From the NCBI GenBank assembly GCA_963822445.1, contig CAWGHO010000002.1, positions 608,001 through 672,000 on the forward strand: 64,000 bases of DNA, read 5' to 3'. Shown here in pieces: positions 1 through 64,000 of the stretch. The translations under genes and the position numbers were made by a program. The DNA comes from an uncultured Acidobacteriota bacterium. GTDB taxonomy: Bacteria > Acidobacteriota > Thermoanaerobaculia > Gp7-AA8. A model generated the notes under the pieces. The model did not search any database and was not told the DNA's origin. It worked only from the letters and a program-made list of their open reading frames with translations. Positions within the stretch are counted from its first letter, which is position 1; each line of letters begins with the position of its first letter.

Positions 1-375
1 GTGAAGGACCGCGGCGAGCTCCCACACACAAAAGGTCGGCTTGTGCTCGCCCTCGCGCGGGAAGAGCGCGAACCCATCCATCGACGCGTCTTTGTAGAAC
101 ACCGTTTCCCACAGCTCGTTCTCGTTCAGCCAGGTGCAGACCATGAGGAAGTAGAAGTCGGAACCGCAGCGGTGCAGCACGACGAAGCCGCGGCCGCGCG
201 CTTCGAACGGCGTGGTGTCGAGATACGTGCGGGCCAGCCGCGCAATCGCGGTCGGCACCGGCGCGTCCTCAGGATGAACGTCGTACCACTTCAGGGTCAG
301 GTCCGGCGACACGATTGCGTCGCCGGGCGTGACCCGCTTCGGTTTATGAACGTAGGACGGATCGACTCCGATCAT
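1..375 (-). CDS. Hypothetical protein, 3'-truncated by the window edge
   Basis: Manual translation of the minus strand from ATG at 375 gives MIGVDPSYVHKPKRV...GFVVLHRCGSDFYFLMVCTWLNENELWE...CVWELAAVLH, with no stop before base 1. Codon usage is GC3-rich and it lies just downstream of the 397..2661 gene on the same strand. Absent from the ORF track because its stop is outside the window. Confidence 0.75.
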   Translation of the reverse strand, partial: MIGVDPSYVHKPKRVTPGDAIVSPDLTLKWYDVHPEDAPVPTAIARLARTYLDTTPFEARGRGFVVLHRCGSDFYFLMVCTWLNENELWETVFYKDASMDGFALFPREGEHKPTFCVWELAAVLH

Positions 376-396
376 GGCCGTTCATCGTACTGCTCT

Positions 397-2661
397 CTAG
401 AACAGCCACGCGTACCCCACCTTCACGAAAAACGTCCGATCGGCCTCGGTCAGCCCGACGCTGACCGGCGGCTTTCCCTGCTCGAGCTCGAACTCGCCGC
501 CGAGGCGCGTTCCTGAATAGCCGGCGAAGAACACCGTCTGCGGGTTGACCTTGTACGAGAACAGCAGCTGCGGGAAGAGCCGCTTGAACTTCGCCGAAGG
601 ATCGCTGTGCTGGTAGAGAAGCGGATCACGGGTGATGTCGGTGTATTGAAGGATGGCCCGCGCGAACATGCGGATATTGAACTGATAGACCGCTCGCAGC
701 TGTGTCACTTCCGCGCTGAACAGCTTGCCGCCGGGCACGTCGAGGTCTTCGTACGAGTGATCGAGATCGACCTTCGTGCGGACGCCGATGTTCCAGCGCA
801 CGCCGCCGCCGACGCGGAACCGCTCGCCGAGCTGCGTGTTCGCGAAATCGATCTGATCGGCGAACGTTCCGCTGAGGAAGACCAGCAGATCGCCGATCGG
901 ACGCGCTTCCACGTTCCAGTGCAGGAACTGCGTGTCGAAGTCCTTGTCGTTGAACCGCTGATTGCGGCCGCCCACGACGATCTGCGCGAAGGACTGCATC
1001 GGGCCCTGAATCGCCGCCCAGCCCTCCAGCTCGCGCTCGATCAGCTCGCCGCTCTGCTGAGTCATGTCGTCGTAATCGCCGCCCAGCCACCAGCGCGTGT
1101 ACCAGTTCTTCCCCTTCTCGCCGTAACCGGAGTACTCGACGACCGCGTTGCCGTACCTGTAGCCGACCTGCGGAATGAATCCCGAGTCGGCGCGGAACTC
1201 CGAGCCGATGTTCTCGTACGTCGCGCCGTAGAACAGATGTTTGGAGTTGTGCCGGTACTGAACGCGCCCTCCGAGACCGCTCGTGCTCGCGGGCTGCTTC
1301 GGAAACAGGTCGAGGACCACCTGCGGGTACTGGCCGCTCGTCCCCAGCACCTGCGCGGTGATGGTGTCCTTTGCGCTGATGCGGAAGTTGCCGTCGATTC
1401 CGTACACGCGGTTGTTGTAATCGTCGCCGTCGCGCGTGGTCAGCATCGCGCCGATCGACGACGTCTCGCCGACGTTAAAACGGTACCGGAACGCGGACGA
1501 CCGGTTGTTACCGGGAATGAAGATGACGTCCGACTCCTCGGGCCCCGGGATCATCAACTGGGTGATCTCATCCTCGGCCACGAACGCGCCGATGGTCGAT
1601 CTGCCGAGGCGGCCGGTGGTCTTCAGACCGAACTTCGGATCGGCGACCGTGCGCGTGTAGACGGCCTGCAGCGGACCTTCGAAGAAGTCGTAGCCCTCGA
1701 GGAAGAACGGCCGCTTTTCATTGAAGAAGAGCGCGAAGGTCGTGTTGATGTCGAGCTGCACCGCATCGGCTTCGATCTGCGAGAAGTCGGGATTGATCGC
1801 CGCGTTCAAGGTCAGGTTCGGGGTAATGCCCCAGCGCGCGGTGAGGCCGGCGTCGACGTTGGTGCCGCCAGAGGTCAGAGCGCCGACCGGGAACTCTTCG
1901 CGCGCGCTCGTGTGCTGCGCGGTGATGGTCGGGTCGAGCTCGATGTCGCGGCCGGGAGTGATGCCGCGGAAGCCGGTGACGCGCGAGGACTGGCAGAGGT
2001 AACAGTTGCGGTTGCGGTCCTGCCCCTGGAGGCCGAGGCGGTGACGGGCGCTTCGGGGGTAGATGCGGACCATGTCTACGCCCCAGGTCTGCTCCGCGTC
2101 GGTGCGCGGGAAGCGGATCGACGTGAAGGGGATGGCCATCTCCACGATGTACCCCTCGGCGGTGATGCGCCCTGCCGAGTTCCAGATCGCGTCCCACGAC
2201 GAATCCTCGTTGCGGTTCGTGTCGTCCTGGATCAGATCCATCTGCACGCCCAGCGGATTCACGAAGAACTCGAAGGCGCGGCGGTTGTCGTTGAAGGTAT
2301 CGAGGACCACGCCGACGAAGTCGTCGCTGAAGGCGTTGTCGCGATCGGAGAGGTGGGCGCGGATGTCGGCCGGCTTCGGATCGAAGGCCTGGAAGGCGAT
2401 GTAGAGGTTCTTCTGGTCGTAGGTCAGGTAGCCGACGGTGCGGGCCGGCGGGGCGATGTTGTCGCCGGGGCTCGTTTCGGCGTCGAACTCCATCGGCACC
2501 GCCGTTTTCCAGATTGCCTCGTCGAGAACTCCGTCGACTTTGATCGCTTCCGTGGTCGACTCGACGCGGTATTGCTTGGCTTTGATGGGGACCTTGGTTT
2601 CCTGGGCGAGAGCGGGGAACGAGACCACCAGGAGCGCGGCTGCCAACGTCGAAACCTTCAC
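397..2661 (-). CDS. Secreted/outer-membrane protein with N-terminal CBM9-like (DOMON-like) domain and DUF5916-type beta-barrel region
   Basis: Signal peptide; IKVDGVLDEAIW and YIVEMAIPF CBM9-like motifs; NPDFSQIEAD...FFNEKRPFFLEG motif; C-terminal YAWLF; GGAGG RBS before the GTG start. Confidence 0.8.
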   Translation of the reverse strand: MKVSTLAAALLVVSFPALAQETKVPIKAKQYRVESTTEAIKVDGVLDEAIWKTAVPMEFDAETSPGDNIAPPARTVGYLTYDQKNLYIAFQAFDPKPADIRAHLSDRDNAFSDDFVGVVLDTFNDNRRAFEFFVNPLGVQMDLIQDDTNRNEDSSWDAIWNSAGRITAEGYIVEMAIPFTSIRFPRTDAEQTWGVDMVRIYPRSARHRLGLQGQDRNRNCYLCQSSRVTGFRGITPGRDIELDPTITAQHTSAREEFPVGALTSGGTNVDAGLTARWGITPNLTLNAAINPDFSQIEADAVQLDINTTFALFFNEKRPFFLEGYDFFEGPLQAVYTRTVADPKFGLKTTGRLGRSTIGAFVAEDEITQLMIPGPEESDVIFIPGNNRSSAFRYRFNVGETSSIGAMLTTRDGDDYNNRVYGIDGNFRISAKDTITAQVLGTSGQYPQVVLDLFPKQPASTSGLGGRVQYRHNSKHLFYGATYENIGSEFRADSGFIPQVGYRYGNAVVEYSGYGEKGKNWYTRWWLGGDYDDMTQQSGELIERELEGWAAIQGPMQSFAQIVVGGRNQRFNDKDFDTQFLHWNVEARPIGDLLVFLSGTFADQIDFANTQLGERFRVGGGVRWNIGVRTKVDLDHSYEDLDVPGGKLFSAEVTQLRAVYQFNIRMFARAILQYTDITRDPLLYQHSDPSAKFKRLFPQLLFSYKVNPQTVFFAGYSGTRLGGEFELEQGKPPVSVGLTEADRTFFVKVGYAWLF

Positions 2662-2694
2662 ATGACCTCCCGAGATGCTATTTTCTTAGCAGTG

Positions 2695-2719
2695 TACGAA
2701 GCTCGACGTAGATAGTTTC
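2695..2719 (-). promoter_or_regulatory. Putative ECF-sigma (SigW-like) promoter
   Basis: Minus strand reads GAAAC-N16-CGTA about 35 nt upstream of the GTG at 2661, matching the SigW-type consensus TGAAAC-N16-CGTA. Confidence 0.45.
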
Positions 2720-2767
2720 TCGCCCTGCTGAAAAGTGTTTGACGGGGGTCTGGAAGGGAAGTTTGCT

Positions 2768-2801
2768 GACGTAGAGCAGACAGGAGTGTCTGCTCTACGT
2801 C
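2768..2801. repeat. REP-like palindrome, GTAG family (copy 1)
   Basis: GACGTAGAGCAGACA-GGAG-TGTCTGCTCTACGTC is a perfect 15-bp stem; a partial second copy is at 50747..50771. Confidence 0.75.
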
Positions 2802-2842
2802 CGACGGCAGATGGCGGCGGGGTGTGAGACCATCCGCCCCCT

Positions 2843-4183
2843 ATGCCTTTTTCTTCATTCGGACTTCATCCAGATCTACTTCGCGGCGTCAAAGAGCTCG
2901 GGTTCACCCGGCCGACGCCGATTCAGAACGACGCCATTCCGCCGGCGCTGCAGGGCAAGGACCTGCTCGCGGCCGCCGCGACGGGCAGCGGCAAGACCGC
3001 GGCGTTTCTTCTTCCGATTCTCAACCGGCTCATGGGCAAGAAGCGGGGCACGACCCGCGCGCTCATCCTGACGCCGACCCGCGAGCTCGCCGCGCAGATC
3101 GACGAGCACCTCCGCGATCTCGCCGTGCACACGCCGATCTCCGGTGCCGCGATCTACGGCGGCGTGGGGATGGGACCGCAGGAGCATGCCTTCCGCAGCG
3201 GCGTGGACGTGCTCGTCGCGACACCGGGCCGTCTGCTCGATCACTTCACCCGGCCGTACGCGCGGCTCGATGGGCTGGAAGTGCTCGTGCTCGACGAGGC
3301 CGACCGCATGCTGGACATGGGCTTTCTGCCCGACATCCGGCGCGTCCTCAAGCAACTGCCCACCAAACGGCAGACGCTCTTCTTCTCCGCGACCATGCCC
3401 GGCCCGATCGTGCAGCTCTCGCAGGAGATGCTCAAGAGCCCGGTGATGATCTCGATCGAGCGCAAGGCCGCGCCGGCGGTCGGCATCACCCAGTCGGTCT
3501 TCCCCGTGCCGCAGGAGTTGAAGATGTCGCTCCTGGAGACGCTGATCCAGCGTGGCGAAATCCAGAACGCGATCGTCTTCACCCGCACGAAGCATCGCGC
3601 GAACCGGCTCTTCGAACAGCTGGAGAAGAAGCGGATCAAGGTCGCGCGCATTCACGGCAATCGCAGCCAGGTGCAACGCACGGAGGCGCTGGCCGGCTTC
3701 AAGGCTGGGAAGTATCAGATTCTCGTCGCCACCGACATCGCCGCGCGGGGCATCGACGTCGAGGCGCTGTCGCACGTGGTCAATTTCGACGTGCCGAATG
3801 TGCCCGAGGACTACATCCATCGGGTTGGACGAACGGCGCGTGCGGAGCTGACCGGCGATGCGATCACGTTCGTCGCGCAGGATGAGGAGCCGGATCTTCG
3901 GGCGATCGAGAAGGCCATCGGCAAACGCCTGCCGCGAGTGACCGTGCCCGACTTCGATTACGCGCGCCGGCCGACGGAGAAGCTGGAGATCCCGATTCAG
4001 GAGCGCATCGCCGCGATTCGCGCGCGCAAATCGGAAGAGCGTGCACGGGCGAAAGCGAAAGCGGAGCGACGCGCGAATGCGCCGCCGGCGGCGCCGGCGA
4101 GGAAGGCGGCACCGGCAGGCCCTCGGAGAGATGCGCGGCCGGGCGGTTCGCCGGCCCGGAGTCGGGGCAGACGGAGGCCGTAG
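2843..4183 (+). CDS. rhlE: DEAD-box ATP-dependent RNA helicase (RhlE-like)
   Basis: Q motif (GFTRPTPIQ), ATGSGKT, PTRELA, DEAD, SAT and HRVGRTAR motifs; basic C-terminal tail. Confidence 0.9.
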   Translation: MPFSSFGLHPDLLRGVKELGFTRPTPIQNDAIPPALQGKDLLAAAATGSGKTAAFLLPILNRLMGKKRGTTRALILTPTRELAAQIDEHLRDLAVHTPISGAAIYGGVGMGPQEHAFRSGVDVLVATPGRLLDHFTRPYARLDGLEVLVLDEADRMLDMGFLPDIRRVLKQLPTKRQTLFFSATMPGPIVQLSQEMLKSPVMISIERKAAPAVGITQSVFPVPQELKMSLLETLIQRGEIQNAIVFTRTKHRANRLFEQLEKKRIKVARIHGNRSQVQRTEALAGFKAGKYQILVATDIAARGIDVEALSHVVNFDVPNVPEDYIHRVGRTARAELTGDAITFVAQDEEPDLRAIEKAIGKRLPRVTVPDFDYARRPTEKLEIPIQERIAAIRARKSEERARAKAKAERRANAPPAAPARKAAPAGPRRDARPGGSPARSRGRRRP

Positions 4184-4188
4184 GGATA

Positions 4189-4250
4189 AGTCGTTAGTCG
4201 TTAGTAGACCCCTTCATCTACTAACGACTAATCACTAACCACTAACGACT
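4189..4250. repeat. Inverted heptamer tandem-repeat hairpin (AGTCGTT)n / (ACTAACG)n
   Basis: agtcgttagtcgttagtaga-ccccttca-tctactaacgactaatcactaaccactaacgact lies right after the helicase stop codon. Confidence 0.8.
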
Positions 4251-4254
4251 CCCC

Positions 4255-4284
4255 TGAGGGACTTTCCCCTTCGTTTACGCGATC
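4255..4284 (+). promoter_or_regulatory. Putative ECF promoter TGAGGGACTTT-N6-CGTTTRCGCGATC (copy 1)
   Basis: 23 of 24 motif positions match the copy at 60430..60459 with the same 6-nt spacer; it ends 6 nt before the ATG at 4291, which has no RBS. Confidence 0.65.
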
Positions 4285-4290
4285 CCTTGC

Positions 4291-5289
4291 ATGACTAAAC
4301 GTGTGGCTTCCGGTCTTCTGCTCCTGCTGTCTCTGTCCGTCTCCGCATTCGCCATCTCTCCCGCCGACGTCGCCACGGCCGACATCCGCAAGCTCGTCGA
4401 CGTCAAATCGATCCGGGGAGCAAAGGGCTCGAAGCGCGTCGCCGTTCCCGGTTATCGGGTCATCTTCACCACCCGGACGAAGGTCGTCGCCAATGCCGAG
4501 GACTGGCTGGGTGGGGTGGGCGGCGGGAAGAGCTCCGGAGCGAAAGCCACGATGGAAGTCGTCCTCGGCAATGTCGACTTCGAGAACCTCCAGGCCATTG
4601 CCGACGCGGCCTACGCCGATTTCATCGATGAGCTGAAAGCGGGCGGAGTGGACGTCGTGCCCCTGGAGACCATCGTCGCGTCGCCCTCGTTTCAGAAGAT
4701 GAAGATGACCGGCAGCACCGCGGCCAAGCCGTACACGAAGAAGTCCCGCGATGCGAAGACCAGCTACGTCGTGGCCTCGCCGTCCGCAATTCCGCTCTGG
4801 TTCACGAGCTTCGACGGCGACATCAGCGATCAGGGCATGGGTCAGACCAACATCCGCGCCCTGCTCTCGATGGCCAGGGAGCTCGACGCGCTGATGCTCT
4901 TCCCGATCATGCACATCGACTTCGCGACGGTCGGCGGCAGCGGCGGCAAGTTCGCCCGCCGCGCCTCGGTGACGGCGAAGGCGGCCATCTACGCCAATCC
5001 CGCCTACACCTTGTTCTACATCGCCAACGAGAAAGGCGGCGCGTTCGCGCGCATGACCGACGGCATCGGCGTGGAAGGTGATCCCGGCGAGTTCGTCACC
5101 GCCGATCAGGCTTCCAACGCGCCGTTCATCGAAGGGATGCAGAAGATCGGCATCGACTTCGGACCGGTGAAGAGCAAGAAGAACATGGTCCTGCAGACGA
5201 ACCCCGAGAACTTCCAGAGTCTTGCTCTCGAGGCCCTGAGCGGCACGAACGAAGCGTTCCGGCGGGGACTGCAGGAAGCGATGAAGTAG
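4291..5289 (+). CDS. Secreted hypothetical protein
   Basis: 332-aa ORF with a signal peptide (…SVSAFA) and strong GC3 bias; no recognisable motif. Confidence 0.85.
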   Translation: MTKRVASGLLLLLSLSVSAFAISPADVATADIRKLVDVKSIRGAKGSKRVAVPGYRVIFTTRTKVVANAEDWLGGVGGGKSSGAKATMEVVLGNVDFENLQAIADAAYADFIDELKAGGVDVVPLETIVASPSFQKMKMTGSTAAKPYTKKSRDAKTSYVVASPSAIPLWFTSFDGDISDQGMGQTNIRALLSMARELDALMLFPIMHIDFATVGGSGGKFARRASVTAKAAIYANPAYTLFYIANEKGGAFARMTDGIGVEGDPGEFVTADQASNAPFIEGMQKIGIDFGPVKSKKNMVLQTNPENFQSLALEALSGTNEAFRRGLQEAMK

Positions 5290-5292
5290 CGC

Positions 5293-7701
5293 TCAGGCCG
5301 TGGCGCGGGTGGCGAGGCGCACGACGTCATCGACCAGGTGGAACGGGTCGATGGGCTTGGTCAGGTAGAGGTCGAAGCCGCTCTTCTCGCCGGGCCGGGC
5401 CGGAAACGCGGACAGGGCGATGATCTTCAGCTGCGGGCCGTACGCCCGGGCCCGCAGCGTACGGGTGAACGTGTAGCCGTCCATTTCCGGCATGGCGATG
5501 TCGGTGATGACGATGTCGGGCTGGCTGTGGTCGAGCGATTCGAACGCGGCCGCAGCCGACTCGACCGGCAGCACGTTCGCTCCCGCGGCGCGCAGGACGG
5601 TCGTGATCATCTTCCGCGACTCCGGCTCGTCGTCGACCAGCACGATCTGCACGCCGCGCAGCCGGTCGCGATGGAGGAAGGTCTCCCCCATCGGATTGCG
5701 GATCGCACCGGTATTCGTGCTGACCGCGCGAACGGGCAGCGTGACGTTGAACGTTGCGCCCTTGCCGCGGCCCTCGCTCTCCGCGCTGATCGTTCCCCCG
5801 TGTGCTTCGACGATGTAGCGCACGATCGACAATCCCAGTCCCAGGCCGCCGTGCACGCGCGTCTGCGGCACCTCGGCCTGGCGGAACGGCTCGAAGATGT
5901 GCGGGAGAAACGCCGGGTCGATCCCCTCGCCGTTGTCGGTGACGGTGATCTGGAGATGCGACGCGGTCCGCCGCGCGGACACCTGCACCAGCCCCTGCTT
6001 CGGCGTGAACTTCACCGCGTTGGCTACCAGATTCCAGATGACCTGCTGGATGCGGGTCGGGTCGACGACCATCATGCCCAGGGCCGTCTCCATCGAGGTC
6101 TTGATGGTGATCTGTTTCGCCTCGGCGCTGGCATTGACCGCGTCGATGGCATTCGTGATCAGGCGCGACACTTCGACGGTCTCCGGTGCGAGCCGCATCT
6201 TCCCGGACACGATGCGCGAGACGTCGAGGATGTCGTCGATGAGACGCGCCTGCAGCTGCGCGCCACCGGCGATCGAGGCGATGGCCTCGCGGAAAATCGG
6301 GTCCTCCGGCGACATCGAGGGAAGCATGCGCGCCCAGCCGAGGATGGCGGTCATGGGGGTGCGGAGCTCGTGGGAGAGCGTCATCAGGAACTCGTCCTTG
6401 GCGCGGTTCGCTTCCTGGGCCACGCGGTACGACGCTTCCGCGCGGCGCCGCTCTTCCTCGGCCTGGAGGCGCGCTTCGCGCTGTTCGAGCAGCGCCTGCC
6501 GCGTCTCCTCGGCCTCCTTGCGATCGGTGATGTCCCGGGTCACCTTCGCGAAGCCGCGCAACTCGCCGTGTGCGTCGTACACCGCGGTGATGACCACGTT
6601 CGCCCAGAAGCGGCTGCCGTCTTTGCGCACGCGCCAGCCTTCGTCCTCGACGCTCCCCTTCTCGCGGGCAATCTCCAGCTCGCGCGCGGGCTTACCCGCG
6701 GCATTGTCCTCTTCGCCGTAGAACGTCGAGAAGTGCCGCCCGATGATCTCCTCGGGCTCGTAGCCCTTGATCCTCTGCGCGCCCTTGTTCCAGGTGGCGA
6801 CGTTGCCGTTCGGATCGAGCATGAAGATCGCGTAATCGCGCACCGATGAGACCAGCAGCTGAAAGATCTCGGTGTTGTGGCGGAGCGCCTCTTCGGCCGC
6901 GCGGCGCTCGGTCATGTCGCGGGTCACTTTTGCGAAGCCGCGCAACTGGCCGTGTGCGTCGTACACGGCGGTAATGAGCACGTTTGCCCAGAAGCGGGTG
7001 CCGTCTTTCCGGATGCGCCAGCCCTCGTCTTCGACGCTTCCCTTCTCGCGGGCGATCTCCAGCTTCTGCTCGGGCTTGCGCGCGGCCTTGTCTTCATCGC
7101 TGTAGAACGCGGAGAAGTGCCGTCCGATGATCTCTTCGGGCTTGTAGCCTTTGATCTTCTGTGCGCCGCTGTTCCAGGTGGCGACGTTGCCGTTCGGGTC
7201 GAGCATGAAGATCGCGTAATCGCGCACCGATGAGACGAGCAGCTGGAAGATCTCCGCGCTGTGGCGAAGGTCTTCTTCCGCCTCGCGGGGTCGGGTCATG
7301 TCGCGCGTGACTTTCGCGAACCCGTGAACGCCTCCGTCGCTGTCGCGCAGGACGGTGACGATCGTGTTCGCCCAGAACCGCGTGCCGTCCTTTCGCAGGC
7401 GCCAACCCTCGTCTTCGACGCGGCCTTCGCTGGCTGCGGTGGCGAGCTCGCGAGCCGGTTTGCCGGCCTCGAGATCGTCAGGGCTGAAGAAGACCGCGAA
7501 GTTGCGGCCGACGATCTCGGACTCTTCGTAGCCGAAGATCCGCGCGGCGCCGCGATTCCAGGAACGAATGGTCCCGTCAGGGCCGAGAAGGAAGATCCCG
7601 TAGTCCTGGACGGCATCCACGAGAAGCGCGAGCTCTTCGGAAACGACGCCCGCGCGTCCCTGGTCGGCGTTCGGCAATGTCATGAGTCGTTCGACTCCCA
7701 T
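5293..7701 (-). CDS. Cytoplasmic hybrid sensor histidine kinase (3 PAS-PAC, HisKA, HATPase, REC)
   Basis: Three DY(A/G)IF.L.P.G…RKDG.RFWAN PAS repeats; LSHELRTP H-box; N, G1 and G2 boxes; C-terminal receiver (VDDE…DIAMP…KP). Alternative start at 7683. Confidence 0.92.
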   Translation of the reverse strand: MGVERLMTLPNADQGRAGVVSEELALLVDAVQDYGIFLLGPDGTIRSWNRGAARIFGYEESEIVGRNFAVFFSPDDLEAGKPARELATAASEGRVEDEGWRLRKDGTRFWANTIVTVLRDSDGGVHGFAKVTRDMTRPREAEEDLRHSAEIFQLLVSSVRDYAIFMLDPNGNVATWNSGAQKIKGYKPEEIIGRHFSAFYSDEDKAARKPEQKLEIAREKGSVEDEGWRIRKDGTRFWANVLITAVYDAHGQLRGFAKVTRDMTERRAAEEALRHNTEIFQLLVSSVRDYAIFMLDPNGNVATWNKGAQRIKGYEPEEIIGRHFSTFYGEEDNAAGKPARELEIAREKGSVEDEGWRVRKDGSRFWANVVITAVYDAHGELRGFAKVTRDITDRKEAEETRQALLEQREARLQAEEERRRAEASYRVAQEANRAKDEFLMTLSHELRTPMTAILGWARMLPSMSPEDPIFREAIASIAGGAQLQARLIDDILDVSRIVSGKMRLAPETVEVSRLITNAIDAVNASAEAKQITIKTSMETALGMMVVDPTRIQQVIWNLVANAVKFTPKQGLVQVSARRTASHLQITVTDNGEGIDPAFLPHIFEPFRQAEVPQTRVHGGLGLGLSIVRYIVEAHGGTISAESEGRGKGATFNVTLPVRAVSTNTGAIRNPMGETFLHRDRLRGVQIVLVDDEPESRKMITTVLRAAGANVLPVESAAAAFESLDHSQPDIVITDIAMPEMDGYTFTRTLRARAYGPQLKIIALSAFPARPGEKSGFDLYLTKPIDPFHLVDDVVRLATRATA

Positions 7702-7885
7702 GCGAGGACCATGCTCAACAGGAAGTTGACGCGGTTCAACGCTTTAACCGTCAATCACCTACAACCGCTTTCCCGAAAAAATCACGCCCGGCTCGGTTCC
7801 TTCCCTCCTGCCTTGTGTACGCTACCGCACTGTCCGTCTCTCCCCATCCACAATCTGATTTCCGACCCCGCCGGAGGAGTTGCTG

Positions 7886-10800
7886 ATGCCCCCGAGTCGC
7901 TCGTTTTCTCGTTTTCTTGGCCTGTCTATCGCCTGCGCCGTCCTGTTTCTCGCACCGGCCGCGCACGCAGCGCTCACCATCGAGCCTCTCACCTGGAACG
8001 TCGTCGGTCTGGACAGCAACACCCCTACCGACGGGCCAAACCGCTTTCCCGTCGGAGCACGCGTCTGCAGCAGCGTGAACACGACGAACGTCAGCGTGAG
8101 CTTCGTCTGGGACTCGGCGAACGCGTTCATCAACCTGCGCCCGGGATCGCTCAGCACGATCCTCATCCCGTCGATCAGCGCGGGCGACTGCGCCGACGCC
8201 TACTTCGAAGTGGAGGTCGATAAGAACGCGCTGGCCTTCGACACGGCCCGGCGCTACCACATCACCGCGACCGACTTCTCGGGAACGGTCTCCACTCCGA
8301 CCCCGCGCGAGATCTACGTCGAGCATCTGATCTCCCAGAGCCGCAACTCCATCAGCGACGTGAAGTACGGCACCGACCCGATGAACCTGACTTCGGTCGC
8401 CCCCGGCGGCTCGATGTCGCTGGTCGTCGGCAACACGTACACCATCCAGCTCCTCGGCGGGACAGCCACGCAGGGCTACAACCAGTTCGAAGCGTTCATC
8501 AACTTCCCCAACACGATCTTTCAGGTCCTCGCGGTCGAGACGACGTACTCGGCGAACAATTCGCCCTACGTCACCGGACCAGCGCCCCTGATTCACGATC
8601 AGCTCTACGCCGACGCCTGTCTGTGGGAAAACGATCCGAACAGCCCGAACTACCGTTCCTGCGTCGGCGGCGACTTCAAGTCCGGCGGCAGCACGGTCAT
8701 CACCACCTACACGATCAAGATCATCGGCGGCGGCGGAACGAGCGAAGCGCTGAACACGCTGCTCTACGACTTCTCCGGCAGCAGCTTCCATTACAACGCC
8801 GACTTCGCGACGGGCGCGCGCGTCGCGAACATCATCGACCCGGCGTCAGCCACCATCAGCAAGAGCTTCAGCCCGAATCCGACCGCGGTGAACGGCATCT
8901 CCGTCCTCACCTTCACCCTGACCAACCCGAACCCGGGAACGCTGGGCGGCTACAACTTCGTCGACAACCTTCCGGCGAACCTGCAGGTGGCCGCGACTCC
9001 GGGCGTGACGAGCAGCGGCTGCGGAACGCCGACCATCACCGCGAACGCCGGCGCGAGCTCGATCACCTTCGCGAACGGAACGCTGGCCGCCAACGCGACC
9101 TGCCTGGTGAACGTCAACGTCACGCCGACGGCGACGGGCACGTTCAACAACACGACGAACAACCTCTTCATCGGAACGATCGACACCGGCGACAATGCCG
9201 CGGCCTCGCTGACGGTCAACACCGATACGCCCGGCACCGGTTTGTGCGGCGTGACCCTCGCCAGCTGGACCGTGCCGAACGGCACCACCGCCAATCCGCC
9301 TGACCTCACCGGCGGCGTTCCGACGGTCAAGGCCGCGAACGTGGCCACGGCAACAGCGGCTGCCTTCATCCCGGCGGGAACGTCGATCGTTGCCACCAGC
9401 GGCCACATCGACACGACCTCCTGGCGCACCTGGGGCTACAAGAACGACGGGCAGTACATCGACTTCACGGTCAACACGTCGAACTACACGGCCGTGCAGA
9501 TGAGCTTCTGGGTGGCGAACCCCAGCCCGGCCAACGGCCCGACTTCGCTCACGGTCCAGGTGAACAACGGCGGCGGATTCGGCGCGGCGGTGCTCACCGT
9601 TCCCAATCCCGCGATCGGGTTCACCCAGCACACCATCAATCTGACCGGGCTGACCAACACGACCGGCAACACGATCTTCCGCATTGCCGCGACGGGCGCC
9701 AACGCCGACACGAGCGGCGCCGCGCTGAATTTCGACGACATCACCTTCACCGGCTGCACGAGCGCCGTCGACCCGACGTTCTCCAAGTCGTTCTCGCCGG
9801 ATCCGATCGCGGTGAACGGCACGTCGACCCTGACCTTCACGATCACCAATACGAATGCGGTGGCCCTGAACAACGCCAAGTTCATCGACACGCTGCCGGC
9901 CGGCGTGCAGGTCGCGGCCGTTCCCGCGGCGAGCACGACCTGCACCGGTTCACCCTCCTGGGCACCGACGGCAGGCTCGACGACCCTCAACTTCGGCCAG
10001 ACCACCGGCGCGATCATCCCGGCCAGCGGCTCCTGCACGGTGTCTGTGAACGTGACTGCGACGACCGGCGGTCCCCACTCCAACGTGAGCGGCTTCCTGT
10101 CGACGACCGAGACCGGAACCGTGAACGGCTCCATCGCCAGCGACACGCTGACGGCGGTCCTGCCGCCGGCGATCGACAAGCTGTTCTCGCCGTCGCCGAT
10201 CCTTCCGGGCGGCACGTCGACGCTGACGTTCACGCTCACCAATCCGAATCAGAACGACGCCCTCTCCGGCGTCGCCTTCACCGACACCTTCCCGGTCGCA
10301 CCGGGCGCGATGACCGTCGCCTCCGTTCCGGGCGCGACGACCAGCGGCTGCGGCGCACCGACCTTCTCGCCTGCCGCGGGCGCGGGCTCGGTCAGCTTCT
10401 CCGGCGGCACCCTCGCCCCGGGCGGAACCTGCACGGTGACCGTCAACGTGACTGCCCCCGTCGTGGGCACGTACGCGAACACGAGCGGCAACGTCTCGCA
10501 CGTGATCAACGCCCAGACCGTCAACGGCAACACCGCCAGCGACTCGCTCGACGTCGATCCGCCGAGCCCCTCGATCGCTCTGCTCAAACAGGTGAGCACG
10601 AGCCCTAGCGGACCGTGGACCTCGTTCATCGCGGTTCCCACCGGCGCGTCGGTTCATTTCCGCTTCACCGTGGAGAACACGGGCGATGTGCCGCTGACCA
10701 ACATCAGCATCAGTGACGACACGCTCAACGTCGCAACCTGCAACGCGGCGTTCACGGGGCTGACCCTGCCCGTGGCCGTCCCCGCGAACGACAACCACAT

Positions 10801-13800
10801 CGTGACCTGCGTGGCCGGTCCGGTGGTGGCCACCGCGGGATCGCACACGAACACGGCCACGGCGTCGGGCACCTTCAACGCCATCGCCTACCCGTCCGAT
10901 CCGTCGTCGGCGATCTACGCGACGACCGGTCTGACCCTCGACAAGACTTCGGTCCAGACCTCCTTCACCGTCGCCGGCGACCCGCTGAACTACAACTACC
11001 TGGTCACAAACAGCGGCTTCGCGCCGCTGGTGGGGCCGGTCACCGTCTCCGACGACAAGGCCACCGTCACCTGCCCGGCGGTCACGACCGTGGGCGATCT
11101 GGACAACTTCCTCGACCCGGGCGAGTCCGTCACCTGCACGGCGACCTATTTCGTCACCGCGGGCGATGTCGCCGCCGGATTCGTGACCAACACCGCCACG
11201 GCCAGTGCCGACGGTGTCTCGTCGCCGCCCGACAGCGTGACGGTCATCTCCACCCTCGCCGCCGACGTCTCGGTGGTGAAGACGCTCGTTACCACCGGCC
11301 CGTACTACGCCGGCCAGTCGGTCACGTACACGCTGTTCGTCGAGAACAACGGTCCGTCGACCGCTACCAACGTCCAGGTCAACGACGGGCCGTCGAACCT
11401 GAGCATCACCAGCGTTTCCGGCGGCGGCTGCGTGGCCCTGCCCTGCACCATTCCCAGCATCGCCTCCGGCGGCGACGCGACCATCACCGTCACCGCGACC
11501 ATCACCGCGGCCGGTGTGTTCGACAACACCACCACGGTCGACGCCGACCAGCCCGATCCGGTCCCGGCGAACAACACCGACAGCGTCGACAACGACGGCA
11601 CCGCGGCCGCGTCGGCGGACGTGGAGATGGAGAAGATCCTCGACACCGCCGGCCCGTACTACGCCGGCCAGTCGATCACCTACTCCCTGTTCATCATCAA
11701 TTTCGGACCGTCGACCGCCACGAACGTCGACGTCACGGACACGCCGTCGAACCTGACCATCACCGGCGTCTCCGGCGGCGGCTGCGTCGCGCTGCCGTGC
11801 ACCATCCCCAGCATCCTCGCCACCGCGGACACGACCATCACCGTGACCGCGACCATCATCGCGGCAGGGGCGTTCGACAACACCGCCGACGCGTTCGCCG
11901 ACGAGTTCGATCCGGTGCTCGCCAACAACACCGACAGCGCCGGCAACGGCAACAACGCGGCGCCGGCCGCCGACGTTTCGATGGACAAGGACCTGGTCAC
12001 CGCCGGTCCGTACACCGTCGGCCAGACCGTCACCTACACCCTGACCGTCGCCAACGCCGGCCCGTCGACCGCGACGAACGTCCAGGTCACCGACACGCCG
12101 TCCAACCTCTCCATCACCGGCGTCTCCGGCAGCGGCTGCGCCGCGCTGCCGTGCACGATCCCCAGCATCCCCGCGAACACGGACACGGTCGTCACCGTCA
12201 CCGCCACCATCACCGCCGACGGCGCCTTCGACAACGAGGCCACCGCGATCGCCGCCGAGCTCGATCCGAACCTCACCGACAACACCGACGACGACGGCAA
12301 CAACGGCAGCACCGCCGTCTCGGCGGACGTGTCGATCCTGAAGACGCTGGTCACGGCCGGCCCGTACACGCCGGGCCAGAGCATCACCTACACGCTGTTC
12401 GTGGAGAACGGCGGACTGTCGACCGCGACGAACGTCCAGGTCACCGACACGCCGTCGAACCTCTCCATCACCGGCGTCTCCGGCGCCGGCTGCGCGGCCC
12501 TGCCGTGCACCATCCCCAGCATCGTCTCCGGCGGCGACGAGACCATCACCGTCACGGCGACCATCACCGCCGCCGGTGCGTTCGACAACGTGGCCACGGT
12601 CGACGCCGACGAGCCGGATCCCGATCCGGACGACAACGAGGACGACGAAGACAACGGCGGCAACGCCGTCGCGGCCAACGTCGGGATCGAGAAGATCATC
12701 ACCACGGCCGGCCCGTACTACATCGGCCAGTCCATCACCTTCACCCTGGACGTGAACAACGCCGGCCCGTCGACCGCGACCAGCGTTCAGGTCGCCGACA
12801 CGCCGTCGAACATGACCATCACCGGCGTCTCCGGCAGCGGCTGCGCGGCCCTGCCGTGCACCATCCCGTCGATCCTCGCCGGCACCGAGACCACCATCAC
12901 CGTCACCGCGACCCTGACCGCGGTCGGGCCGTTCGGCAATACCGCCACGGCCAACGGGGCCGAGCCCGATCCCGACTCGAGCGACAACACCGATACGGCA
13001 GGCGACGAATCGCTCCCATCCGCCGATGTCTCCATGGATAAGGACCTGGTCACCCAGGGTCCGTACACGATCGGCCAGAGCATCACCTACACGTTGACCG
13101 TCGCCAACGCCGGGCCGTCGACCGCGACGAACGTTCAGGTCACCGATACGCCCACGAACCTGACCATCACGAACGTCTCCGGCAGCGGCTGCGCGGCTTT
13201 GCCCTGCACCATCCCGAGCATCCCCGCGAACACGGACACGGTCATCACCGTCACCGCCACGATCGACGCCGCGGCACCGTTCGACAACACCGCCTCCGCG
13301 AACGGTGCCGAGCACGACCCCGACCCGGATGACAACACCGATGATGACGGCAACAACGGCATCGTCGGCGCGTCCGCGAACGTCTCGATCGAGAAGATCA
13401 TCACCACCGCCGGTCCGTACTACATCGGCCAGTCGGTCACGTTCACGCTCGAAGTCGGGAACCTCGGTCCGTCGGTCGCTACCAGCGTCCAGGTCGCCGA
13501 TATGCCGTCGAACATGACCATCACCGGCGTCTCCGGCAGCGGCTGCGCGGCACTGCCGTGCACCATCCCGTCGATCCCGGTCGGTACCGACACCACCATC
13601 ACCGTCACCGCGACCTTGACCGCAGTCGGCTCCTTCGGCAACACGGCCACCGCCAACGGCGCCGAGCCCGATCCCGATCCGGACGACAACACCGACACCG
13701 CCGGTGGCGAGTCACTCCCATCGGCCGATGTCTCCATGGACAAGGACCTGGTCACCCCGGGTCCGTACACGATCGGCCAGAGCATCACCTACACCCTGAC

Positions 13801-16294
13801 CGTCGCCAACGCCGGCCCGTCCACCGCGACCGCGGTTCAGGTCACCGACACGCCGACGAATCTGACCATCACCAACGTCTCCGGCAGCGGCTGCGCGGCT
13901 CTCCCGTGCACCATCCCCAGCATCCTGTCGACTGCGGACACGGTCATCACCGTCACCGCCACGATCGACGCCGCGGCACCGTTCGACAACACCGCCTCCG
14001 CGAACGGTGCCGAGCACGACCCCGACCCGGATGACAACACCGATGACGACGGCAACAACGGCATCGTCGGCGCGTCGGCCAACGTCGGGATCGAGAAGAT
14101 CATCACCACGGCCGGCCCGTACTACATCGGCCAGTCCATCACCTTCACCCTGGACGTGAACAACGCCGGCCCGTCGACCGCGACCAGCGTTCAGGTCGCC
14201 GACACGCCGTCGAACATGACCATCACCGGCGTCTCCGGCAGCGGCTGCGCCGCGCTGCCGTGCACCATCCCGTCGATCCTCGTCGGCACCGAGACCACCA
14301 TCACCGTCACCGCGACCTTGACCGCTGTCGGCTCCTTCGGCAACACGGCCACCGCCAACGGCGCCGATCCCGATCCCGATCCGGACGACAACACCGACAC
14401 CGCCGGTGGCGAGTCATTACCATCCGCCGACGTCTCCATGGATAAGGACCTCGTCACCGCGGGTCCGTTCAGCATCGGCCAGAGCATCACCTACACCCTG
14501 ACCGTCGCCAACGCCGGTCCGTCCACCGCGACGGCCGTCGAGGTCACCGACACGCCGACGAATCTGACCATCACAAACGTCTCCGGCAGCGGCTGCGCGG
14601 CTTTGCCCTGCACCATCCCGAGCATCCCCGCGAACACGGACACCGTCATCACCGTCACCGCCACGATCGACGCCGCGGCGCCGTTCGACAACACCGCCTC
14701 CGCGAACGGTGCCGAGCACGACCCCGACCCGGATGACAACACCGATGACGACGGCAACAACGGCATCGTCGGCGCGTCCGCGAACGTCTCGATCGAGAAG
14801 ATCATCACCACCGCCGGTCCGTACTACATCGGCCAGTCGGTCACGTTCACGCTCGAAGTCGGGAACCTCGGCCCGTCGGTCGCCACCAGCGTCCAGGTCG
14901 CCGACACGCCGTCGAACATGACCATCACCGGCGTCTCCGGCAGCGGCTGCGCGGCACTGCCGTGCACCATCCCGTCGATCCCGGTCGGTACCGACACCAC
15001 GATCACCGTCACGGCGACCCTGACCGCTGTCGGCTCCTTCGGCAACACGGCCACCGCCAACGGCGCCGAGCCCGATCCCGATCCGGACGACAACACCGAC
15101 ACCGCCGGTGGCGAGTCACTCCCATCGGCCGACGTCTCCATGGATAAGGACCTCGTCACCCCAGGTCCGTACACGATCGGCCAGAGCATCACCTACACTC
15201 TGACCGTCGCCAATGCCGGCCCTTCCACCGCCACCGCGGTTCAGGTCACCGACACGCCGACCAACCTCACCATCATCAGCGTCTCCGGCAGCGGCTGCGC
15301 GGCTCTGCCTTGCACGATTCCGAGCATCAACGTCAGTGCGGACACGACCATCACCATCACCGCAACGATCAACGCCGCGGGAGCGTTCGACAACTCGGCC
15401 ACGGCCACCGGTGCCGAGCACGACCCGAACCTCACCGACGACACCGATGACGACGGCAACAACGGCATCGTCGGCGATTCCGCGGACGTCTCCATCGTGA
15501 AGACGCTGACCACCGGAGGCCCGTTCAGCGTCGGCCAGTCGGTCAGCTACACGCTGCTCGTCGCCAACGCCGGTCCGTCGACCGCGACCTCCGTCCAGGT
15601 CACCGACACGCCCACGAATCTGGCCATCACCAGCGTGAGCGGCAGCGGCTGCGCGGCCCTGCCGTGCACGATCCCCAGCATCAACAGCGAAGCAAACACG
15701 CTGATCAATGTCACGGCGACGATCCTCGCCGCCGGTGCGTTCGACAACAGCGCCACCGCGACGTCACCGTTGCCCGATCCCGATCCGGTCGACAACACCG
15801 ATGACGACGACAACGGCGGCAGCACGACGGCGGCGGTCGATATCGCGGTCGTCAAGACCAGCTCGGCGCCGAACATCTTCATCGGCCAGTCGTTCTCTTT
15901 CACCATCGTCGTGACGAACAACGGTCCCGACACGGCGACCAACGTGACCCTGTCCGATCCGCTGCCGGCGAACTTTGCCCTCGACGCGACGGCAACGACC
16001 CAAGGCAGCTGCGCCGGCACGACCACGGTGAATTGTTCGCTCGGCACGATGCTCAACGGCTCGTCGGTCACGATCACCCTCACCGGCCACCCCACTGCCC
16101 CCGGCGCGATGCCGAACACGGCGACGGTGGTGAGCAATGAGTCCGAAGCGGTGACGGCGAACAACTCGTCGAGCTCGACGCCGATGGCTTCTCATGGACC
16201 GGAGCACATTCCGACGGCATCCGAGTGGGGCTTGATCCTCCTTGCCCTCTTCCTCGGCGCAGCCGGCGTGCTCGCGGTACGCACGACCACCTGA
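7886..16294 (+). CDS. Giant (~2800 aa) DUF11-repeat cell-surface protein with IPTL-CTERM sorting signal
   Basis: Signal peptide; many K…GQSITYTL.V.N.GPS.AT.V.V.D DUF11 repeats; C-terminal IPTASEWGLILLALFLGAAGVLAVR; GGAGGAG RBS before the ATG at 7886. Confidence 0.9.
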   Translation: MPPSRSFSRFLGLSIACAVLFLAPAAHAALTIEPLTWNVVGLDSNTPTDGPNRFPVGARVCSSVNTTNVSVSFVWDSANAFINLRPGSLSTILIPSISAGDCADAYFEVEVDKNALAFDTARRYHITATDFSGTVSTPTPREIYVEHLISQSRNSISDVKYGTDPMNLTSVAPGGSMSLVVGNTYTIQLLGGTATQGYNQFEAFINFPNTIFQVLAVETTYSANNSPYVTGPAPLIHDQLYADACLWENDPNSPNYRSCVGGDFKSGGSTVITTYTIKIIGGGGTSEALNTLLYDFSGSSFHYNADFATGARVANIIDPASATISKSFSPNPTAVNGISVLTFTLTNPNPGTLGGYNFVDNLPANLQVAATPGVTSSGCGTPTITANAGASSITFANGTLAANATCLVNVNVTPTATGTFNNTTNNLFIGTIDTGDNAAASLTVNTDTPGTGLCGVTLASWTVPNGTTANPPDLTGGVPTVKAANVATATAAAFIPAGTSIVATSGHIDTTSWRTWGYKNDGQYIDFTVNTSNYTAVQMSFWVANPSPANGPTSLTVQVNNGGGFGAAVLTVPNPAIGFTQHTINLTGLTNTTGNTIFRIAATGANADTSGAALNFDDITFTGCTSAVDPTFSKSFSPDPIAVNGTSTLTFTITNTNAVALNNAKFIDTLPAGVQVAAVPAASTTCTGSPSWAPTAGSTTLNFGQTTGAIIPASGSCTVSVNVTATTGGPHSNVSGFLSTTETGTVNGSIASDTLTAVLPPAIDKLFSPSPILPGGTSTLTFTLTNPNQNDALSGVAFTDTFPVAPGAMTVASVPGATTSGCGAPTFSPAAGAGSVSFSGGTLAPGGTCTVTVNVTAPVVGTYANTSGNVSHVINAQTVNGNTASDSLDVDPPSPSIALLKQVSTSPSGPWTSFIAVPTGASVHFRFTVENTGDVPLTNISISDDTLNVATCNAAFTGLTLPVAVPANDNHIVTCVAGPVVATAGSHTNTATASGTFNAIAYPSDPSSAIYATTGLTLDKTSVQTSFTVAGDPLNYNYLVTNSGFAPLVGPVTVSDDKATVTCPAVTTVGDLDNFLDPGESVTCTATYFVTAGDVAAGFVTNTATASADGVSSPPDSVTVISTLAADVSVVKTLVTTGPYYAGQSVTYTLFVENNGPSTATNVQVNDGPSNLSITSVSGGGCVALPCTIPSIASGGDATITVTATITAAGVFDNTTTVDADQPDPVPANNTDSVDNDGTAAASADVEMEKILDTAGPYYAGQSITYSLFIINFGPSTATNVDVTDTPSNLTITGVSGGGCVALPCTIPSILATADTTITVTATIIAAGAFDNTADAFADEFDPVLANNTDSAGNGNNAAPAADVSMDKDLVTAGPYTVGQTVTYTLTVANAGPSTATNVQVTDTPSNLSITGVSGSGCAALPCTIPSIPANTDTVVTVTATITADGAFDNEATAIAAELDPNLTDNTDDDGNNGSTAVSADVSILKTLVTAGPYTPGQSITYTLFVENGGLSTATNVQVTDTPSNLSITGVSGAGCAALPCTIPSIVSGGDETITVTATITAAGAFDNVATVDADEPDPDPDDNEDDEDNGGNAVAANVGIEKIITTAGPYYIGQSITFTLDVNNAGPSTATSVQVADTPSNMTITGVSGSGCAALPCTIPSILAGTETTITVTATLTAVGPFGNTATANGAEPDPDSSDNTDTAGDESLPSADVSMDKDLVTQGPYTIGQSITYTLTVANAGPSTATNVQVTDTPTNLTITNVSGSGCAALPCTIPSIPANTDTVITVTATIDAAAPFDNTASANGAEHDPDPDDNTDDDGNNGIVGASANVSIEKIITTAGPYYIGQSVTFTLEVGNLGPSVATSVQVADMPSNMTITGVSGSGCAALPCTIPSIPVGTDTTITVTATLTAVGSFGNTATANGAEPDPDPDDNTDTAGGESLPSADVSMDKDLVTPGPYTIGQSITYTLTVANAGPSTATAVQVTDTPTNLTITNVSGSGCAALPCTIPSILSTADTVITVTATIDAAAPFDNTASANGAEHDPDPDDNTDDDGNNGIVGASANVGIEKIITTAGPYYIGQSITFTLDVNNAGPSTATSVQVADTPSNMTITGVSGSGCAALPCTIPSILVGTETTITVTATLTAVGSFGNTATANGADPDPDPDDNTDTAGGESLPSADVSMDKDLVTAGPFSIGQSITYTLTVANAGPSTATAVEVTDTPTNLTITNVSGSGCAALPCTIPSIPANTDTVITVTATIDAAAPFDNTASANGAEHDPDPDDNTDDDGNNGIVGASANVSIEKIITTAGPYYIGQSVTFTLEVGNLGPSVATSVQVADTPSNMTITGVSGSGCAALPCTIPSIPVGTDTTITVTATLTAVGSFGNTATANGAEPDPDPDDNTDTAGGESLPSADVSMDKDLVTPGPYTIGQSITYTLTVANAGPSTATAVQVTDTPTNLTIISVSGSGCAALPCTIPSINVSADTTITITATINAAGAFDNSATATGAEHDPNLTDDTDDDGNNGIVGDSADVSIVKTLTTGGPFSVGQSVSYTLLVANAGPSTATSVQVTDTPTNLAITSVSGSGCAALPCTIPSINSEANTLINVTATILAAGAFDNSATATSPLPDPDPVDNTDDDDNGGSTTAAVDIAVVKTSSAPNIFIGQSFSFTIVVTNNGPDTATNVTLSDPLPANFALDATATTQGSCAGTTTVNCSLGTMLNGSSVTITLTGHPTAPGAMPNTATVVSNESEAVTANNSSSSTPMASHGPEHIPTASEWGLILLALFLGAAGVLAVRTTT
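12677..15484 (+). repeat. Intragenic tandem array of four 702-bp units (two DUF11 domains each) with a 1404-bp higher-order period
   Basis: Units start at 12677, 13379, 14081 and 14783; units 1 and 3 begin NVGIEK…LDVNNAG, units 2 and 4 begin NVSIEK…LEVGNLG. Confidence 0.85.
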
Positions 16295-16295
16295 C

Positions 16296-16358
16296 GTGTG
16301 GTGTGGGCCTCTGGCCTACCTTTCTTTCGAGAGGTAGGCCTGGAGGCCCACACTACAC
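16296..16358. repeat. REPIN-like inverted repeat, GTGTGGTG family (copy 1, intergenic); may also act as a bidirectional terminator
   Basis: gtgtggtgtgggcctctggcctacct…aggtaggcctggaggcccacactacac between convergent stop codons; a homologous copy lies at 54825..54894. Confidence 0.8.
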
Positions 16359-16367
16359 CGCCGCCTT

Positions 16368-19300
16368 CTAGTTCACCTGAACCGTCACCGTCGCGGCGCT
16401 GGCCGCGCCGTTTCCGTCGGTGATCGTGTAGCTGAACGTATCCGTGCCGGTGAAGCCTTTGCGCGCGCGGTAACGGATCGCGCCGTTGGAGCCGAGGCTC
16501 ACGCTTCCGTGCGTCGGGCGGCCCACTGACTGCACCGACAGCGCGTCGCCGTCGACGTCGGTGTCGTTGCCGAGGACGGAGATGGTGCGCTCGCCGTTCT
16601 TCGGACAACTCGCCGAATCGTTTTTCGCGACCGGTGCGTCATTCACAGCGGCGATGGAGACAGTCACCGTCGCGGTCGACGTCGCGCCGTGCGCATCGCT
16701 GACCGTGTACGAGAACGTGTCCGCACCGTTGTAGTTGGCGTTGGGAACGTAGGAGATCGTGCCATCGGCGTTCGCCGTGGCCGCGCCGTGACTGGCGCTG
16801 CCGGCGGAGATGACGCTCAGCGCGTCGCCATTGGGATCGCTGTCGTTGCCGAGGACGTTGATGGTGGTCGCCTGATCCTCCATCGTCGCGGCGTTGTCGT
16901 TCGCGGCCACCGGCGCACCGTTGACCTTGACCGTCACCCTGGCGGTGTCCGATCCGCCGAAGCCGTCGCTGATCGAGTAGTAGAAGGTGTCGCTGCCTGT
17001 GAATCCGGCGTTCGGCGTGTACGTGACCGACGAGCCGTTGTGGCTGGCCGTGCCGTTCGCTGGATCGGTAACCGAGGTCACGAAGATCGCGTCGTCATCG
17101 GGATCGCTGTCGTTGGCCAGCACGGCGATCGTCGCCGAGGTTCCGGCTGCGGTCACCGCGTTGTCATCGGCCGCATCGGGCATCCGGTTCTGCGACGGGC
17201 CGCACAGGGTGATGCCGGTATCGCGGAAGCGGACGTCATCGACCCACCATCCGAGATCGCCGAGGTTCGCGTCGGTGCGCAGGCGCCAGCGGACTTTGAT
17301 GGTCTTGCCGGCCAGCGCGCCGAGATTCACTTCGACTTCATCCATTGAGGGGAACGACGCAGACTGTCCCGTCCAGGCCTGGCGGCCGCCGTAAACCGAC
17401 GCCTCGCCGGAGTACGCGCCTTTCACGAACACGCCGCCGGCGTCCTTGACGTCCTTCCAGGTCACGCCGTTGTCGGTGGTCACTTCGAGCACTCCGCCGT
17501 CGAACGTCACTTCCGTCCGATAGCGATGCCAGAAGTTGAGCTTCGTCGCCGCGGTCACGAGCACCGCCGGCGAGATCAGGCGATCGTCCTTGTTCGAGGA
17601 GATGTCGGTGGCGTCGCTGAACCAGGCGTTCATGAAGCTGCTGGTCAGCGGATCGATGACCGGCATCCAGGTGAGCGGGGAGACGCCGAGCTTCTCGACG
17701 CCGAGGTTTGCATTGGAGAACGTCCATCCCGGCTCCGGCGCGGGCTCGAGATCATCGCTGAACGAGCCGAGGCAGGTACGGACGATGGTGACCGTGGCTT
17801 TGTTCGTTCCGCCGCGGCCGTCGCTGACGGTGTAGGTGAACGAATCCTGCGACGCGAAGCCGCCGCCCGGCGTGTAGGTCACGTGCGTGCCGTTGTTCGC
17901 GACGCGTCCGAACGTTCCCTGGGTCACGGCGCTGACGGTCAGCGTGTCGCCGTCAGCATCACTGTCATTTGCCAATACTTCGATGACGGCTGGTGTCGAC
18001 GAAGAGGCATAGCCGACGTCGGCGACCGCGCTCGGCGCATCCTGCACGCCGGCCACGTTCACGTTCACAACCGCCGAGGCGGTTCCGCCGCGGCCGTCGC
18101 TGATGACGTACGAGAAGGACATCGCGCCGCTGGTGTTCGGCTTCGGCGTGAAGCGCACGGTGCCGTTCGCGTTGATGGTCGCGCTGCTGCCGTTGCTGGC
18201 GGTGACGGCGCGGACGGTGAGCGTGTCGCCGTCCGGATCGGAGTCATTGGCGATGACGTTCACGTCGATGGCGATGTCTTCGGTCGTCGACGCGGAATCA
18301 TTCACCGCGCGCGGCGCCGCGTTCGGACCGAAGTTTTCCTGATTGACGACGTACGGGCATGAGCCGAGGGCGACGTCGGAGGTGAGACTGGAGACCGTTG
18401 AGAAGTCGCGGCGGCCGTAAAGCTCGAAGCCTTCCAGCTTCTCGCCGGGGACGAGCGCGGGTGCGCCGGGGATGTTGGCGAGGACGATCGTGACTTCGTC
18501 GTTGTTGACGTCGTAGCCGCCCGGAAGGGACGGGACCAGAACGGTGGTGCCGAGACGCAGCGAGCGGGCGCTCGTACCGTCGATGTTCCGATCGGCACGG
18601 ATCTGATAGCGCTTGCCGGCGTAATCGAAGTACCAGCGGTAGCTGTGGGTGATCGCGGGAGGCGCGATCATGTCCTTGAGGTCCTTCACCTTGATGTGGA
18701 AGACCACCGCGTTCGCCGCGGCATCCCAGCGGATGTAGCCCTGGGTGATGTCGAGATTGTCGTCGCTGCCGACGCCCGGGTCGGGCTCGGCGATGAGCAC
18801 GCCGGTCGAGATGCGCGTGGCGTCACCGGCCTTGTCGACGACCTGCGGCAGCGTCGGGCCGCACGGCGGAACGGTGTCGTCCGGGGCGTAGCGGGTGAGC
18901 GTCGAAGCGGTCGGTTCTCGATCGAGCAGCCAGATCTCGAGACCGTCGCCGTCGGGATGGCCCTTCGCTTCGAGATTGAACATGTCGGCGATGGGACCTT
19001 CAGGATTCAGCGGGACTTCCGTGTAACGCGTGCGCAGCACATCCCACGAGTAAGGCTCGGTTCCGTGGAAGCAAGGCGTGAGAGTCGGATTGCGATCGAG
19101 CTCGGTGAGCTCCCACTTGCCGACGAAGCCGCCGGTGTTGTGCATCAGCGAGCCGTCCCAGTCGGTGTTGCGGCAATCGACGGTGACCGGGCCTTCGACG
19201 GTGTAAAGGTCGGGCGAGTTGAAGGCGTAATGCATCAACTCATGCGCGGCGACGGCGCCGAAGTGCAGTTCGTCTTCCCAGGGAACGACGAGCTGGCCGA

Positions 19301-20024
19301 TGCGGCCGACGTAGAAGCCGATGCAGGGGTTGTCGATCTGCCAGCCGCTCCAGGTGTGGCTGTCGAACGAGACCGTCGACTGCACGATGACGTCGGCGAC
19401 GGTCGTGTTCTGGCCGTCGCAGGCCACGCCGCCCTGCGGGTCGCCGAAGGGCTGATTCACGGCGTAATCGAGATTCGTGTCGGTGACGACGACTTTGCCC
19501 ATCCGGGCGAAGCCGTCCAGCGCGTCGTACAGGCGCTCGGCGAAGATGTTCATGCCGTTGGCGAGATCCTGCAGCGCGAGATCGTGCGGAATGTCGGGCG
19601 GCAGGCTGTTCAGATCGAGCTGCACGAGCATGTTGATCGTGTAGACCTCGCCGTTCCAGCTCGTGTACGCGTTCACGGCGTCGAACGACTTGATCGTGGA
19701 GAGCTCGCCGCTGAGGGTGTCCTCGACCCTCCAGTAGTAGGTCTTGCCGCGGGTGAGGTCCGAGGCCACGGCGAGCTGGGACGTGTCGGCCACGCCCGGA
19801 ACCGCGCTGACGCTGCGGTCGAGAGCGGTCGGGCTTTCGCCGTAGTGCACCACCCCCATGACCGGCTGGGATGCCTTCCAGACGAAGACGCCGCGGAAGC
19901 CGGTCTTCGTGGCGAAGCCGTCAGTTTCCAGAAACAGCGACTGTGCGAAAGCCAGGGGCGCGATCAGGAAAACCAGGGAAAAAACTGCAAAACGTAGAGG
20001 CCTGCCGGACGACAACTGAAACAT
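16368..20024 (-). CDS. Secreted multidomain zinc metallopeptidase (CLCA/M6-like HExxH) with Ig-like (Big_9/cadherin-like) repeats
   Basis: Likely start MFQLSSGRPLRF at 20024 (GGAGG RBS, signal peptide); AHELMHYAFNSPDLY motif; five P.A..D…V(L/I).ND.D.D.D…FSYT.SDG repeats; a DGGVLEVTTDNGVTW beta-sandwich domain. The track's extension to 20453 overlaps the next gene. Confidence 0.8.
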   Translation of the reverse strand: MFQLSSGRPLRFAVFSLVFLIAPLAFAQSLFLETDGFATKTGFRGVFVWKASQPVMGVVHYGESPTALDRSVSAVPGVADTSQLAVASDLTRGKTYYWRVEDTLSGELSTIKSFDAVNAYTSWNGEVYTINMLVQLDLNSLPPDIPHDLALQDLANGMNIFAERLYDALDGFARMGKVVVTDTNLDYAVNQPFGDPQGGVACDGQNTTVADVIVQSTVSFDSHTWSGWQIDNPCIGFYVGRIGQLVVPWEDELHFGAVAAHELMHYAFNSPDLYTVEGPVTVDCRNTDWDGSLMHNTGGFVGKWELTELDRNPTLTPCFHGTEPYSWDVLRTRYTEVPLNPEGPIADMFNLEAKGHPDGDGLEIWLLDREPTASTLTRYAPDDTVPPCGPTLPQVVDKAGDATRISTGVLIAEPDPGVGSDDNLDITQGYIRWDAAANAVVFHIKVKDLKDMIAPPAITHSYRWYFDYAGKRYQIRADRNIDGTSARSLRLGTTVLVPSLPGGYDVNNDEVTIVLANIPGAPALVPGEKLEGFELYGRRDFSTVSSLTSDVALGSCPYVVNQENFGPNAAPRAVNDSASTTEDIAIDVNVIANDSDPDGDTLTVRAVTASNGSSATINANGTVRFTPKPNTSGAMSFSYVISDGRGGTASAVVNVNVAGVQDAPSAVADVGYASSSTPAVIEVLANDSDADGDTLTVSAVTQGTFGRVANNGTHVTYTPGGGFASQDSFTYTVSDGRGGTNKATVTIVRTCLGSFSDDLEPAPEPGWTFSNANLGVEKLGVSPLTWMPVIDPLTSSFMNAWFSDATDISSNKDDRLISPAVLVTAATKLNFWHRYRTEVTFDGGVLEVTTDNGVTWKDVKDAGGVFVKGAYSGEASVYGGRQAWTGQSASFPSMDEVEVNLGALAGKTIKVRWRLRTDANLGDLGWWVDDVRFRDTGITLCGPSQNRMPDAADDNAVTAAGTSATIAVLANDSDPDDDAIFVTSVTDPANGTASHNGSSVTYTPNAGFTGSDTFYYSISDGFGGSDTARVTVKVNGAPVAANDNAATMEDQATTINVLGNDSDPNGDALSVISAGSASHGAATANADGTISYVPNANYNGADTFSYTVSDAHGATSTATVTVSIAAVNDAPVAKNDSASCPKNGERTISVLGNDTDVDGDALSVQSVGRPTHGSVSLGSNGAIRYRARKGFTGTDTFSYTITDGNGAASAATVTVQVN

Positions 20025-20093
20025 CGATTCCTCCGTATCTCTCTCTGCGATTCCCTTGTGGATGGTAGTACTACGACCAGGATCGTACCAGAA

Positions 20094-20109
20094 AGCAGAG
20101 AACGGGCCA
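20094..20109 (-). promoter_or_regulatory. Putative sigma54 (-24/-12) promoter
   Basis: Minus strand TGGCCCGTTCTCTGCT (GG-N10-GC), about 70 nt upstream of the metallopeptidase start. Confidence 0.45.
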
Positions 20110-20138
20110 ACTGCCGGAAACCCTTGTAGACTCACGCG

Positions 20139-20474
20139 ATGGCCGACCACTACTACTCCCCCGACCACCTCGGCGCCTTCGCGGACATCGCCGAAGGGGC
20201 GCCCGAACTGGCGAAAAAGTTCTTTGACTACTACGGCGCCGTGTTCGCCGCCGGCGCCCTCACCGAACGGGAGAAAGCGCTGATCGCCCTGGCCGTCGCC
20301 CACACCGTCCAGTGCCCGTACTGCATCGACGCCTACACCACGACCAGCTTGGAGAAAGGGGCCGACCTCGAGCAGATGACCGAGGCGGTTCATGTAGCCT
20401 GCGCGATCCGGGGCGGGTCTTCCCTCGTACATGGGATGCAGATGAAAGGTCACGCGAAGAAGGCGGGGATGTGA
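20139..20474 (+). CDS. CMD/AhpD-like protein (arsenosugar biosynthesis-associated peroxidase-like family)
   Basis: GALTEREKALIALAVAHTVQCPYCIDAY CxxC motif; translationally coupled (GTGA overlap) to an ArsS-like gene. Confidence 0.88.
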   Translation: MADHYYSPDHLGAFADIAEGAPELAKKFFDYYGAVFAAGALTEREKALIALAVAHTVQCPYCIDAYTTTSLEKGADLEQMTEAVHVACAIRGGSSLVHGMQMKGHAKKAGM

Positions 20475-21526
20475 CTGCGGTTCCGATCCAGTCCTTGCGC
20501 TCGCGCGAGGCGCCGCTGGCCAGCGCCGACGAGCAGCTGCGCCGTCTCGAATCGGTCGCGATCGACGGGGAATTCGAAGCCGCCATCGCCGGCGCGGGCT
20601 TCGACGGCCTCCGCCCCGCCGCCCTGGAGATCTTCCAGATCAACCTCGGCAAGTTGTGCAACATGACCTGCCGCCACTGTCACGTCGACGCGGGACCGGA
20701 CCGGTTCGACGCGATGATGAGCCGCGACACCGTGGAGGCATGCCTCCGCGCGCTCGATCAGACCACCGCGCATACGGTGGACCTGACCGGCGGCGCACCG
20801 GAGCTTCATCCAGAGTTCAAGTACCTGGTCGATGCTGCCGTCACCCGCGGCAAGCACGTCATCGATCGCTGCAATCTGTCCGTGCTCCTGCTTCAGCGCA
20901 ATCGCGGACTTGCCGAGTGGCTGGGCGATCGCGGCGTGGAGATCGTCGCGTCACTCCCCCACTATCGCCGCCGCAACACCGACGCCCAGCGCGGCGACGG
21001 TGCATTCGAGAAATCGATCGAGGCCTTGCGACTGCTCAACGCGGCCGGATACGGGCAGGGCGATCCGCGTCGCGTGCTGACGCTGATGAGCAATCCCGCG
21101 GGAGCGTTTCTCGCGGCGAGCCAGCACTCGATGGAATCGGAGTGGAAAGCGTCGCTCGAGCGCGACTTCGGCGTTCACTTCGATCGCCTGTTCGCGCTGA
21201 ACAACATGCCCATCTCCCGCTTCCTGGAGTGGCTGGTCGAGACGGACAACCTCGATCAGTACATGGCCCGCCTGACGAAGAGCTTCAACGGCGCCACCGT
21301 CGCCGGCCTGATGTGCCGCAACACGATCTCCATCTCCTGGGACGGCCGCCTCTTCGATTGCGACTTCAACCAGATGCTCGACCTCGACGCGCTGCCGAAC
21401 GACCAGGCCATGCGCGTCGAGGATTTCGATTTCACTGCCTGGCAGAGCCGCCGCGTGGTGACGAGGCGGCATTGCTTCGGATGTACCGCGGGCGCCGGTA
21501 GCTCGTGCGGTGGCGCGACGGCCTAG
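20471..21526 (+). CDS. arsS: Radical SAM protein, ArsS / DUF3641 family
   Basis: QINLGKLCNMTCRHCHVDAGP (CxxxCxxC), DLTGGAPE, MCRNTISISWDG..FDCDFNQML and C-terminal HCFGCTAGAGSSCGG; the GTG start overlaps the upstream TGA. Confidence 0.85.
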   Translation: MTAVPIQSLRSREAPLASADEQLRRLESVAIDGEFEAAIAGAGFDGLRPAALEIFQINLGKLCNMTCRHCHVDAGPDRFDAMMSRDTVEACLRALDQTTAHTVDLTGGAPELHPEFKYLVDAAVTRGKHVIDRCNLSVLLLQRNRGLAEWLGDRGVEIVASLPHYRRRNTDAQRGDGAFEKSIEALRLLNAAGYGQGDPRRVLTLMSNPAGAFLAASQHSMESEWKASLERDFGVHFDRLFALNNMPISRFLEWLVETDNLDQYMARLTKSFNGATVAGLMCRNTISISWDGRLFDCDFNQMLDLDALPNDQAMRVEDFDFTAWQSRRVVTRRHCFGCTAGAGSSCGGATA

Positions 21527-21532
21527 CGTCCG

Positions 21533-23146
21533 TCAGTCCACCCTCTTCCCCGGCAGCTCCATCCCGTTCTGGTGCAGCACAAGTCCGCTTCCGTCGGCGG
21601 CGAACACGATCGTCGCCTCGACAACTTTGTAGAAGAACTCCCGCTCGCTCTTCGCGAAGACTTCGAACTTCGGTTGTGCGGTCGCCTGAACGAAGAGGCG
21701 GTCCCCTTCGCGCGTCACCGTCAGCACGAACTCGGGCGCGAGCTGGTAGCGACCCGTGTAGCGATCGAGCAGCTTCGGATCGATCGCGACTTCCGTTGGT
21801 TCCTTGCGCGGCGGCGGTGGATCGGCGATCCGAGCAGCGCGCATGTCCCGTCCGTTCTGGTGCAGAACCAGACTCGATCCATCCTCGGCGAACGTGATCT
21901 GCGCGTCGACGACCTTGTAGAAAAACTCGCGCGCCGACTCGGGGTAGATCTCGACCTTCCCCTGACCGGTCACCTGCGCAAACAACTGCTCGCCGGTGCG
22001 GGTGACGATGATGTTGACGCCCGGCGCCAGCTCGTACACGCCCGCGTACTTGTCGAGCAGCGCCGCATCGACCTTCACTTCCTTCGGCGCCGGCTTCATG
22101 AGCGGTGATGCGGGATCGAGCAGGTGCCGGCCAATGTCGTTGACACCCGCATTCGTGGACGTATTCGACAGCACGACCACGCCGGTGCGGTTTTTCGGAT
22201 CGAAGGCCATGTACGAGCGATATCCGCCGGTTCCGCCGTTGTGCCAGACGATGTCGCGACCACCGGCCGTGGCGATGTGCCAGCCGAGGGCGATCTCGAG
22301 ATCGGGATTGCCGGTCGGCCGCCGGGCCGCGAGCATCGCCGCGAACGCTTTCGCGAGCGGCGATTTCGTGTAGCCGAGCGCGGCGCTGGTGAACTTCAGC
22401 ATGTCGTTGACCGTCGAGCGCAACGCGCCAGCACCGGCAAGAGTCGGTACGTCCCAGTTCGCGACCGGCTTCAGATTCTCGTCATGTCCCGCGACCAGCC
22501 GCGCTTGCAGCTCCTTCGACAAGGTGATGGCGGTGCTCTTCATCCCGAGCGGCTCGAGAATCCGCTTTCGCACGAGCGTCTCGTAATCCGTGCCCGCGCG
22601 GCGCGCCAGGGCGTGGCCGAGGAGGCCGGCGCCGAGATTCGAGTACTCGTACTTCTCGCCGGGCTCGCGCGCGGGCTTCACGGTCGACAGGAACTCGTGA
22701 AGCTGCGCCACGGTGTAGTCCGCGTACGGATTTGCAGGGTCGCGCGGGAGCAGGTTTCCCGGCAGCCGCGGCAGTCCGGAAGTATGCGTGGCCAGATGAG
22801 CGAGCGTGATCGCCTTCGGCAGCTTCACGCTTTCGGGCAGGTACTTCGCCACCGGATCGGTCAGCGCGACCGCTCCCCGCTCGACCATGTCCGCGAGCAG
22901 CAAGGCGGTGAAGACTTTCGTGATCGAGCCGATCTCGAAGAGCGTGTCGCCGTCGACCGCCGGCGCGCCGTACGAAACGACGCGGCTGCCGCTCGGCTCG
23001 ACGACGCCCACGACGAGGCCCGTGCTCTGGCGCTGCGCATCGACGCGATCGACGAGGATCTTCCGGATCTCGGCGTTGCTCAGAACCTGCGCGAACGAAA
23101 CCCGCGAGCAAACAGCTAAGACAAGAATCAATCCGAGACGTTTCAT
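21533..23146 (-). CDS. Serine hydrolase (class C beta-lactamase family) with two C-terminal DUF3471-like domains
   Basis: FEIGSITK (SxxK), YEYSN and HNGGTGG motifs; duplicated LLD.Y.G.Y.LAP domains; signal peptide. Confidence 0.88.
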   Translation of the reverse strand: MKRLGLILVLAVCSRVSFAQVLSNAEIRKILVDRVDAQRQSTGLVVGVVEPSGSRVVSYGAPAVDGDTLFEIGSITKVFTALLLADMVERGAVALTDPVAKYLPESVKLPKAITLAHLATHTSGLPRLPGNLLPRDPANPYADYTVAQLHEFLSTVKPAREPGEKYEYSNLGAGLLGHALARRAGTDYETLVRKRILEPLGMKSTAITLSKELQARLVAGHDENLKPVANWDVPTLAGAGALRSTVNDMLKFTSAALGYTKSPLAKAFAAMLAARRPTGNPDLEIALGWHIATAGGRDIVWHNGGTGGYRSYMAFDPKNRTGVVVLSNTSTNAGVNDIGRHLLDPASPLMKPAPKEVKVDAALLDKYAGVYELAPGVNIIVTRTGEQLFAQVTGQGKVEIYPESAREFFYKVVDAQITFAEDGSSLVLHQNGRDMRAARIADPPPPRKEPTEVAIDPKLLDRYTGRYQLAPEFVLTVTREGDRLFVQATAQPKFEVFAKSEREFFYKVVEATIVFAADGSGLVLHQNGMELPGKRVD

Positions 23147-23709
23147 GACGGCTCCTTCTGCATCCGATCGAGCTCGTCGATCTGCTGCTGGTACTTACGC
23201 GCCATCCAGAGATTCAGCGGAATCGCGGCGACACCGAGAATCAGAAAAGCGATTGTCTCGTAGCGGATCATCCGCGCCACCTCAGGATGCGCCTGCGCGA
23301 ATCCGAGGAAGAAGAGCAGGCCGCTGGGGATGAACAGCAGGAGCCGCGACCAGAACGTGCGGCCGCGATGAAAGTCCCGCTGCCGCGCCAGCTCGGTTCG
23401 CAGGTAATCGACCGATTGCGTCTCGCCCATCGCGCTCGCCGGCGGCTTTTTCATCGCGTTCTGCTGGATCTGCCGGGCCATGTAGGCGAGCGCACCGATG
23501 GTCAGCACCGCGCCGAGGCGCTGGAGAAGATTGTTCGAGACGATTGCCCACAAACTGAGAAACGCGATCATCGAGGCGCAGACGACGTAGCCGCCGCGCG
23601 TCCTCATTTGAAGTTTCTTTTCCATCTGTTCCGTCCTTCGCCGGATCTCCTCCGGCCTCATCTGAAATCCTTCGGCGCGCTGGCTCTGCCAGAGGTCAAG
23701 CACGTCCAT
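23143..23709 (-). CDS. Membrane protein, probable anti-sigma factor
   Basis: Four hydrophobic segments; LWQSQ N-terminus; overlaps the ECF gene upstream and the hydrolase gene downstream. Confidence 0.7.
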   Translation of the reverse strand: MDVLDLWQSQRAEGFQMRPEEIRRRTEQMEKKLQMRTRGGYVVCASMIAFLSLWAIVSNNLLQRLGAVLTIGALAYMARQIQQNAMKKPPASAMGETQSVDYLRTELARQRDFHRGRTFWSRLLLFIPSGLLFFLGFAQAHPEVARMIRYETIAFLILGVAAIPLNLWMARKYQQQIDELDRMQKEPS

Positions 23710-24220
23710 CGCGTCCTCCCTGTCTGAATCGGGTTGCGAGAATCTTCTTGATGCGATGAATCTTCGTGGCCGCGTTGCCGGGCGAGATTCCGGTGATCTC
23801 GCCGATTGCCGCCGCGTCCATTCCTTCGAGATAGAGCAGGATGACTTCGCGCTCGAGCGGCGCCAGTTGCTGGATCAGCCCATACAGCTGCTCGAGAGTC
23901 TTCTGCCGATCGACATCCGCCTCGGTATCGCTGCTTCCGGGCAGACTCTCGATCTCGTCGAGACTGACATGCGGCCGCATGCCCGCCCGCCGGTGCCTGA
24001 CCACATGCGAGGCCGCAACGTTGTGCGCGACGCGATAGACCCAGGTCCGCAGCGAGCAGCGCCCGTCAAATCCTTCGAAGCTTCGCCACAAAGCGAGGTG
24101 GATCTCCTGCAGAAGATCCTGCCGCTTCGCGGGGTCGGCTTCGTACGACCGGGCCAGCCGTTCGAGCGGTGCGCCGAGCTCGGCGGCGGCCCGGGCGTAG
24201 AGGTCGTCACGAGGCATCAC
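23696..24220 (-). CDS. ECF RNA polymerase sigma factor
   Basis: DLLQEI…FDGRCSLRTWVYRVAHN (region 2) and LYLEG…IGEITGIS…KIHRIK (region 4). Confidence 0.9.
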   Translation of the reverse strand: MMPRDDLYARAAAELGAPLERLARSYEADPAKRQDLLQEIHLALWRSFEGFDGRCSLRTWVYRVAHNVAASHVVRHRRAGMRPHVSLDEIESLPGSSDTEADVDRQKTLEQLYGLIQQLAPLEREVILLYLEGMDAAAIGEITGISPGNAATKIHRIKKILATRFRQGGRDGRA

Positions 24221-24224
24221 GGAG

Positions 24225-24253
24225 ATAGTCGTTCAGCGGCGCGGTTTCTTACA
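24225..24253 (-). promoter_or_regulatory. Putative autoregulated ECF promoter (leaderless)
   Basis: Minus strand TGTAAG-N16-CGACTAT ends a few nt before the sigma start codon. Confidence 0.4.
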
Positions 24254-24293
24254 CAGCCTCATCCGTGCATTCGTCTTGCAGCACGCCGCCGCG

Positions 24294-25499
24294 GTGACCA
24301 TCACTTGCGCTGATTGCGGGGAGATGCAGACCGTGCCGGAGCTTCCTCCCGGAGGAACTGCGGAATGCCATCGCTGTGACCGCCTCCTCGGACGCCGCCG
24401 CTTCGCCAGCATCGATGTCAGCCTGGCCTGCGCGGTAGCGATGTTCCTCCTCATCCCGCCGGGCGCGTTCATGCCGCTGATGGACTCGACCATCAAGAAC
24501 CTCGTTTTCGAAGAGAGCAAGCTCGTGTCGAGCGTCGGCGTGATCTATCAGGAAGTCTGGTTCCCGTTCGCCTTCGGCTTCCTCTTCTTCGCGTTCCTCT
24601 TCCCGGCGTTCCGCGCGCTCTTTCAGATCCTCGTCCTCGGCTCGATCAAGTGGGGCTGGAGGATCTGGCAGCGCGGGCGGATCTTCCGCTGGAGCGAAGA
24701 GCTGCGGGCCTGGAGCATGACCGACGTCGTGGTCATCGCCGGCGTGATCGCGTACTACCGCGCGGCCGTTCCCGCCGACGTAGAGATCCGCGTCGGCGCG
24801 TGGTGCTATCTCGGGGTCGCGATCCTTGCGTACGTCGGCGACCGCGCCCTCGACCGGCGTGCGATCTGGAACGCGATCCTTCCTGACCTGCGCACGTATC
24901 CCGGTCGCCATGTCGCTTCGTGCGACGTCTGCGAGATCGCGGTGGCCGAGCGGCGCTCGGGCGATCCCTGCCCGCGCTGCGGCAGCAGGCTCGATCGCAA
25001 CATCCTGCCGCGCTTCGCACCGGCGCTCGGCGCCGTCGCCGCCGCAATCCCGCTGTGCCTTCCCGCGTACGCCGCGTCGGTCATGATCAACGACCAGCTC
25101 ACCGGCGTTCTCGAGCACACCGTCATCGGCACCGTGCAACTCCTCGCCGACCAGGGCTACTGGCAGTTCGGCGTGGTCGTGCTGGTCGCGGGCATCGCCA
25201 TTCCGACGGTCGTCCTTCTCTGTCTGATCTGGCTCCTGGCGCGGGTCCGCTTTCCGAACAAGAAAGGGCTGGTCATCCGCACGCGCGTGTATCGAACCAT
25301 CAAGCGGCTCGTGCGCTGGCCGATGGTCATCCCCTTCATCGCCGCCATCGCCGCGCCGATCATCGACTTCCGCGGCATCGACGACATCGTGGCGGGCCCG
25401 GGCGCCACTCCGCTGTTCATGCTCATCGCACTGCTGATCCTGGCCGTGCGGATGTTCGAGCCGAGGCTGATGTGGAAGACGGCAGGGGAAGCTCCATGA
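24294..25499 (+). CDS. pqiA: Paraquat-inducible protein A (two PqiA domains)
   Basis: CADC…CHRC and CDVC…CPRC zinc-ribbon motifs, WSMTDV motif and multiple TM segments. Start uncertain (GTG 24294 or TTG 24276). Confidence 0.85.
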   Translation: MTITCADCGEMQTVPELPPGGTAECHRCDRLLGRRRFASIDVSLACAVAMFLLIPPGAFMPLMDSTIKNLVFEESKLVSSVGVIYQEVWFPFAFGFLFFAFLFPAFRALFQILVLGSIKWGWRIWQRGRIFRWSEELRAWSMTDVVVIAGVIAYYRAAVPADVEIRVGAWCYLGVAILAYVGDRALDRRAIWNAILPDLRTYPGRHVASCDVCEIAVAERRSGDPCPRCGSRLDRNILPRFAPALGAVAAAIPLCLPAYAASVMINDQLTGVLEHTVIGTVQLLADQGYWQFGVVVLVAGIAIPTVVLLCLIWLLARVRFPNKKGLVIRTRVYRTIKRLVRWPMVIPFIAAIAAPIIDFRGIDDIVAGPGATPLFMLIALLILAVRMFEPRLMWKTAGEAP

Positions 25500-27172
25500 G
25501 CGAATACGACGACATCGAAGATCGCAGGCACGAAGAGCATCCCGAGGCGAAGGTTCACGTCGCGAAGTGGAATCCGCTGGTCTGGGTCATCCCCGTGCTG
25601 GCGATTTTTTTCGTCGGCTATCTGATCGTCCGCTACGGCTTCTTCGGCGGCGGCGACGTCACCGTGAAGTTCGCCGAAGCCCGCGGCCTCGATCGATACA
25701 GCCCGGTGCGATTCCGCGGCGCGAAAGTCGGCACGGTCCAGAAGATCACCGTCGACGAAGAGCTCTCCGCGGTGATCGTGCGCATCTCCATGGATGCCAC
25801 GATGAATCACGCGCTGAAGAAAGGCACGCGATTCTGGATCGTGGAGCCGGGCATCGACGGCGGCGGCCTCGGTGGCCTGTTGTCCGGAACCTACGTCGGC
25901 ATCGCGCCTGGTGAAGGCGAAGAAACGCGCGAGTTCATGGGGCAGGAGTACCCGCCCGTCCTCGGCGCGCCGGAGGCTGGCAAGACGTTCATTCTCGAAG
26001 GGGAAGGCGCCGGCTCGATCGCCATCGGCTCGCCCGTGCAATTCAACGGCATCCGCGTCGGCCGCATCCTCGGCGCCGAATACGATCCGAAGCGCGGCGT
26101 GACTTCCGTTCACGCGTTCGTCGTGCAGCGCTTCGCTCATCACGTGCGGCAGAGCACGCGCTGGTGGCGCGGCGGCGGACTCGATATCTCGCTGACGGGC
26201 GGCGGCGTTTCGATGGGAGCGGGCGGACTTACGTCGCTGCTCAATTCGCCGATCTCGTTCTACACACCCGAGGTGCTGGCCGGGCCGGAGGTTGCCGAGC
26301 GAACTCGCTTCGACCTGCACGGATCGCAGGCAGCCGCGATCGCGGCCGCGGATGGGCCGCACGTCGTCTATCTCACCTACTTCCCCGGACCGATTCGCGG
26401 TCTGACGCCGGGCACGCCGGTGCAGATGAAAGGCGTACAGGTCGGCCGCGTACGCGAAGTGCGCCTGCGGTACATCCCGCAGCGCGCCGTGCTGGAAACG
26501 CCTGTGACGCTGGAGGTCGATCCGCGGAAGCTGGAGTTCCCCATCACCGCGAGCACCACCCGCGAAGACGTGCGGCGGATGATGGACGACGCGCTGGCGG
26601 CGCTCGTGCGCAAAGGAATGCGCGCGACGCTGGCGACGAGTCTTGTGCTTCCGGGCGCGAGCGCGGTGTCGCTCGAGACCGTGGCCGCGCCGAACACGGG
26701 CCGGCTCGTCGTCGAGAACAATCCGCCGATCATTCCGGCTGCCGCGGGCGACAACGGATTGAACAACGCCATGACCGCGATCACGGACGTCGCCAACACC
26801 ATCCGCAGCCTGCCCCTGCGCGAGATCGCCTCGAACATCCGCAGCACGACCTCCCGGCTCGACGCGCTGGTTGGTGACCCCGCGCTCAAGGAGAGTCTGC
26901 AGCGCCTGAATTCGTCGATGGCGGAGATCGAGAAAGTCGCCGCGACTGCCGGACGCAATGTCGGACCGCTGACCGAAAGCATGCGCAATGCGGCGGCAGC
27001 GGCCGAAGCGGCGGCGAAGAGAGCGGAGCAGTTGATGGGGACTTCGCAGAAACAGAACTACGACGTCGCCGAGTTGATCCGCGAGCTCACGCGCGCCGCG
27101 GAAGCCGTGCGCGCGCTGGCGTCGTATCTCACCGAGAATCCGGACTCGCTGATCAAGGGGAGGCGCGAATGA
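25496..27172 (+). CDS. pqiB: PqiB-like MCE/MlaD-domain intermembrane transport protein
   Basis: Start MSEYDD with ATGA overlap; N-terminal TM; three MCE motifs (SPVRFRGAKVG, SPVQFNGIRVG, TPVQMKGVQVG); helical tail ending ENPDSLIKGR. Confidence 0.88.
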   Translation: MSEYDDIEDRRHEEHPEAKVHVAKWNPLVWVIPVLAIFFVGYLIVRYGFFGGGDVTVKFAEARGLDRYSPVRFRGAKVGTVQKITVDEELSAVIVRISMDATMNHALKKGTRFWIVEPGIDGGGLGGLLSGTYVGIAPGEGEETREFMGQEYPPVLGAPEAGKTFILEGEGAGSIAIGSPVQFNGIRVGRILGAEYDPKRGVTSVHAFVVQRFAHHVRQSTRWWRGGGLDISLTGGGVSMGAGGLTSLLNSPISFYTPEVLAGPEVAERTRFDLHGSQAAAIAAADGPHVVYLTYFPGPIRGLTPGTPVQMKGVQVGRVREVRLRYIPQRAVLETPVTLEVDPRKLEFPITASTTREDVRRMMDDALAALVRKGMRATLATSLVLPGASAVSLETVAAPNTGRLVVENNPPIIPAAAGDNGLNNAMTAITDVANTIRSLPLREIASNIRSTTSRLDALVGDPALKESLQRLNSSMAEIEKVAATAGRNVGPLTESMRNAAAAAEAAAKRAEQLMGTSQKQNYDVAELIRELTRAAEAVRALASYLTENPDSLIKGRRE

Positions 27173-27726
27173 ACCGCCGCGCGTTGATACTCGTTCTGCT
27201 CATTGCCGGCTGCGGGTTTCTCAAGCGCCCGCCGAATCAGTTCTATTCGCTGGACACGGTTGCGCCGGCCGCGCCGCTGGCGACCATCGGCGGCGTTCCC
27301 GTCGGCATCGACGGCATCGAGCTCCCCCCCGGTTTCGATCGCCGCGGCATCGTCGTGCGCGGCGCCGATCACAAGTTCGAAGTGCGCGGAACGCATCAGT
27401 GGGCGTCGTCGCTCGAAGAGATGGTCATTCACACGCTGGCGTTCGATCTCGCCGCGAGATTGCCCGACGGGATGGTCGTGCTGCCCGGCCAGGCCAAGCC
27501 CGCGGCCATGCGCTCGCTGTACGTGACGTTCGAGGATCTCGCGCCCGGTCCTGACGGCGTCTTCGTGCTCGACGCGCGCTGGACGCTCACCGGGACGGGC
27601 GTGCCGGAGATGGTCGGCCACGAGCGCATCACCGTGAACACGGCGATGGAGAGCCCGGCCATCGCCGCGGCAATGAGTCAGGCGCTGGGGATGCTCGCGG
27701 ATCGGGTGGTGGCGAAGCTCCGTTAG
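27169..27726 (+). CDS. pqiC: PqiC-like ABC transport auxiliary lipoprotein
   Basis: Lipobox LIAGC; DR..IV…WA..L motifs; ATGA overlap with pqiB. Confidence 0.85.
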   Translation: MNRRALILVLLIAGCGFLKRPPNQFYSLDTVAPAAPLATIGGVPVGIDGIELPPGFDRRGIVVRGADHKFEVRGTHQWASSLEEMVIHTLAFDLAARLPDGMVVLPGQAKPAAMRSLYVTFEDLAPGPDGVFVLDARWTLTGTGVPEMVGHERITVNTAMESPAIAAAMSQALGMLADRVVAKLR

Positions 27727-27734
27727 ACTGCCCC

Positions 27735-28316
27735 ATGGGCAAACGCATTCCGGAAGTCGACGCGTACATCGCCAAGGCCGCACCGTTCGCGCAACCGATC
27801 CTCGAAAAAATCCGCGACGCGTTTCACGCGGCCAGCCCCGAGATCGAAGAAACGATGAAGTGGAGCGCCCCGTTCTTCGACTACAAAGGTGTCCTCGGCA
27901 ACATGGCCGCGTTCAAGAACCACGTGGCCTGGGGATTCTGGAAAGCGCAGCTCATGAAGGACGGCGGCTCGATCCGCGGATTGCGCGCGACCGGCGTCAA
28001 GGATCTGCCCTCGAAGAAGGACATGGTCGAACTGATCCGGGAAGCGATGCGGCTCAACGATGAAGGCGCGAAAGTCGAGCGCGCGCCGTCCACACGCTCG
28101 GCGAAACCGCTCGAGGTCCCGGACGATCTCGCCGCCGCGCTCAAGAAGGACAAGAAGGCCAGGACCACGTTCGACAACTTTTCTCCCAGCCAGAAGCGCG
28201 AGTACGTGGAGTGGCTCGACGACGCCAAGCAGGACGCGACGCGCCAGAAGCGTCTGGCCACGGCCATGGAGTGGATGGCCGAGGGGAAATCGCGTCACTG
28301 GAAGTACAAGAAATAA
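27735..28316 (+). CDS. YdeI/OmpD-associated family protein (DUF1801 + OmdA-like)
   Basis: VDAYIAKA.PFAQPIL…EETMKWSAP; C-terminal VPDDL…FSPSQKREYVEW..AK..TR.KR. Confidence 0.85.
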   Translation: MGKRIPEVDAYIAKAAPFAQPILEKIRDAFHAASPEIEETMKWSAPFFDYKGVLGNMAAFKNHVAWGFWKAQLMKDGGSIRGLRATGVKDLPSKKDMVELIREAMRLNDEGAKVERAPSTRSAKPLEVPDDLAAALKKDKKARTTFDNFSPSQKREYVEWLDDAKQDATRQKRLATAMEWMAEGKSRHWKYKK

Positions 28317-28349
28317 CCTTGGTTCGCCGTATGCACGAGCCGGGCTCTC

Positions 28350-29591
28350 GTGCGGCGCTTTTCACTCATCGGCGCGCTTCTGATCGCCGCCGCGGCAAAC
28401 GCGGACGTCCTGCGAATCCTCGACGACCCCACCGACGCCGCGCAGGCCCGCGTCGACGTCATCCAGCAGGCCCGCCGCGAGATCAACGCCCTCTACTTTC
28501 TCGCCCGCAATGACCGGGTGACCATGACCGCGCTGGCGCTGCTCCGCGACGCCCAGCGCAAGGGAGTCGTGAGCCGGCTGGTCGTCGACGCGCACTTTCA
28601 CCACATCCCCAAGTCGATGCTCGCGCACCTGCGCGACGAAGGCGTGGAGGTGAAGGTCTATCACCCGCTCACGCTCCGCCATCCGAGCTGGATCGTGCGG
28701 CGCATGCACGAGAAGCTGGTCGTGGTCGACGGCGAGCGGTACATCACCGGCGGGCGCAATCTGGCCGAGGCGTACTTCGGATTGGCGAAGAAGAACTACG
28801 CCGATCGCGATGTGTATGTCGAAGGGGAATCCGCCGTCACTGCCGATGCGCACTTCGAAGAGTTGTGGACGAGTAAGCACGTGGCGAAGCTTCGCGTACG
28901 CGTCTCCGCAAAAGAGCGCAAGCGCGCGGCAGCGATTCTCGACGGCGTGATGGAGGAGCTGCGCCGCGGCGAGTCGTTCGTTCAGATCGATACGGGCAAC
29001 GACTGGACGCGCGACGCGATCCGCGCCACGAACGTCCGCTTCCTCCACGATCCGGTCGGCGACGGCGTGCGCGTAGGCCCGCGCGTCGCGGAGATTCTGG
29101 AGAGCGCGACGAAGTCGATCGTCATCGAGTCGCCGTACCTCGTCCCCTCCCGCCCGATGCGCGCATTGCTCGAGCGCAAACGCGCGGAAGGTGTGCAGGT
29201 GCAGATCGTGACGAACTCACTGCGCTCGACGGACGGCTTGCTTCCGTACGCCGGCTACCTGAAATACGGGCGGCGGCTCGTTCGCGCCGGAGTGGACATC
29301 CGCGAGTACAAAGGCCCGGACATGCTGCACGCGAAGAGCGCCGTCATCGACGGACGCATCGTGCTGATCGGCTCGTACAACCTCGACCCGCGCTCGCATT
29401 ACCTCGACCTCGAGGCGATCTGCGTCGCCGAGGATGAAGAGCTCGCGCGGAAGCTGCTGACCGCGATTCAGGGACATGTGGAGAACGCCTGGAAAGTGGA
29501 TCTGCGTCACGCGCCGCGGGTGCCGAGGGCAACGTCGCTGAGCCTGGGGGCGATGAGGTTGATTCTGCCGTTGGTCGAGGGGCAACTGTGA
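28350..29591 (+). CDS. Phospholipase D family protein (cardiolipin synthase ClsC-like), exported
   Basis: Two HKD motifs (RMHEKLVVVDG…GGRN and LHAKSAVIDG…GSYNLDPRS); signal peptide. Confidence 0.88.
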   Translation: MRRFSLIGALLIAAAANADVLRILDDPTDAAQARVDVIQQARREINALYFLARNDRVTMTALALLRDAQRKGVVSRLVVDAHFHHIPKSMLAHLRDEGVEVKVYHPLTLRHPSWIVRRMHEKLVVVDGERYITGGRNLAEAYFGLAKKNYADRDVYVEGESAVTADAHFEELWTSKHVAKLRVRVSAKERKRAAAILDGVMEELRRGESFVQIDTGNDWTRDAIRATNVRFLHDPVGDGVRVGPRVAEILESATKSIVIESPYLVPSRPMRALLERKRAEGVQVQIVTNSLRSTDGLLPYAGYLKYGRRLVRAGVDIREYKGPDMLHAKSAVIDGRIVLIGSYNLDPRSHYLDLEAICVAEDEELARKLLTAIQGHVENAWKVDLRHAPRVPRATSLSLGAMRLILPLVEGQL

Positions 29592-29631
29592 CGAGGTACT
29601 TCCTCGTACCTCGTCACTCGTAGCTCGTTGC
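29588..29631. repeat. Heptamer-repeat hairpin (CTCGTNN)n between convergent genes; probable terminator
   Basis: gtgacgaggtac-ttcctc-gtacctcgtcac is a perfect 12-bp stem; the repeats read ctcgtac ctcgtca ctcgtag ctcgttg. Confidence 0.7.
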
Positions 29632-30615
29632 TTAGCGAAGGTCGTTCACGTCGCGCACGAGAAACATCCTCGTCGCGCGCAGAGTGTTGTTGATGTTGTC
29701 GACCTGCACTTCGATCACGTCGCCGCGCTCGAGGCCGGAGACGGGCTGCAGGCGGCCGGCGACGTCGATGCTCATGTTGTTGTCATACGAGATCGTGACG
29801 CGGCTGCCGGTGTTGCCACTTCCGCTGTTGAAGCGCGAGATCCAGGACGCGGACTCGAGCTCGATGGTGCGGCGGCTCACGTCGTGATAGGCGACCGTTC
29901 CACGGACCGTCTGCATCGACGAGGACGATCCGGTGCCGCCGGTGCCGCTCACGCTGCGCACGACGGTGATGTCGTTCGCCGAGAAACGGTTGCTGCCGAG
30001 GTCGCGGACGCTGATGTCGATCTCATCGCCGCGCTCGAGGTCGGCCGGGCGATACGTCTGACCGTTGAAGTACACCGGCGTATTCGTGCCGTATTCGACG
30101 ATGACGTTCGCGCCGAAGCCGCGGTTCACTTCGATGGTGCGGCGCGAGGTGTCGACGTACGTCACCGTGCCGCGGAGCATCGAACCGGACGACGTGCCCG
30201 GGAAGCTACTTCCTGTTCCGCCCGACGCGTCATGGGTCACGACGACCGCGTCGGCGATGAGGGTGTTGTTCGTCGACTCCGAAACCCGCACCGTCACTTC
30301 ATCCCCCCGCTCGAGATCCTCGGGGCGATGGGTCTCGCCCTGATGGCTGACCGTGGTCTGGTTGTCGTAGTAGACGCGTACCGAACTGCCACTCCCGCCG
30401 CCGCTGTTCGAAAGCATGGAGGTCATGCCGCTGACGTTGGTCAGATAGACCGAGCGGCTGTTGGAATCGACACGGTCGACCGTGCCGCGAATCTCGTAAT
30501 TCGAGGCCTGACTGCCGCCCCCGAGGATGTCGCCGATTCCGCCGCCAGTGGAGCCGCAGGCGGCCAGGAACAATACCGCTAAGGCTGCTGCTGTCAATGA
30601 TTTAGGTTTGGTCAT
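29632..30615 (-). CDS. Lipoprotein with three OB-fold-like (DUF5666-like) repeats
   Basis: Lipobox LAAC; three RGTV…LERGD repeats. Confidence 0.8.
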   Translation of the reverse strand: MTKPKSLTAAALAVLFLAACGSTGGGIGDILGGGSQASNYEIRGTVDRVDSNSRSVYLTNVSGMTSMLSNSGGGSGSSVRVYYDNQTTVSHQGETHRPEDLERGDEVTVRVSESTNNTLIADAVVVTHDASGGTGSSFPGTSSGSMLRGTVTYVDTSRRTIEVNRGFGANVIVEYGTNTPVYFNGQTYRPADLERGDEIDISVRDLGSNRFSANDITVVRSVSGTGGTGSSSSMQTVRGTVAYHDVSRRTIELESASWISRFNSGSGNTGSRVTISYDNNMSIDVAGRLQPVSGLERGDVIEVQVDNINNTLRATRMFLVRDVNDLR

Positions 30616-30642
30616 AATCTGTTTCTCCCCACGTGGAGAAGA

Positions 30643-30657
30643 GCATGATCCGTGCCC
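30643..30657 (-). promoter_or_regulatory. Putative sigma54 promoter
   Basis: Minus strand GGGCACGGATCATGC (GG-N10-GC with the GGCACG core), about 28 nt upstream of the ATG. Confidence 0.55.
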
Positions 30658-30673
30658 CGCACAGCAAATAACT

Positions 30674-30710
30674 ACCCCGAAACGCCGTAACCCCGTAACC
30701 TCGCAACCTC
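30674..30710. repeat. Degenerate octamer tandem repeat (ACCCCGTA)n
   Basis: accccgaa acgccgta accccgta acctcgca acctc runs directly into the ATG at 30711. Confidence 0.65.
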
Positions 30711-31718
30711 ATGATTCTCAGCGTCCTCGACCAGGCCCCCATCTCCGAAGGCTCCACCGGCGCGCAGGCCGTTCGGAACTCGATCGATCTCGCGCGGTTC
30801 GCGGAAGAGCTCGGATACGAGCGGTACTGGGTGGCTGAGCATCACGGGACGCCTGCGCTCGCCTGTGCGAGTCCGGAGGCGCTGATCGGGCCGATTGCAG
30901 CGGTCACTTCACGGATTCGCGTCGGCAGCGGCGGGGTCATGCTCCCGCACTACAGTCCGCTGCGCGTCGCGGAGGCGTTCACCATGCTCGCCGCCGTCGC
31001 GCCCGGCCGCATCGACCTCGGCGTGGGCCGCGCGGCGGGAACCGATCCGGTCACCGCTTTCGCGCTGCAACGCGATCGCCGTCAGGCTGCGCCGGACGAC
31101 TTCCCCGCGCAACTCTTCGAGCTGATGGCCTACCTCGACGACGACATGCCTGCCGATCATCCATTCGCGCGGCTCACCAAACTTCCCGGACTTCCGGAGC
31201 GGCCCGATCTCTGGCTGCTCGGCAGCTCGCCGCAGAGCGGGATCTGGGCGGCGGAGCTCGGACTGCCTTACGCGTTCGCGGATTTCATCAATCCGCTCGG
31301 CGCGGAGATCGTGACGAAGTATCGCGAAGACTTCACTCCGTCCCGGCACGCGGAAAAGCCGCGCGTCATCGCCGCGGTGTGGGCGCTCTGCGCCGATTCG
31401 GATGAGGAAGCGCGGCGGATTGCGGCGAGCTCGAAGATGATGTTCACCCTCTATCTGCGCGGCGAGTTGATCGCCATTCCGCCGATCGAGAAGGCGCTGA
31501 CGTTTCTCGAAACGCAGCCGCCTTCCGAGGATCCGTTTCGCATGCGCCGGCGGGCGATCGTCGGATCGCCGGCGAAAGTCCGCGAGGGAATCGAGGCCGT
31601 GGCCGCGGAGTACGGCACGGACGAAGTGATGATCGTGACGATCACGTTCGACCACGCGGCGCGGCGCCGGTCGTATGAACTGATCGCCAGCGAGTTTCAG
31701 AAAGCCAATCGCACATAA
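30711..31718 (+). CDS. LLM-class (luciferase-like) flavin-dependent monooxygenase, YhbW-like
   Basis: LSVLDQ.P, RYWVAEHH, RVGSGGVMLPHYSP and RIDLGVGRA motifs. Confidence 0.9.
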   Translation: MILSVLDQAPISEGSTGAQAVRNSIDLARFAEELGYERYWVAEHHGTPALACASPEALIGPIAAVTSRIRVGSGGVMLPHYSPLRVAEAFTMLAAVAPGRIDLGVGRAAGTDPVTAFALQRDRRQAAPDDFPAQLFELMAYLDDDMPADHPFARLTKLPGLPERPDLWLLGSSPQSGIWAAELGLPYAFADFINPLGAEIVTKYREDFTPSRHAEKPRVIAAVWALCADSDEEARRIAASSKMMFTLYLRGELIAIPPIEKALTFLETQPPSEDPFRMRRRAIVGSPAKVREGIEAVAAEYGTDEVMIVTITFDHAARRRSYELIASEFQKANRT

Positions 31719-32497
31719 GCCTCGGGGCCGCGGATGGTCATGTCCAGCGAGCCGCCGAGATCGGCCTGGGCCACGTCGACGTCGAGACGGAAGTAGTGGT
31801 ACGCCGCGCCGATGCCGAGCCAGTTCAGCGGACGGTACTCGAGCCGCGCCGCGCCGGTCAGCGCGGTACCGGTGTAGTCCTCGATGGTCACGCGGGGCAA
31901 CGTGGCGATGCTGGCCTCGCCGTGGAATCGTTCCATGAACGCGACACGCGTCTGAAGGCCAGCCAGTGCCACTGGAACGTCCGTCTCCGCGGTTTGTGTA
32001 ACCGTCACCGTGACGCCCGGTTGCTCCGCGGTGACGCTGGCATTCATGGCGATGTTGGCGATGCCGAGGGTGATGCCGATGCCGCTGCGTTCCGCGCGGC
32101 GCGCCCAGTAGGTGTAGGTCGCGCTCCAGTAATCGAGATCGAACTCCGTGGTGACCAGCGCGTTGACGGAGTAGGTCTCGTCGCGAAAAACGATCTCCCG
32201 ATCGATCTGCTCGAGCCCCGCCCGCGGCGCCGAAAAGTGCGTCGCCGCCAGCTCATGCCGCGCGAGGGGCCGCCACTGCACTCCAAACCGCTGCAGATTG
32301 CGCGAGTCCTCCAGCCCGAGATCGCGCTCGAAGCTCACCAGCGTCCCCTCCCCCGCGGCGTCGTCCGGATCGATGCGGATATTCGTGTCGAAATCCGCCG
32401 GCGACGTTCCGCCGGTCACGCTGAAGCGCGGGAAGAGGAGGTCCTGCTGGGCGGCGAGGGGGAAAGTGAGGACGAGGAGGAGCGGGACGTAGCGCAT
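31697..32497 (-). CDS. Outer-membrane beta-barrel protein
   Basis: Start MRYVPLLLVLTFPLAA (signal peptide) at 32497; amphipathic strands; C-terminal GPEAYVRLAF. The track's upstream extension reads through a REP element. Confidence 0.78.
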   Translation of the reverse strand: MRYVPLLLVLTFPLAAQQDLLFPRFSVTGGTSPADFDTNIRIDPDDAAGEGTLVSFERDLGLEDSRNLQRFGVQWRPLARHELAATHFSAPRAGLEQIDREIVFRDETYSVNALVTTEFDLDYWSATYTYWARRAERSGIGITLGIANIAMNASVTAEQPGVTVTVTQTAETDVPVALAGLQTRVAFMERFHGEASIATLPRVTIEDYTGTALTGAARLEYRPLNWLGIGAAYHYFRLDVDVAQADLGGSLDMTIRGPEAYVRLAF

Positions 32498-32505
32498 ATA
32501 CAAAA

Positions 32506-32611
32506 GGAGCGCCGCCGTCTCGGCGGCTGGCGCGGCGGCGTCCTGCGCCGCCGCCCCCCCAAGCGCAGGAGCGAGACGCCTGCGCACCAGCCGGCGGGAC
32601 GCCGGCGCTCC
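32506..32611. repeat. REPIN-like element, GGAG family
   Basis: Inverted 25-nt arms ggagcgccgccgtctcggcggctgg … ccagccggcgggacgccggcgctcc, each with an internal hairpin. Confidence 0.75.
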
Positions 32612-32631
32612 ATCAACCGCGGGCGTGCGCG

Positions 32632-33015
32632 CTACTGAAGGCGCTCTGCTCCTTCGATTCGGCCGAGGTTCTTGTCGAACGTGCCGAGCGGTGTGTGGCC
32701 GGCCTTGCGCGCGATCTCCAGCACCAGACAATCGGAAAAACCAAGTGCGGGTTTCAACCGATACTGATCGAGCGCTGCAAGGACGACATCAGCGTCCTGT
32801 ACCGTGATTGTGGCGTGGTTCAGGAGCATCTCGATCGCCATTGCAATCTGGGCATCCTCGAGACCATAGACCGCACTCAAAACCCAGGACATTTCAGCGA
32901 GAACCAGGTGGGAAGCCCATGCTCCACGCTCTACGAATCGTTGCGCGGCGAGAACCTGCTTCTCTTCGTCCCGAATGACGAGACGAACGAGCACGTTCGT
33001 GTCAACGGCCCGCAT
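32632..33015 (-). CDS. vapC: PIN-domain toxin (VapC family)
   Basis: MRAVDTNVLVR…LAE..WVL…FSDCL…TFD acidic PIN residues; overlaps the antitoxin gene. Confidence 0.9.
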   Translation of the reverse strand: MRAVDTNVLVRLVIRDEEKQVLAAQRFVERGAWASHLVLAEMSWVLSAVYGLEDAQIAMAIEMLLNHATITVQDADVVLAALDQYRLKPALGFSDCLVLEIARKAGHTPLGTFDKNLGRIEGAERLQ

Positions 33016-33262
33016 GTTTCCCTTTGATGTGCCGACGAATGCCCTCTTTCAGTTCTTCGAGCTTGTGGGGCCTGGGTGGCTTCGCAAAAAGGGCCCGATG
33101 AATGTCCTCGAATGAAAACCGGCCAGCCTTCCGGACGACCACCCTCTCGCCATCCTCCTCCCACTCCAGAACCGACCCCGGACCAATACCGAGCTTGCGC
33201 CTGATCTCCGCGGGAACCGAGATCTGGCCTTGAGCTGTAACCTTCGATTGGGGATGCGCCAT
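33002..33262 (-). CDS. AbrB/MazE/SpoVT-family antitoxin
   Basis: SKVTAQGQISVPAEIRRKLGIGPG swapped-hairpin motif; upstream of and overlapping the PIN gene. Confidence 0.9.
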   Translation of the reverse strand: MAHPQSKVTAQGQISVPAEIRRKLGIGPGSVLEWEEDGERVVVRKAGRFSFEDIHRALFAKPPRPHKLEELKEGIRRHIKGKHAGR

Positions 33263-33327
33263 GGCTTCATAGTACTACGGTAATGCAACCTCCCCCGGTT
33301 ACAATCCGCGCCCGGAGGAGCTGACCG

Positions 33328-34077
33328 ATGGAATGGTTGTCCAACCCCGAGGCCTGGGTCGCGCTGTTGACGTTGACGTTGCTCGAAGTCGTGCTCGGTC
33401 TCGACAACGTCATCTTCATTTCCATCCTCGCCGGCAAGCTGCGCGTCGAGGAGCAGAAGAAGGCGCGGATGATCGGGCTCGCGGGCGCGATGGTCATGCG
33501 CATCCTCCTGCTGCTGTCGCTGGCCTGGATCATCCGCCTGACCAAGCCCCTCTTCACCGTCCTCGGCAACGACATCTCCGGCCGCGATCTGATTCTCCTC
33601 GGCGGCGGCCTGTTCCTGATGGCCAAGGCCACGCACGAGATTCACGACAAGCTCGAAGGGGATCAAGGGGAAACGGTCAAGAAGGTGATGCCGACGCTGA
33701 CCTCGGTCGTCGTGCAGATCATGCTCCTGGACATCGTCTTCTCCCTCGATTCCGTCATCACCGCCGTCGGCATGGCCAAGGACCTCGGTGTCATGATCAC
33801 CGCGGTCGTCGTCGCCGTGGTGATCATGCTCTTCGCCGCTGGGCCGATCAGCGGATTCGTCGACCGCCATCCCACCGTGAAGATGCTGGCCCTGAGCTTC
33901 CTCCTGCTCATCGGCATGGCCCTCATGGCCGAAGGCCTCGAGTTCCACATCCCGAAGGGCTACGTCTACTTCGCGATGGGCTTCTCGGTGTTCGTGGAGG
34001 TCCTGAACATCCAGTTCCGGCGGAAGTACAAGCCGGTGAAGCTGCACGACTCGTATCACGAGCCCGAAACGAAGTAA
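33328..34077 (+). CDS. TerC family integral membrane protein
   Basis: LEVVLGLDNVIFI and DIVFSLDSVITAVG motifs; GGAGGA RBS. Confidence 0.92.
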   Translation: MEWLSNPEAWVALLTLTLLEVVLGLDNVIFISILAGKLRVEEQKKARMIGLAGAMVMRILLLLSLAWIIRLTKPLFTVLGNDISGRDLILLGGGLFLMAKATHEIHDKLEGDQGETVKKVMPTLTSVVVQIMLLDIVFSLDSVITAVGMAKDLGVMITAVVVAVVIMLFAAGPISGFVDRHPTVKMLALSFLLLIGMALMAEGLEFHIPKGYVYFAMGFSVFVEVLNIQFRRKYKPVKLHDSYHEPETK

Positions 34078-34108
34078 CTGGCAGCTCGCCTCGCTTCGCT
34101 CGCGGCTA

Positions 34109-34213
34109 GTTGCTGGGTTGCTGAGTTCCTGGGTTGCTGAGTGCTCCGCTGGACGCACGATCGTGGCTCTCGGCGGAGCACCCAGCAACCCAGCAACCTA
34201 GCAACTCAGCAAC
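34109..34213. repeat. Inverted octamer tandem-repeat hairpin (GTTGCTGR)4 … (YCAGCAAC)4
   Basis: gttgctgg gttgctga gttcctgg gttgctga gtgctccgc … gcggagcac ccagcaac ccagcaac ctagcaac tcagcaac. Confidence 0.85.
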
Positions 34214-34221
34214 CTGCTACA

Positions 34222-34236
34222 TGGCACGCGAAGTGC
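34222..34236 (+). promoter_or_regulatory. Putative sigma54 promoter (near-leaderless transcript)
   Basis: TGGCACGCGAAGTGC (GG-N10-GC) ends 14 nt before the ATG at 34251. Confidence 0.6.
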
Positions 34237-34250
34237 CCCTTTTTCGGGGC

Positions 34251-34463
34251 ATGGGAACCATCATCGGACTGGTGCTGCTGTTCGTGGCCGTGATCACGCT
34301 CATGGTCGTCATCGGCCGTCTCCGCCGGCAGGTCGGCGGCGGATTGGGACCGACGGAATTCAGCGACGGCAGCATGACCAGCACGCCAACCGGGTATCCG
34401 GAAGAGATGCACGGACACGGCAAGAAGATCGGGCCGGTCGACAACAACGCCGCGAAGGTTTGA
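34251..34463 (+). CDS. Small single-pass membrane protein (70 aa)
   Basis: MGTIIGLVLLFVAVITLMVVIGRLRR TM helix followed by basic residues; GC3 bias; sigma54-like motif upstream. Confidence 0.65.
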   Translation: MGTIIGLVLLFVAVITLMVVIGRLRRQVGGGLGPTEFSDGSMTSTPTGYPEEMHGHGKKIGPVDNNAAKV

Positions 34464-34466
34464 CCT

Positions 34467-37058
34467 TCAGCTGCGGCGTTGCGAAGCGGCGGCGATGACT
34501 CCGCGCAATTGCTCGGCCGCGCGGGCGTACTCGCGCTCCAGCGCCTCGACTGTCGCCGCGGCCTGACTCGTATCTCCGGCGCGTCCGATCGTTTCGAGCT
34601 CCGTACACAGATCGCGCACGACCGCGGCGCCGATGTTCCCCGAGCTGCTCTTCAGCGCGTGCGCGGCCCCGGCCAGCTTCGCCGCATTGTCCGTTCGAAC
34701 GGCATCGCGCATGACGGCGATGCGCGGCGGGGCGTCTTCGAGATAGATCCCGGCCAGCTCGGCGACGAAATCGTCGCTACCGCCGCCGACCTCCCGCAGG
34801 TTGGCGATTACCACCGGATCGAGCGGCTCCACTGACGGCGGCGGAACGTACGTGCTGAGCACACGGGCCAGCTCCGTCTCGGTGAACGGCTTGTGCATGT
34901 AGTCATCCATTCCCGCGGCGAGGCAGCGCTCGCGATCGCCGGCCAGCGCATTTGCGGTCAGAGCGATGATCGGAAGACGGCGCCCACGCTCCTCGATCCG
35001 CCGGATCTCGCGCGTGGCCGCGAAACCGTCCATCTCCGGCATCTGCACATCCATCAGCACGAGTGCGTAATCGTGACGGCTGACCGCTTCCACGGCTTCG
35101 ATGCCGTTCGCGACGGCGTCCGCGGCGTATCCCGCTTTCGCCAGCTGGCGGATGGCGACCTTCTGATTCACAGGATTGTCCTCGGCAACGAGAACGCGCA
35201 CGTCCGAGCGAATGGGCACCGGCTCGCGGACCTGTTCCGTTTTCGGTTTGCGTACCGCGCCGGCAACGGACGTGGCCACCGCGTCGAAGAGCGCGGAGTG
35301 TTTCACCGGCTTGGTCACGCATTCGTCGATGCCGACGACGCGCATGATCGACGGCTCGATGCGGTTCGCCAGCGACGTGAGGATGATGATGCGCGTGTCG
35401 ACGGTGGCCGTGTCGCACTTGACCAGGCGCGCGAACACGATGCCGTTCATGTCCGGAAGCTGCAGATCGGCGATGACGAGATCGTACGGCGTTCCACGCT
35501 CGGCGGCGGCGCGAAGGATCTCCAATCCTTCCTTCGCCGTCCCGGCCAGCTCGGCCTGCATGTTCCAGGCGGCGAGATTGTGATCGACGATCTGCCGGCT
35601 GGTGGCGCTGCCGTCGACGACCAGCACGCGCACGCCTTTGAGCGAGCGAAGGAGCAGCTCGCGGGTGATGTGATCGACGTCCGCGCGCGGAAGCGGGATC
35701 TCGAACCAGAACGTCGATCCGCGGCCGACGGCCGACTCGACGCCGATCGATCCGCCCATGCTCTCCACGATCTGCTTGGAGATCGCCAATCCCAGCCCCG
35801 TGCCGCCGAAACGGCGCGTCGTCGACGCGTCGGCCTGACTGAACGGCCGGAAAAGACGCGGCAAGGCTTCCGGCGCGATGCCGATTCCGGTGTCGCGCAC
35901 GCTGAAGCGGATCGTGTCTCCGTCGGCCGACTGACCGGGATCGACGCGGACCAGCACCTCGCCGGAGTTGGTGAACTTGATCGCGTTTCCGATGAGGTTC
36001 ATCAGCACCTGGCGCAACCGGCCGGCGTCACCGCGTACGAACCGCGGCAGGGAGTGATCGATGAGGACGCCCAGCGCGAGGTTCCGCTCGTTCGCGGCTT
36101 TGGTGAGCAGATCGAGGATCGACTCCACCGCCGGCCAGAGCTCGAAGTCCTCGGCCTCGACGGTCAGCTTCCCCGCTTCGAGCTTCGAAAAATCGAGCAC
36201 GTCGTTGATCACGGTCAGCAACGCGTCGGCGCTGCTGCGAACGGTCTGGGCGAGCTCGCGTTGATCGGTCTCGAGTTTCGTATCGAGGAGCAACCCGCTC
36301 ATGCCGATGATGGCGTTCATCGGCGTGCGGATCTCATGGCTCATGTTCGCGAGGAATTGCGAGCGCATCTCCGCTTCGCGCACGGCGGCGTCGCGCGTCT
36401 CTTTCATCGCCGCGGCGAGCTCCCGGCTCAGGCGCTCGCCGCGAAGCACCATGAGGAACACGACCAGGAGCAGGCCGACGCTGGCGAGCGCGCCGAGGAC
36501 CACGAGAAAACGCGCGCGGCCGCTCTGCCTGTCGGAGTGCGCGCGCCGCGCATCGAGGAGCTCGTTCTCGTGGCGCTTCATGGCCTCGATGATGTTGTGT
36601 ACGAGATCCATCGCCGACTTGCCAGCGCCGGTCATGGTGATCTCGCGGGCAGCCTCGAATCCCTGATGCTCGCGCGTCTCGAGGATCTGCTCGACGAAGC
36701 GCAGTTTCTCCGCAACGGCCGCGCGAAGAAGCCTCACCCGGCTGCGCTGCGACGGGCTGGCATGGACCAACCGGTCGAGCTCATCGAGGCCGTTCTCGAT
36801 CCGCGGGAACGTGGCTCGCGACTCTTCGGCATACAAAGGCAAGCCGGTGATGACGTACGCGCGTTGTGCGGTCTCCGCCGCCTCGACCGTCACCAGCATC
36901 AGCTCGCACTTCGAGATGACCTCGTGCGTGTGACCGACATCGCGCGCGGCGGCTTCCGCCTGCCGTGACGCGCGGAACGAGACTCCGACCATCGCCGCGA
37001 CGACGATCAGCGCGAGAGCGAAACCGATCCCTAACTGATACGGGCGTGGAATGGACAT
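34467..37058 (-). CDS. Membrane hybrid histidine kinase (CHASE3, HisKA, HATPase, two REC, Hpt)
   Basis: Likely start MSIPRPYQ at 37058; TM-CHASE3 ([12 protein letters not shown])-TM; [14 protein letters not shown]; GGTGLGL; two receivers; Hpt motif AHALKSSS. Confidence 0.9.
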
Positions 37059-37069
37059 GCCGATGGGTC

Positions 37070-39448
37070 TTATCGTCGATTTGCTGGCGCCTCGGAGTGA
37101 CCGCGCGCACGCACGGCCTCGATGATCGCGTCGGCGCGTTGCGCCGGCAGCCGCCGCTCGTATCCCCACATCCCATCGAGATACTCCGTCCCCGTAGTCT
37201 TTTCCTGAGCCTCGGAAACCATGCGAAGCGCTTCGACGACGCCGGGAACGACGTACGTGTGGCCGCGCGAATCGCGCAGCATGTTCCACAGCCAGTCCTG
37301 CATCGTGCCGAGGTCCGTGCGGGCCTGCGTGAGCATGCGGCCGAGGGCCCGGAGCCTGTGGACGATGGCGATGAGACCGCAGGTCGCGAAGAACGAGTAC
37401 GGCTCGAGCGATGTGAGCCGCGCGGCGAACGAAGCGCCATCGCGATGGATGCTGACCGCGCCCGGCGTCAGGTCGGCGGCGAGCTTCACGCTCGACACGA
37501 TGCCGTGCGGGCGGAAATCGATGAACCCGTTCACCGCCATCTGAAAAGCCTGGTAGTCGGGACTGGCGTTCTCGAACATCTTCCGCAGCGAGTCCTCGTG
37601 CGTGACGACGTCTCCCTGCGGCGCGATGTAGTAACCGGTGCGAACGATGGTGTCGCCGCGCTCGTCCTCGACCACGATCGGTGACCCGAGCGAGGTGACG
37701 GTGAACACCGCGTCCAGCGCGATTTTCAACACGGCCAGATGGGCTTCATCGCGTGCGCCGAACTGGCCAGGATCGATCAGCGGCTTGAGCGTAAGCAGTT
37801 GGCCGGGCTTGTCCGCGGTCACCAGCGTTCGCAGGTCGCGCGTCAGCGTCTCGATGTCCCACTGCTCGACGTCGCGGAAGGTGAGCGGGCGCGAGTTCTC
37901 GAGGAAGAACCGCCGCGGACTGAATGACGCGTCGGGATACTCCTCGATCGCTTCGATGTCGAGCGTGCGCACGCGATGCAGCGCAATGAGCAGCGCGAGC
38001 GTGTGCAGCTCGGCCTGATGCTTCGCCGAGCCGAGGTCCTGAAGGGCCATCGGGTCGACGCCGCCGAGTTGCGCGTCGAGCAGAACGGGCTGGTAGAGAA
38101 AGTCGAAGACCTGCTTCGAATTCGCGGTCTCGGTGTAGTAGCAGATCCCGTCCTGGAACCAGGGGACGTTCGGGTCGTCGCCGAGGAGGCCGACCGTGGC
38201 CAGGACGTGACCGAGCTCGCTGACCGAGGCCACTTTCATCACGCGATAGAGCGCGTCGGCGTTGGCGACAGAGAAGAATCCGTTCTCGCCGCTGCGGATC
38301 GCGTACTCGGGACGGAGCTCCTCGCCGAGCTTGAAGTGCAGCGGCTTCGCCTTCGCCTTGTCGTCGAGGCGCAACGTGGTCGGTTTGAAGAGGTGAATGA
38401 ACTGCCGGCGCTCGCGCGCGCCGCGGAACAGCTCGTGCGGCGCCGCTCGGAGCTTCTCGACGATCGCACCGTGAAGCGGAATCGATTCGCGCATACGGAC
38501 TTCGTCGATCCCGATGGCTGCCGCGGTGACGAGCATGAGCACGCCGCGCTCGGCGTACTTTTCGGTGAGGTGCTCGGCCTCGATGTGCTTCGTGCGAAGG
38601 AATTCATCGCGCGCGGCATGGGCGAAGCCGAGGCGGATGGCGGTCGTGCCGCCGGCCTCGTCGTACATCCCGCCGACGCCGGTCGTGTGCGCGACGAGCA
38701 CGCGCGCGCCCCACGTATCGCGCACCGCGGCGAGATCGCCGGCGAACGTCGATTCGAAGGCGTCCTTCATCGACGCGGTGAAGGTGTCGTCCATGCCCAG
38801 CGCATCGCCGACGAGTGCGAGACCGCCGGTCTGATACGCGAGGATGCTCGGCAGCGGGAATCCGAGGACGACCGAGCGATAGGGCTTCTGGCCGTAGTCG
38901 CGGAGACGGGTCAGGCGGTCTTCGAGGAAGGAGGTGATGGGACGCGATGCGCGAACGTAACGCATCAAGCCTTCGCCGATCTCGGATTGAGACATGGTTC
39001 GCGTGACGCCGGCGAGATGGAGGAATTGATCGATGGCCGCGGGGCGGCGATCGAGGTCGGCGTCCTTCACCAGCTCGAGGCCGGGAATCGGCTTCATCTC
39101 GTATTTCGACACGGCCACGTAGACGCCGCCGGGCGTGAGGTAGCCATGTTCGAACGGCCGCGGTGCGGTGCCCGCGCCCCAGCGCGTGCGGGTGAATCGC
39201 TTCAGGCGCGATTCGAAGGAATGCACTTCGTCGTCCGTGCGCCCGGTGACGATCAGCACCGGCACATCCTCGGCCGAAGGCGCGGGGGCGATGCTCATCA
39301 TCTCTTCGAACATCGCCACCATCTGCAGGGCAGCGGCTCCCCCGACGGCACCTGTGCCGCCGATGAAGACGTGAACATCGCGGTAATGCCGCCCCGAGCG
39401 CGCCGCCGCGGCGAGGCGAGGCCCGAAGCGAGCTTTCTTGAACCCCAT
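37070..39448 (-). CDS. Uncharacterised 792-aa protein with N-terminal Rossmann-type dinucleotide-binding motif
   Basis: VFIGGTGAVG glycine-rich loop near the N-terminus; strong GC3 bias; no other recognisable family. Confidence 0.8.
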   Translation of the reverse strand: MGFKKARFGPRLAAAARSGRHYRDVHVFIGGTGAVGGAAALQMVAMFEEMMSIAPAPSAEDVPVLIVTGRTDDEVHSFESRLKRFTRTRWGAGTAPRPFEHGYLTPGGVYVAVSKYEMKPIPGLELVKDADLDRRPAAIDQFLHLAGVTRTMSQSEIGEGLMRYVRASRPITSFLEDRLTRLRDYGQKPYRSVVLGFPLPSILAYQTGGLALVGDALGMDDTFTASMKDAFESTFAGDLAAVRDTWGARVLVAHTTGVGGMYDEAGGTTAIRLGFAHAARDEFLRTKHIEAEHLTEKYAERGVLMLVTAAAIGIDEVRMRESIPLHGAIVEKLRAAPHELFRGARERRQFIHLFKPTTLRLDDKAKAKPLHFKLGEELRPEYAIRSGENGFFSVANADALYRVMKVASVSELGHVLATVGLLGDDPNVPWFQDGICYYTETANSKQVFDFLYQPVLLDAQLGGVDPMALQDLGSAKHQAELHTLALLIALHRVRTLDIEAIEEYPDASFSPRRFFLENSRPLTFRDVEQWDIETLTRDLRTLVTADKPGQLLTLKPLIDPGQFGARDEAHLAVLKIALDAVFTVTSLGSPIVVEDERGDTIVRTGYYIAPQGDVVTHEDSLRKMFENASPDYQAFQMAVNGFIDFRPHGIVSSVKLAADLTPGAVSIHRDGASFAARLTSLEPYSFFATCGLIAIVHRLRALGRMLTQARTDLGTMQDWLWNMLRDSRGHTYVVPGVVEALRMVSEAQEKTTGTEYLDGMWGYERRLPAQRADAIIEAVRARGHSEAPANRR

Positions 39449-39460
39449 CGGCCGCGAAGA

Positions 39461-40024
39461 CTATCGCAACCGCAGCGTGCAATCCCATTGTTCGGACGCG
39501 CGCAGGCCGCAGGTGATGGTGGCGTCGAATGGGGTGACCGAGGTGATCCGCACGCCGTTCCAGGGGACCTCGCCGCGGGCGGCGATGACCCGTCGCAATG
39601 GACCGGCCGCTTCCTTGACGAGATGGGCGAATCCGCGGCCGGTGTGGCAGCTCTGCAGAACGATTGTGGCGGTGGGATCGAGGCGATCGAGGAACCTCGC
39701 CAGACGCGCTTTGTCGGTGGCGTCGAGGGTGCGCTGATCGCGGCGCGCGAGGTACATGGCGAACGGATCGCCGTGGCCGGAGATCACCAGCAGCTTCGCG
39801 CCGCGCACGTCGATGTTGAACAAGGCATCGTCAGTGGCAATCTGTTCGTGAACTTCGACGTCGTACTGGCGGGCGATTTTCTCGACGAGCTTCCGCTGAT
39901 GCGAGGTGTAGAAGACGCGGCGGAACAGCGAGCGCTCTTTTGGGTAGATGAGGATCGCGCGATCGCGGGCCTGGGCGGCGGACGCGAAAAGCAAAAGCAC
40001 CGCGAGAAGAACTCGGGAACTCAT
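39461..40024 (-). CDS. Small secreted protein with caspase/hemoglobinase-fold-like His-Cys motifs
   Basis: Signal peptide (…ASAAQA); LLVISGHG and IVLQSCHTG motifs. Confidence 0.7.
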   Translation of the reverse strand: MSSRVLLAVLLLFASAAQARDRAILIYPKERSLFRRVFYTSHQRKLVEKIARQYDVEVHEQIATDDALFNIDVRGAKLLVISGHGDPFAMYLARRDQRTLDATDKARLARFLDRLDPTATIVLQSCHTGRGFAHLVKEAAGPLRRVIAARGEVPWNGVRITSVTPFDATITCGLRASEQWDCTLRLR

Positions 40025-40060
40025 GGGAGCCGGTTATTGGACCGGCTCCCATTCTACGGC

Positions 40061-43000
40061 CTACCTGTCGTTTGCGATTTCCACGAACTCGTAAATGTAA
40101 TTGCCCGTTCCCAGCGCGTCGGAGAACTCGCTGATGAACGCGCCCTTGTTGCAGGGCGCGGGGGCGCCGCTGCCGGGGTTGGCGGTGCTCGAGGCGGCGC
40201 GGGTCCAGTTCGACGATGTGTTCGGGTTGCCACAGCCGTTTGTGCGGCGCAGGCTCTCGCCTCCGGCGCTGGCCATGGCCACGGTCAGGCCGTCCACGCG
40301 CGTATTCGAAGCATTGCGCAGGTCATACGTCTCGCTGCCGTTGATCTGGGGCATGGTGTCCGCGGCGTTGAGGTAGATGACGTTCGCGCCGAGGGTCACG
40401 CCCCAGAAGGTCTGGAACTGCGCCTTGGTGGCGTTGCGCCCGATGACGAGATAGCCACGCGAGGGGATGATCGTGTTCGACGGGATGATGTAAGTCAGCG
40501 CGGCGTTGGCCTGCACGATCCGGTATCCGCTGACGTTGAACGGCGTGCCGTTGCTGACGGTGACACTGATGCTCGTCGAGCTGCCGATGTTGTTCGCCGC
40601 GTCGTAGGCCTTCGCTTGAATCGAGTGCGCGCCATTCGTCGCGGTCGCGGTGTCCCAGCTCCAGGCGTACGGCGAGGTCGTGTCGGTCGACTTCAGCACT
40701 CCATCCAGCCAGAACTCGACCTTCGTCACGCCGACGTTGTCGCTGGCACTGGCGGTGACGCTGACCACCGAGCTGACCGTGGCGCCATTCGCCGGGGCGG
40801 TGATCGAGGTCGTAGGCGGCGTGGTGTCATTGCTGACCGTCACGTTCACCGTCGCCGACGTCCCGACGTTGTTCGCCGCGTCGTAAGCCTTCGACTGCAG
40901 CGAGTGCGCGCCGTTCGTCGCGCTGAGCGTGTTCCAGCTCCAGGCATACGGCGAGGACGTGTCGGTCGACTGCAGCGCGCCATCGAGCCAGAACTCGACC
41001 TTCGTCACGGCCACGTTGTCGCTCGCGGACGCGGTCACGCTGACTGCGCTGGAGACGATGGCGCCGTTCGCCGGGGCGGTGATCGAAGTCGCCGGCGCGG
41101 TCGTGTCGCCGGCAGGCGCGGAGTCGTTGTGCAGCTCGATGAACTCGTAGATGTAGTTGCCGGTGCCGCTGGCGTCGGAGTGCTCATTGATCTTCACGCC
41201 GCCGCCGCAACCCGCACCCGCGCCACTGCCCGGATTCGAGGAAGCCTCGGTGAGCGTGTTCCAGGTCGAGCCGCACGGATCGACGCGCTGCACGGTGCGC
41301 GCGGCGGTCGCCGGCTGCGACGCGGTCGGGCCATCGCGCAGAACTGCCGACGCGTTGTAGAGCGAGTAGTTCTCATCGCCGTTGATCACCGGCATGCCGC
41401 CGGCGGAGTTGATGAAGATCGTGTTCGCCGGAAGCGTGACGCCCCAGAACCCTTCGAACGCGGCCTTGTCGGCCTGGCGGGCGATGACGAGGTAGCCATC
41501 CGCGGGGATGACCGTGCCGGCCGGGATGACGTACTCGTAGATCGCGTTGGCCTGCGTGACTTTCCAGCCCGACACGTCAGCGCTCGAGCCACCGCCGCCG
41601 CCGTTGCTCACGGTGATGCTGATCGCGGCCGAGGTCGCGCTGTTGTTCGCGGCGTCGAAGGCTTTCGAAGTCAGCACATGAGGGCCATTCGCGGCGCCGA
41701 TCGTGTTCCAGCTCCATTCGTATGGGGCGGAGGTGTCGGTCGATTGCACGACGCCGTCGAGCAGGAACTGAACGCTGGTGACGCCGACGTTGTCTGTGGC
41801 GCTGGCGGTGACGTTGACCGTTGCGGAAACAATGACTCCGATCGCCGGCGACGTGATCGCGGTCACCGGCGGTGTGGTGTCGCCGCCGCCGCTCGTGTAG
41901 GTGATCCACATCGGCGCGGACCAGAGGTCATGTCCATCGGCCTGCACGGCGTGCACGAAGTAGTAGTACGTGCCCGAAGTCAGCGATTCATTCAGCGTGG
42001 CCGAGGAGCCGGAGAAGGTCGCGAATGGCGCGGGCGGAACGCCGCCGCCGATCTGGCCGCGCCAGATCTCGAGCGTGGAGACCGACTCGCCATCGGGATC
42101 GTAGACGTTGGCCACGATCGACGCGCCGCCCGCGGAGTTGAAGATGTCGCCCATCACCTGCGACCCGTCCGCCGTCCGGAACACGAGCTGCGCATTCGGA
42201 TCCTCGGACGCATAGAAATGCCGGGCCTTGTGCGCGGCGAGCAGCGCGGCCTTGCTCAGCGACGGCGCGAGATAGACCGTGCGCGTCGGCAAAGCCATGC
42301 CGTAGTTGTTGCAATGCGAGTCGTGATCGGCGACCGGTCCGACGTGGAAACCTTTGTTCAGCGCTTCCTTCCAGCGCAGCGCAGTAGTCGGTCGAGCCGA
42401 CGTTCGCGTTCGCGCAGTCCTCGGCCGTCGAGAAAGCCAGGCCGCTGCGAACGGCGATGCCCTGGATCGCCTCGTCCGCGTCAGCGTTGAACGCGTAGTT
42501 GTCGAACTCGCCGGTCGCGGGATGGTTGAGGATGCCCAGCGCGCCGGCGCTGGAGGGATTCTCGACCGAGCGTCTGTACAGGGTGAGGTAGCCGTAGCGC
42601 TTCGGCGTGAAGACGTCGAAGTAGCAGTTCGTGCCGGGCGTGCATTCGGCGCTCGGACCGTTGCAGGTGCTGCACGTTTCCCAGCCGAAGAGCGCCGGCG
42701 TCTCGAGCAACGTGACGTGGCCCTGATCGCCGTTCGTGCTGACGCCCCATTCCATTCCGTAGATCGCGACGAACGAGCCGTTGACCGTTGCTGCATTCGC
42801 GGCCGCGAGTCCGTCCTGATACCGCTGGCGCACCTTGGTCTCGGTGACCGGCGGGTTGTTGTTCGCGATCGCGTCCTGAATGAGGTGGTTGTGCTCGTTC
42901 ACGACCCAGAAATCGAGACCGGCCGTGCTCCGCGCGTAGCCGAAGACGTCGGCCGGCGCGAACGTGCCGCTGCCGTACGCGTTGCCGGAGTTGCACGCGC

Positions 43001-43655
43001 CGGTCGGATGTCCGCCGTCGGACCAATTCGAATGCGCGTGCGTGGAGCCGTAATAGAAGTTGTACGCGAAGCCCGATTCGAGGGGCGTGTTCTGCTGGAC
43101 CTGGCAACTGGTCGCATTCGCGCTGATGCGCAGGCCTGATGAGGCGACTTCGGTCAGGTCGTAGTTGACGATTACTTCGTCGCTCGATGCGAGTGCTTCT
43201 TCGTAGCCGTCGAACGCCGCGTCGTAGGTCCGCGCGCGCAGTGGACGCGGGCCGAAGTAGCGGGCGACGAAGGTGTAGCGATAGCGGCCCGCGGGGACGA
43301 GCTGACCGCTGTCGTCGCGGCCATCCCACCAGAGCTCCGCGAGGGCCGCGCCTTCGGTGCCGATGTGCGCGCGTCCATCGACAGTGAGCACGCGCGTGCC
43401 GTCGCTGACGCGCTCGATGCGCAGTTGCCAGAGCGCGGGGCCGAAGCGGCCTTCGTACGCGGCGCGCTGGTACGAGAGGATCGAGAAGAGGCGGACCGTG
43501 CCGAGGTCGCCGGTGTGGGCGGGGGAGAACTGGTAGGCGCTCGCGCCGACCGCGGCGATGAAATCGGCATCGCAGTCGTCGTATTCGGAGGCGCAGAGGA
43601 TCGACGGGGTAACCAGGCAGACGAACACCAGGAGCGCGCGAGCAAACAGCCTCAT
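40061..43655 (-). pseudogene. Secreted PHP-family (CehA/McbA-like) metallohydrolase with FlgD-like, Ig-like and lamin-tail-like domains, interrupted by a +1 frameshift near 42383 (pseudogene or sequencing error)
   Basis: The 5' frame (start MRLFARALL at 43655, GGAGG RBS) carries GSTHAHSNWSDG, NEHNH, GMEW…GH and LNHP. The 3' frame continues ALRWKEALNKGFHVGPVADHDSH, then three Ig repeats and two LTD-like repeats. The frames join at GAC TAC t GCG CTG CGC TGG. Confidence 0.8.
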
Positions 43656-43703
43656 CAATTGCCTCCGAAATTGGTTACTTAAATGTGAGAGGGAAATCCT
43701 ACC

Positions 43704-43739
43704 AAAAAAACACGGGGCGTCGCAATTGCGACGCCCCGT
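43704..43739 (-). terminator. Intrinsic terminator of the subtilase gene
   Basis: acggggcgtcgc-aatt-gcgacgccccgt stem followed by a T7 run on the minus strand. Confidence 0.8.
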
Positions 43740-43788
43740 TCTCTCCGCATCGCGCACCGGCAGGTTGCGCGCTCCGCAGAGATTCCCT

Positions 43789-45513
43789 TTACTTGAGCGG
43801 AAAGTACTGCTGCACCGTGAAGGTGTAGCTCTGCACGGTGTTGATCCAGCCGCGGGCCAGCGCGCGCCACGCGCCGGTCTGCGGGTAATCGATGGCCACG
43901 CCTTCCCGCGCGGCCATGGAGAGTGCCTGAATGTCCTGCGAATTCGCGACGTCGACCCAGGTGCCGTTCTCATCGCGCTGCAGGTACAGATCGAGATCGT
44001 GTGCGTACTGGTCCCAGAAAAGCTTCGCGTCGAGGAACACCGCATTCGGAGCAACCTCGAACGCATGCGCAACCTCGGAAACCGGGTTGTATGCGCCGAC
44101 CGCCGGCAGCAGCGTGCCGGTTCCACGGGTCTCGACGACGTAGACCTGCATGGTCTTGCCCGTGCGCGGATCGCGGTACGCCTTGACGCTCTTGATTCCT
44201 CTGGCCTGCTCCACCGCGGCGTAGGCGTTGATCATCCCCGCGCCGACCGCCCACGGCTCGTACCCGGGCATCGGCGTCGCGGTGTTGACGATGATCCGCT
44301 TCGCGAGATCGGGGGTCATGTCCGCGCGGGTCTGGTAAAGCAGGGCAACGACGCCGGCCACGTGCGGACAGGCCATCGATGTTCCGCTCATGTGCGTGTA
44401 GTAGGGAATCCATTCCGGCTGGATGTTGGCGTCGAGGTCCGCGCCCAGCGGCGGAAGGACGGTGTTCGGTGCGCGTGCGGCGACGATGTCCGTGCCAGGC
44501 GCGGTGATGTGCGGCCGGACGAGATCATCCTGATAGCGGCCGCGCGACGAGCTGTTGCTCAGCGTCGTTCCATCTTTGTATCCGTTGGCGACGCCGATGA
44601 CCCACGGCGCGATCGAGTACGGATTCATCGTGTCCGTGCCCGGGCCGGAATTGCCGGCGGCGAAGACGACGGTCATGCCCGCGTCGGCCGCTACCTTCGA
44701 AGCCTGGTTGATGGGATCGTTCGGATCGAACGCTTCTCCGGGCTCCATCGTGCTGCCCCAGGAGTTGGAGATGACTTTGATGTTGTATTTCGACCGGTTG
44801 CTGATCGCATAGTCGAAGCCCTCCAGCGCGTAGAAGATGAAGAGCGTGTCGCCGGTGCCGATGCCGACGAGATGCGAGCCCGGTGCGACGCCGGCGTAGT
44901 AGCCGCCGGACGCCGCACCGGAGCCGGCGGCGGTGCTCGCGCAGTGCGTGCCGTGACCGCTGGAGGTATCGGAGTTCGGCAGGTTCTCGATGACCTGCAC
45001 GATCGCCGAGCCGGTCGGAGAATCTTCCGCACTCGCGCCGAGGATCTTCACGTTCTGCACGACCTTCGTGCCGAACTTCAGATCGGGATGGGTCGCGTCG
45101 ATGCCGCTGTCGATGACGGCGATGCCGATGCCTTTGCCGTCGATGCCGAGCTGGGACTTCGCGCGATCGGCGCCGATCAGAGCAACCGATTCGTGCAGGA
45201 AGTACTGGAGCTGCTCATCGAGGTAGAGCGATTTGAGGCCGGGGATGCCGAGGAGCCGGGTGACGCCGGCGGCGTTGGTCTCGACCAGCGCCATCGGGAG
45301 CGATTTCAGGAACTGGCTGCGGGAAGTCACCGAGCTGACCAGGGAGCGGTCGAGGGCGGTGGGAACGTGATCGAAGGTGGCGATGACCCGGAGCGGGGCG
45401 GTCGAGGGGGCCGCCAGCCGGGCTTTGAGGTCCGGATCGAGAATCTGGGCCTGCAGAGGAAGAGAAAAAATTGCTGCTACGACGACGAAAAGTGAGCCTG
45501 CCAAGCGTTTCAT
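43789..45513 (-). CDS. Secreted S8 subtilase (AprX-like serine protease)
   Basis: Catalytic triad IDSG (D), GHGTH (H), SGTSMACP (S); AAGNSG oxyanion motif; signal peptide and propeptide. Confidence 0.92.
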   Translation of the reverse strand: MKRLAGSLFVVVAAIFSLPLQAQILDPDLKARLAAPSTAPLRVIATFDHVPTALDRSLVSSVTSRSQFLKSLPMALVETNAAGVTRLLGIPGLKSLYLDEQLQYFLHESVALIGADRAKSQLGIDGKGIGIAVIDSGIDATHPDLKFGTKVVQNVKILGASAEDSPTGSAIVQVIENLPNSDTSSGHGTHCASTAAGSGAASGGYYAGVAPGSHLVGIGTGDTLFIFYALEGFDYAISNRSKYNIKVISNSWGSTMEPGEAFDPNDPINQASKVAADAGMTVVFAAGNSGPGTDTMNPYSIAPWVIGVANGYKDGTTLSNSSSRGRYQDDLVRPHITAPGTDIVAARAPNTVLPPLGADLDANIQPEWIPYYTHMSGTSMACPHVAGVVALLYQTRADMTPDLAKRIIVNTATPMPGYEPWAVGAGMINAYAAVEQARGIKSVKAYRDPRTGKTMQVYVVETRGTGTLLPAVGAYNPVSEVAHAFEVAPNAVFLDAKLFWDQYAHDLDLYLQRDENGTWVDVANSQDIQALSMAAREGVAIDYPQTGAWRALARGWINTVQSYTFTVQQYFPLK

Positions 45514-45554
45514 GTGATGCTTTTTGCGCCTCCTGCCGTGGTAGCAGTACTACC

Positions 45555-45570
45555 AGCAAATCTTCTGCCA
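45555..45570 (-). promoter_or_regulatory. Putative sigma54 promoter
   Basis: Minus strand TGGCAGAAGATTTGCT closely matches TGGCAC-N5-TTGCW, about 40 nt upstream of the subtilase ATG. Confidence 0.6.
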
Positions 45571-45629
45571 GCCTGTTGGTAGGGGCACCACCTTGACGGC
45601 TTTCGACCATCGACGTAGGCTGCCTGAAC

Positions 45630-46250
45630 GTGACCGTCCCGGAAGCCGATCTCACCCAAACCTCCAGAGGACGCCTGCTCACCGCGGGCAAAACGCTGTT
45701 CGCGAAGAGCGGCTACGAGCAGACCTCGACCGCCGCGATCGCGCGCGAAGCCGGCAGCTCGGAATCGCAGTTGATCCGCTACTTCGGCGGCAAAGCGGGG
45801 CTGCTCGAGGCGATCTTCAACGAGTCATGGAAGTCGCTGAATGAGGTCGTCGAGGACCACATCGCCAGCGCCGCTCACGGCCGCGACGCCATCCTCAAGC
45901 TGCTGGTGATGATGATCCAGGCCTTCAGCCTCGATCACGACATCGCCTTCCTCTTCCTCTTCGAAGGACGGCGCATGCGCAGCGGCTCCCACGAAGTGAT
46001 CATCTCCAGCGGCTTCACCAGGTTCATGGAAGTGGTGAACGCGATGATCGAGAAGGGCCGCGCAGACGGCTCGTTCCGCACGGACATCCAACCGGCCGTG
46101 CTCTCTTCAGCAATGCTCGGCTGCGCCGAAGGAATGATCCGCGACCGCGTCCTCGCCGAACGGAACAACAAGCCGAATCCGTTCGAAGACGACGATATCT
46201 ATCGGACGTTCACGGCGATGGTGAACGGGCTCGCTCCGCTCGCCCAGTAA
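45630..46250 (+). CDS. TetR/AcrR family transcriptional regulator
   Basis: LFAKSGYEQTSTAAIAREAG…RYFGGKAGL HTH. Confidence 0.9.
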   Translation: MTVPEADLTQTSRGRLLTAGKTLFAKSGYEQTSTAAIAREAGSSESQLIRYFGGKAGLLEAIFNESWKSLNEVVEDHIASAAHGRDAILKLLVMMIQAFSLDHDIAFLFLFEGRRMRSGSHEVIISSGFTRFMEVVNAMIEKGRADGSFRTDIQPAVLSSAMLGCAEGMIRDRVLAERNNKPNPFEDDDIYRTFTAMVNGLAPLAQ

Positions 46251-46688
46251 TGAGTAATGAGTGATGAGTGAGTCTCATTACAGCGGTTCGTGTCCGGTGC
46301 AGCGGCCGAGCTAGACGACATTGCGCTCGGCGCGTTCCTCTTGGCGCCACCATTCGAGGATTTTCGTGGCGACGGCGATATCTGACGCGTCGTCTTCGAC
46401 GAGCCCCATGGCGCCCGTCCGGCAGTAGCGCAGATGCGCCGCGAGGTCTTCCACGGTTTCGCCTCGCTGAAGGAGGCCAACGATGTGAGGCGCGTAGTTG
46501 TCGTACTCGTCCGGAGGTAGGCCGTCGGCGACAAGATCGTCGGTAACGCCGATCGGATCCCACTCCCGCAGGAACTTCTCGACCTCGCGAATCTGTCTCA
46601 TCGTGCGTCGTTTTCTCTCGTCCATGTCGTCTAACTCAGACCTCATTGATGAGGCATGAGTGAAGCAACTCATCACTCATCCCTCATA
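46246..46688 (-). mobile_element. Putative solitary integron-type gene cassette flanked by (ATGAGTR)n heptamer-repeat hairpins
   Basis: On the minus strand, GTTAGACGACAT(G) at the start and ATGTCGTCTAGC at the stop are 11/12 complementary (GTTRRRY / RYYYAAC-like). The stop is followed by the attC-like sequence tcggccGCTGCACCGGAC. Heptamer arrays lie at 46246..46281 and 46642..46688. Confidence 0.55.
46311..46625 (-). CDS. Small hypothetical protein (DUF1871-like WDPIG…DEYD.Y family)
   Basis: 104 aa from ATG 46625; EWDPIGV…PPDEYDNYA motif; no RBS. Confidence 0.7.
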   Translation of the reverse strand: MDERKRRTMRQIREVEKFLREWDPIGVTDDLVADGLPPDEYDNYAPHIVGLLQRGETVEDLAAHLRYCRTGAMGLVEDDASDIAVATKILEWWRQEERAERNVV

Positions 46689-46693
46689 CCTTT

Positions 46694-49162
46694 TCACTCG
46701 AACGAGTGCGCAAAGTTCCCGATCACGGCCGGCTTGATTCCCCAGATGTCCCGCGCGTACTCGGCGACGGTCCGGTCGGATGAGAACTTGCCCATGCGGG
46801 CGATGTTGAGCACCGACTTTTTCAGCCAGGCGTTGCGGTCGGTGTAGGCGAGATCGACGTTCCGCTGGGCTTCGACGTACGCGGGGAGGTCGGCGAGGTG
46901 CACGTACTCGTCGCGCGTCGACAGGAGCTTCGCGACGATGGGGCGGAAGATGTCCTTGTCCCCTCGCGAGAAATGTCCGGAGGAGATCGAGTCGACGGCG
47001 CGGCGCATCCAGCGATGCTCGTGCAGGTAACGCTGCGGGTCGTACCCGTCGGTCATCAGCGTCTCGACCTGATCCGCCTCCATTCCGAAGATGAAGATGT
47101 TCTCCTCCCCCACCTCGTCGCGGATCTCGATATTCGCGCCATCGAGCGTGCCGATCGTGAGGGCGCCGTTCAGAGCCAGCTTCATGTTGCCGGTGCCCGA
47201 CGCTTCTTTCCCCGCCGTGGAAATCTGCTCGGAGAGCTCGGCCGCCGGCATGATCGCCTCGGCCAGCGTCACGCGGTAATCAGGCAGATACACGACGCGC
47301 AGCCAGTCCCGCGACCGCGGATCGGCATTCACCACCTCGGCGATCGAGTGAATGAGCTTGATGATCAGCTTCGCCATCCAGTAGCCCGGCGCGGCCTTGC
47401 CGGCGAAGATGACCGTGCGCGATTGAATGGGCTTGGTCCGATCTTCGATCAGCTCCCAGTAGCGTTGAATGACATGCAGCGCGTTCAGAAGCTGCCGCTT
47501 GTATTCGTGAATGCGCTTCACCTGCACGTCGAACATCGATCGCGGATCGACGGTCACGCCGGTCAGTTCCTTCGTGAGCTTCGCCAGGGCGACCTTGTTC
47601 CGCCGCTTGACCGTATCGAGACGCTCGAGCAGCGCGGGATCATCCGCGAACAGCTCCAGCTCGCGCAGGCGATCGAGGTCCGTGACCCATTCGTCGCCGA
47701 TGGTTTTCGTGATCAACGACGCGAGCGGACGGTTCGCATGCAGCAGCCAGCGCCGCGGCGTCACGCCGTTCGTCTTGTTGTTGAAGCGCTCCGGATACAG
47801 ACGGAAAAAACCGGGCGCGAGCGATGTCGTGACGAGCTTCGAGTGCAATTCGGCGACACCATTGACCGAGTGACTGCCGGTCATGGCCAGGTTGGCCATG
47901 CGCACGTCGCCCTCGGCCAGAATCGAAACGTCATGCTGCATGGCGATGTCGCCGGGAAAGCGCCGCTCCACTTCCGCGAGCAGGCGGCGGTTGATCTCCT
48001 GAATGATCTGCACGTGCCGCGGCAGCACGCGTTGCATCAGTTCGAACGGCCACTTCTCCAGCGCCTCGGGCAGAAGCGTGTGATTCGTGTAGCCGCAGGT
48101 GCCGACGGTGAGTGCCCACGCTTCCTCCCACGGCATCCGCTCTTCGTCCACGAACACGCGCATGAGCTCCGCGATGGTCAGCGCGGGATGGGTGTCGTTC
48201 AGTTGAATGGCGGTCTTCGCGGCGAGCTCGCGGAAGGACTCGTGCGTCTGGCGGTAACGCTTGAGGATGTCGCGGACGGCGCAGGCAACGAGGAAGTACT
48301 CCTGCAGCAGCCGCAGCTCGCGTCCGGCGGCGACGGTGTCCGAGGGATACAGGACTTTGGAGATCGACTCGCCGGTGATCTTGTCCTGTACCGCGCGGAT
48401 GTAATCGCCGGAGTTGAAGATGCCGATGTCGAACTGATCGGACGCGCGCGCGGAGAAGAGCCGCAACACGTTCACGGTGCGGCCGCCGTATCCGACGATG
48501 GGCATGTCGTGCGGCACGCCGACGATCACTTTGAAATCGACCCACTTCGGCGAATACACACCGCCCTCGGTCGCATGCGCGATGGAGCCATAAACCGGAA
48601 TCTCGACCGCCTCGTCGATCCGCTCGATCAGCCAGGGCGATCCGCCGTCGAGCCAGTGATCGGGCTTCTCGTGCTGATAGCCGTTGATGAAGTTCTGGCG
48701 GAAGAGACCGAACTCGTAGTTGATGCCGTAGCCGAAGCCGGGCATGTCCAGCGTCGCCAGTGAATCGAGGAAGCAGGCCGCGAGGCGGCCCAGGCCACCG
48801 TTGCCGAGGGCCGCGTCGGGCTCGAAGGATTCCAGCTCTTCGAAGTCGGCGCCGAGCTCGGAGACGACGCTCCGGGCCTCGTCGTACAGGCCGAGGTTGG
48901 AGAGGTTGTTCCCGAGGGCGCGGCCCATGAGGAACTCCATGGAGAGGTAGTAAAGGCGCTTGGCGTCCTGCTCGCGATATCGGCGCTCGCTCTCCCGCAT
49001 GGCGTCGAGCGCGGGCCGGCGCACGGCCGCGGCCAGAGCGTGCAGTTGTTCGCGGTGCGAGGCCTCGCTCCAGACCCGGCCTTTCGCGAACCGGAGGAAC
49101 GACTCGATGCCCTCGCGCAGATGCACGTGCCCGCGGGAGGTGTTGCTGTCGGTACTGCGCAT
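46694..49162 (-). CDS. glgP: Glycogen/starch/alpha-glucan phosphorylase
   Basis: YYLSMEFLMGR, ALGNGGLGRLAAC, QLNDTHP, KRIHEYKRQ and EASGTGNMK (PLP lysine) motifs. Confidence 0.96.
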   Translation of the reverse strand: MRSTDSNTSRGHVHLREGIESFLRFAKGRVWSEASHREQLHALAAAVRRPALDAMRESERRYREQDAKRLYYLSMEFLMGRALGNNLSNLGLYDEARSVVSELGADFEELESFEPDAALGNGGLGRLAACFLDSLATLDMPGFGYGINYEFGLFRQNFINGYQHEKPDHWLDGGSPWLIERIDEAVEIPVYGSIAHATEGGVYSPKWVDFKVIVGVPHDMPIVGYGGRTVNVLRLFSARASDQFDIGIFNSGDYIRAVQDKITGESISKVLYPSDTVAAGRELRLLQEYFLVACAVRDILKRYRQTHESFRELAAKTAIQLNDTHPALTIAELMRVFVDEERMPWEEAWALTVGTCGYTNHTLLPEALEKWPFELMQRVLPRHVQIIQEINRRLLAEVERRFPGDIAMQHDVSILAEGDVRMANLAMTGSHSVNGVAELHSKLVTTSLAPGFFRLYPERFNNKTNGVTPRRWLLHANRPLASLITKTIGDEWVTDLDRLRELELFADDPALLERLDTVKRRNKVALAKLTKELTGVTVDPRSMFDVQVKRIHEYKRQLLNALHVIQRYWELIEDRTKPIQSRTVIFAGKAAPGYWMAKLIIKLIHSIAEVVNADPRSRDWLRVVYLPDYRVTLAEAIMPAAELSEQISTAGKEASGTGNMKLALNGALTIGTLDGANIEIRDEVGEENIFIFGMEADQVETLMTDGYDPQRYLHEHRWMRRAVDSISSGHFSRGDKDIFRPIVAKLLSTRDEYVHLADLPAYVEAQRNVDLAYTDRNAWLKKSVLNIARMGKFSSDRTVAEYARDIWGIKPAVIGNFAHSFE

Positions 49163-49170
49163 GGTTCGTT

Positions 49171-49283
49171 AGTTTATGCCGCGCGAAGACGCGGCATCTC
49201 CCGGTTATACCGCGACAGCCCGAACTTGGGCGGAGACCGTCGCCGCGCACGGAGTGATCCCGCGTCTTCGCGCGGGATAAACT
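49171..49283. repeat. REPIN-like element with 28-bp inverted arms (AGTTTAT family)
   Basis: The left arm agtttatgccgcgcgaagacgcggcatc and the reverse complement of the right arm agtttatcccgcgcgaagacgcgggatc differ at only two positions, which form a compensatory pair. Confidence 0.8.
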
Positions 49284-49290
49284 GTGCGCG

Positions 49291-50745
49291 TTGGTCCCTT
49301 CCATTTCCATTCGCAAGGTCGCCGTGTGCGTCGCGGTTGCGGCGCTGCTCCTCTTTCTGCCCGTGAAAGGCGACTTCACCCACGCCGTGCGATTCACGGC
49401 GTTCACCGGGCTGCTGATGGCGTTGCTGTGGCTGACCGAGGCCATGCCGATGGGGATGACGGCGCTGATTCCGCTCATCGCCTTTCCCCTCGCCGGCGTG
49501 AACAGCATGGAGAAAACCGCGGCGCCTTACGCCAACTCCGCGGTGTTCCTGTTCATGGGCGGCTTCCTGGTGGCGTCGACCTTCGAGCGATGGGGACTGC
49601 ACCGGCGGATGGCGCATTTCGCATTGGTCCGCGTGGGCACGGAGCCGCGGCGGATCGTGCTGGCGGTGATCATCGTGACGGCGTTTCTGTCGATGTGGAT
49701 GTCGAACACGGCCACCACGCTGATGATGACGCCCATCGCCGTGGCCATCGTGGGCGGTCTGGGCACGAGCAGCGATCGCACCGCGGAAGCGACTCTGCTC
49801 GGCGTCGCCTACGCGGCATCCCTCGGTGGCATCGGCACGCCGATCGGCACGCCGACCAATCTGATCTTCCTCGGCGCCGCGCGCGAGCTCTTTCCGCTGG
49901 AGAAGACCGTCACCTTCGCGCAGTGGATGATGTTCGGCGTCGCCTATCTGATTCTGCTGGTCCCTGTCTGCTGGCTGCTCGTGATTTACGTGGCGAAAGT
50001 GCCGAAAGGCGCGGCGGTCCCGATCGACCAACTCGGCATCGAGAAGCCGGGCTTCATGAGCCGGCCGGAGAAAACGGCTCTGATCCTCTGCGCGGCGACG
50101 GCGTTGCTCTGGATCTTCCGCGCGAACATCGACCTCGGCGCGTGGACCATTCCCGGATGGTCCAGCATCTTCCCCGTCGCCAAGAACATCAACGACGCGA
50201 CGGTGGCCGTGGCCATGGCCATCCTCGCGTTTCTGCTGCCTGTCGGCGGAGAAAAACGGCTGCTGGAGTGGGAGGAGTTCAAGCGCATTCCCTGGGATGT
50301 GCTGATTCTCTTCGGCGGCGGATTCGCGCTCGCGGACGCGCTCGAGTCCAGCGGATTTTCGAAGTGGGCTGGAGCGCGATTGTCGTTCGTGGGCCAGTGG
50401 GCGCCGGTGCTGATGATCATCGCCATCTGCATCGTGGTGACGATGCTTTCCGAAGTTGCTTCGAACGTGGCGACGGCGACGGCGATGATGCCCATCGCGG
50501 CCGCGCTGGCGACCTCGATCGGCGTGCACCCGTACTTTCTGATGATTCCGGCCGTGCTCGCGGCGTCGTCGGGATTCATGCTGCCGGTAGCGACCGCGCC
50601 GAACACGATCGTCTACGCGACCGGTCACGTGCGCGTGAAAGCGATGGCGCGAACGGGCCTGCTGCTCGATCTCGCGGCGGCGCTGGTGATCACCTTCCTG
50701 ATCTTCACCGTCGTGCCGTGGGCCACCGGAATCGTGATGCCGTGA
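49291..50745 (+). CDS. SLC13/DASS family di/tricarboxylate or sulfate:sodium symporter
   Basis: LSMWMSNTAT, GGIGTPIGTPTN, SEVASNVAT and FMLPVATAPN motifs. Start codon uncertain. Confidence 0.9.
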   Translation: MVPSISIRKVAVCVAVAALLLFLPVKGDFTHAVRFTAFTGLLMALLWLTEAMPMGMTALIPLIAFPLAGVNSMEKTAAPYANSAVFLFMGGFLVASTFERWGLHRRMAHFALVRVGTEPRRIVLAVIIVTAFLSMWMSNTATTLMMTPIAVAIVGGLGTSSDRTAEATLLGVAYAASLGGIGTPIGTPTNLIFLGAARELFPLEKTVTFAQWMMFGVAYLILLVPVCWLLVIYVAKVPKGAAVPIDQLGIEKPGFMSRPEKTALILCAATALLWIFRANIDLGAWTIPGWSSIFPVAKNINDATVAVAMAILAFLLPVGGEKRLLEWEEFKRIPWDVLILFGGGFALADALESSGFSKWAGARLSFVGQWAPVLMIIAICIVVTMLSEVASNVATATAMMPIAAALATSIGVHPYFLMIPAVLAASSGFMLPVATAPNTIVYATGHVRVKAMARTGLLLDLAAALVITFLIFTVVPWATGIVMP

Positions 50746-50746
50746 T

Positions 50747-50771
50747 CAGACAAGAGTGTCTGCTCTACGTC
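50747..50771. repeat. REP-like palindrome, GTAG family (copy 2, partial)
   Basis: cagacaagagtgtctgctctacgtc is 24/25 identical to 2777..2801 and fills the gap between convergent stop codons. Confidence 0.75.
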
Positions 50772-53169
50772 ATCCCTTGCGATTGCGCATCCGTGTCGTA
50801 TTCGGGGCCTTGGTGGCTCCGTCGTCGACAGTGACCAGCACGTGGTGGAGATGGGAGACGTTCGCGTCGTCGATCACTTCGACGTCGATCGTGTACGTCC
50901 GCGCCTTGCCGTTGCTCTTCTCCGCGCGGAGGTTCAGCGTGAGCGGACCGGTGACGACCCAGTCCGGCGAGGTGTTGTCGTTCGGATCGTTGTCGTCCGA
51001 AGAAACCCCGACGATCTGCGCCGTGAACGCGGAGTTGTCGCTGATGGTGACGTTGATCGTGACCGCGACCATCTTGTGATCCGGCGGCCAGAGGCTCGAC
51101 GGGGACGCGGTTACGGTGATCGTTCGCTGCGTGGTCTGCGTGACGGTCACGGTGAACGAGCCGTTCGCGGTATTGCCGCGCGTGTCGGCCGCGGAACAGT
51201 TCACGGTGGTCGTGCCGGCGCTGAACGTCGAGCCGGAGGGCGGCGTGCAGGTGACGGTGACGCTGCCGTCGACGAGGTCGGTCGCCGTCGCGGTGTAGGT
51301 CACAGTGGATTGCGCGGTGGTGATGTCGTCGGGCAGCGTGAGAACCGGCGCGGTCGTGTCGACGACATGGATGAGGAATGAGCCGCTGACGCTCCCCGCG
51401 CTGCATTGCACGGTGGTCGTGCCGAGCGGGAACAGCGAGCCGGATGCCGGCGCGCAGGTGACACCGGCGGTCGTCGGCCGCCCGTTCTCATCGTCATCGC
51501 CGTTGCCGCCGGTGGTCGTAACGACGAAGGTCACCATCGCGCCAGACGGTCCGTCCGCCTCGGCGGTGATGTCGTCGGGAAGGTCGAGCGTGGGCGGCGG
51601 TGGCGGCACGTCGGGCGGCGTCACGGTGACGTCGAATCCGCCATTCGCGGTGTTGCCGCGCGAGTCGCTCGCCGAGCAGGTCACTGAGGTCGTGCCGACG
51701 GGGAATGTCGATCCCGAGGCCGGCGAACAGGTCACGCTGACGTCGCCGTCGACCAGATCGTTCGCTGAGGCGGTGTAGTTCACAACGGAACCGTTGTCTG
51801 AAGTTCCGCCGACGGTGAAGCTGCGCGGCAGATCCAGCGCAGGCGCGGTGGTGTCGACGACGGTGACGGTGAAGCTGTCGCTGGTCGAGCCGCCGCTGTC
51901 GGTCGCGGTGCACTGAACGGTGGTTACGCCGAGGGGGAAGGTCGATCCCGAGGCCGGTGAGCAGGAGACGGTGACCGGATCGTTCGGACGTCCGTTCTCG
52001 TCGTCGCCCATCCCGCCGTTGCGTCCGGATGCCGAGAACGAGACCTGTGCACCGGCGGCGCTGGTCGCCTCGACGGTCATGTCCTCGGGAACGTCGATCT
52101 CAGGCGGCGGAGCAGGAGCCGGCGGCTCCGTCACGGTGACGCTGAACCCGCCGTTCGCGGTGTTGCCGCGCGAATCGCTCGCCGTGCAGCTGACAGGTGT
52201 CGTGCCGACGGGGAATGTCGATCCCGAGGCCGGCGAACAGGTCACGCTGACGTCGCCGTCGACCAGATCCGTTGCCGATGCGCTGTACGAGACGGTCGCG
52301 CCGCTGTTGGAGGTTCCGGCGACGGTGAAACTTTGCGGCAGGTTGAGGGCGGGCGCGGTCGTGTCGACGACCGTGATGGTGAAGCTCTCGCTCGACGACC
52401 CGCCGCTGTCGGTGGCGGTGCATTGAACGGTCGTTACGCCGATGGGGAAGGTCGATCCGGAGGCTGGCGAGCAGGAGACGCTGACGGGATCATTCGGGCG
52501 TCCGTTTTCGTCATCGCCGCCGTTCTGTCCGGATGCGGAGAACGAGACCTGTGCACCCGCGGCACTCGTCGCCTCGACGGTCATGTCGTCCGGAACGTCG
52601 ATTTCAGGCGGAGGAGGAGGAGCCGGCGCGGTCACGGTGACGCTGAATGAACCGCTGCTTTGGTTGCCGGAAAAATCGGAGGTCGTGCAGTTGACGAGGG
52701 TGGTGCCGACGGGAAACACACCCGGTCCGGGAGTGCAGGACGCACCGCGAACACCGTCCACGATGTCGGTGCCGTTGACGGTGAAGGAAACGGCCGCGCC
52801 CTGATTCGAAGACGCGGGAACTGTGAAGTCCCCGGGCAGGTGCAGCGTCGGCGCGGTGGTGTCGGTCACGATGACCTGAAAGCTTCCGGTTGCCGATCCG
52901 TTCGAGTCGGTGGCGCTGCACTGAACCGTGGTCGTGCCGAGCGAAAACCGCGAGCCCGAAGCGGGATGGCAATCGACGCCGGCAGGTCCATCGAGAGGGC
53001 GTCCGTTGACGTCGTCCGCGCTTCCGTCACTACTGGCCAACACCGAGTAGGTCACGATCGCGCCGGCGGGTCCCGTGGCTTCTGCCGAGACCGAGCCGGG
53101 AAGACTCAGGCTCGCGGCACACAGCGGCACTGCCAATGCGAGCACCACCAGGCAGACGATCGAACGCAT
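50770..53169 (-). CDS. Secreted HYR-repeat protein
   Basis: Signal peptide; about eight DTTAP…C.PASGSTFP.G.T.V.C.A.D HYR repeats; C-terminal LWPPDHKM…LRAEK domain; an internal ~505-510-bp near-identical DNA duplication. Confidence 0.88.
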   Translation of the reverse strand: MRSIVCLVVLALAVPLCAASLSLPGSVSAEATGPAGAIVTYSVLASSDGSADDVNGRPLDGPAGVDCHPASGSRFSLGTTTVQCSATDSNGSATGSFQVIVTDTTAPTLHLPGDFTVPASSNQGAAVSFTVNGTDIVDGVRGASCTPGPGVFPVGTTLVNCTTSDFSGNQSSGSFSVTVTAPAPPPPPEIDVPDDMTVEATSAAGAQVSFSASGQNGGDDENGRPNDPVSVSCSPASGSTFPIGVTTVQCTATDSGGSSSESFTITVVDTTAPALNLPQSFTVAGTSNSGATVSYSASATDLVDGDVSVTCSPASGSTFPVGTTPVSCTASDSRGNTANGGFSVTVTEPPAPAPPPEIDVPEDMTVEATSAAGAQVSFSASGRNGGMGDDENGRPNDPVTVSCSPASGSTFPLGVTTVQCTATDSGGSTSDSFTVTVVDTTAPALDLPRSFTVGGTSDNGSVVNYTASANDLVDGDVSVTCSPASGSTFPVGTTSVTCSASDSRGNTANGGFDVTVTPPDVPPPPPTLDLPDDITAEADGPSGAMVTFVVTTTGGNGDDDENGRPTTAGVTCAPASGSLFPLGTTTVQCSAGSVSGSFLIHVVDTTAPVLTLPDDITTAQSTVTYTATATDLVDGSVTVTCTPPSGSTFSAGTTTVNCSAADTRGNTANGSFTVTVTQTTQRTITVTASPSSLWPPDHKMVAVTINVTISDNSAFTAQIVGVSSDDNDPNDNTSPDWVVTGPLTLNLRAEKSNGKARTYTIDVEVIDDANVSHLHHVLVTVDDGATKAPNTTRMRNRKG

Positions 53170-53215
53170 GCAGGACCTCCGACGGACGTTTACGGAAAGA
53201 AGATTCTACGTCAGA

Positions 53216-55954
53216 TCAACCCTGCAGGAGATCCTCCAACTCTTCCTTGCTGAACTGTTTCACGAGTGACGGGTCATCGGTCCTGATGAGCTCCGTGGCC
53301 AGTGCGCCTTTGCTGGTGATGAGCGCATCGATCTTCTCCTCGATCGTTCCGCGGGTGATGAGCTTGATTACCTGCACGCCCTGGTTCTGGCCGAGTCGGT
53401 GAACGCGGTCGGTGGCCTGGTCCTCGCGGGCCTGATTCCACCAGCGGTCGTAGTGGATGACCACCGACGCCGGCGTCAGATCGATCCCCAGTCCGCCCGC
53501 GCGGAGACTGGCCGTGAACACGCGGCAATCGGGATCGTCGCGGAATCGCGCGACCTCCTTGCCCCGCTCGCGCGTACCGCCTTTGATCGACGCGTAGCCG
53601 ATGTCGTTCTGAAACAGGTGCCGCTCGATGAGGGCGAGCATCGACAGGTACTGGCTGAACACGACCACCTTCAGGCCGCTGCTCATGCACTCGTCGAGGA
53701 GCTCGATGAACGTCTCCCACTTGCCGGAAGTCACGTCCGCGGAGAATCCGCCGCCGACGGACGCCGGGTGATTGCAGATCTGCTTGAGGTAATTCAGGGC
53801 CGCGAAGATGTGCACGTAAGACACCCTCGCACCTGCATGGAGCTGTGAGCGCAACGGCTTTGCGCGCGCCTCGATCACCCGGCGATACAGCGCGCGCTGC
53901 TCGCCGGTGAGCTCGCAGTAGCGTTTGTCGACGATCTTCGGCGGGAGCTGCGTGAGCACCTGCGCTTTCGTGCGGCGAAGCACGAACGGACGGACGAGGC
54001 GTTGCAGCGTGGCGCGGTCGTCGACGTACTTCGGCAGATAACCCGGCACCACGAAATCGAGCAGCGCCTTCAGCTCTCCTTCGTGATTTTCGATCGGCGT
54101 TCCGGTGAGGCCGATGGCCACACGCTTCTCGATCGCACGCAACGCGTGATGCGTGGCCGTGTCGGCGTTCTTGATGGTCTGCATCTCATCGAGGACGACC
54201 AGATCGAAGCGCTTGCCGCGGAACTGCTCGATGCGGCTGCGCACGATGCCGTACGTCGTCAGCGTGACCGGAACATTCGGGATGTAGCGCGCGAGCTTGT
54301 CCCGCCAGTGATCGAGCACCGAGGTCGGGCAAACGATGAGGATCTGCTGCGATGGATCGACGTGCGTGACGGCGCGGATCAAGGCGAGGGCCTGATGGGT
54401 CTTGCCGAGGCCCATGTCGTCGCAGAGCAGGCCGCCGAAGCCGTTGTGCTGCAGGAGCCACAGCCAGTGATAACCGGTGTGCTGGTACGCGTACAGGTCG
54501 AGGCCGAGCATGGCCGGCGATGGAGCGTCGGCCGCGGTCTGCACCTGATCGAACATGCTGAAAACCTGCTCGCACGATGGATCGCCGCGAAACATCGCCG
54601 TGCCACGAAGCGATCCGCGGATCCGCAGCAACTCCAGCTTCGTGACGAGCACGTGCCCTCGCGGTCCGATGGTGGTTTCGTCGAGCCAGGCGAACTGGGG
54701 ATCGGTGACGTCGATCCACAGAGTCTCGCGAATCAGCGCCCTCGCCCCGTCCTTGCGCGCTTTCGCGATCTCCGCCGCGGTCACACCATGCTCGAAGGTG
54801 ATCTCGATCTCGAGCAGATCGGTGGTGTGGTGTAGACCTCCGGCCTGCCTATCGATCCCCCCACCCGTGGGCAGGCCGGAGGCCCGCACCACACGCGGCG
54901 CAAACTGGAACACTACCTCCCCCGCCAGCTTCACCGGTCGCGCGTTGCGAACCACCTCCGGCGCAAGTGCGGGCGGCAGCGTCGCCAGCTCGTCGCGATG
55001 CCGCTCGACGAACGCAAACACGTTCTCCTCGGCGATCAGCGTCTCGCGGTCATACGGCAGACCGGCGGCGGGCCGCACTTCGAAGAGCAGCGACTGATCG
55101 CGAGCCGTTTTCTCGGTGAACATCGGCGCGGCAGGCGCGGTTGACGCAAATCGATTCCTGAGGAAGAACCAGCGGCCGAACTGGGGCAGCGTTGCACGAT
55201 CGTGAATCACGCCACTCGCCGTGAGGAGCACTGGTGTGAATCGCAGTGCGCGCTGCTCCGTCACCTCGACCCGCAGCGACGACGTGAGCGATTGCGGCGC
55301 AACCTCGAAGCCGCTCGCGATCACGATTGCCGGCGCGGTGTTGATCACATGCTCCACGGCGCCCGCCGCCAACGGGATCGTCTGATCGCCCGCGAGCAGC
55401 CGGAATCCGCCCTCGTGCAACTCGAGACGCACCGTGCCGCCGTCGCGGAGGAACATCTCTTTCGACCAGCGATACCAGGGCGAGGTCTCGAACTTCAGCC
55501 GCACCGATCCCGATCCGCGCCGCAGCAGCTCCTGCTCCTGCTCGGTGAAGACGTACTTGCGCAGAAGCTGTTCGCGGGCGTCGGAGCCGTTGGCCTCAAT
55601 GGGACGGCCATCCTCGAACGACGCGAACGCGACCGCTCTCCAGACGCTGCCATCGAACCGCTCCGCGGTCGTCGCCCCATCCTCGGAAACGATCCGCGAT
55701 ACGAGAATCGCGACGTGCCTGCAGAAATCCCCCGCGCGGGTCCAGGCGGTGCAGGTGCAGCGGGCGGACTGCACGCGACCCGGCTCGAGCACGACCACCG
55801 GCGCGAACGTGCGGCGCTCGTTCTCGGTCACGTTCGCGGTGTAGGCGCTGCGGAAGAAGAGCGTGTCGGCGACGCGAAAGCGCGCGTCATTCGTCTCGAT
55901 CGTCTTGAGCGTGGCAGGGGAAAACGCGGAACGGTAGCGATCGGGAACGGGCAT
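53216..55954 (-). CDS. SWIM zinc-finger SNF2-family helicase/ATPase
   Basis: CTCTAWTRAGDFCRH (SWIM); LCDDMGLGKT, DEMQ, LTGTPIEN, LRRTK and QATDRVHRLGQ motifs. Likely start ATG 55954. Confidence 0.9.
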   Translation of the reverse strand: MPVPDRYRSAFSPATLKTIETNDARFRVADTLFFRSAYTANVTENERRTFAPVVVLEPGRVQSARCTCTAWTRAGDFCRHVAILVSRIVSEDGATTAERFDGSVWRAVAFASFEDGRPIEANGSDAREQLLRKYVFTEQEQELLRRGSGSVRLKFETSPWYRWSKEMFLRDGGTVRLELHEGGFRLLAGDQTIPLAAGAVEHVINTAPAIVIASGFEVAPQSLTSSLRVEVTEQRALRFTPVLLTASGVIHDRATLPQFGRWFFLRNRFASTAPAAPMFTEKTARDQSLLFEVRPAAGLPYDRETLIAEENVFAFVERHRDELATLPPALAPEVVRNARPVKLAGEVVFQFAPRVVRASGLPTGGGIDRQAGGLHHTTDLLEIEITFEHGVTAAEIAKARKDGARALIRETLWIDVTDPQFAWLDETTIGPRGHVLVTKLELLRIRGSLRGTAMFRGDPSCEQVFSMFDQVQTAADAPSPAMLGLDLYAYQHTGYHWLWLLQHNGFGGLLCDDMGLGKTHQALALIRAVTHVDPSQQILIVCPTSVLDHWRDKLARYIPNVPVTLTTYGIVRSRIEQFRGKRFDLVVLDEMQTIKNADTATHHALRAIEKRVAIGLTGTPIENHEGELKALLDFVVPGYLPKYVDDRATLQRLVRPFVLRRTKAQVLTQLPPKIVDKRYCELTGEQRALYRRVIEARAKPLRSQLHAGARVSYVHIFAALNYLKQICNHPASVGGGFSADVTSGKWETFIELLDECMSSGLKVVVFSQYLSMLALIERHLFQNDIGYASIKGGTRERGKEVARFRDDPDCRVFTASLRAGGLGIDLTPASVVIHYDRWWNQAREDQATDRVHRLGQNQGVQVIKLITRGTIEEKIDALITSKGALATELIRTDDPSLVKQFSKEELEDLLQG
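54825..54894. repeat. REPIN-like inverted repeat, GTGTGGTG family (copy 2, inside the SNF2 coding sequence)
   Basis: gtgtggtgtagacctccggcctgcc…ggcaggccggaggcccgcaccacac is homologous to 16296..16358. Confidence 0.8.
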
Positions 55955-55955
55955 G

Positions 55956-55992
55956 AAAAAAGGGACGGCGAACCATGACAGTTCGCCGTCCC
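55956..55992 (-). terminator. Intrinsic terminator after the second HYR gene
   Basis: Minus strand gggacggcgaac-tgtcatg-gttcgccgtccc-TTTTTT. Confidence 0.85.
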
Positions 55993-56022
55993 ACATTCAA
56001 GACTTGAAGTTTTGCGTTTTTC

Positions 56023-57456
56023 CTATCGCCTGCCGCTGGACCGCCGTTTCGGTGAAGGCGTTTCCGACTGCCCGCTGCCTGCCGGTACGACCACGCGTGC
56101 CGTCGAAGCCAGCGCGTTGCCGTAGAAGTCCGAGCAGGAGACCCACACGTCGTAATACCGGTCGTACTTCGTGTACTCGGCGCGGAGCTCGACGGTCAGA
56201 TCGCCGGTGATGCTCCAGTCGCCGTCCTTCTCTTGGTCGAGGTCGCCGGTGCTGATCGTCTGATTCGAGGTGACGGCGAAGACATGGCAGAACGGCTTCG
56301 GGTCGAAGTCGTCGAACACGTCGAGGCCGATCTCGATCGGATACATCCGGCCGTCCGCGGTGCGCAGGATGTCCGGCGACGCGTAGGCCTTCTCGATGTG
56401 AGGCGCCTTCGGGTCGGCGACGTCGATCGTGAACGACGTCCGTCCGCGCATGCCCCACGCATCGAGCGCGTCGCACTCGACGGTCGTGACGCCGATCGGG
56501 AACATCGAGCCGTTCTCGTGCGAACAGTTGACGGTCGGCTCGCGGTCTTCCGTTCCCTCGACCAGGACCTTCCACTCGATCTTCTCGCCTTCGGGGCTGC
56601 GCGCTTCGACGCGGATGTTGTCCGCGTACAGCGTCAGCTCGTAGTACTCCCGCTCGCCGATGACTTCGACCGGGAAGGAGTCGGTCGTGGTGTTGCCGTC
56701 GAAGTCGTTGGCGACACACATCACGTTGGTCACGCCGACCGGGAACATGTCGCCCGACCGCGGCAGACATTCCGGAATCACGTCACCCCAGATCTCGTCG
56801 AAGGCCTTGACGTCGTACTCGACCTTCGCGCCCTCACGGGATTCTGCTTTCACCCGGATCGGCTCTTCGGGCAGGTAGATCTCCGGCCCGATGCTGTCGG
56901 CGACCAGCACCTCGAACGACGCATTCGCCTTCTCGCCATAGCGGTTCGAGGCGGTGCAGTCCACGGTCGTCGAGCCCATCTTGAAGAACTCGCCCGAGAA
57001 CGGGAAACACTCGACAGTCGGGAACGGATCCTCACCGCCGAGGGGCATGACCTCGTACTTCACGAACGCGCCTTCGCGGCTCTTGGCCTGAATGCGAAGG
57101 ATCTCCGGCGTCAGGATGACGAGCGGGAAGAACTTGAAGCCCTGCACGGTGAAATTGACGGAGTTCGAGTCCCCCGTTCCGCCGCGCACGTACACGCTGT
57201 AAACCCCCGAGCTCTGGACGATCGATGCCGGAACCCAGAAAACCACGTTGCCGGTGTACGTACCGTTTGCGTTGAGCTCGAAATGTCCTGCCGGACCATC
57301 GAAAACGACCTGCGAACCCAATCCGCTTCCGTAGATGGTCACGAAGTGTTCGCCGCTGTTTACTTTGACTGTCGCCGGCGAGATCGACGTGATCGTGCCG
57401 GCACTGGCGCTGAATGCGCACAAAACGAGAACTAACACCACAAGGGTACTTTTCAC
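56023..57456 (-). CDS. Secreted protein with N-terminal IPT/TIG-like domain and HYR repeats
   Basis: Signal peptide; ITSISP…TIYGSG; three C…G..F..G.T.V.C.A HYR-like units; C-terminal domain related to that of 50770..53169; GGAGG RBS. Confidence 0.8.
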   Translation of the reverse strand: MKSTLVVLVLVLCAFSASAGTITSISPATVKVNSGEHFVTIYGSGLGSQVVFDGPAGHFELNANGTYTGNVVFWVPASIVQSSGVYSVYVRGGTGDSNSVNFTVQGFKFFPLVILTPEILRIQAKSREGAFVKYEVMPLGGEDPFPTVECFPFSGEFFKMGSTTVDCTASNRYGEKANASFEVLVADSIGPEIYLPEEPIRVKAESREGAKVEYDVKAFDEIWGDVIPECLPRSGDMFPVGVTNVMCVANDFDGNTTTDSFPVEVIGEREYYELTLYADNIRVEARSPEGEKIEWKVLVEGTEDREPTVNCSHENGSMFPIGVTTVECDALDAWGMRGRTSFTIDVADPKAPHIEKAYASPDILRTADGRMYPIEIGLDVFDDFDPKPFCHVFAVTSNQTISTGDLDQEKDGDWSITGDLTVELRAEYTKYDRYYDVWVSCSDFYGNALASTARVVVPAGSGQSETPSPKRRSSGRR

Positions 57457-57578
57457 ACGTCCTCCGAGAACTGAGAGAGAGAAGAGGTTCCTATACGGGT
57501 CTGAAGGAGGAGATTCTAGAGGAATGCCGGACAGCCGCTGTGACGCAGATCATGCTCTGCGAGAGGAACCTCAACTTG

Positions 57579-59840
57579 TCACAGGCGGCGTTCGCTGACG
57601 CTTTGTTGCTGACCTCGCAACTTGCTCAATTCACGGACGTCTTCTTGATTGGAAGGGTCCGCCGCGACGAGCTTTTCGCGGATCCGCACCGCGGTCGCAA
57701 AAGCCAGCTCAGCCTCCGCGATGCGGTCGAGCATGTTCAGCGCACGGCCGCGCTCGCCATGCGCAAACGCGAGATCGCGCTGCGCCTCGGCATTCTTCGG
57801 ATCGGCCGCGGCCAGCGGCGTGAGCATCGCCAGCGCGCGATCCGTCGATTCGAGCGCGCCGGCGCCGTCCTCCATCATGTTCTGCGCGGTCGCCTTCATC
57901 ACGAATTGATCGGCGACGTTGCGTTGCGCGACCGCATCAGCCGGATCGAGTGAGGCCCGCTCTTCGAGAGCATGCAGCGCGGCGTCGTGATGCTCGATCG
58001 CCCGTGGAAGGTTCCGCTCGATGATTCCGGTGAAGTAACCGCCCAGGCGCTGATTTGCTCGCGCTGTTTCGAGGAGCGCGTCGCGCCAGTGAGGACTGTT
58101 CCTCGGAATGTGCCTCAGCGACGCGAGCGCGGCCTCGTACGCCTGACGTGGCGTGCCTCGCCGGAGCTCCACGGGGATCTTCTTGCGGCCGATATAACGG
58201 CAGTCGCCGATCGCCGTCCACGTTCTGGCCAGTGCGAGATCGCGCGGGACGTCACGCGGCAGCGACTCGCGGATCGCCCGCGCCGTCTCGTGCTCGGTGA
58301 TGGCCACGTCCCACCGCGTCGCCCGCTGCTCGACGAGCCCGAGGCGATCGTGCGCGTCGGCGAGCAACGTCAGAGCCTCGCGGTTTTCGGGCTCGTCCGA
58401 GCGCACCGACTGCGAGATGTCCAGCGCCTTCCGATAACTCGCAGTGGCGCCGGCCGTGTCGCCGAGGTTGGCGCGGTAGGGAAGACCCTGCACGTCGCCG
58501 ATTTTCAGATAGGCACCGGCGAGCTCCATCCGCAGCGGCGTGTTGTTCTCCCCTTCCGCGGCGAGCCGATCGAGATAAACGAGCGCGCGGCGAACGAGCA
58601 GCTCGCGCGCGGGCGTCGAGCCGGGCAACGGCGCGATGGCGTCGTGCAGCTCGAAAACGACCGAGCGCGCCAGCGATCGCACTTCGTCGAAGCGCCGCTC
58701 GGCGATCCGTTTCTGATGGAGCGTGGCCGCGAAGGCGATTGCCGTCACGATCACGATTGCGAACGCCGTCGCAACGACGAGGATGTTGCGGCGAACGAAC
58801 TTCGTCGCCTGATACGCGAACGTGGCCCGGCGCGCGGCGACGGGATGTCCGCTGAGGTAGCGGCGGATGTCATCCGCGAGCTTCTCCACCGATCCATAAC
58901 GGCGGGCCGGCTCGACCTCCAGGGCCATGGCGATGATGTTGTCGAGATCGCCGCGCAACGCGCGCACTCCCGACGCCGTGCTGGCCCGCGCGGCCTCGGT
59001 CGACGCGGTCCGCGTCGCCGGATCGAAGGGATGCTGGCCCGTCAGCAGCTCGAAGAGCAGAACGCCGAGGGAGTAGACGTCCGTAGCGGTCGTGATCGCG
59101 CCGCCCAGCAGCTGCTCGGGACTCGCGTACTGCGGGGTCATGATGCGCGTCGATCCCGTATCGAGGCGGGTATCCGTGGCGATGAGCTTGGCGATGCCGA
59201 AGTCGAGCAGCTTCGGCGTGCCGGTCGGCGTGACGAGCACGTTCGCCGGCTTGATGTCGCGATGGATGACCAGTCCGCGGTGCGCGTGCTCGACGGCGTC
59301 GCAAAGCTGCAGGAAAAGATGAAGTTTTTCGTGGACCGACGCGGAGCGCGAGTACGTGTCGATCGGAGCGCCCTCGACGTACTCCATGACCAGATACGGC
59401 AGGCCGTCCGCGGTCGTACCGCCGTCGATCAGGCGGGCGATGTTCGGATGCTCGAGCGCGGCGAGGATCTGCCGCTCCTGCCGGAATCTCTGCACGAGCG
59501 CCTCGCCGCCGCGAACGAGTTTGATGGCCACCCGCTGCGAGAACTCCTCGGTCTGCCGGACGGCGAGGAACACCGTCCCCATCCCGCCATGGCCGAGCTG
59601 GCGGACCACGCGATAGGGACCGATCGTCGCACCGACCAGCCGATCCCCTTCGCTCGCGTCGATCAGTTCCCAGACCGACTTCTCGAGAAAGACTCCCGGC
59701 TCTTCATGGGCGGCCAGGAGGGACTGGACTTCTTCGCGCACGCGTGGCTCGGCGCCATTCAGGAGCCGCTCGCGCGTGTCCGGACCGGCATCGGCAACGG
59801 CGTGGAAGAGATCGCGAACCTCGTCCCAGAACGCGGTCAT
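57579..59840 (-). CDS. Hanks-type Ser/Thr protein kinase with TM helix and TPR-like C-terminal domain
   Basis: LGHGGMGTVF, VAIK, HRDIKPANV, DFG and TPQYASPEQ motifs; start MTAFWDEV overlaps the ECF stop codon (ATGA). Confidence 0.92.
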   Translation of the reverse strand: MTAFWDEVRDLFHAVADAGPDTRERLLNGAEPRVREEVQSLLAAHEEPGVFLEKSVWELIDASEGDRLVGATIGPYRVVRQLGHGGMGTVFLAVRQTEEFSQRVAIKLVRGGEALVQRFRQERQILAALEHPNIARLIDGGTTADGLPYLVMEYVEGAPIDTYSRSASVHEKLHLFLQLCDAVEHAHRGLVIHRDIKPANVLVTPTGTPKLLDFGIAKLIATDTRLDTGSTRIMTPQYASPEQLLGGAITTATDVYSLGVLLFELLTGQHPFDPATRTASTEAARASTASGVRALRGDLDNIIAMALEVEPARRYGSVEKLADDIRRYLSGHPVAARRATFAYQATKFVRRNILVVATAFAIVIVTAIAFAATLHQKRIAERRFDEVRSLARSVVFELHDAIAPLPGSTPARELLVRRALVYLDRLAAEGENNTPLRMELAGAYLKIGDVQGLPYRANLGDTAGATASYRKALDISQSVRSDEPENREALTLLADAHDRLGLVEQRATRWDVAITEHETARAIRESLPRDVPRDLALARTWTAIGDCRYIGRKKIPVELRRGTPRQAYEAALASLRHIPRNSPHWRDALLETARANQRLGGYFTGIIERNLPRAIEHHDAALHALEERASLDPADAVAQRNVADQFVMKATAQNMMEDGAGALESTDRALAMLTPLAAADPKNAEAQRDLAFAHGERGRALNMLDRIAEAELAFATAVRIREKLVAADPSNQEDVRELSKLRGQQQSVSERRL

Positions 59841-60391
59841 CGCACCGTGAGCTCGCGCCGCAACCAGGCGCGCGCCATCGTCCACTCGCGGCTGATGGTC
59901 GCGGGCGAGATGCCCAGGACCGCCGCGGTCTCGTCGATGGTCAGGCCGGCGTAGAAGCGAAGCTCCACGATGCGGGCCTGCTGGGGAAAGATCTTTTCGA
60001 GATTCTCGAGGGCCAGGTCGAGAGCGACGACGTCGAGGTTCTCGGTCGCCGCGAGATCGATCGCCGCGCCGATCGTGACCGCGACCACATCCCCGCCGCG
60101 CTTGTCGCTGTTCCGGCGCCGGGCATGATCGACGAGGATCCGCCGCATGACCTGCGCGGCAACGGCGAAGAAATGGGCCCGGTCGTTCCAGGCCACATGC
60201 CGCTGATCGACGAGCTTCAGATAGAGCTCGTTGACCAGGGCCGTCGGCTGGAGGGTGTGTCCGGCGCGCTCGCGGTTCAGGTGGCGGCCGGCGATGGCGC
60301 GCAGGGGCTCGTACACGAGGCCGAGGAGCTGATCGCGTGCTTCCTGCTTACCGGCGCTCCAGTCGCGGAGCAGTTGCGTGACCTCGGACAT
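59837..60391 (-). CDS. ECF sigma factor of the Ser/Thr-kinase-associated (TIGR02999-like) type
   Basis: EVTQLLRDWSAG…HTLQPTALVNELYLKL…FFAVAAQVMRRILVDHARR…KRGG…VELRFYAGLT…ARAWL. Confidence 0.92.
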   Translation of the reverse strand: MSEVTQLLRDWSAGKQEARDQLLGLVYEPLRAIAGRHLNRERAGHTLQPTALVNELYLKLVDQRHVAWNDRAHFFAVAAQVMRRILVDHARRRNSDKRGGDVVAVTIGAAIDLAATENLDVVALDLALENLEKIFPQQARIVELRFYAGLTIDETAAVLGISPATISREWTMARAWLRRELTVR

Positions 60392-60429
60392 GGGCTGAAT
60401 GGGAGACTGACGGCGATTTTACGCCGGAG

Positions 60430-60459
60430 TGAGGGACTTTGCCGGGCGTTTGCGCGATC
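60430..60459 (+). promoter_or_regulatory. Putative ECF promoter TGAGGGACTTT-N6-CGTTTRCGCGATC (copy 2)
   Basis: Lies in the 93-nt gap between the ECF gene and the divergent IPTL-CTERM gene; near-identical to 4255..4284. Confidence 0.65.
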
Positions 60460-60484
60460 TATTGGTGAGGAGCTCAGCAATCTG

Positions 60485-63400
60485 ATGAATACCATGCGTC
60501 GCGCCTTCCTGGTGCTGTCTGTCCTTTTTCCGTTGCTCGCGTTCGGCCAGGCCGACCAGGCGATCATTTCCGCGATCGATTCCCCTGACCCCGTCGTCCC
60601 GGGGCAGACGCTCACGTACACCATCACCTTCCAGAACAACGGCCCGAATCCGGCCGTGAACGGCGGGGTGAACATCCTCCTTGACGCCAACTTCACTCCG
60701 ACGTCAGCCACGCCGCCGGCCGGGTTCAGCTGCACTCCGCTGACTCAGATCATGAGCTGCACCAACCCCTCCTTTGCGGTCGGCGGGCCGGTCGTGCTGA
60801 CGATTTCCGGAACCGTGGCCGCGCACCTGAACAACTTCCCCGACGGCACGCTGACCTCGTCGTTCACGACGTCCGGCGTGACTCCCGATCCGGTTCCCGG
60901 CAACAACAGCTCCGGATCGATCACCACGGCGTACAACTCGCCCCAGATCGACCTGTCCGTGGCCGTCGTCGACAATCCCGACCCCGTTTTCCCCGACGGG
61001 GACATCACGTACACAGTCGACGTCACGAACGCCGGCCCGGACACGGCCACGAGCGTGAACTTCAACTCCTTCAACAACGGGACGCTGCGTTATCAGTCGA
61101 TCACCATCCCCGCCGGCTGGAGTTGCCCCAGCCAGCCGGCAGTGAACGGAAATCCGACCTTCACCTGCACGAATCCCAGCTTCGCACCCGGTACGTCGCA
61201 GTTCATCGTCGTCGTCAGCGCGGATGACGAGGTTCTCGGCATCAACGACGGCACGGTGCAGATCGTCTTCGGCGTGAACGGCACGGGCGACGATACGAAC
61301 GACAACAACAACCAGGAGACCGAGTCGACGCAGTACGTCACCCCCGACGCCGACGTGACCATCTCCGTGACCGACTCGCCCGATCCGGTCTTTCCGGACG
61401 GCAACATCACCTACACGGTGACGGTGGGCAACACCGGGCCGGACACGGCACCGAACATCAGCCTGAATTCTTTCGGCGGCAACAACCTTCGCTTCGTCTC
61501 GGGGAGTGTCCCCGCGGGCTGGAATTGCACGCTGCCGGCGGCGAATGCCCAGACGGCGGGTTGGAACTGCACCCTGCCCGCGGGACTGCCAATGAACGGC
61601 AGCTCCGTCCTTACCTTCGTCCTCCAGGCGACCGACGAGCTCCTCGGCATCAACGACGGAACGATCATGTTCGGGTTCAGCGCCAACAGCAGCGTCGCCG
61701 ATCCGGACAACACGGACAACTCGGAGACCGAGAGCACCGCGTACGTCACTCCCGACGCGGACATCGCCGTGACCGTGAGCGACTCGCCTGATCCGGTCTT
61801 CCCGGACGGCGACATCACCTACACCGTGACCGTGCAGAACCTCGGGCCGGATGCCGCGCCGAACGTGATCCTGAACGTGCCGATGAACAACACGCTCCGG
61901 TTCCAATCCACCACCGAACCTGCCGGTTGGGACTGCACGCCGCCCGCGGTCGGTGCCGGAACGAGCTGGAGCTGCACGATCGCCTCGCTGCCGGTGCAGC
62001 CGGCGTCGGTCTTCACGATCGTCCTGCGCGCGAACGACGAGCAGTTCGGCATCAACGACCAGACCATCAACCAGTTCTTCGGCGCGAACAGCAGCGTTTC
62101 GGATCCCAACAACGCCAACAACAGCGAGACCGAGTCGACCGCGTACATCACCCCTGATGCAAACGTCAGCATCAGCGCGAGCGACTCGCCCGATCCGGTG
62201 ACCAACGGCTCGAACCTCACCTACACGGTGGATGTGGCGAACGCAGGTCCCGACGCGGGTCCGAATGCCGTGGTCAACTTCTCCATTCATCCCAGCCTCA
62301 CTTACCAATCGGTGACAGCGCCGGCCGGCTGGAACTGCACCAACCCCGGCGTCGATGTCACGGGGCTCGTGCAGTGCACCAAGCCGTCGATCGCCAATGC
62401 CGAGACCGCGCAGTTCACGCTGGTGACGAAGGTCGTCGCGGCCGGCGCCGGTGGAACCCTCAACTCTGTCTTCTCGATCGGTACAGCCGCTCAGGATCCC
62501 TTGAACACCAACAACAGCGTCGAGGTCTTCACGACCTGGATCGGGCAGAGCTCCGATCTGTCGATCGACAAGAGCACGCTGTCCACCGCGGCCGCGCAGG
62601 GCAGCACGATCACCTACACGATCAACACCGTGAACAACGGTCCGAACCCGGCCGCGAACGCGACCGTCACCGACACGCTGCCGGCGCAGCTCCTCTTCCA
62701 GTCGATCACGCCACCCGTGGGCTGGAACTGCATCACGCCGGCCGTCGGCGCGAACGGCACGATCACCTGCACTCTGGCGTTGATGTCCGCTCCTTACAAC
62801 GGGCAATTCATCCTGGTCACGACCGTCGCGCCGAATGCGACGGGGACAATCTCGAACTCGGCCTCGATCGGCTCGCCGAACACGGATCCGAATCCCGGCA
62901 ACAGCAGCGGAGCATCCGGCGCGGTCATCGTGGCTGGTAACTCGGATCTCGGCGTGACGAAGACGACTGCCGCGACCACGGCCACGCCGGGCAACGCCAT
63001 CACTTACACGATCACCGTCACCAACAACGGTCCCGACCCGGCGGCGAGCCCGGTCATGACGGACATCCTGCCAGCAACGTTGCTCTTCCAGTCGATCGCG
63101 GCGCCCGCGGGCTGGAACTGCACCACGCCGGCCGTCGGCGCGACCGGCACGATCACCTGCACCGCTGCCACCCTGGCCAGCAGCAGCAACGCGGTCTTCA
63201 CCCTGACCGCGACCGTCGCCCCGAGCGCGACCGGCACGATCACGAATACGGCATCGGCGAGTCACTCCGGCACGGATGGCAACGGCGGGAACAACGCGGG
63301 CACGTCAGCGCCGGTCCCCGTCGACGCGGCGCCTGCCGCAAACCCGACCATCGACAAAACCACGACCGCGACGACGGTCACGGTCGGCACGGTCTTCAGT

Positions 63401-63796
63401 TACACGATCACCGTGGGAAATACCGGCCCGGCAACAGCGAACAATGTCGTGGTGACCGATGTGCTGCCGGCGGAACTGGAGCTCGTTTCGGCCACGCCGT
63501 CGCAGGGAAGCTGCTCCGGCACGACCACCGTGACGTGCAACCTCGGCTCGATCCCCGTCGAAGCCAACGCGACCATCACGCTTCAGGTGCGCGCGATCGC
63601 GGCAGGTGGATCGATCGTCAACAGCGCGTCCGTCGCCGGATCGAACGGCGGCGGCACGGACGTCGCCAGCGCGCCGGCCGTCATCGCGGTCGGAGGACCG
63701 GCCAGCGAGGCCGACATTCCGACGCTCTCCGAGTGGATGCTCCTCGCGTTGATGGCGATGCTGGGACTGGTCGCAGTGGTCAGGATGCGGACGTAA
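60485..63796 (+). CDS. DUF11-repeat cell-surface protein with IPTL-CTERM sorting signal
   Basis: Signal peptide from M60485 or M60494; repeated DSPDPV..G..TYT..V.N.GP; C-terminal IPTLSEWMLLALMAMLGLVAVVRMR. Confidence 0.9.
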   Translation: MNTMRRAFLVLSVLFPLLAFGQADQAIISAIDSPDPVVPGQTLTYTITFQNNGPNPAVNGGVNILLDANFTPTSATPPAGFSCTPLTQIMSCTNPSFAVGGPVVLTISGTVAAHLNNFPDGTLTSSFTTSGVTPDPVPGNNSSGSITTAYNSPQIDLSVAVVDNPDPVFPDGDITYTVDVTNAGPDTATSVNFNSFNNGTLRYQSITIPAGWSCPSQPAVNGNPTFTCTNPSFAPGTSQFIVVVSADDEVLGINDGTVQIVFGVNGTGDDTNDNNNQETESTQYVTPDADVTISVTDSPDPVFPDGNITYTVTVGNTGPDTAPNISLNSFGGNNLRFVSGSVPAGWNCTLPAANAQTAGWNCTLPAGLPMNGSSVLTFVLQATDELLGINDGTIMFGFSANSSVADPDNTDNSETESTAYVTPDADIAVTVSDSPDPVFPDGDITYTVTVQNLGPDAAPNVILNVPMNNTLRFQSTTEPAGWDCTPPAVGAGTSWSCTIASLPVQPASVFTIVLRANDEQFGINDQTINQFFGANSSVSDPNNANNSETESTAYITPDANVSISASDSPDPVTNGSNLTYTVDVANAGPDAGPNAVVNFSIHPSLTYQSVTAPAGWNCTNPGVDVTGLVQCTKPSIANAETAQFTLVTKVVAAGAGGTLNSVFSIGTAAQDPLNTNNSVEVFTTWIGQSSDLSIDKSTLSTAAAQGSTITYTINTVNNGPNPAANATVTDTLPAQLLFQSITPPVGWNCITPAVGANGTITCTLALMSAPYNGQFILVTTVAPNATGTISNSASIGSPNTDPNPGNSSGASGAVIVAGNSDLGVTKTTAATTATPGNAITYTITVTNNGPDPAASPVMTDILPATLLFQSIAAPAGWNCTTPAVGATGTITCTAATLASSSNAVFTLTATVAPSATGTITNTASASHSGTDGNGGNNAGTSAPVPVDAAPAANPTIDKTTTATTVTVGTVFSYTITVGNTGPATANNVVVTDVLPAELELVSATPSQGSCSGTTTVTCNLGSIPVEANATITLQVRAIAAGGSIVNSASVAGSNGGGTDVASAPAVIAVGGPASEADIPTLSEWMLLALMAMLGLVAVVRMRT

Positions 63797-64000
63797 CGAC
63801 GTCGACGATCGCGGCAATGGCGCGATCGAGGTGTTCGCGGGTGTGGGCTGCGCTGATCTGACAGCGCAGCCTCGCCTGCCCCTGCGGTACGACCGGGAAG
63901 CCGAAGCCGGAGACGTAGACCCCGCGGCGCAGAAGCTCCTGGGACATGGAAATGGCCTTCGCTGTATCGCCGATGAGGATCGGCACGATGGGATGAATAC
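63780..64000 (-). CDS. kbl: Glycine C-acetyltransferase (2-amino-3-ketobutyrate CoA ligase), C-terminal part
   Basis: HPIVPILIGD…GVYVSGFGFPVVPQGQARLRCQISAAHT class II aminotransferase tail; the 5' part is outside the window. Confidence 0.8.
   Translation of the reverse strand, partial: IHPIVPILIGDTAKAISMSQELLRRGVYVSGFGFPVVPQGQARLRCQISAAHTREHLDRAIAAIVDVVTSAS

Follow-up and report, generated by a model that had tools for sequence, protein, structure and literature searches.

A lone integron cassette with half an attC site, probably placed by an integrase in a heptamer-repeat array between tetR and glgP of an uncultured Acidobacteriota bacterium

In the chromosome of an uncultured soil Acidobacteriota bacterium (Thermoanaerobaculia), a small gene lies on its own between a tetR-family regulator and glgP, embedded in short tandem repeats. 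We asked whether this gene is an integron cassette and, if it is, how it came to be there. The initial annotation of the window (the whole analysed stretch of 64,000 nucleotides) had read it as a cassette inserted at a non-attI site, which was said to be formed by the repeat hairpin, followed by the loss of half of the attC. Its statements about the letters themselves (the cores, their complementarity, the segment after the stop and the repeats) were all correct on re-reading.

The window spans C2:608001-672000 of this genome (G000). The two neighbouring genes form a conserved convergent pair, here with 443 nt in between. On the plus strand, tetR (45630-46250; Pfam TetR_N, 4.7e-13) encodes a protein that is 67-81% identical to its congener orthologs, and its TAA stop (46248-46250) is located inside the first heptamer unit. 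On the minus strand, the glycogen/maltodextrin phosphorylase gene glgP (46694-49162; Pfam Phosphorylase, 1043 bits) lies upstream of the small gene and is co-directional with it. Reading the minus strand from glgP to tetR, we find heptamer hairpin 2, an orphan hairpin arm, G|TTAGAC-GAC-ATG, the open reading frame (ORF) of 104 aa (46311-46625), its TAG stop in GTCTAGC, half an attC and a heptamer arm that runs into the tetR stop. As had been claimed, neither a promoter nor a ribosome binding site was seen near the ORF: there is no sigma-70-like promoter in 46000-47000 and no Shine-Dalgarno motif within 15 nt of the ATG. Since glgP and tetR are also without a Shine-Dalgarno motif, the latter observation is not diagnostic. 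An Rfam search of 45500-47500 gave no match. The GC content at third codon positions is 0.75 in the ORF, versus 0.85 in tetR and 0.87 in glgP.

Both ends of the gene carry core sites. The core site R' (GTTAGAC, 46629-46635, minus strand) is placed 3 nt before the ATG, so that a G|TTRRRY motif directly precedes a promoterless ORF. The ORF ends with AATGTCGTC-TAG-C, and the stop codon is part of the inverse core R'' (GTCTAGC, 46310-46316, minus strand), which is complementary to the gene's own 5' TTRRRY. Six of the seven positions of the R'/R'' pair are Watson-Crick pairs and one is a G.T pair; an inverted-repeat search extends the complementarity to 13/14 nt (93%; arms 46308-46321 and 46624-46637). 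GTCTAGC departs from the RYYYAAC consensus at one base (AGC, not AAC). The identical GTTAGAC/GTCTAGC pair bounds a bona fide cassette homolog in a Planctomycetota MAG (locus L040), and therefore the apparent mismatch is a TAG-for-TAA variant and not decay.

The stop is followed by TCGGCC-GCTGCACCGGACACGAACCGC-TG (46281-46309), after which the heptamers begin. The spacer TCGGCC and the 21-nt L''-like arm (46283-46309, minus strand) correspond to the left half of an attC, and the right junction falls 2 nt after the arm. Directly downstream of R'', 30 nt can be aligned with the L'' arms of the attC sites at G015 C149:14504 and G000 C3:17378, agreeing in 20/23 columns, including one identical 13-mer and one identical 7-mer. 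Of 20000 random 30-nt segments drawn from the genome, only 9 scored equally well against the L'' halves of 17 attC sites. This similarity is not significant genome-wide by BLAST, where exact 13-16-mers to GC-rich attC sites are common at E >= 0.1; because such short matches are not significant, the argument is a positional one. A motif scan of the genome with 2 mismatches was swamped by chance matches, and BLAST and the positional test were used in its place. We take the segment to be the R''-L'' half of an attC, in support of the earlier reading. The site consists of R'', spacer and L'', while the loop, L' and R' of a complete attC are absent. The covariance model R1, a narrow model built from 12 attC sites of one genome (G015) that cannot score half sites, found no attC at the locus either with default filters or with filters off. 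A hypothetical circle formed from the present insert would pair the R boxes only (-13 kcal/mol), without an L box. We also considered that a heptamer hairpin had been inserted into the loop of an attC; this was ruled out, as it is the tetR stop, and not the remainder of an attC, that follows the repeats.

The homologs point to the same class of gene. Among 24 same-genus genomes searched with the protein there is one clear ortholog, in G015 (E 1.4e-40, 66% identity), and two weak, partial matches (G002 and G006). The G015 ortholog is encoded on an 18.4 kb contig of a MAG labelled Thermoanaerobaculia bacterium, between two attC sites of an array of 12 sites with R''-L''-loop-L'-R' anatomy. In 10 of the 11 successive cassettes of this array the 5' TTRRRY is exactly complementary to the cassette's own R'', and in the eleventh it is off by one base. 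The layout of the ortholog is that of the window gene (GTTAGCC-GAC-GTG at the start, GTC-GGC-TAA-C at the end), and the pairing of core and inverse core is kept (GTTAGCCGAC / GTCGGCTAAC).

More distant relatives were examined at 51 homolog loci, which come from many phyla. Under a strict test, complementary cores at the ends of the ORF were found in five of them (exact in four, with one mismatch in L040), namely in Thermoanaerobaculia, Planctomycetota, Phycisphaera, Chthoniobacterales and Gemmatimonadaceae. The stop codon is inside R'' in four of the five, at the same offset (-6), and all five have a full attC downstream. The other 46 loci failed this narrow test, and therefore the wider family is not exclusively cassette-borne. 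Close relatives are rare, with only 9 among 5.8 billion clustered proteins, while a profile search with the family alignment gave 2258 clusters at E <= 0.001. A scan of metagenome contigs with the protein returned only homologs that are 31-39% identical, and a plasmid search two distant matches (34-39% identity), both hypothetical proteins. With the array-borne ortholog and the conserved core boundaries, the ORF is shown, as far as sequence comparison goes, to be an integron cassette gene, as had been proposed. The pairing of the two cores, on which that proposal was founded, is itself conserved, in the ortholog and in four distant homologs.

Next, we looked at the encoded protein. The family alignment of the ORF has 18 invariant columns, and some members of the family are fused to other DUF domains. 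No Pfam family was matched at E <= 0.1, DUF1871 (PF08958) included; NCBIfam and PADLOC searches gave no match, and a PDB sequence search with the family profile returned only noise at E about 1. The AF2 model (pLDDT 86) is all-helical. Its best Foldseek matches in the PDB are 3r2x_C, which we take to be a design built on the 1u84 scaffold, and 1u84 (APC36109) itself (probabilities 0.98 and 0.89, TM 0.60/0.74, E about 1), and an Atlas cluster in which 12% of the members carry PF08958 scores 0.87. DUF1871 proteins have a conserved WDP...EYD motif. What the two share is a helical bundle of about 100 aa, whereas the cassette ORF has no Pfam or PDB sequence match and DUF1871 is itself of no assigned function. 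As a lead from the predicted model, the protein may thus be called DUF1871-like by fold.

To see the site without the gene we turned to relatives. By DNA search, glgP was found in 34 of 34 congeners (the counts include two unpublished genomes, G002 and G041), and the cassette segment matched only G015, at its array. We could read 16 junctions, 12 with both genes and 4 with the glgP-downstream side only, and none of the 16 holds the cassette ORF. In three of them (G001, G005 and G007) the aligned gene ends are separated by spacers of merely 21-31 nt. Others have hairpins of different tandem units at the junction (G043, G045, G047, G050, G013 and G012) or unrelated genes (G045, G049, G046 and G048). 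Judged by eye, the junction gene of G045 and G049, which is next to glgP and has no attC, encodes a putative hexapeptide-repeat acetyltransferase, and the genes of G046 are a putative toxin-antitoxin pair.

A closer relative was found in a soil metagenome contig of 909 nt (run X1), whose flanks are about 90-94% identical to the window (21 differences in the 346 nt of 45900-46245 and 13 in the 126 nt of 46669-46794). This contig bridges 46245 to 46669 by 53 letters, versus 423 nt here. A metagenome contig of run X3 (record 11) matches 46281-46317 only, and the RNA run X9 covers the flanks only. The share of the sampled words present in a sequencing run was at most 0.09. Joints in the runs from 46271 to 46667/8 were rejected as evidence on the site: their sides are only 20-22 nt, and they are other compact heptamer hairpins.

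The repeats tell where the insert begins and ends. All four matches to ATGAGTRATGAGT (up to 1 mismatch) that the 64-kb window contains are at this locus; shuffles give an expectation of 0.05. The left part of hairpin 1 (46250-46280) has the units ATGAGTA, ATGAGTG and ATGAGTG, then AGT and CTCATTA, and its right part (46635-46648; CTCAGAC CTCATTG) is the orphan arm. The left part alone folds weakly (-5.3 kcal/mol); on the other hand, 46246-46280 joined to 46635-46648 forms an 11-bp inner and a 6-bp outer stem (z = -5.5 versus shuffles). Hairpin 2 (46649-46687) is intact and starts at the glgP side 7 nt after the stop, with arms at 46649-46663 and 46673-46687 that are 93% complementary and 9 nt apart (-12.4 kcal/mol).

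Excising 46281-46634 leaves CAATGAG GTCTGAG TAATGAG in phase, followed by the loop and three complementary units, and gives two tandem hairpins (-22 kcal/mol). We set the bounds of the insert by this restoration of phase; its left end is the canonical G|TT crossover. The insert is thus a cassette remnant of 354 nt on the minus strand (TTAGAC, ORF, R'', spacer, L'' and TG), and the claim that heptamers flank it on both sides is borne out. Taken together, these comparisons show the tetR-glgP site to be empty in relatives and, by the same alignments, the segment to have been inserted at a non-attI site. The insertion is recent, and what it left is a lone cassette with a truncated attC. The empty site that had been predicted is seen both in the X1 contig and in the short congener spacers, and vertical inheritance in synteny, which would have spoken against an insertion, finds no example among the relatives' junctions that could be read.

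An insertion by IntI needs an integrase. The annotation had stated that none is nearby, and for the window this is correct; the closest match to a tyrosine recombinase, a partial one, is at a distance of about 89 kb. The genome as a whole is another matter, as it has a predicted intact IntI on the same contig, 1.46 Mb away (C2:2118113-2119048, a 321-aa open frame; TIGR02249, 456 bits at a cut-off of 265). It is followed by an array with 65 R''-side motifs, 59 of them with a matching R' side, over 105 kb (C2:2121610-2226593). The attC sites of this resident array are about 195 nt long, and the same type occurs at about eight dispersed loci. R1 finds two further sites, C3:17378-17481 and C2:1939655-1939752. 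The former has the L'' arm closest to that of the window and a degenerate R'; upstream of it is an ORF that is preceded by GTTAGAC and weakly matches HNH_2 (20.8 bits, cut-off 21). A genome scan for ORFs with exactly complementary cores gave 8 versus 1 in the control; the scan is insensitive, as it recovered only 5 of the ~60 array cassettes. With the IntI array and the dispersed attC loci, cassette dispersal is therefore common in this genome.

We consider it most likely, with a probability of roughly 0.6, that 46281-46634 is an integron cassette that was inserted by IntI at a non-att site, the G|TA in the heptamer array between tetR and glgP. The acting integrase would probably be the genome's own IntI working in trans, or else one that was present at the time of transfer, and the reaction would be of the kind seen in SALIN/attG events. 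A left junction exactly at G|TT and a target left unchanged agree with an integrase-mediated genomic insertion: by our reconstruction the target was CTGAG|TAATGAG, and no target bases were lost or gained, as the heptamers are back in phase. This G|TA agrees with GWT at 2/3 positions, where the +1 and +2 bases are deduced from a junction that may have been remodelled. After the insertion, the distal half of the attC (loop, L' and spacer) would have been deleted internally, fixing the cassette in place. To account for the missing half, one needs either such a deletion, with the final base or bases spared, or an event in which the tip of the attC hairpin was joined non-canonically. Transcripts from glgP would read through into the gene, as hairpin 2 lacks a U-tract on the strand concerned.

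Several observations count against the insertion by IntI. A canonical insertion should leave a whole attC, which is absent here; the right junction, 2 nt past the L'' arm, calls for an exactly placed internal deletion or a non-canonical event; the deduced G|TA fits only two of the three GWT positions; the half-attC similarity lacks genome-wide significance; and the resident array has attC sites of a different type (about 195 nt). From a single locus, moreover, we cannot tell which integrase acted or when.

Potentially, the cassette could have been captured without any integrase, if the fragile repeat hairpin broke and illegitimate recombination or break repair joined into it a piece of a cassette array that started at an R' core and stopped at the tip of the attC hairpin after it. 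Long palindromes of repeats are plausible break sites on account of their instability, there is no complete attC, and the insert stops, at its 3' end, where the L'' arm gives way to the attC loop, the point at which a folded attC would be nicked or cut. We nevertheless regard such a capture as unlikely. The 5' end is exactly G|TTAGAC with no remnant of L' or spacer upstream, for which the odds of a random break are roughly 1-in-100 per attC, and heptamers that stay in phase, with no change of target bases, are atypical of break repair.

Another explanation starts from the hairpin itself, which would be an IVS-like gene-holding element, the cassette gene being cargo that the element acquired by a mechanism of its own. 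All six PF05635 (23S_rRNA_IVP) genes of the genome are directly flanked by inverted short-tandem-repeat arms, with a unit specific to each locus; in G043 a PF05635 gene (E 4.3e-37) lies within a hairpin that has ATGAGGK arms; and at our locus the outer arms (46250-46269 and 46668-46687) are 90% complementary across 398 nt. In the literature we found nothing relevant on repeat hairpins around PF05635 genes or in Acidobacteria. While the cassette resembles these cases in being a small gene for a helical protein between inverted repeat arms, its product has no sequence or fold match to PF05635. The cargo has integron boundaries, which are also kept in array-borne orthologs, and it splits one arm instead of lying in the loop. 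In the X1 relative (about 90-94% identity) the distal arm of hairpin 2 is still found beside glgP, with only 53 letters between the genes and no cargo, and most ATGAGKN hairpins are compact, both in this genome and in G046 and G016. An element of this kind is, in our view, quite improbable.

It might also be that the gene is the last remnant of an older array or CALIN that decayed in place. The genome has many dispersed attC loci, the attC here is degraded and the distance between tetR and glgP differs widely across the genus, from 21 nt to about 8.6 kb. On the other hand, the spacer holds no other attC remnants, the excision of exactly one cassette restores the heptamer phase, and the site is empty in the X1 relative and in the congeners that were read, which makes such a relic very improbable indeed. 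Finally, that an ordinary resident small gene acquired complementary ends and an attC-like tail by chance deserves next to no weight: exact 13-16-nt matches to GC-rich attC sites are indeed frequent across the genome, but this reading is refuted, within the reach of the tools used, by the gene's absence from the site in every relative read, the ortholog in an attC array, the conserved pairing of the cores and the positional test (p about 5e-4).

If IntI inserted the cassette, what is the part of the hairpin? The locus belongs to a family scattered through intergenic DNA, in which arrays of 2-3 or more ATGAGKN units face each other in inverted orientation across a short loop; it is represented here by one split and one intact hairpin. 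In the genome this family counts 9 paired loci and 2 single arrays, and it occurs in 16 of 35 genomes of the genus. The proposal that the hairpin formed the insertion site, and that such hairpins are linked to the dispersal of cassettes, found no support: the distance from the 10 other heptamer loci to their closest attC is 8.9-255 kb, and no heptamer array lies next to any of the roughly 10 dispersed attC loci. Most likely, the hairpin was an incidental and not a specific target. There are tandem-repeat hairpins in this lineage that enclose genes, and therefore a minority reading that gives the hairpin more than a passive role stays alive. In its strongest form, such hairpins would be a class of structured intergenic elements that hold genes, extrude as single strands and may serve as landing pads for the recombination of folded DNA, freezing cassettes with half an attC. 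We think this rather doubtful; if it were true, half-attC cassettes would be invisible to attC-based finders and the domestication of cassettes would be under-counted.

Among known systems, the locus is closest to the SALINs. According to a preprint by Loot et al. (bioRxiv 10.1101/2022.09.11.507474), SALINs occur in 2469 of 21105 genomes, attG sites have a GWT consensus at positions -1 to +2 and are recombined as double-stranded DNA, and the route was shown experimentally in E. coli; PMC12614218 cites a later version (Nat Microbiol 2024;9:228). The likeness is that of a single promoterless cassette off the platform, with a G|TT 5' junction, no integrase nearby, an IntI elsewhere and expression possible only from a host promoter. 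SALINs by definition have a detectable attC, whereas here only R''-L'' is left and the attC is undetectable as such, although no other att site or intI is nearby. The third base of the deduced G|TA does not fit GWT, and the attG sites, as that preprint presents them, are double-stranded without such structure, whereas the target here is in a tandem-repeat hairpin. The locus thus behaves as a SALIN would, yet would not count as one.

The aadB cassettes at secondary sites of RSF1010 and pRAY, which the Loot et al. preprint cites in its discussion, are likewise lone cassettes that were inserted outside att sites and behind a host transcription unit; those are described there as complete, whereas this one has lost half of its attC and is chromosomal, in an environmental Acidobacteriota. 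With CALINs and sedentary chromosomal arrays the locus shares the gene family and core-site grammar of the G015 array, and the same genome has its own 105-kb array and scattered attC clusters; in contrast, there is one cassette here, with no second attC and an attC type unlike that of the resident sites.

We conclude that the locus is a natural example of a known way of cassette spread and not a new system. It gives no proof that repeat hairpins drive the dispersal of cassettes or caused this insertion. It is a clean case from an uncultured soil Acidobacteriota (Thermoanaerobaculia) of a cassette that left its platform and was fixed at an ordinary chromosomal site, with the empty site preserved in relatives and boundaries that are readable to the base. 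As such it lends support from an environmental genome to the attG/SALIN route, and it suggests that such events can lose their attC and so escape attC-based detection.

The cassette remnant between tetR and glgP (window 46281-46634, minus strand) had been described in the initial annotation as having no ribosome binding site. Since no Shine-Dalgarno-like motif was found upstream of the start of either glgP (window 49162-49190) or tetR (45600-45629), a missing ribosome binding site is uninformative in this organism.

Long tandem-repeat hairpins occupy the orthologous tetR-glgP intergenic site in the congeners G043 (locus L017), G045 (L023), G047 (L020), G050 (L029), G013 (L033) and G012 (L028). 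The hairpin unit varies between species: we see TTGTCTG, CTCTGTG, GAGTCTC, GGACGGATA, ATAGGACN and one complex unit. Between the aligned ends of the two genes, G001, G005 and G007 have a spacer of just 21-31 nt. Within the source genome, G000, only one other locus of the ATGAGKN heptamer family has outer arms more than 100 nt apart (contig C3:934810-934997). Here two heptamer hairpins lie in tandem with no ORF between them, and the pair is apparently a joint duplication that includes about 50 nt of flanking sequence.

Beyond the window, at C2:2118113-2226593, the genome has an integron of its own. It is a large sedentary chromosomal integron in which intI (321 aa) lies about 2.6 kb upstream of the attC array and on the same strand. 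The array comprises about 59-65 attC sites across 105 kb, and these are unusually long (about 195 nt). Sites of the same type also occur at about eight dispersed loci (C1:99-101 kb and 1228-1232 kb; C2:55 kb and 480-494 kb; C3:159-160 kb, 1330-1336 kb and 1357 kb). A further lone cassette was found at C3:16400-18400, where GTTAGAC is followed by a 252-aa ORF, with an HNH_2 match slightly below the cut-off (20.8 bits), and by a full attC. This attC has a degenerate R' box (GCTGAGC) and scores 32 bits with the covariance model built from 12 attC sites of G015; visual inspection suggests another attC-like site about 500 nt beyond it. On the G015 contig itself (L014), a 10-nt tandem repeat (CCTCGGAGTT) forms long arrays at 1-280 and 10489-10830, upstream of the cassettes; one of these repeat arrays is at the contig end.

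Inverted arrays of short tandem repeats also flank all six G000 genes of PF05635, the 23S rRNA intervening-sequence protein family, which lie outside the window (C1:681621-681938; C3:1709643-1709957, 432320-432634, 1244131-1244442 and 654395-654688; C2:1084705-1084995). The arms directly adjoin the gene at five of these loci, the exception being C3:432320, where about 85 nt separate the upstream arm from the ATG. The repeat unit differs between loci, each having one of its own (GTTAGTC, GACGAGG, GGGTTRCG-like, AATGCAG, GGCAGAA and AATTGAA). We found no description of such arms in the literature searched on PF05635 repeat hairpins and Acidobacteria.

In G043 (region C11:15400-16900), a 128-aa PF05635 gene (E = 4.3e-37) lies between ATGAGGK heptamer arms (15900-15934 and 16317-16351), its ATG falling within the final repeat unit; the gene is inserted between neighbours identified by eye as ABC-transporter ATPase and permease genes. 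The same insertion appears to be present at the corresponding junction of G000 (C3:1709643), where, however, the arms are ACGAGGG instead of ATGAGGK.
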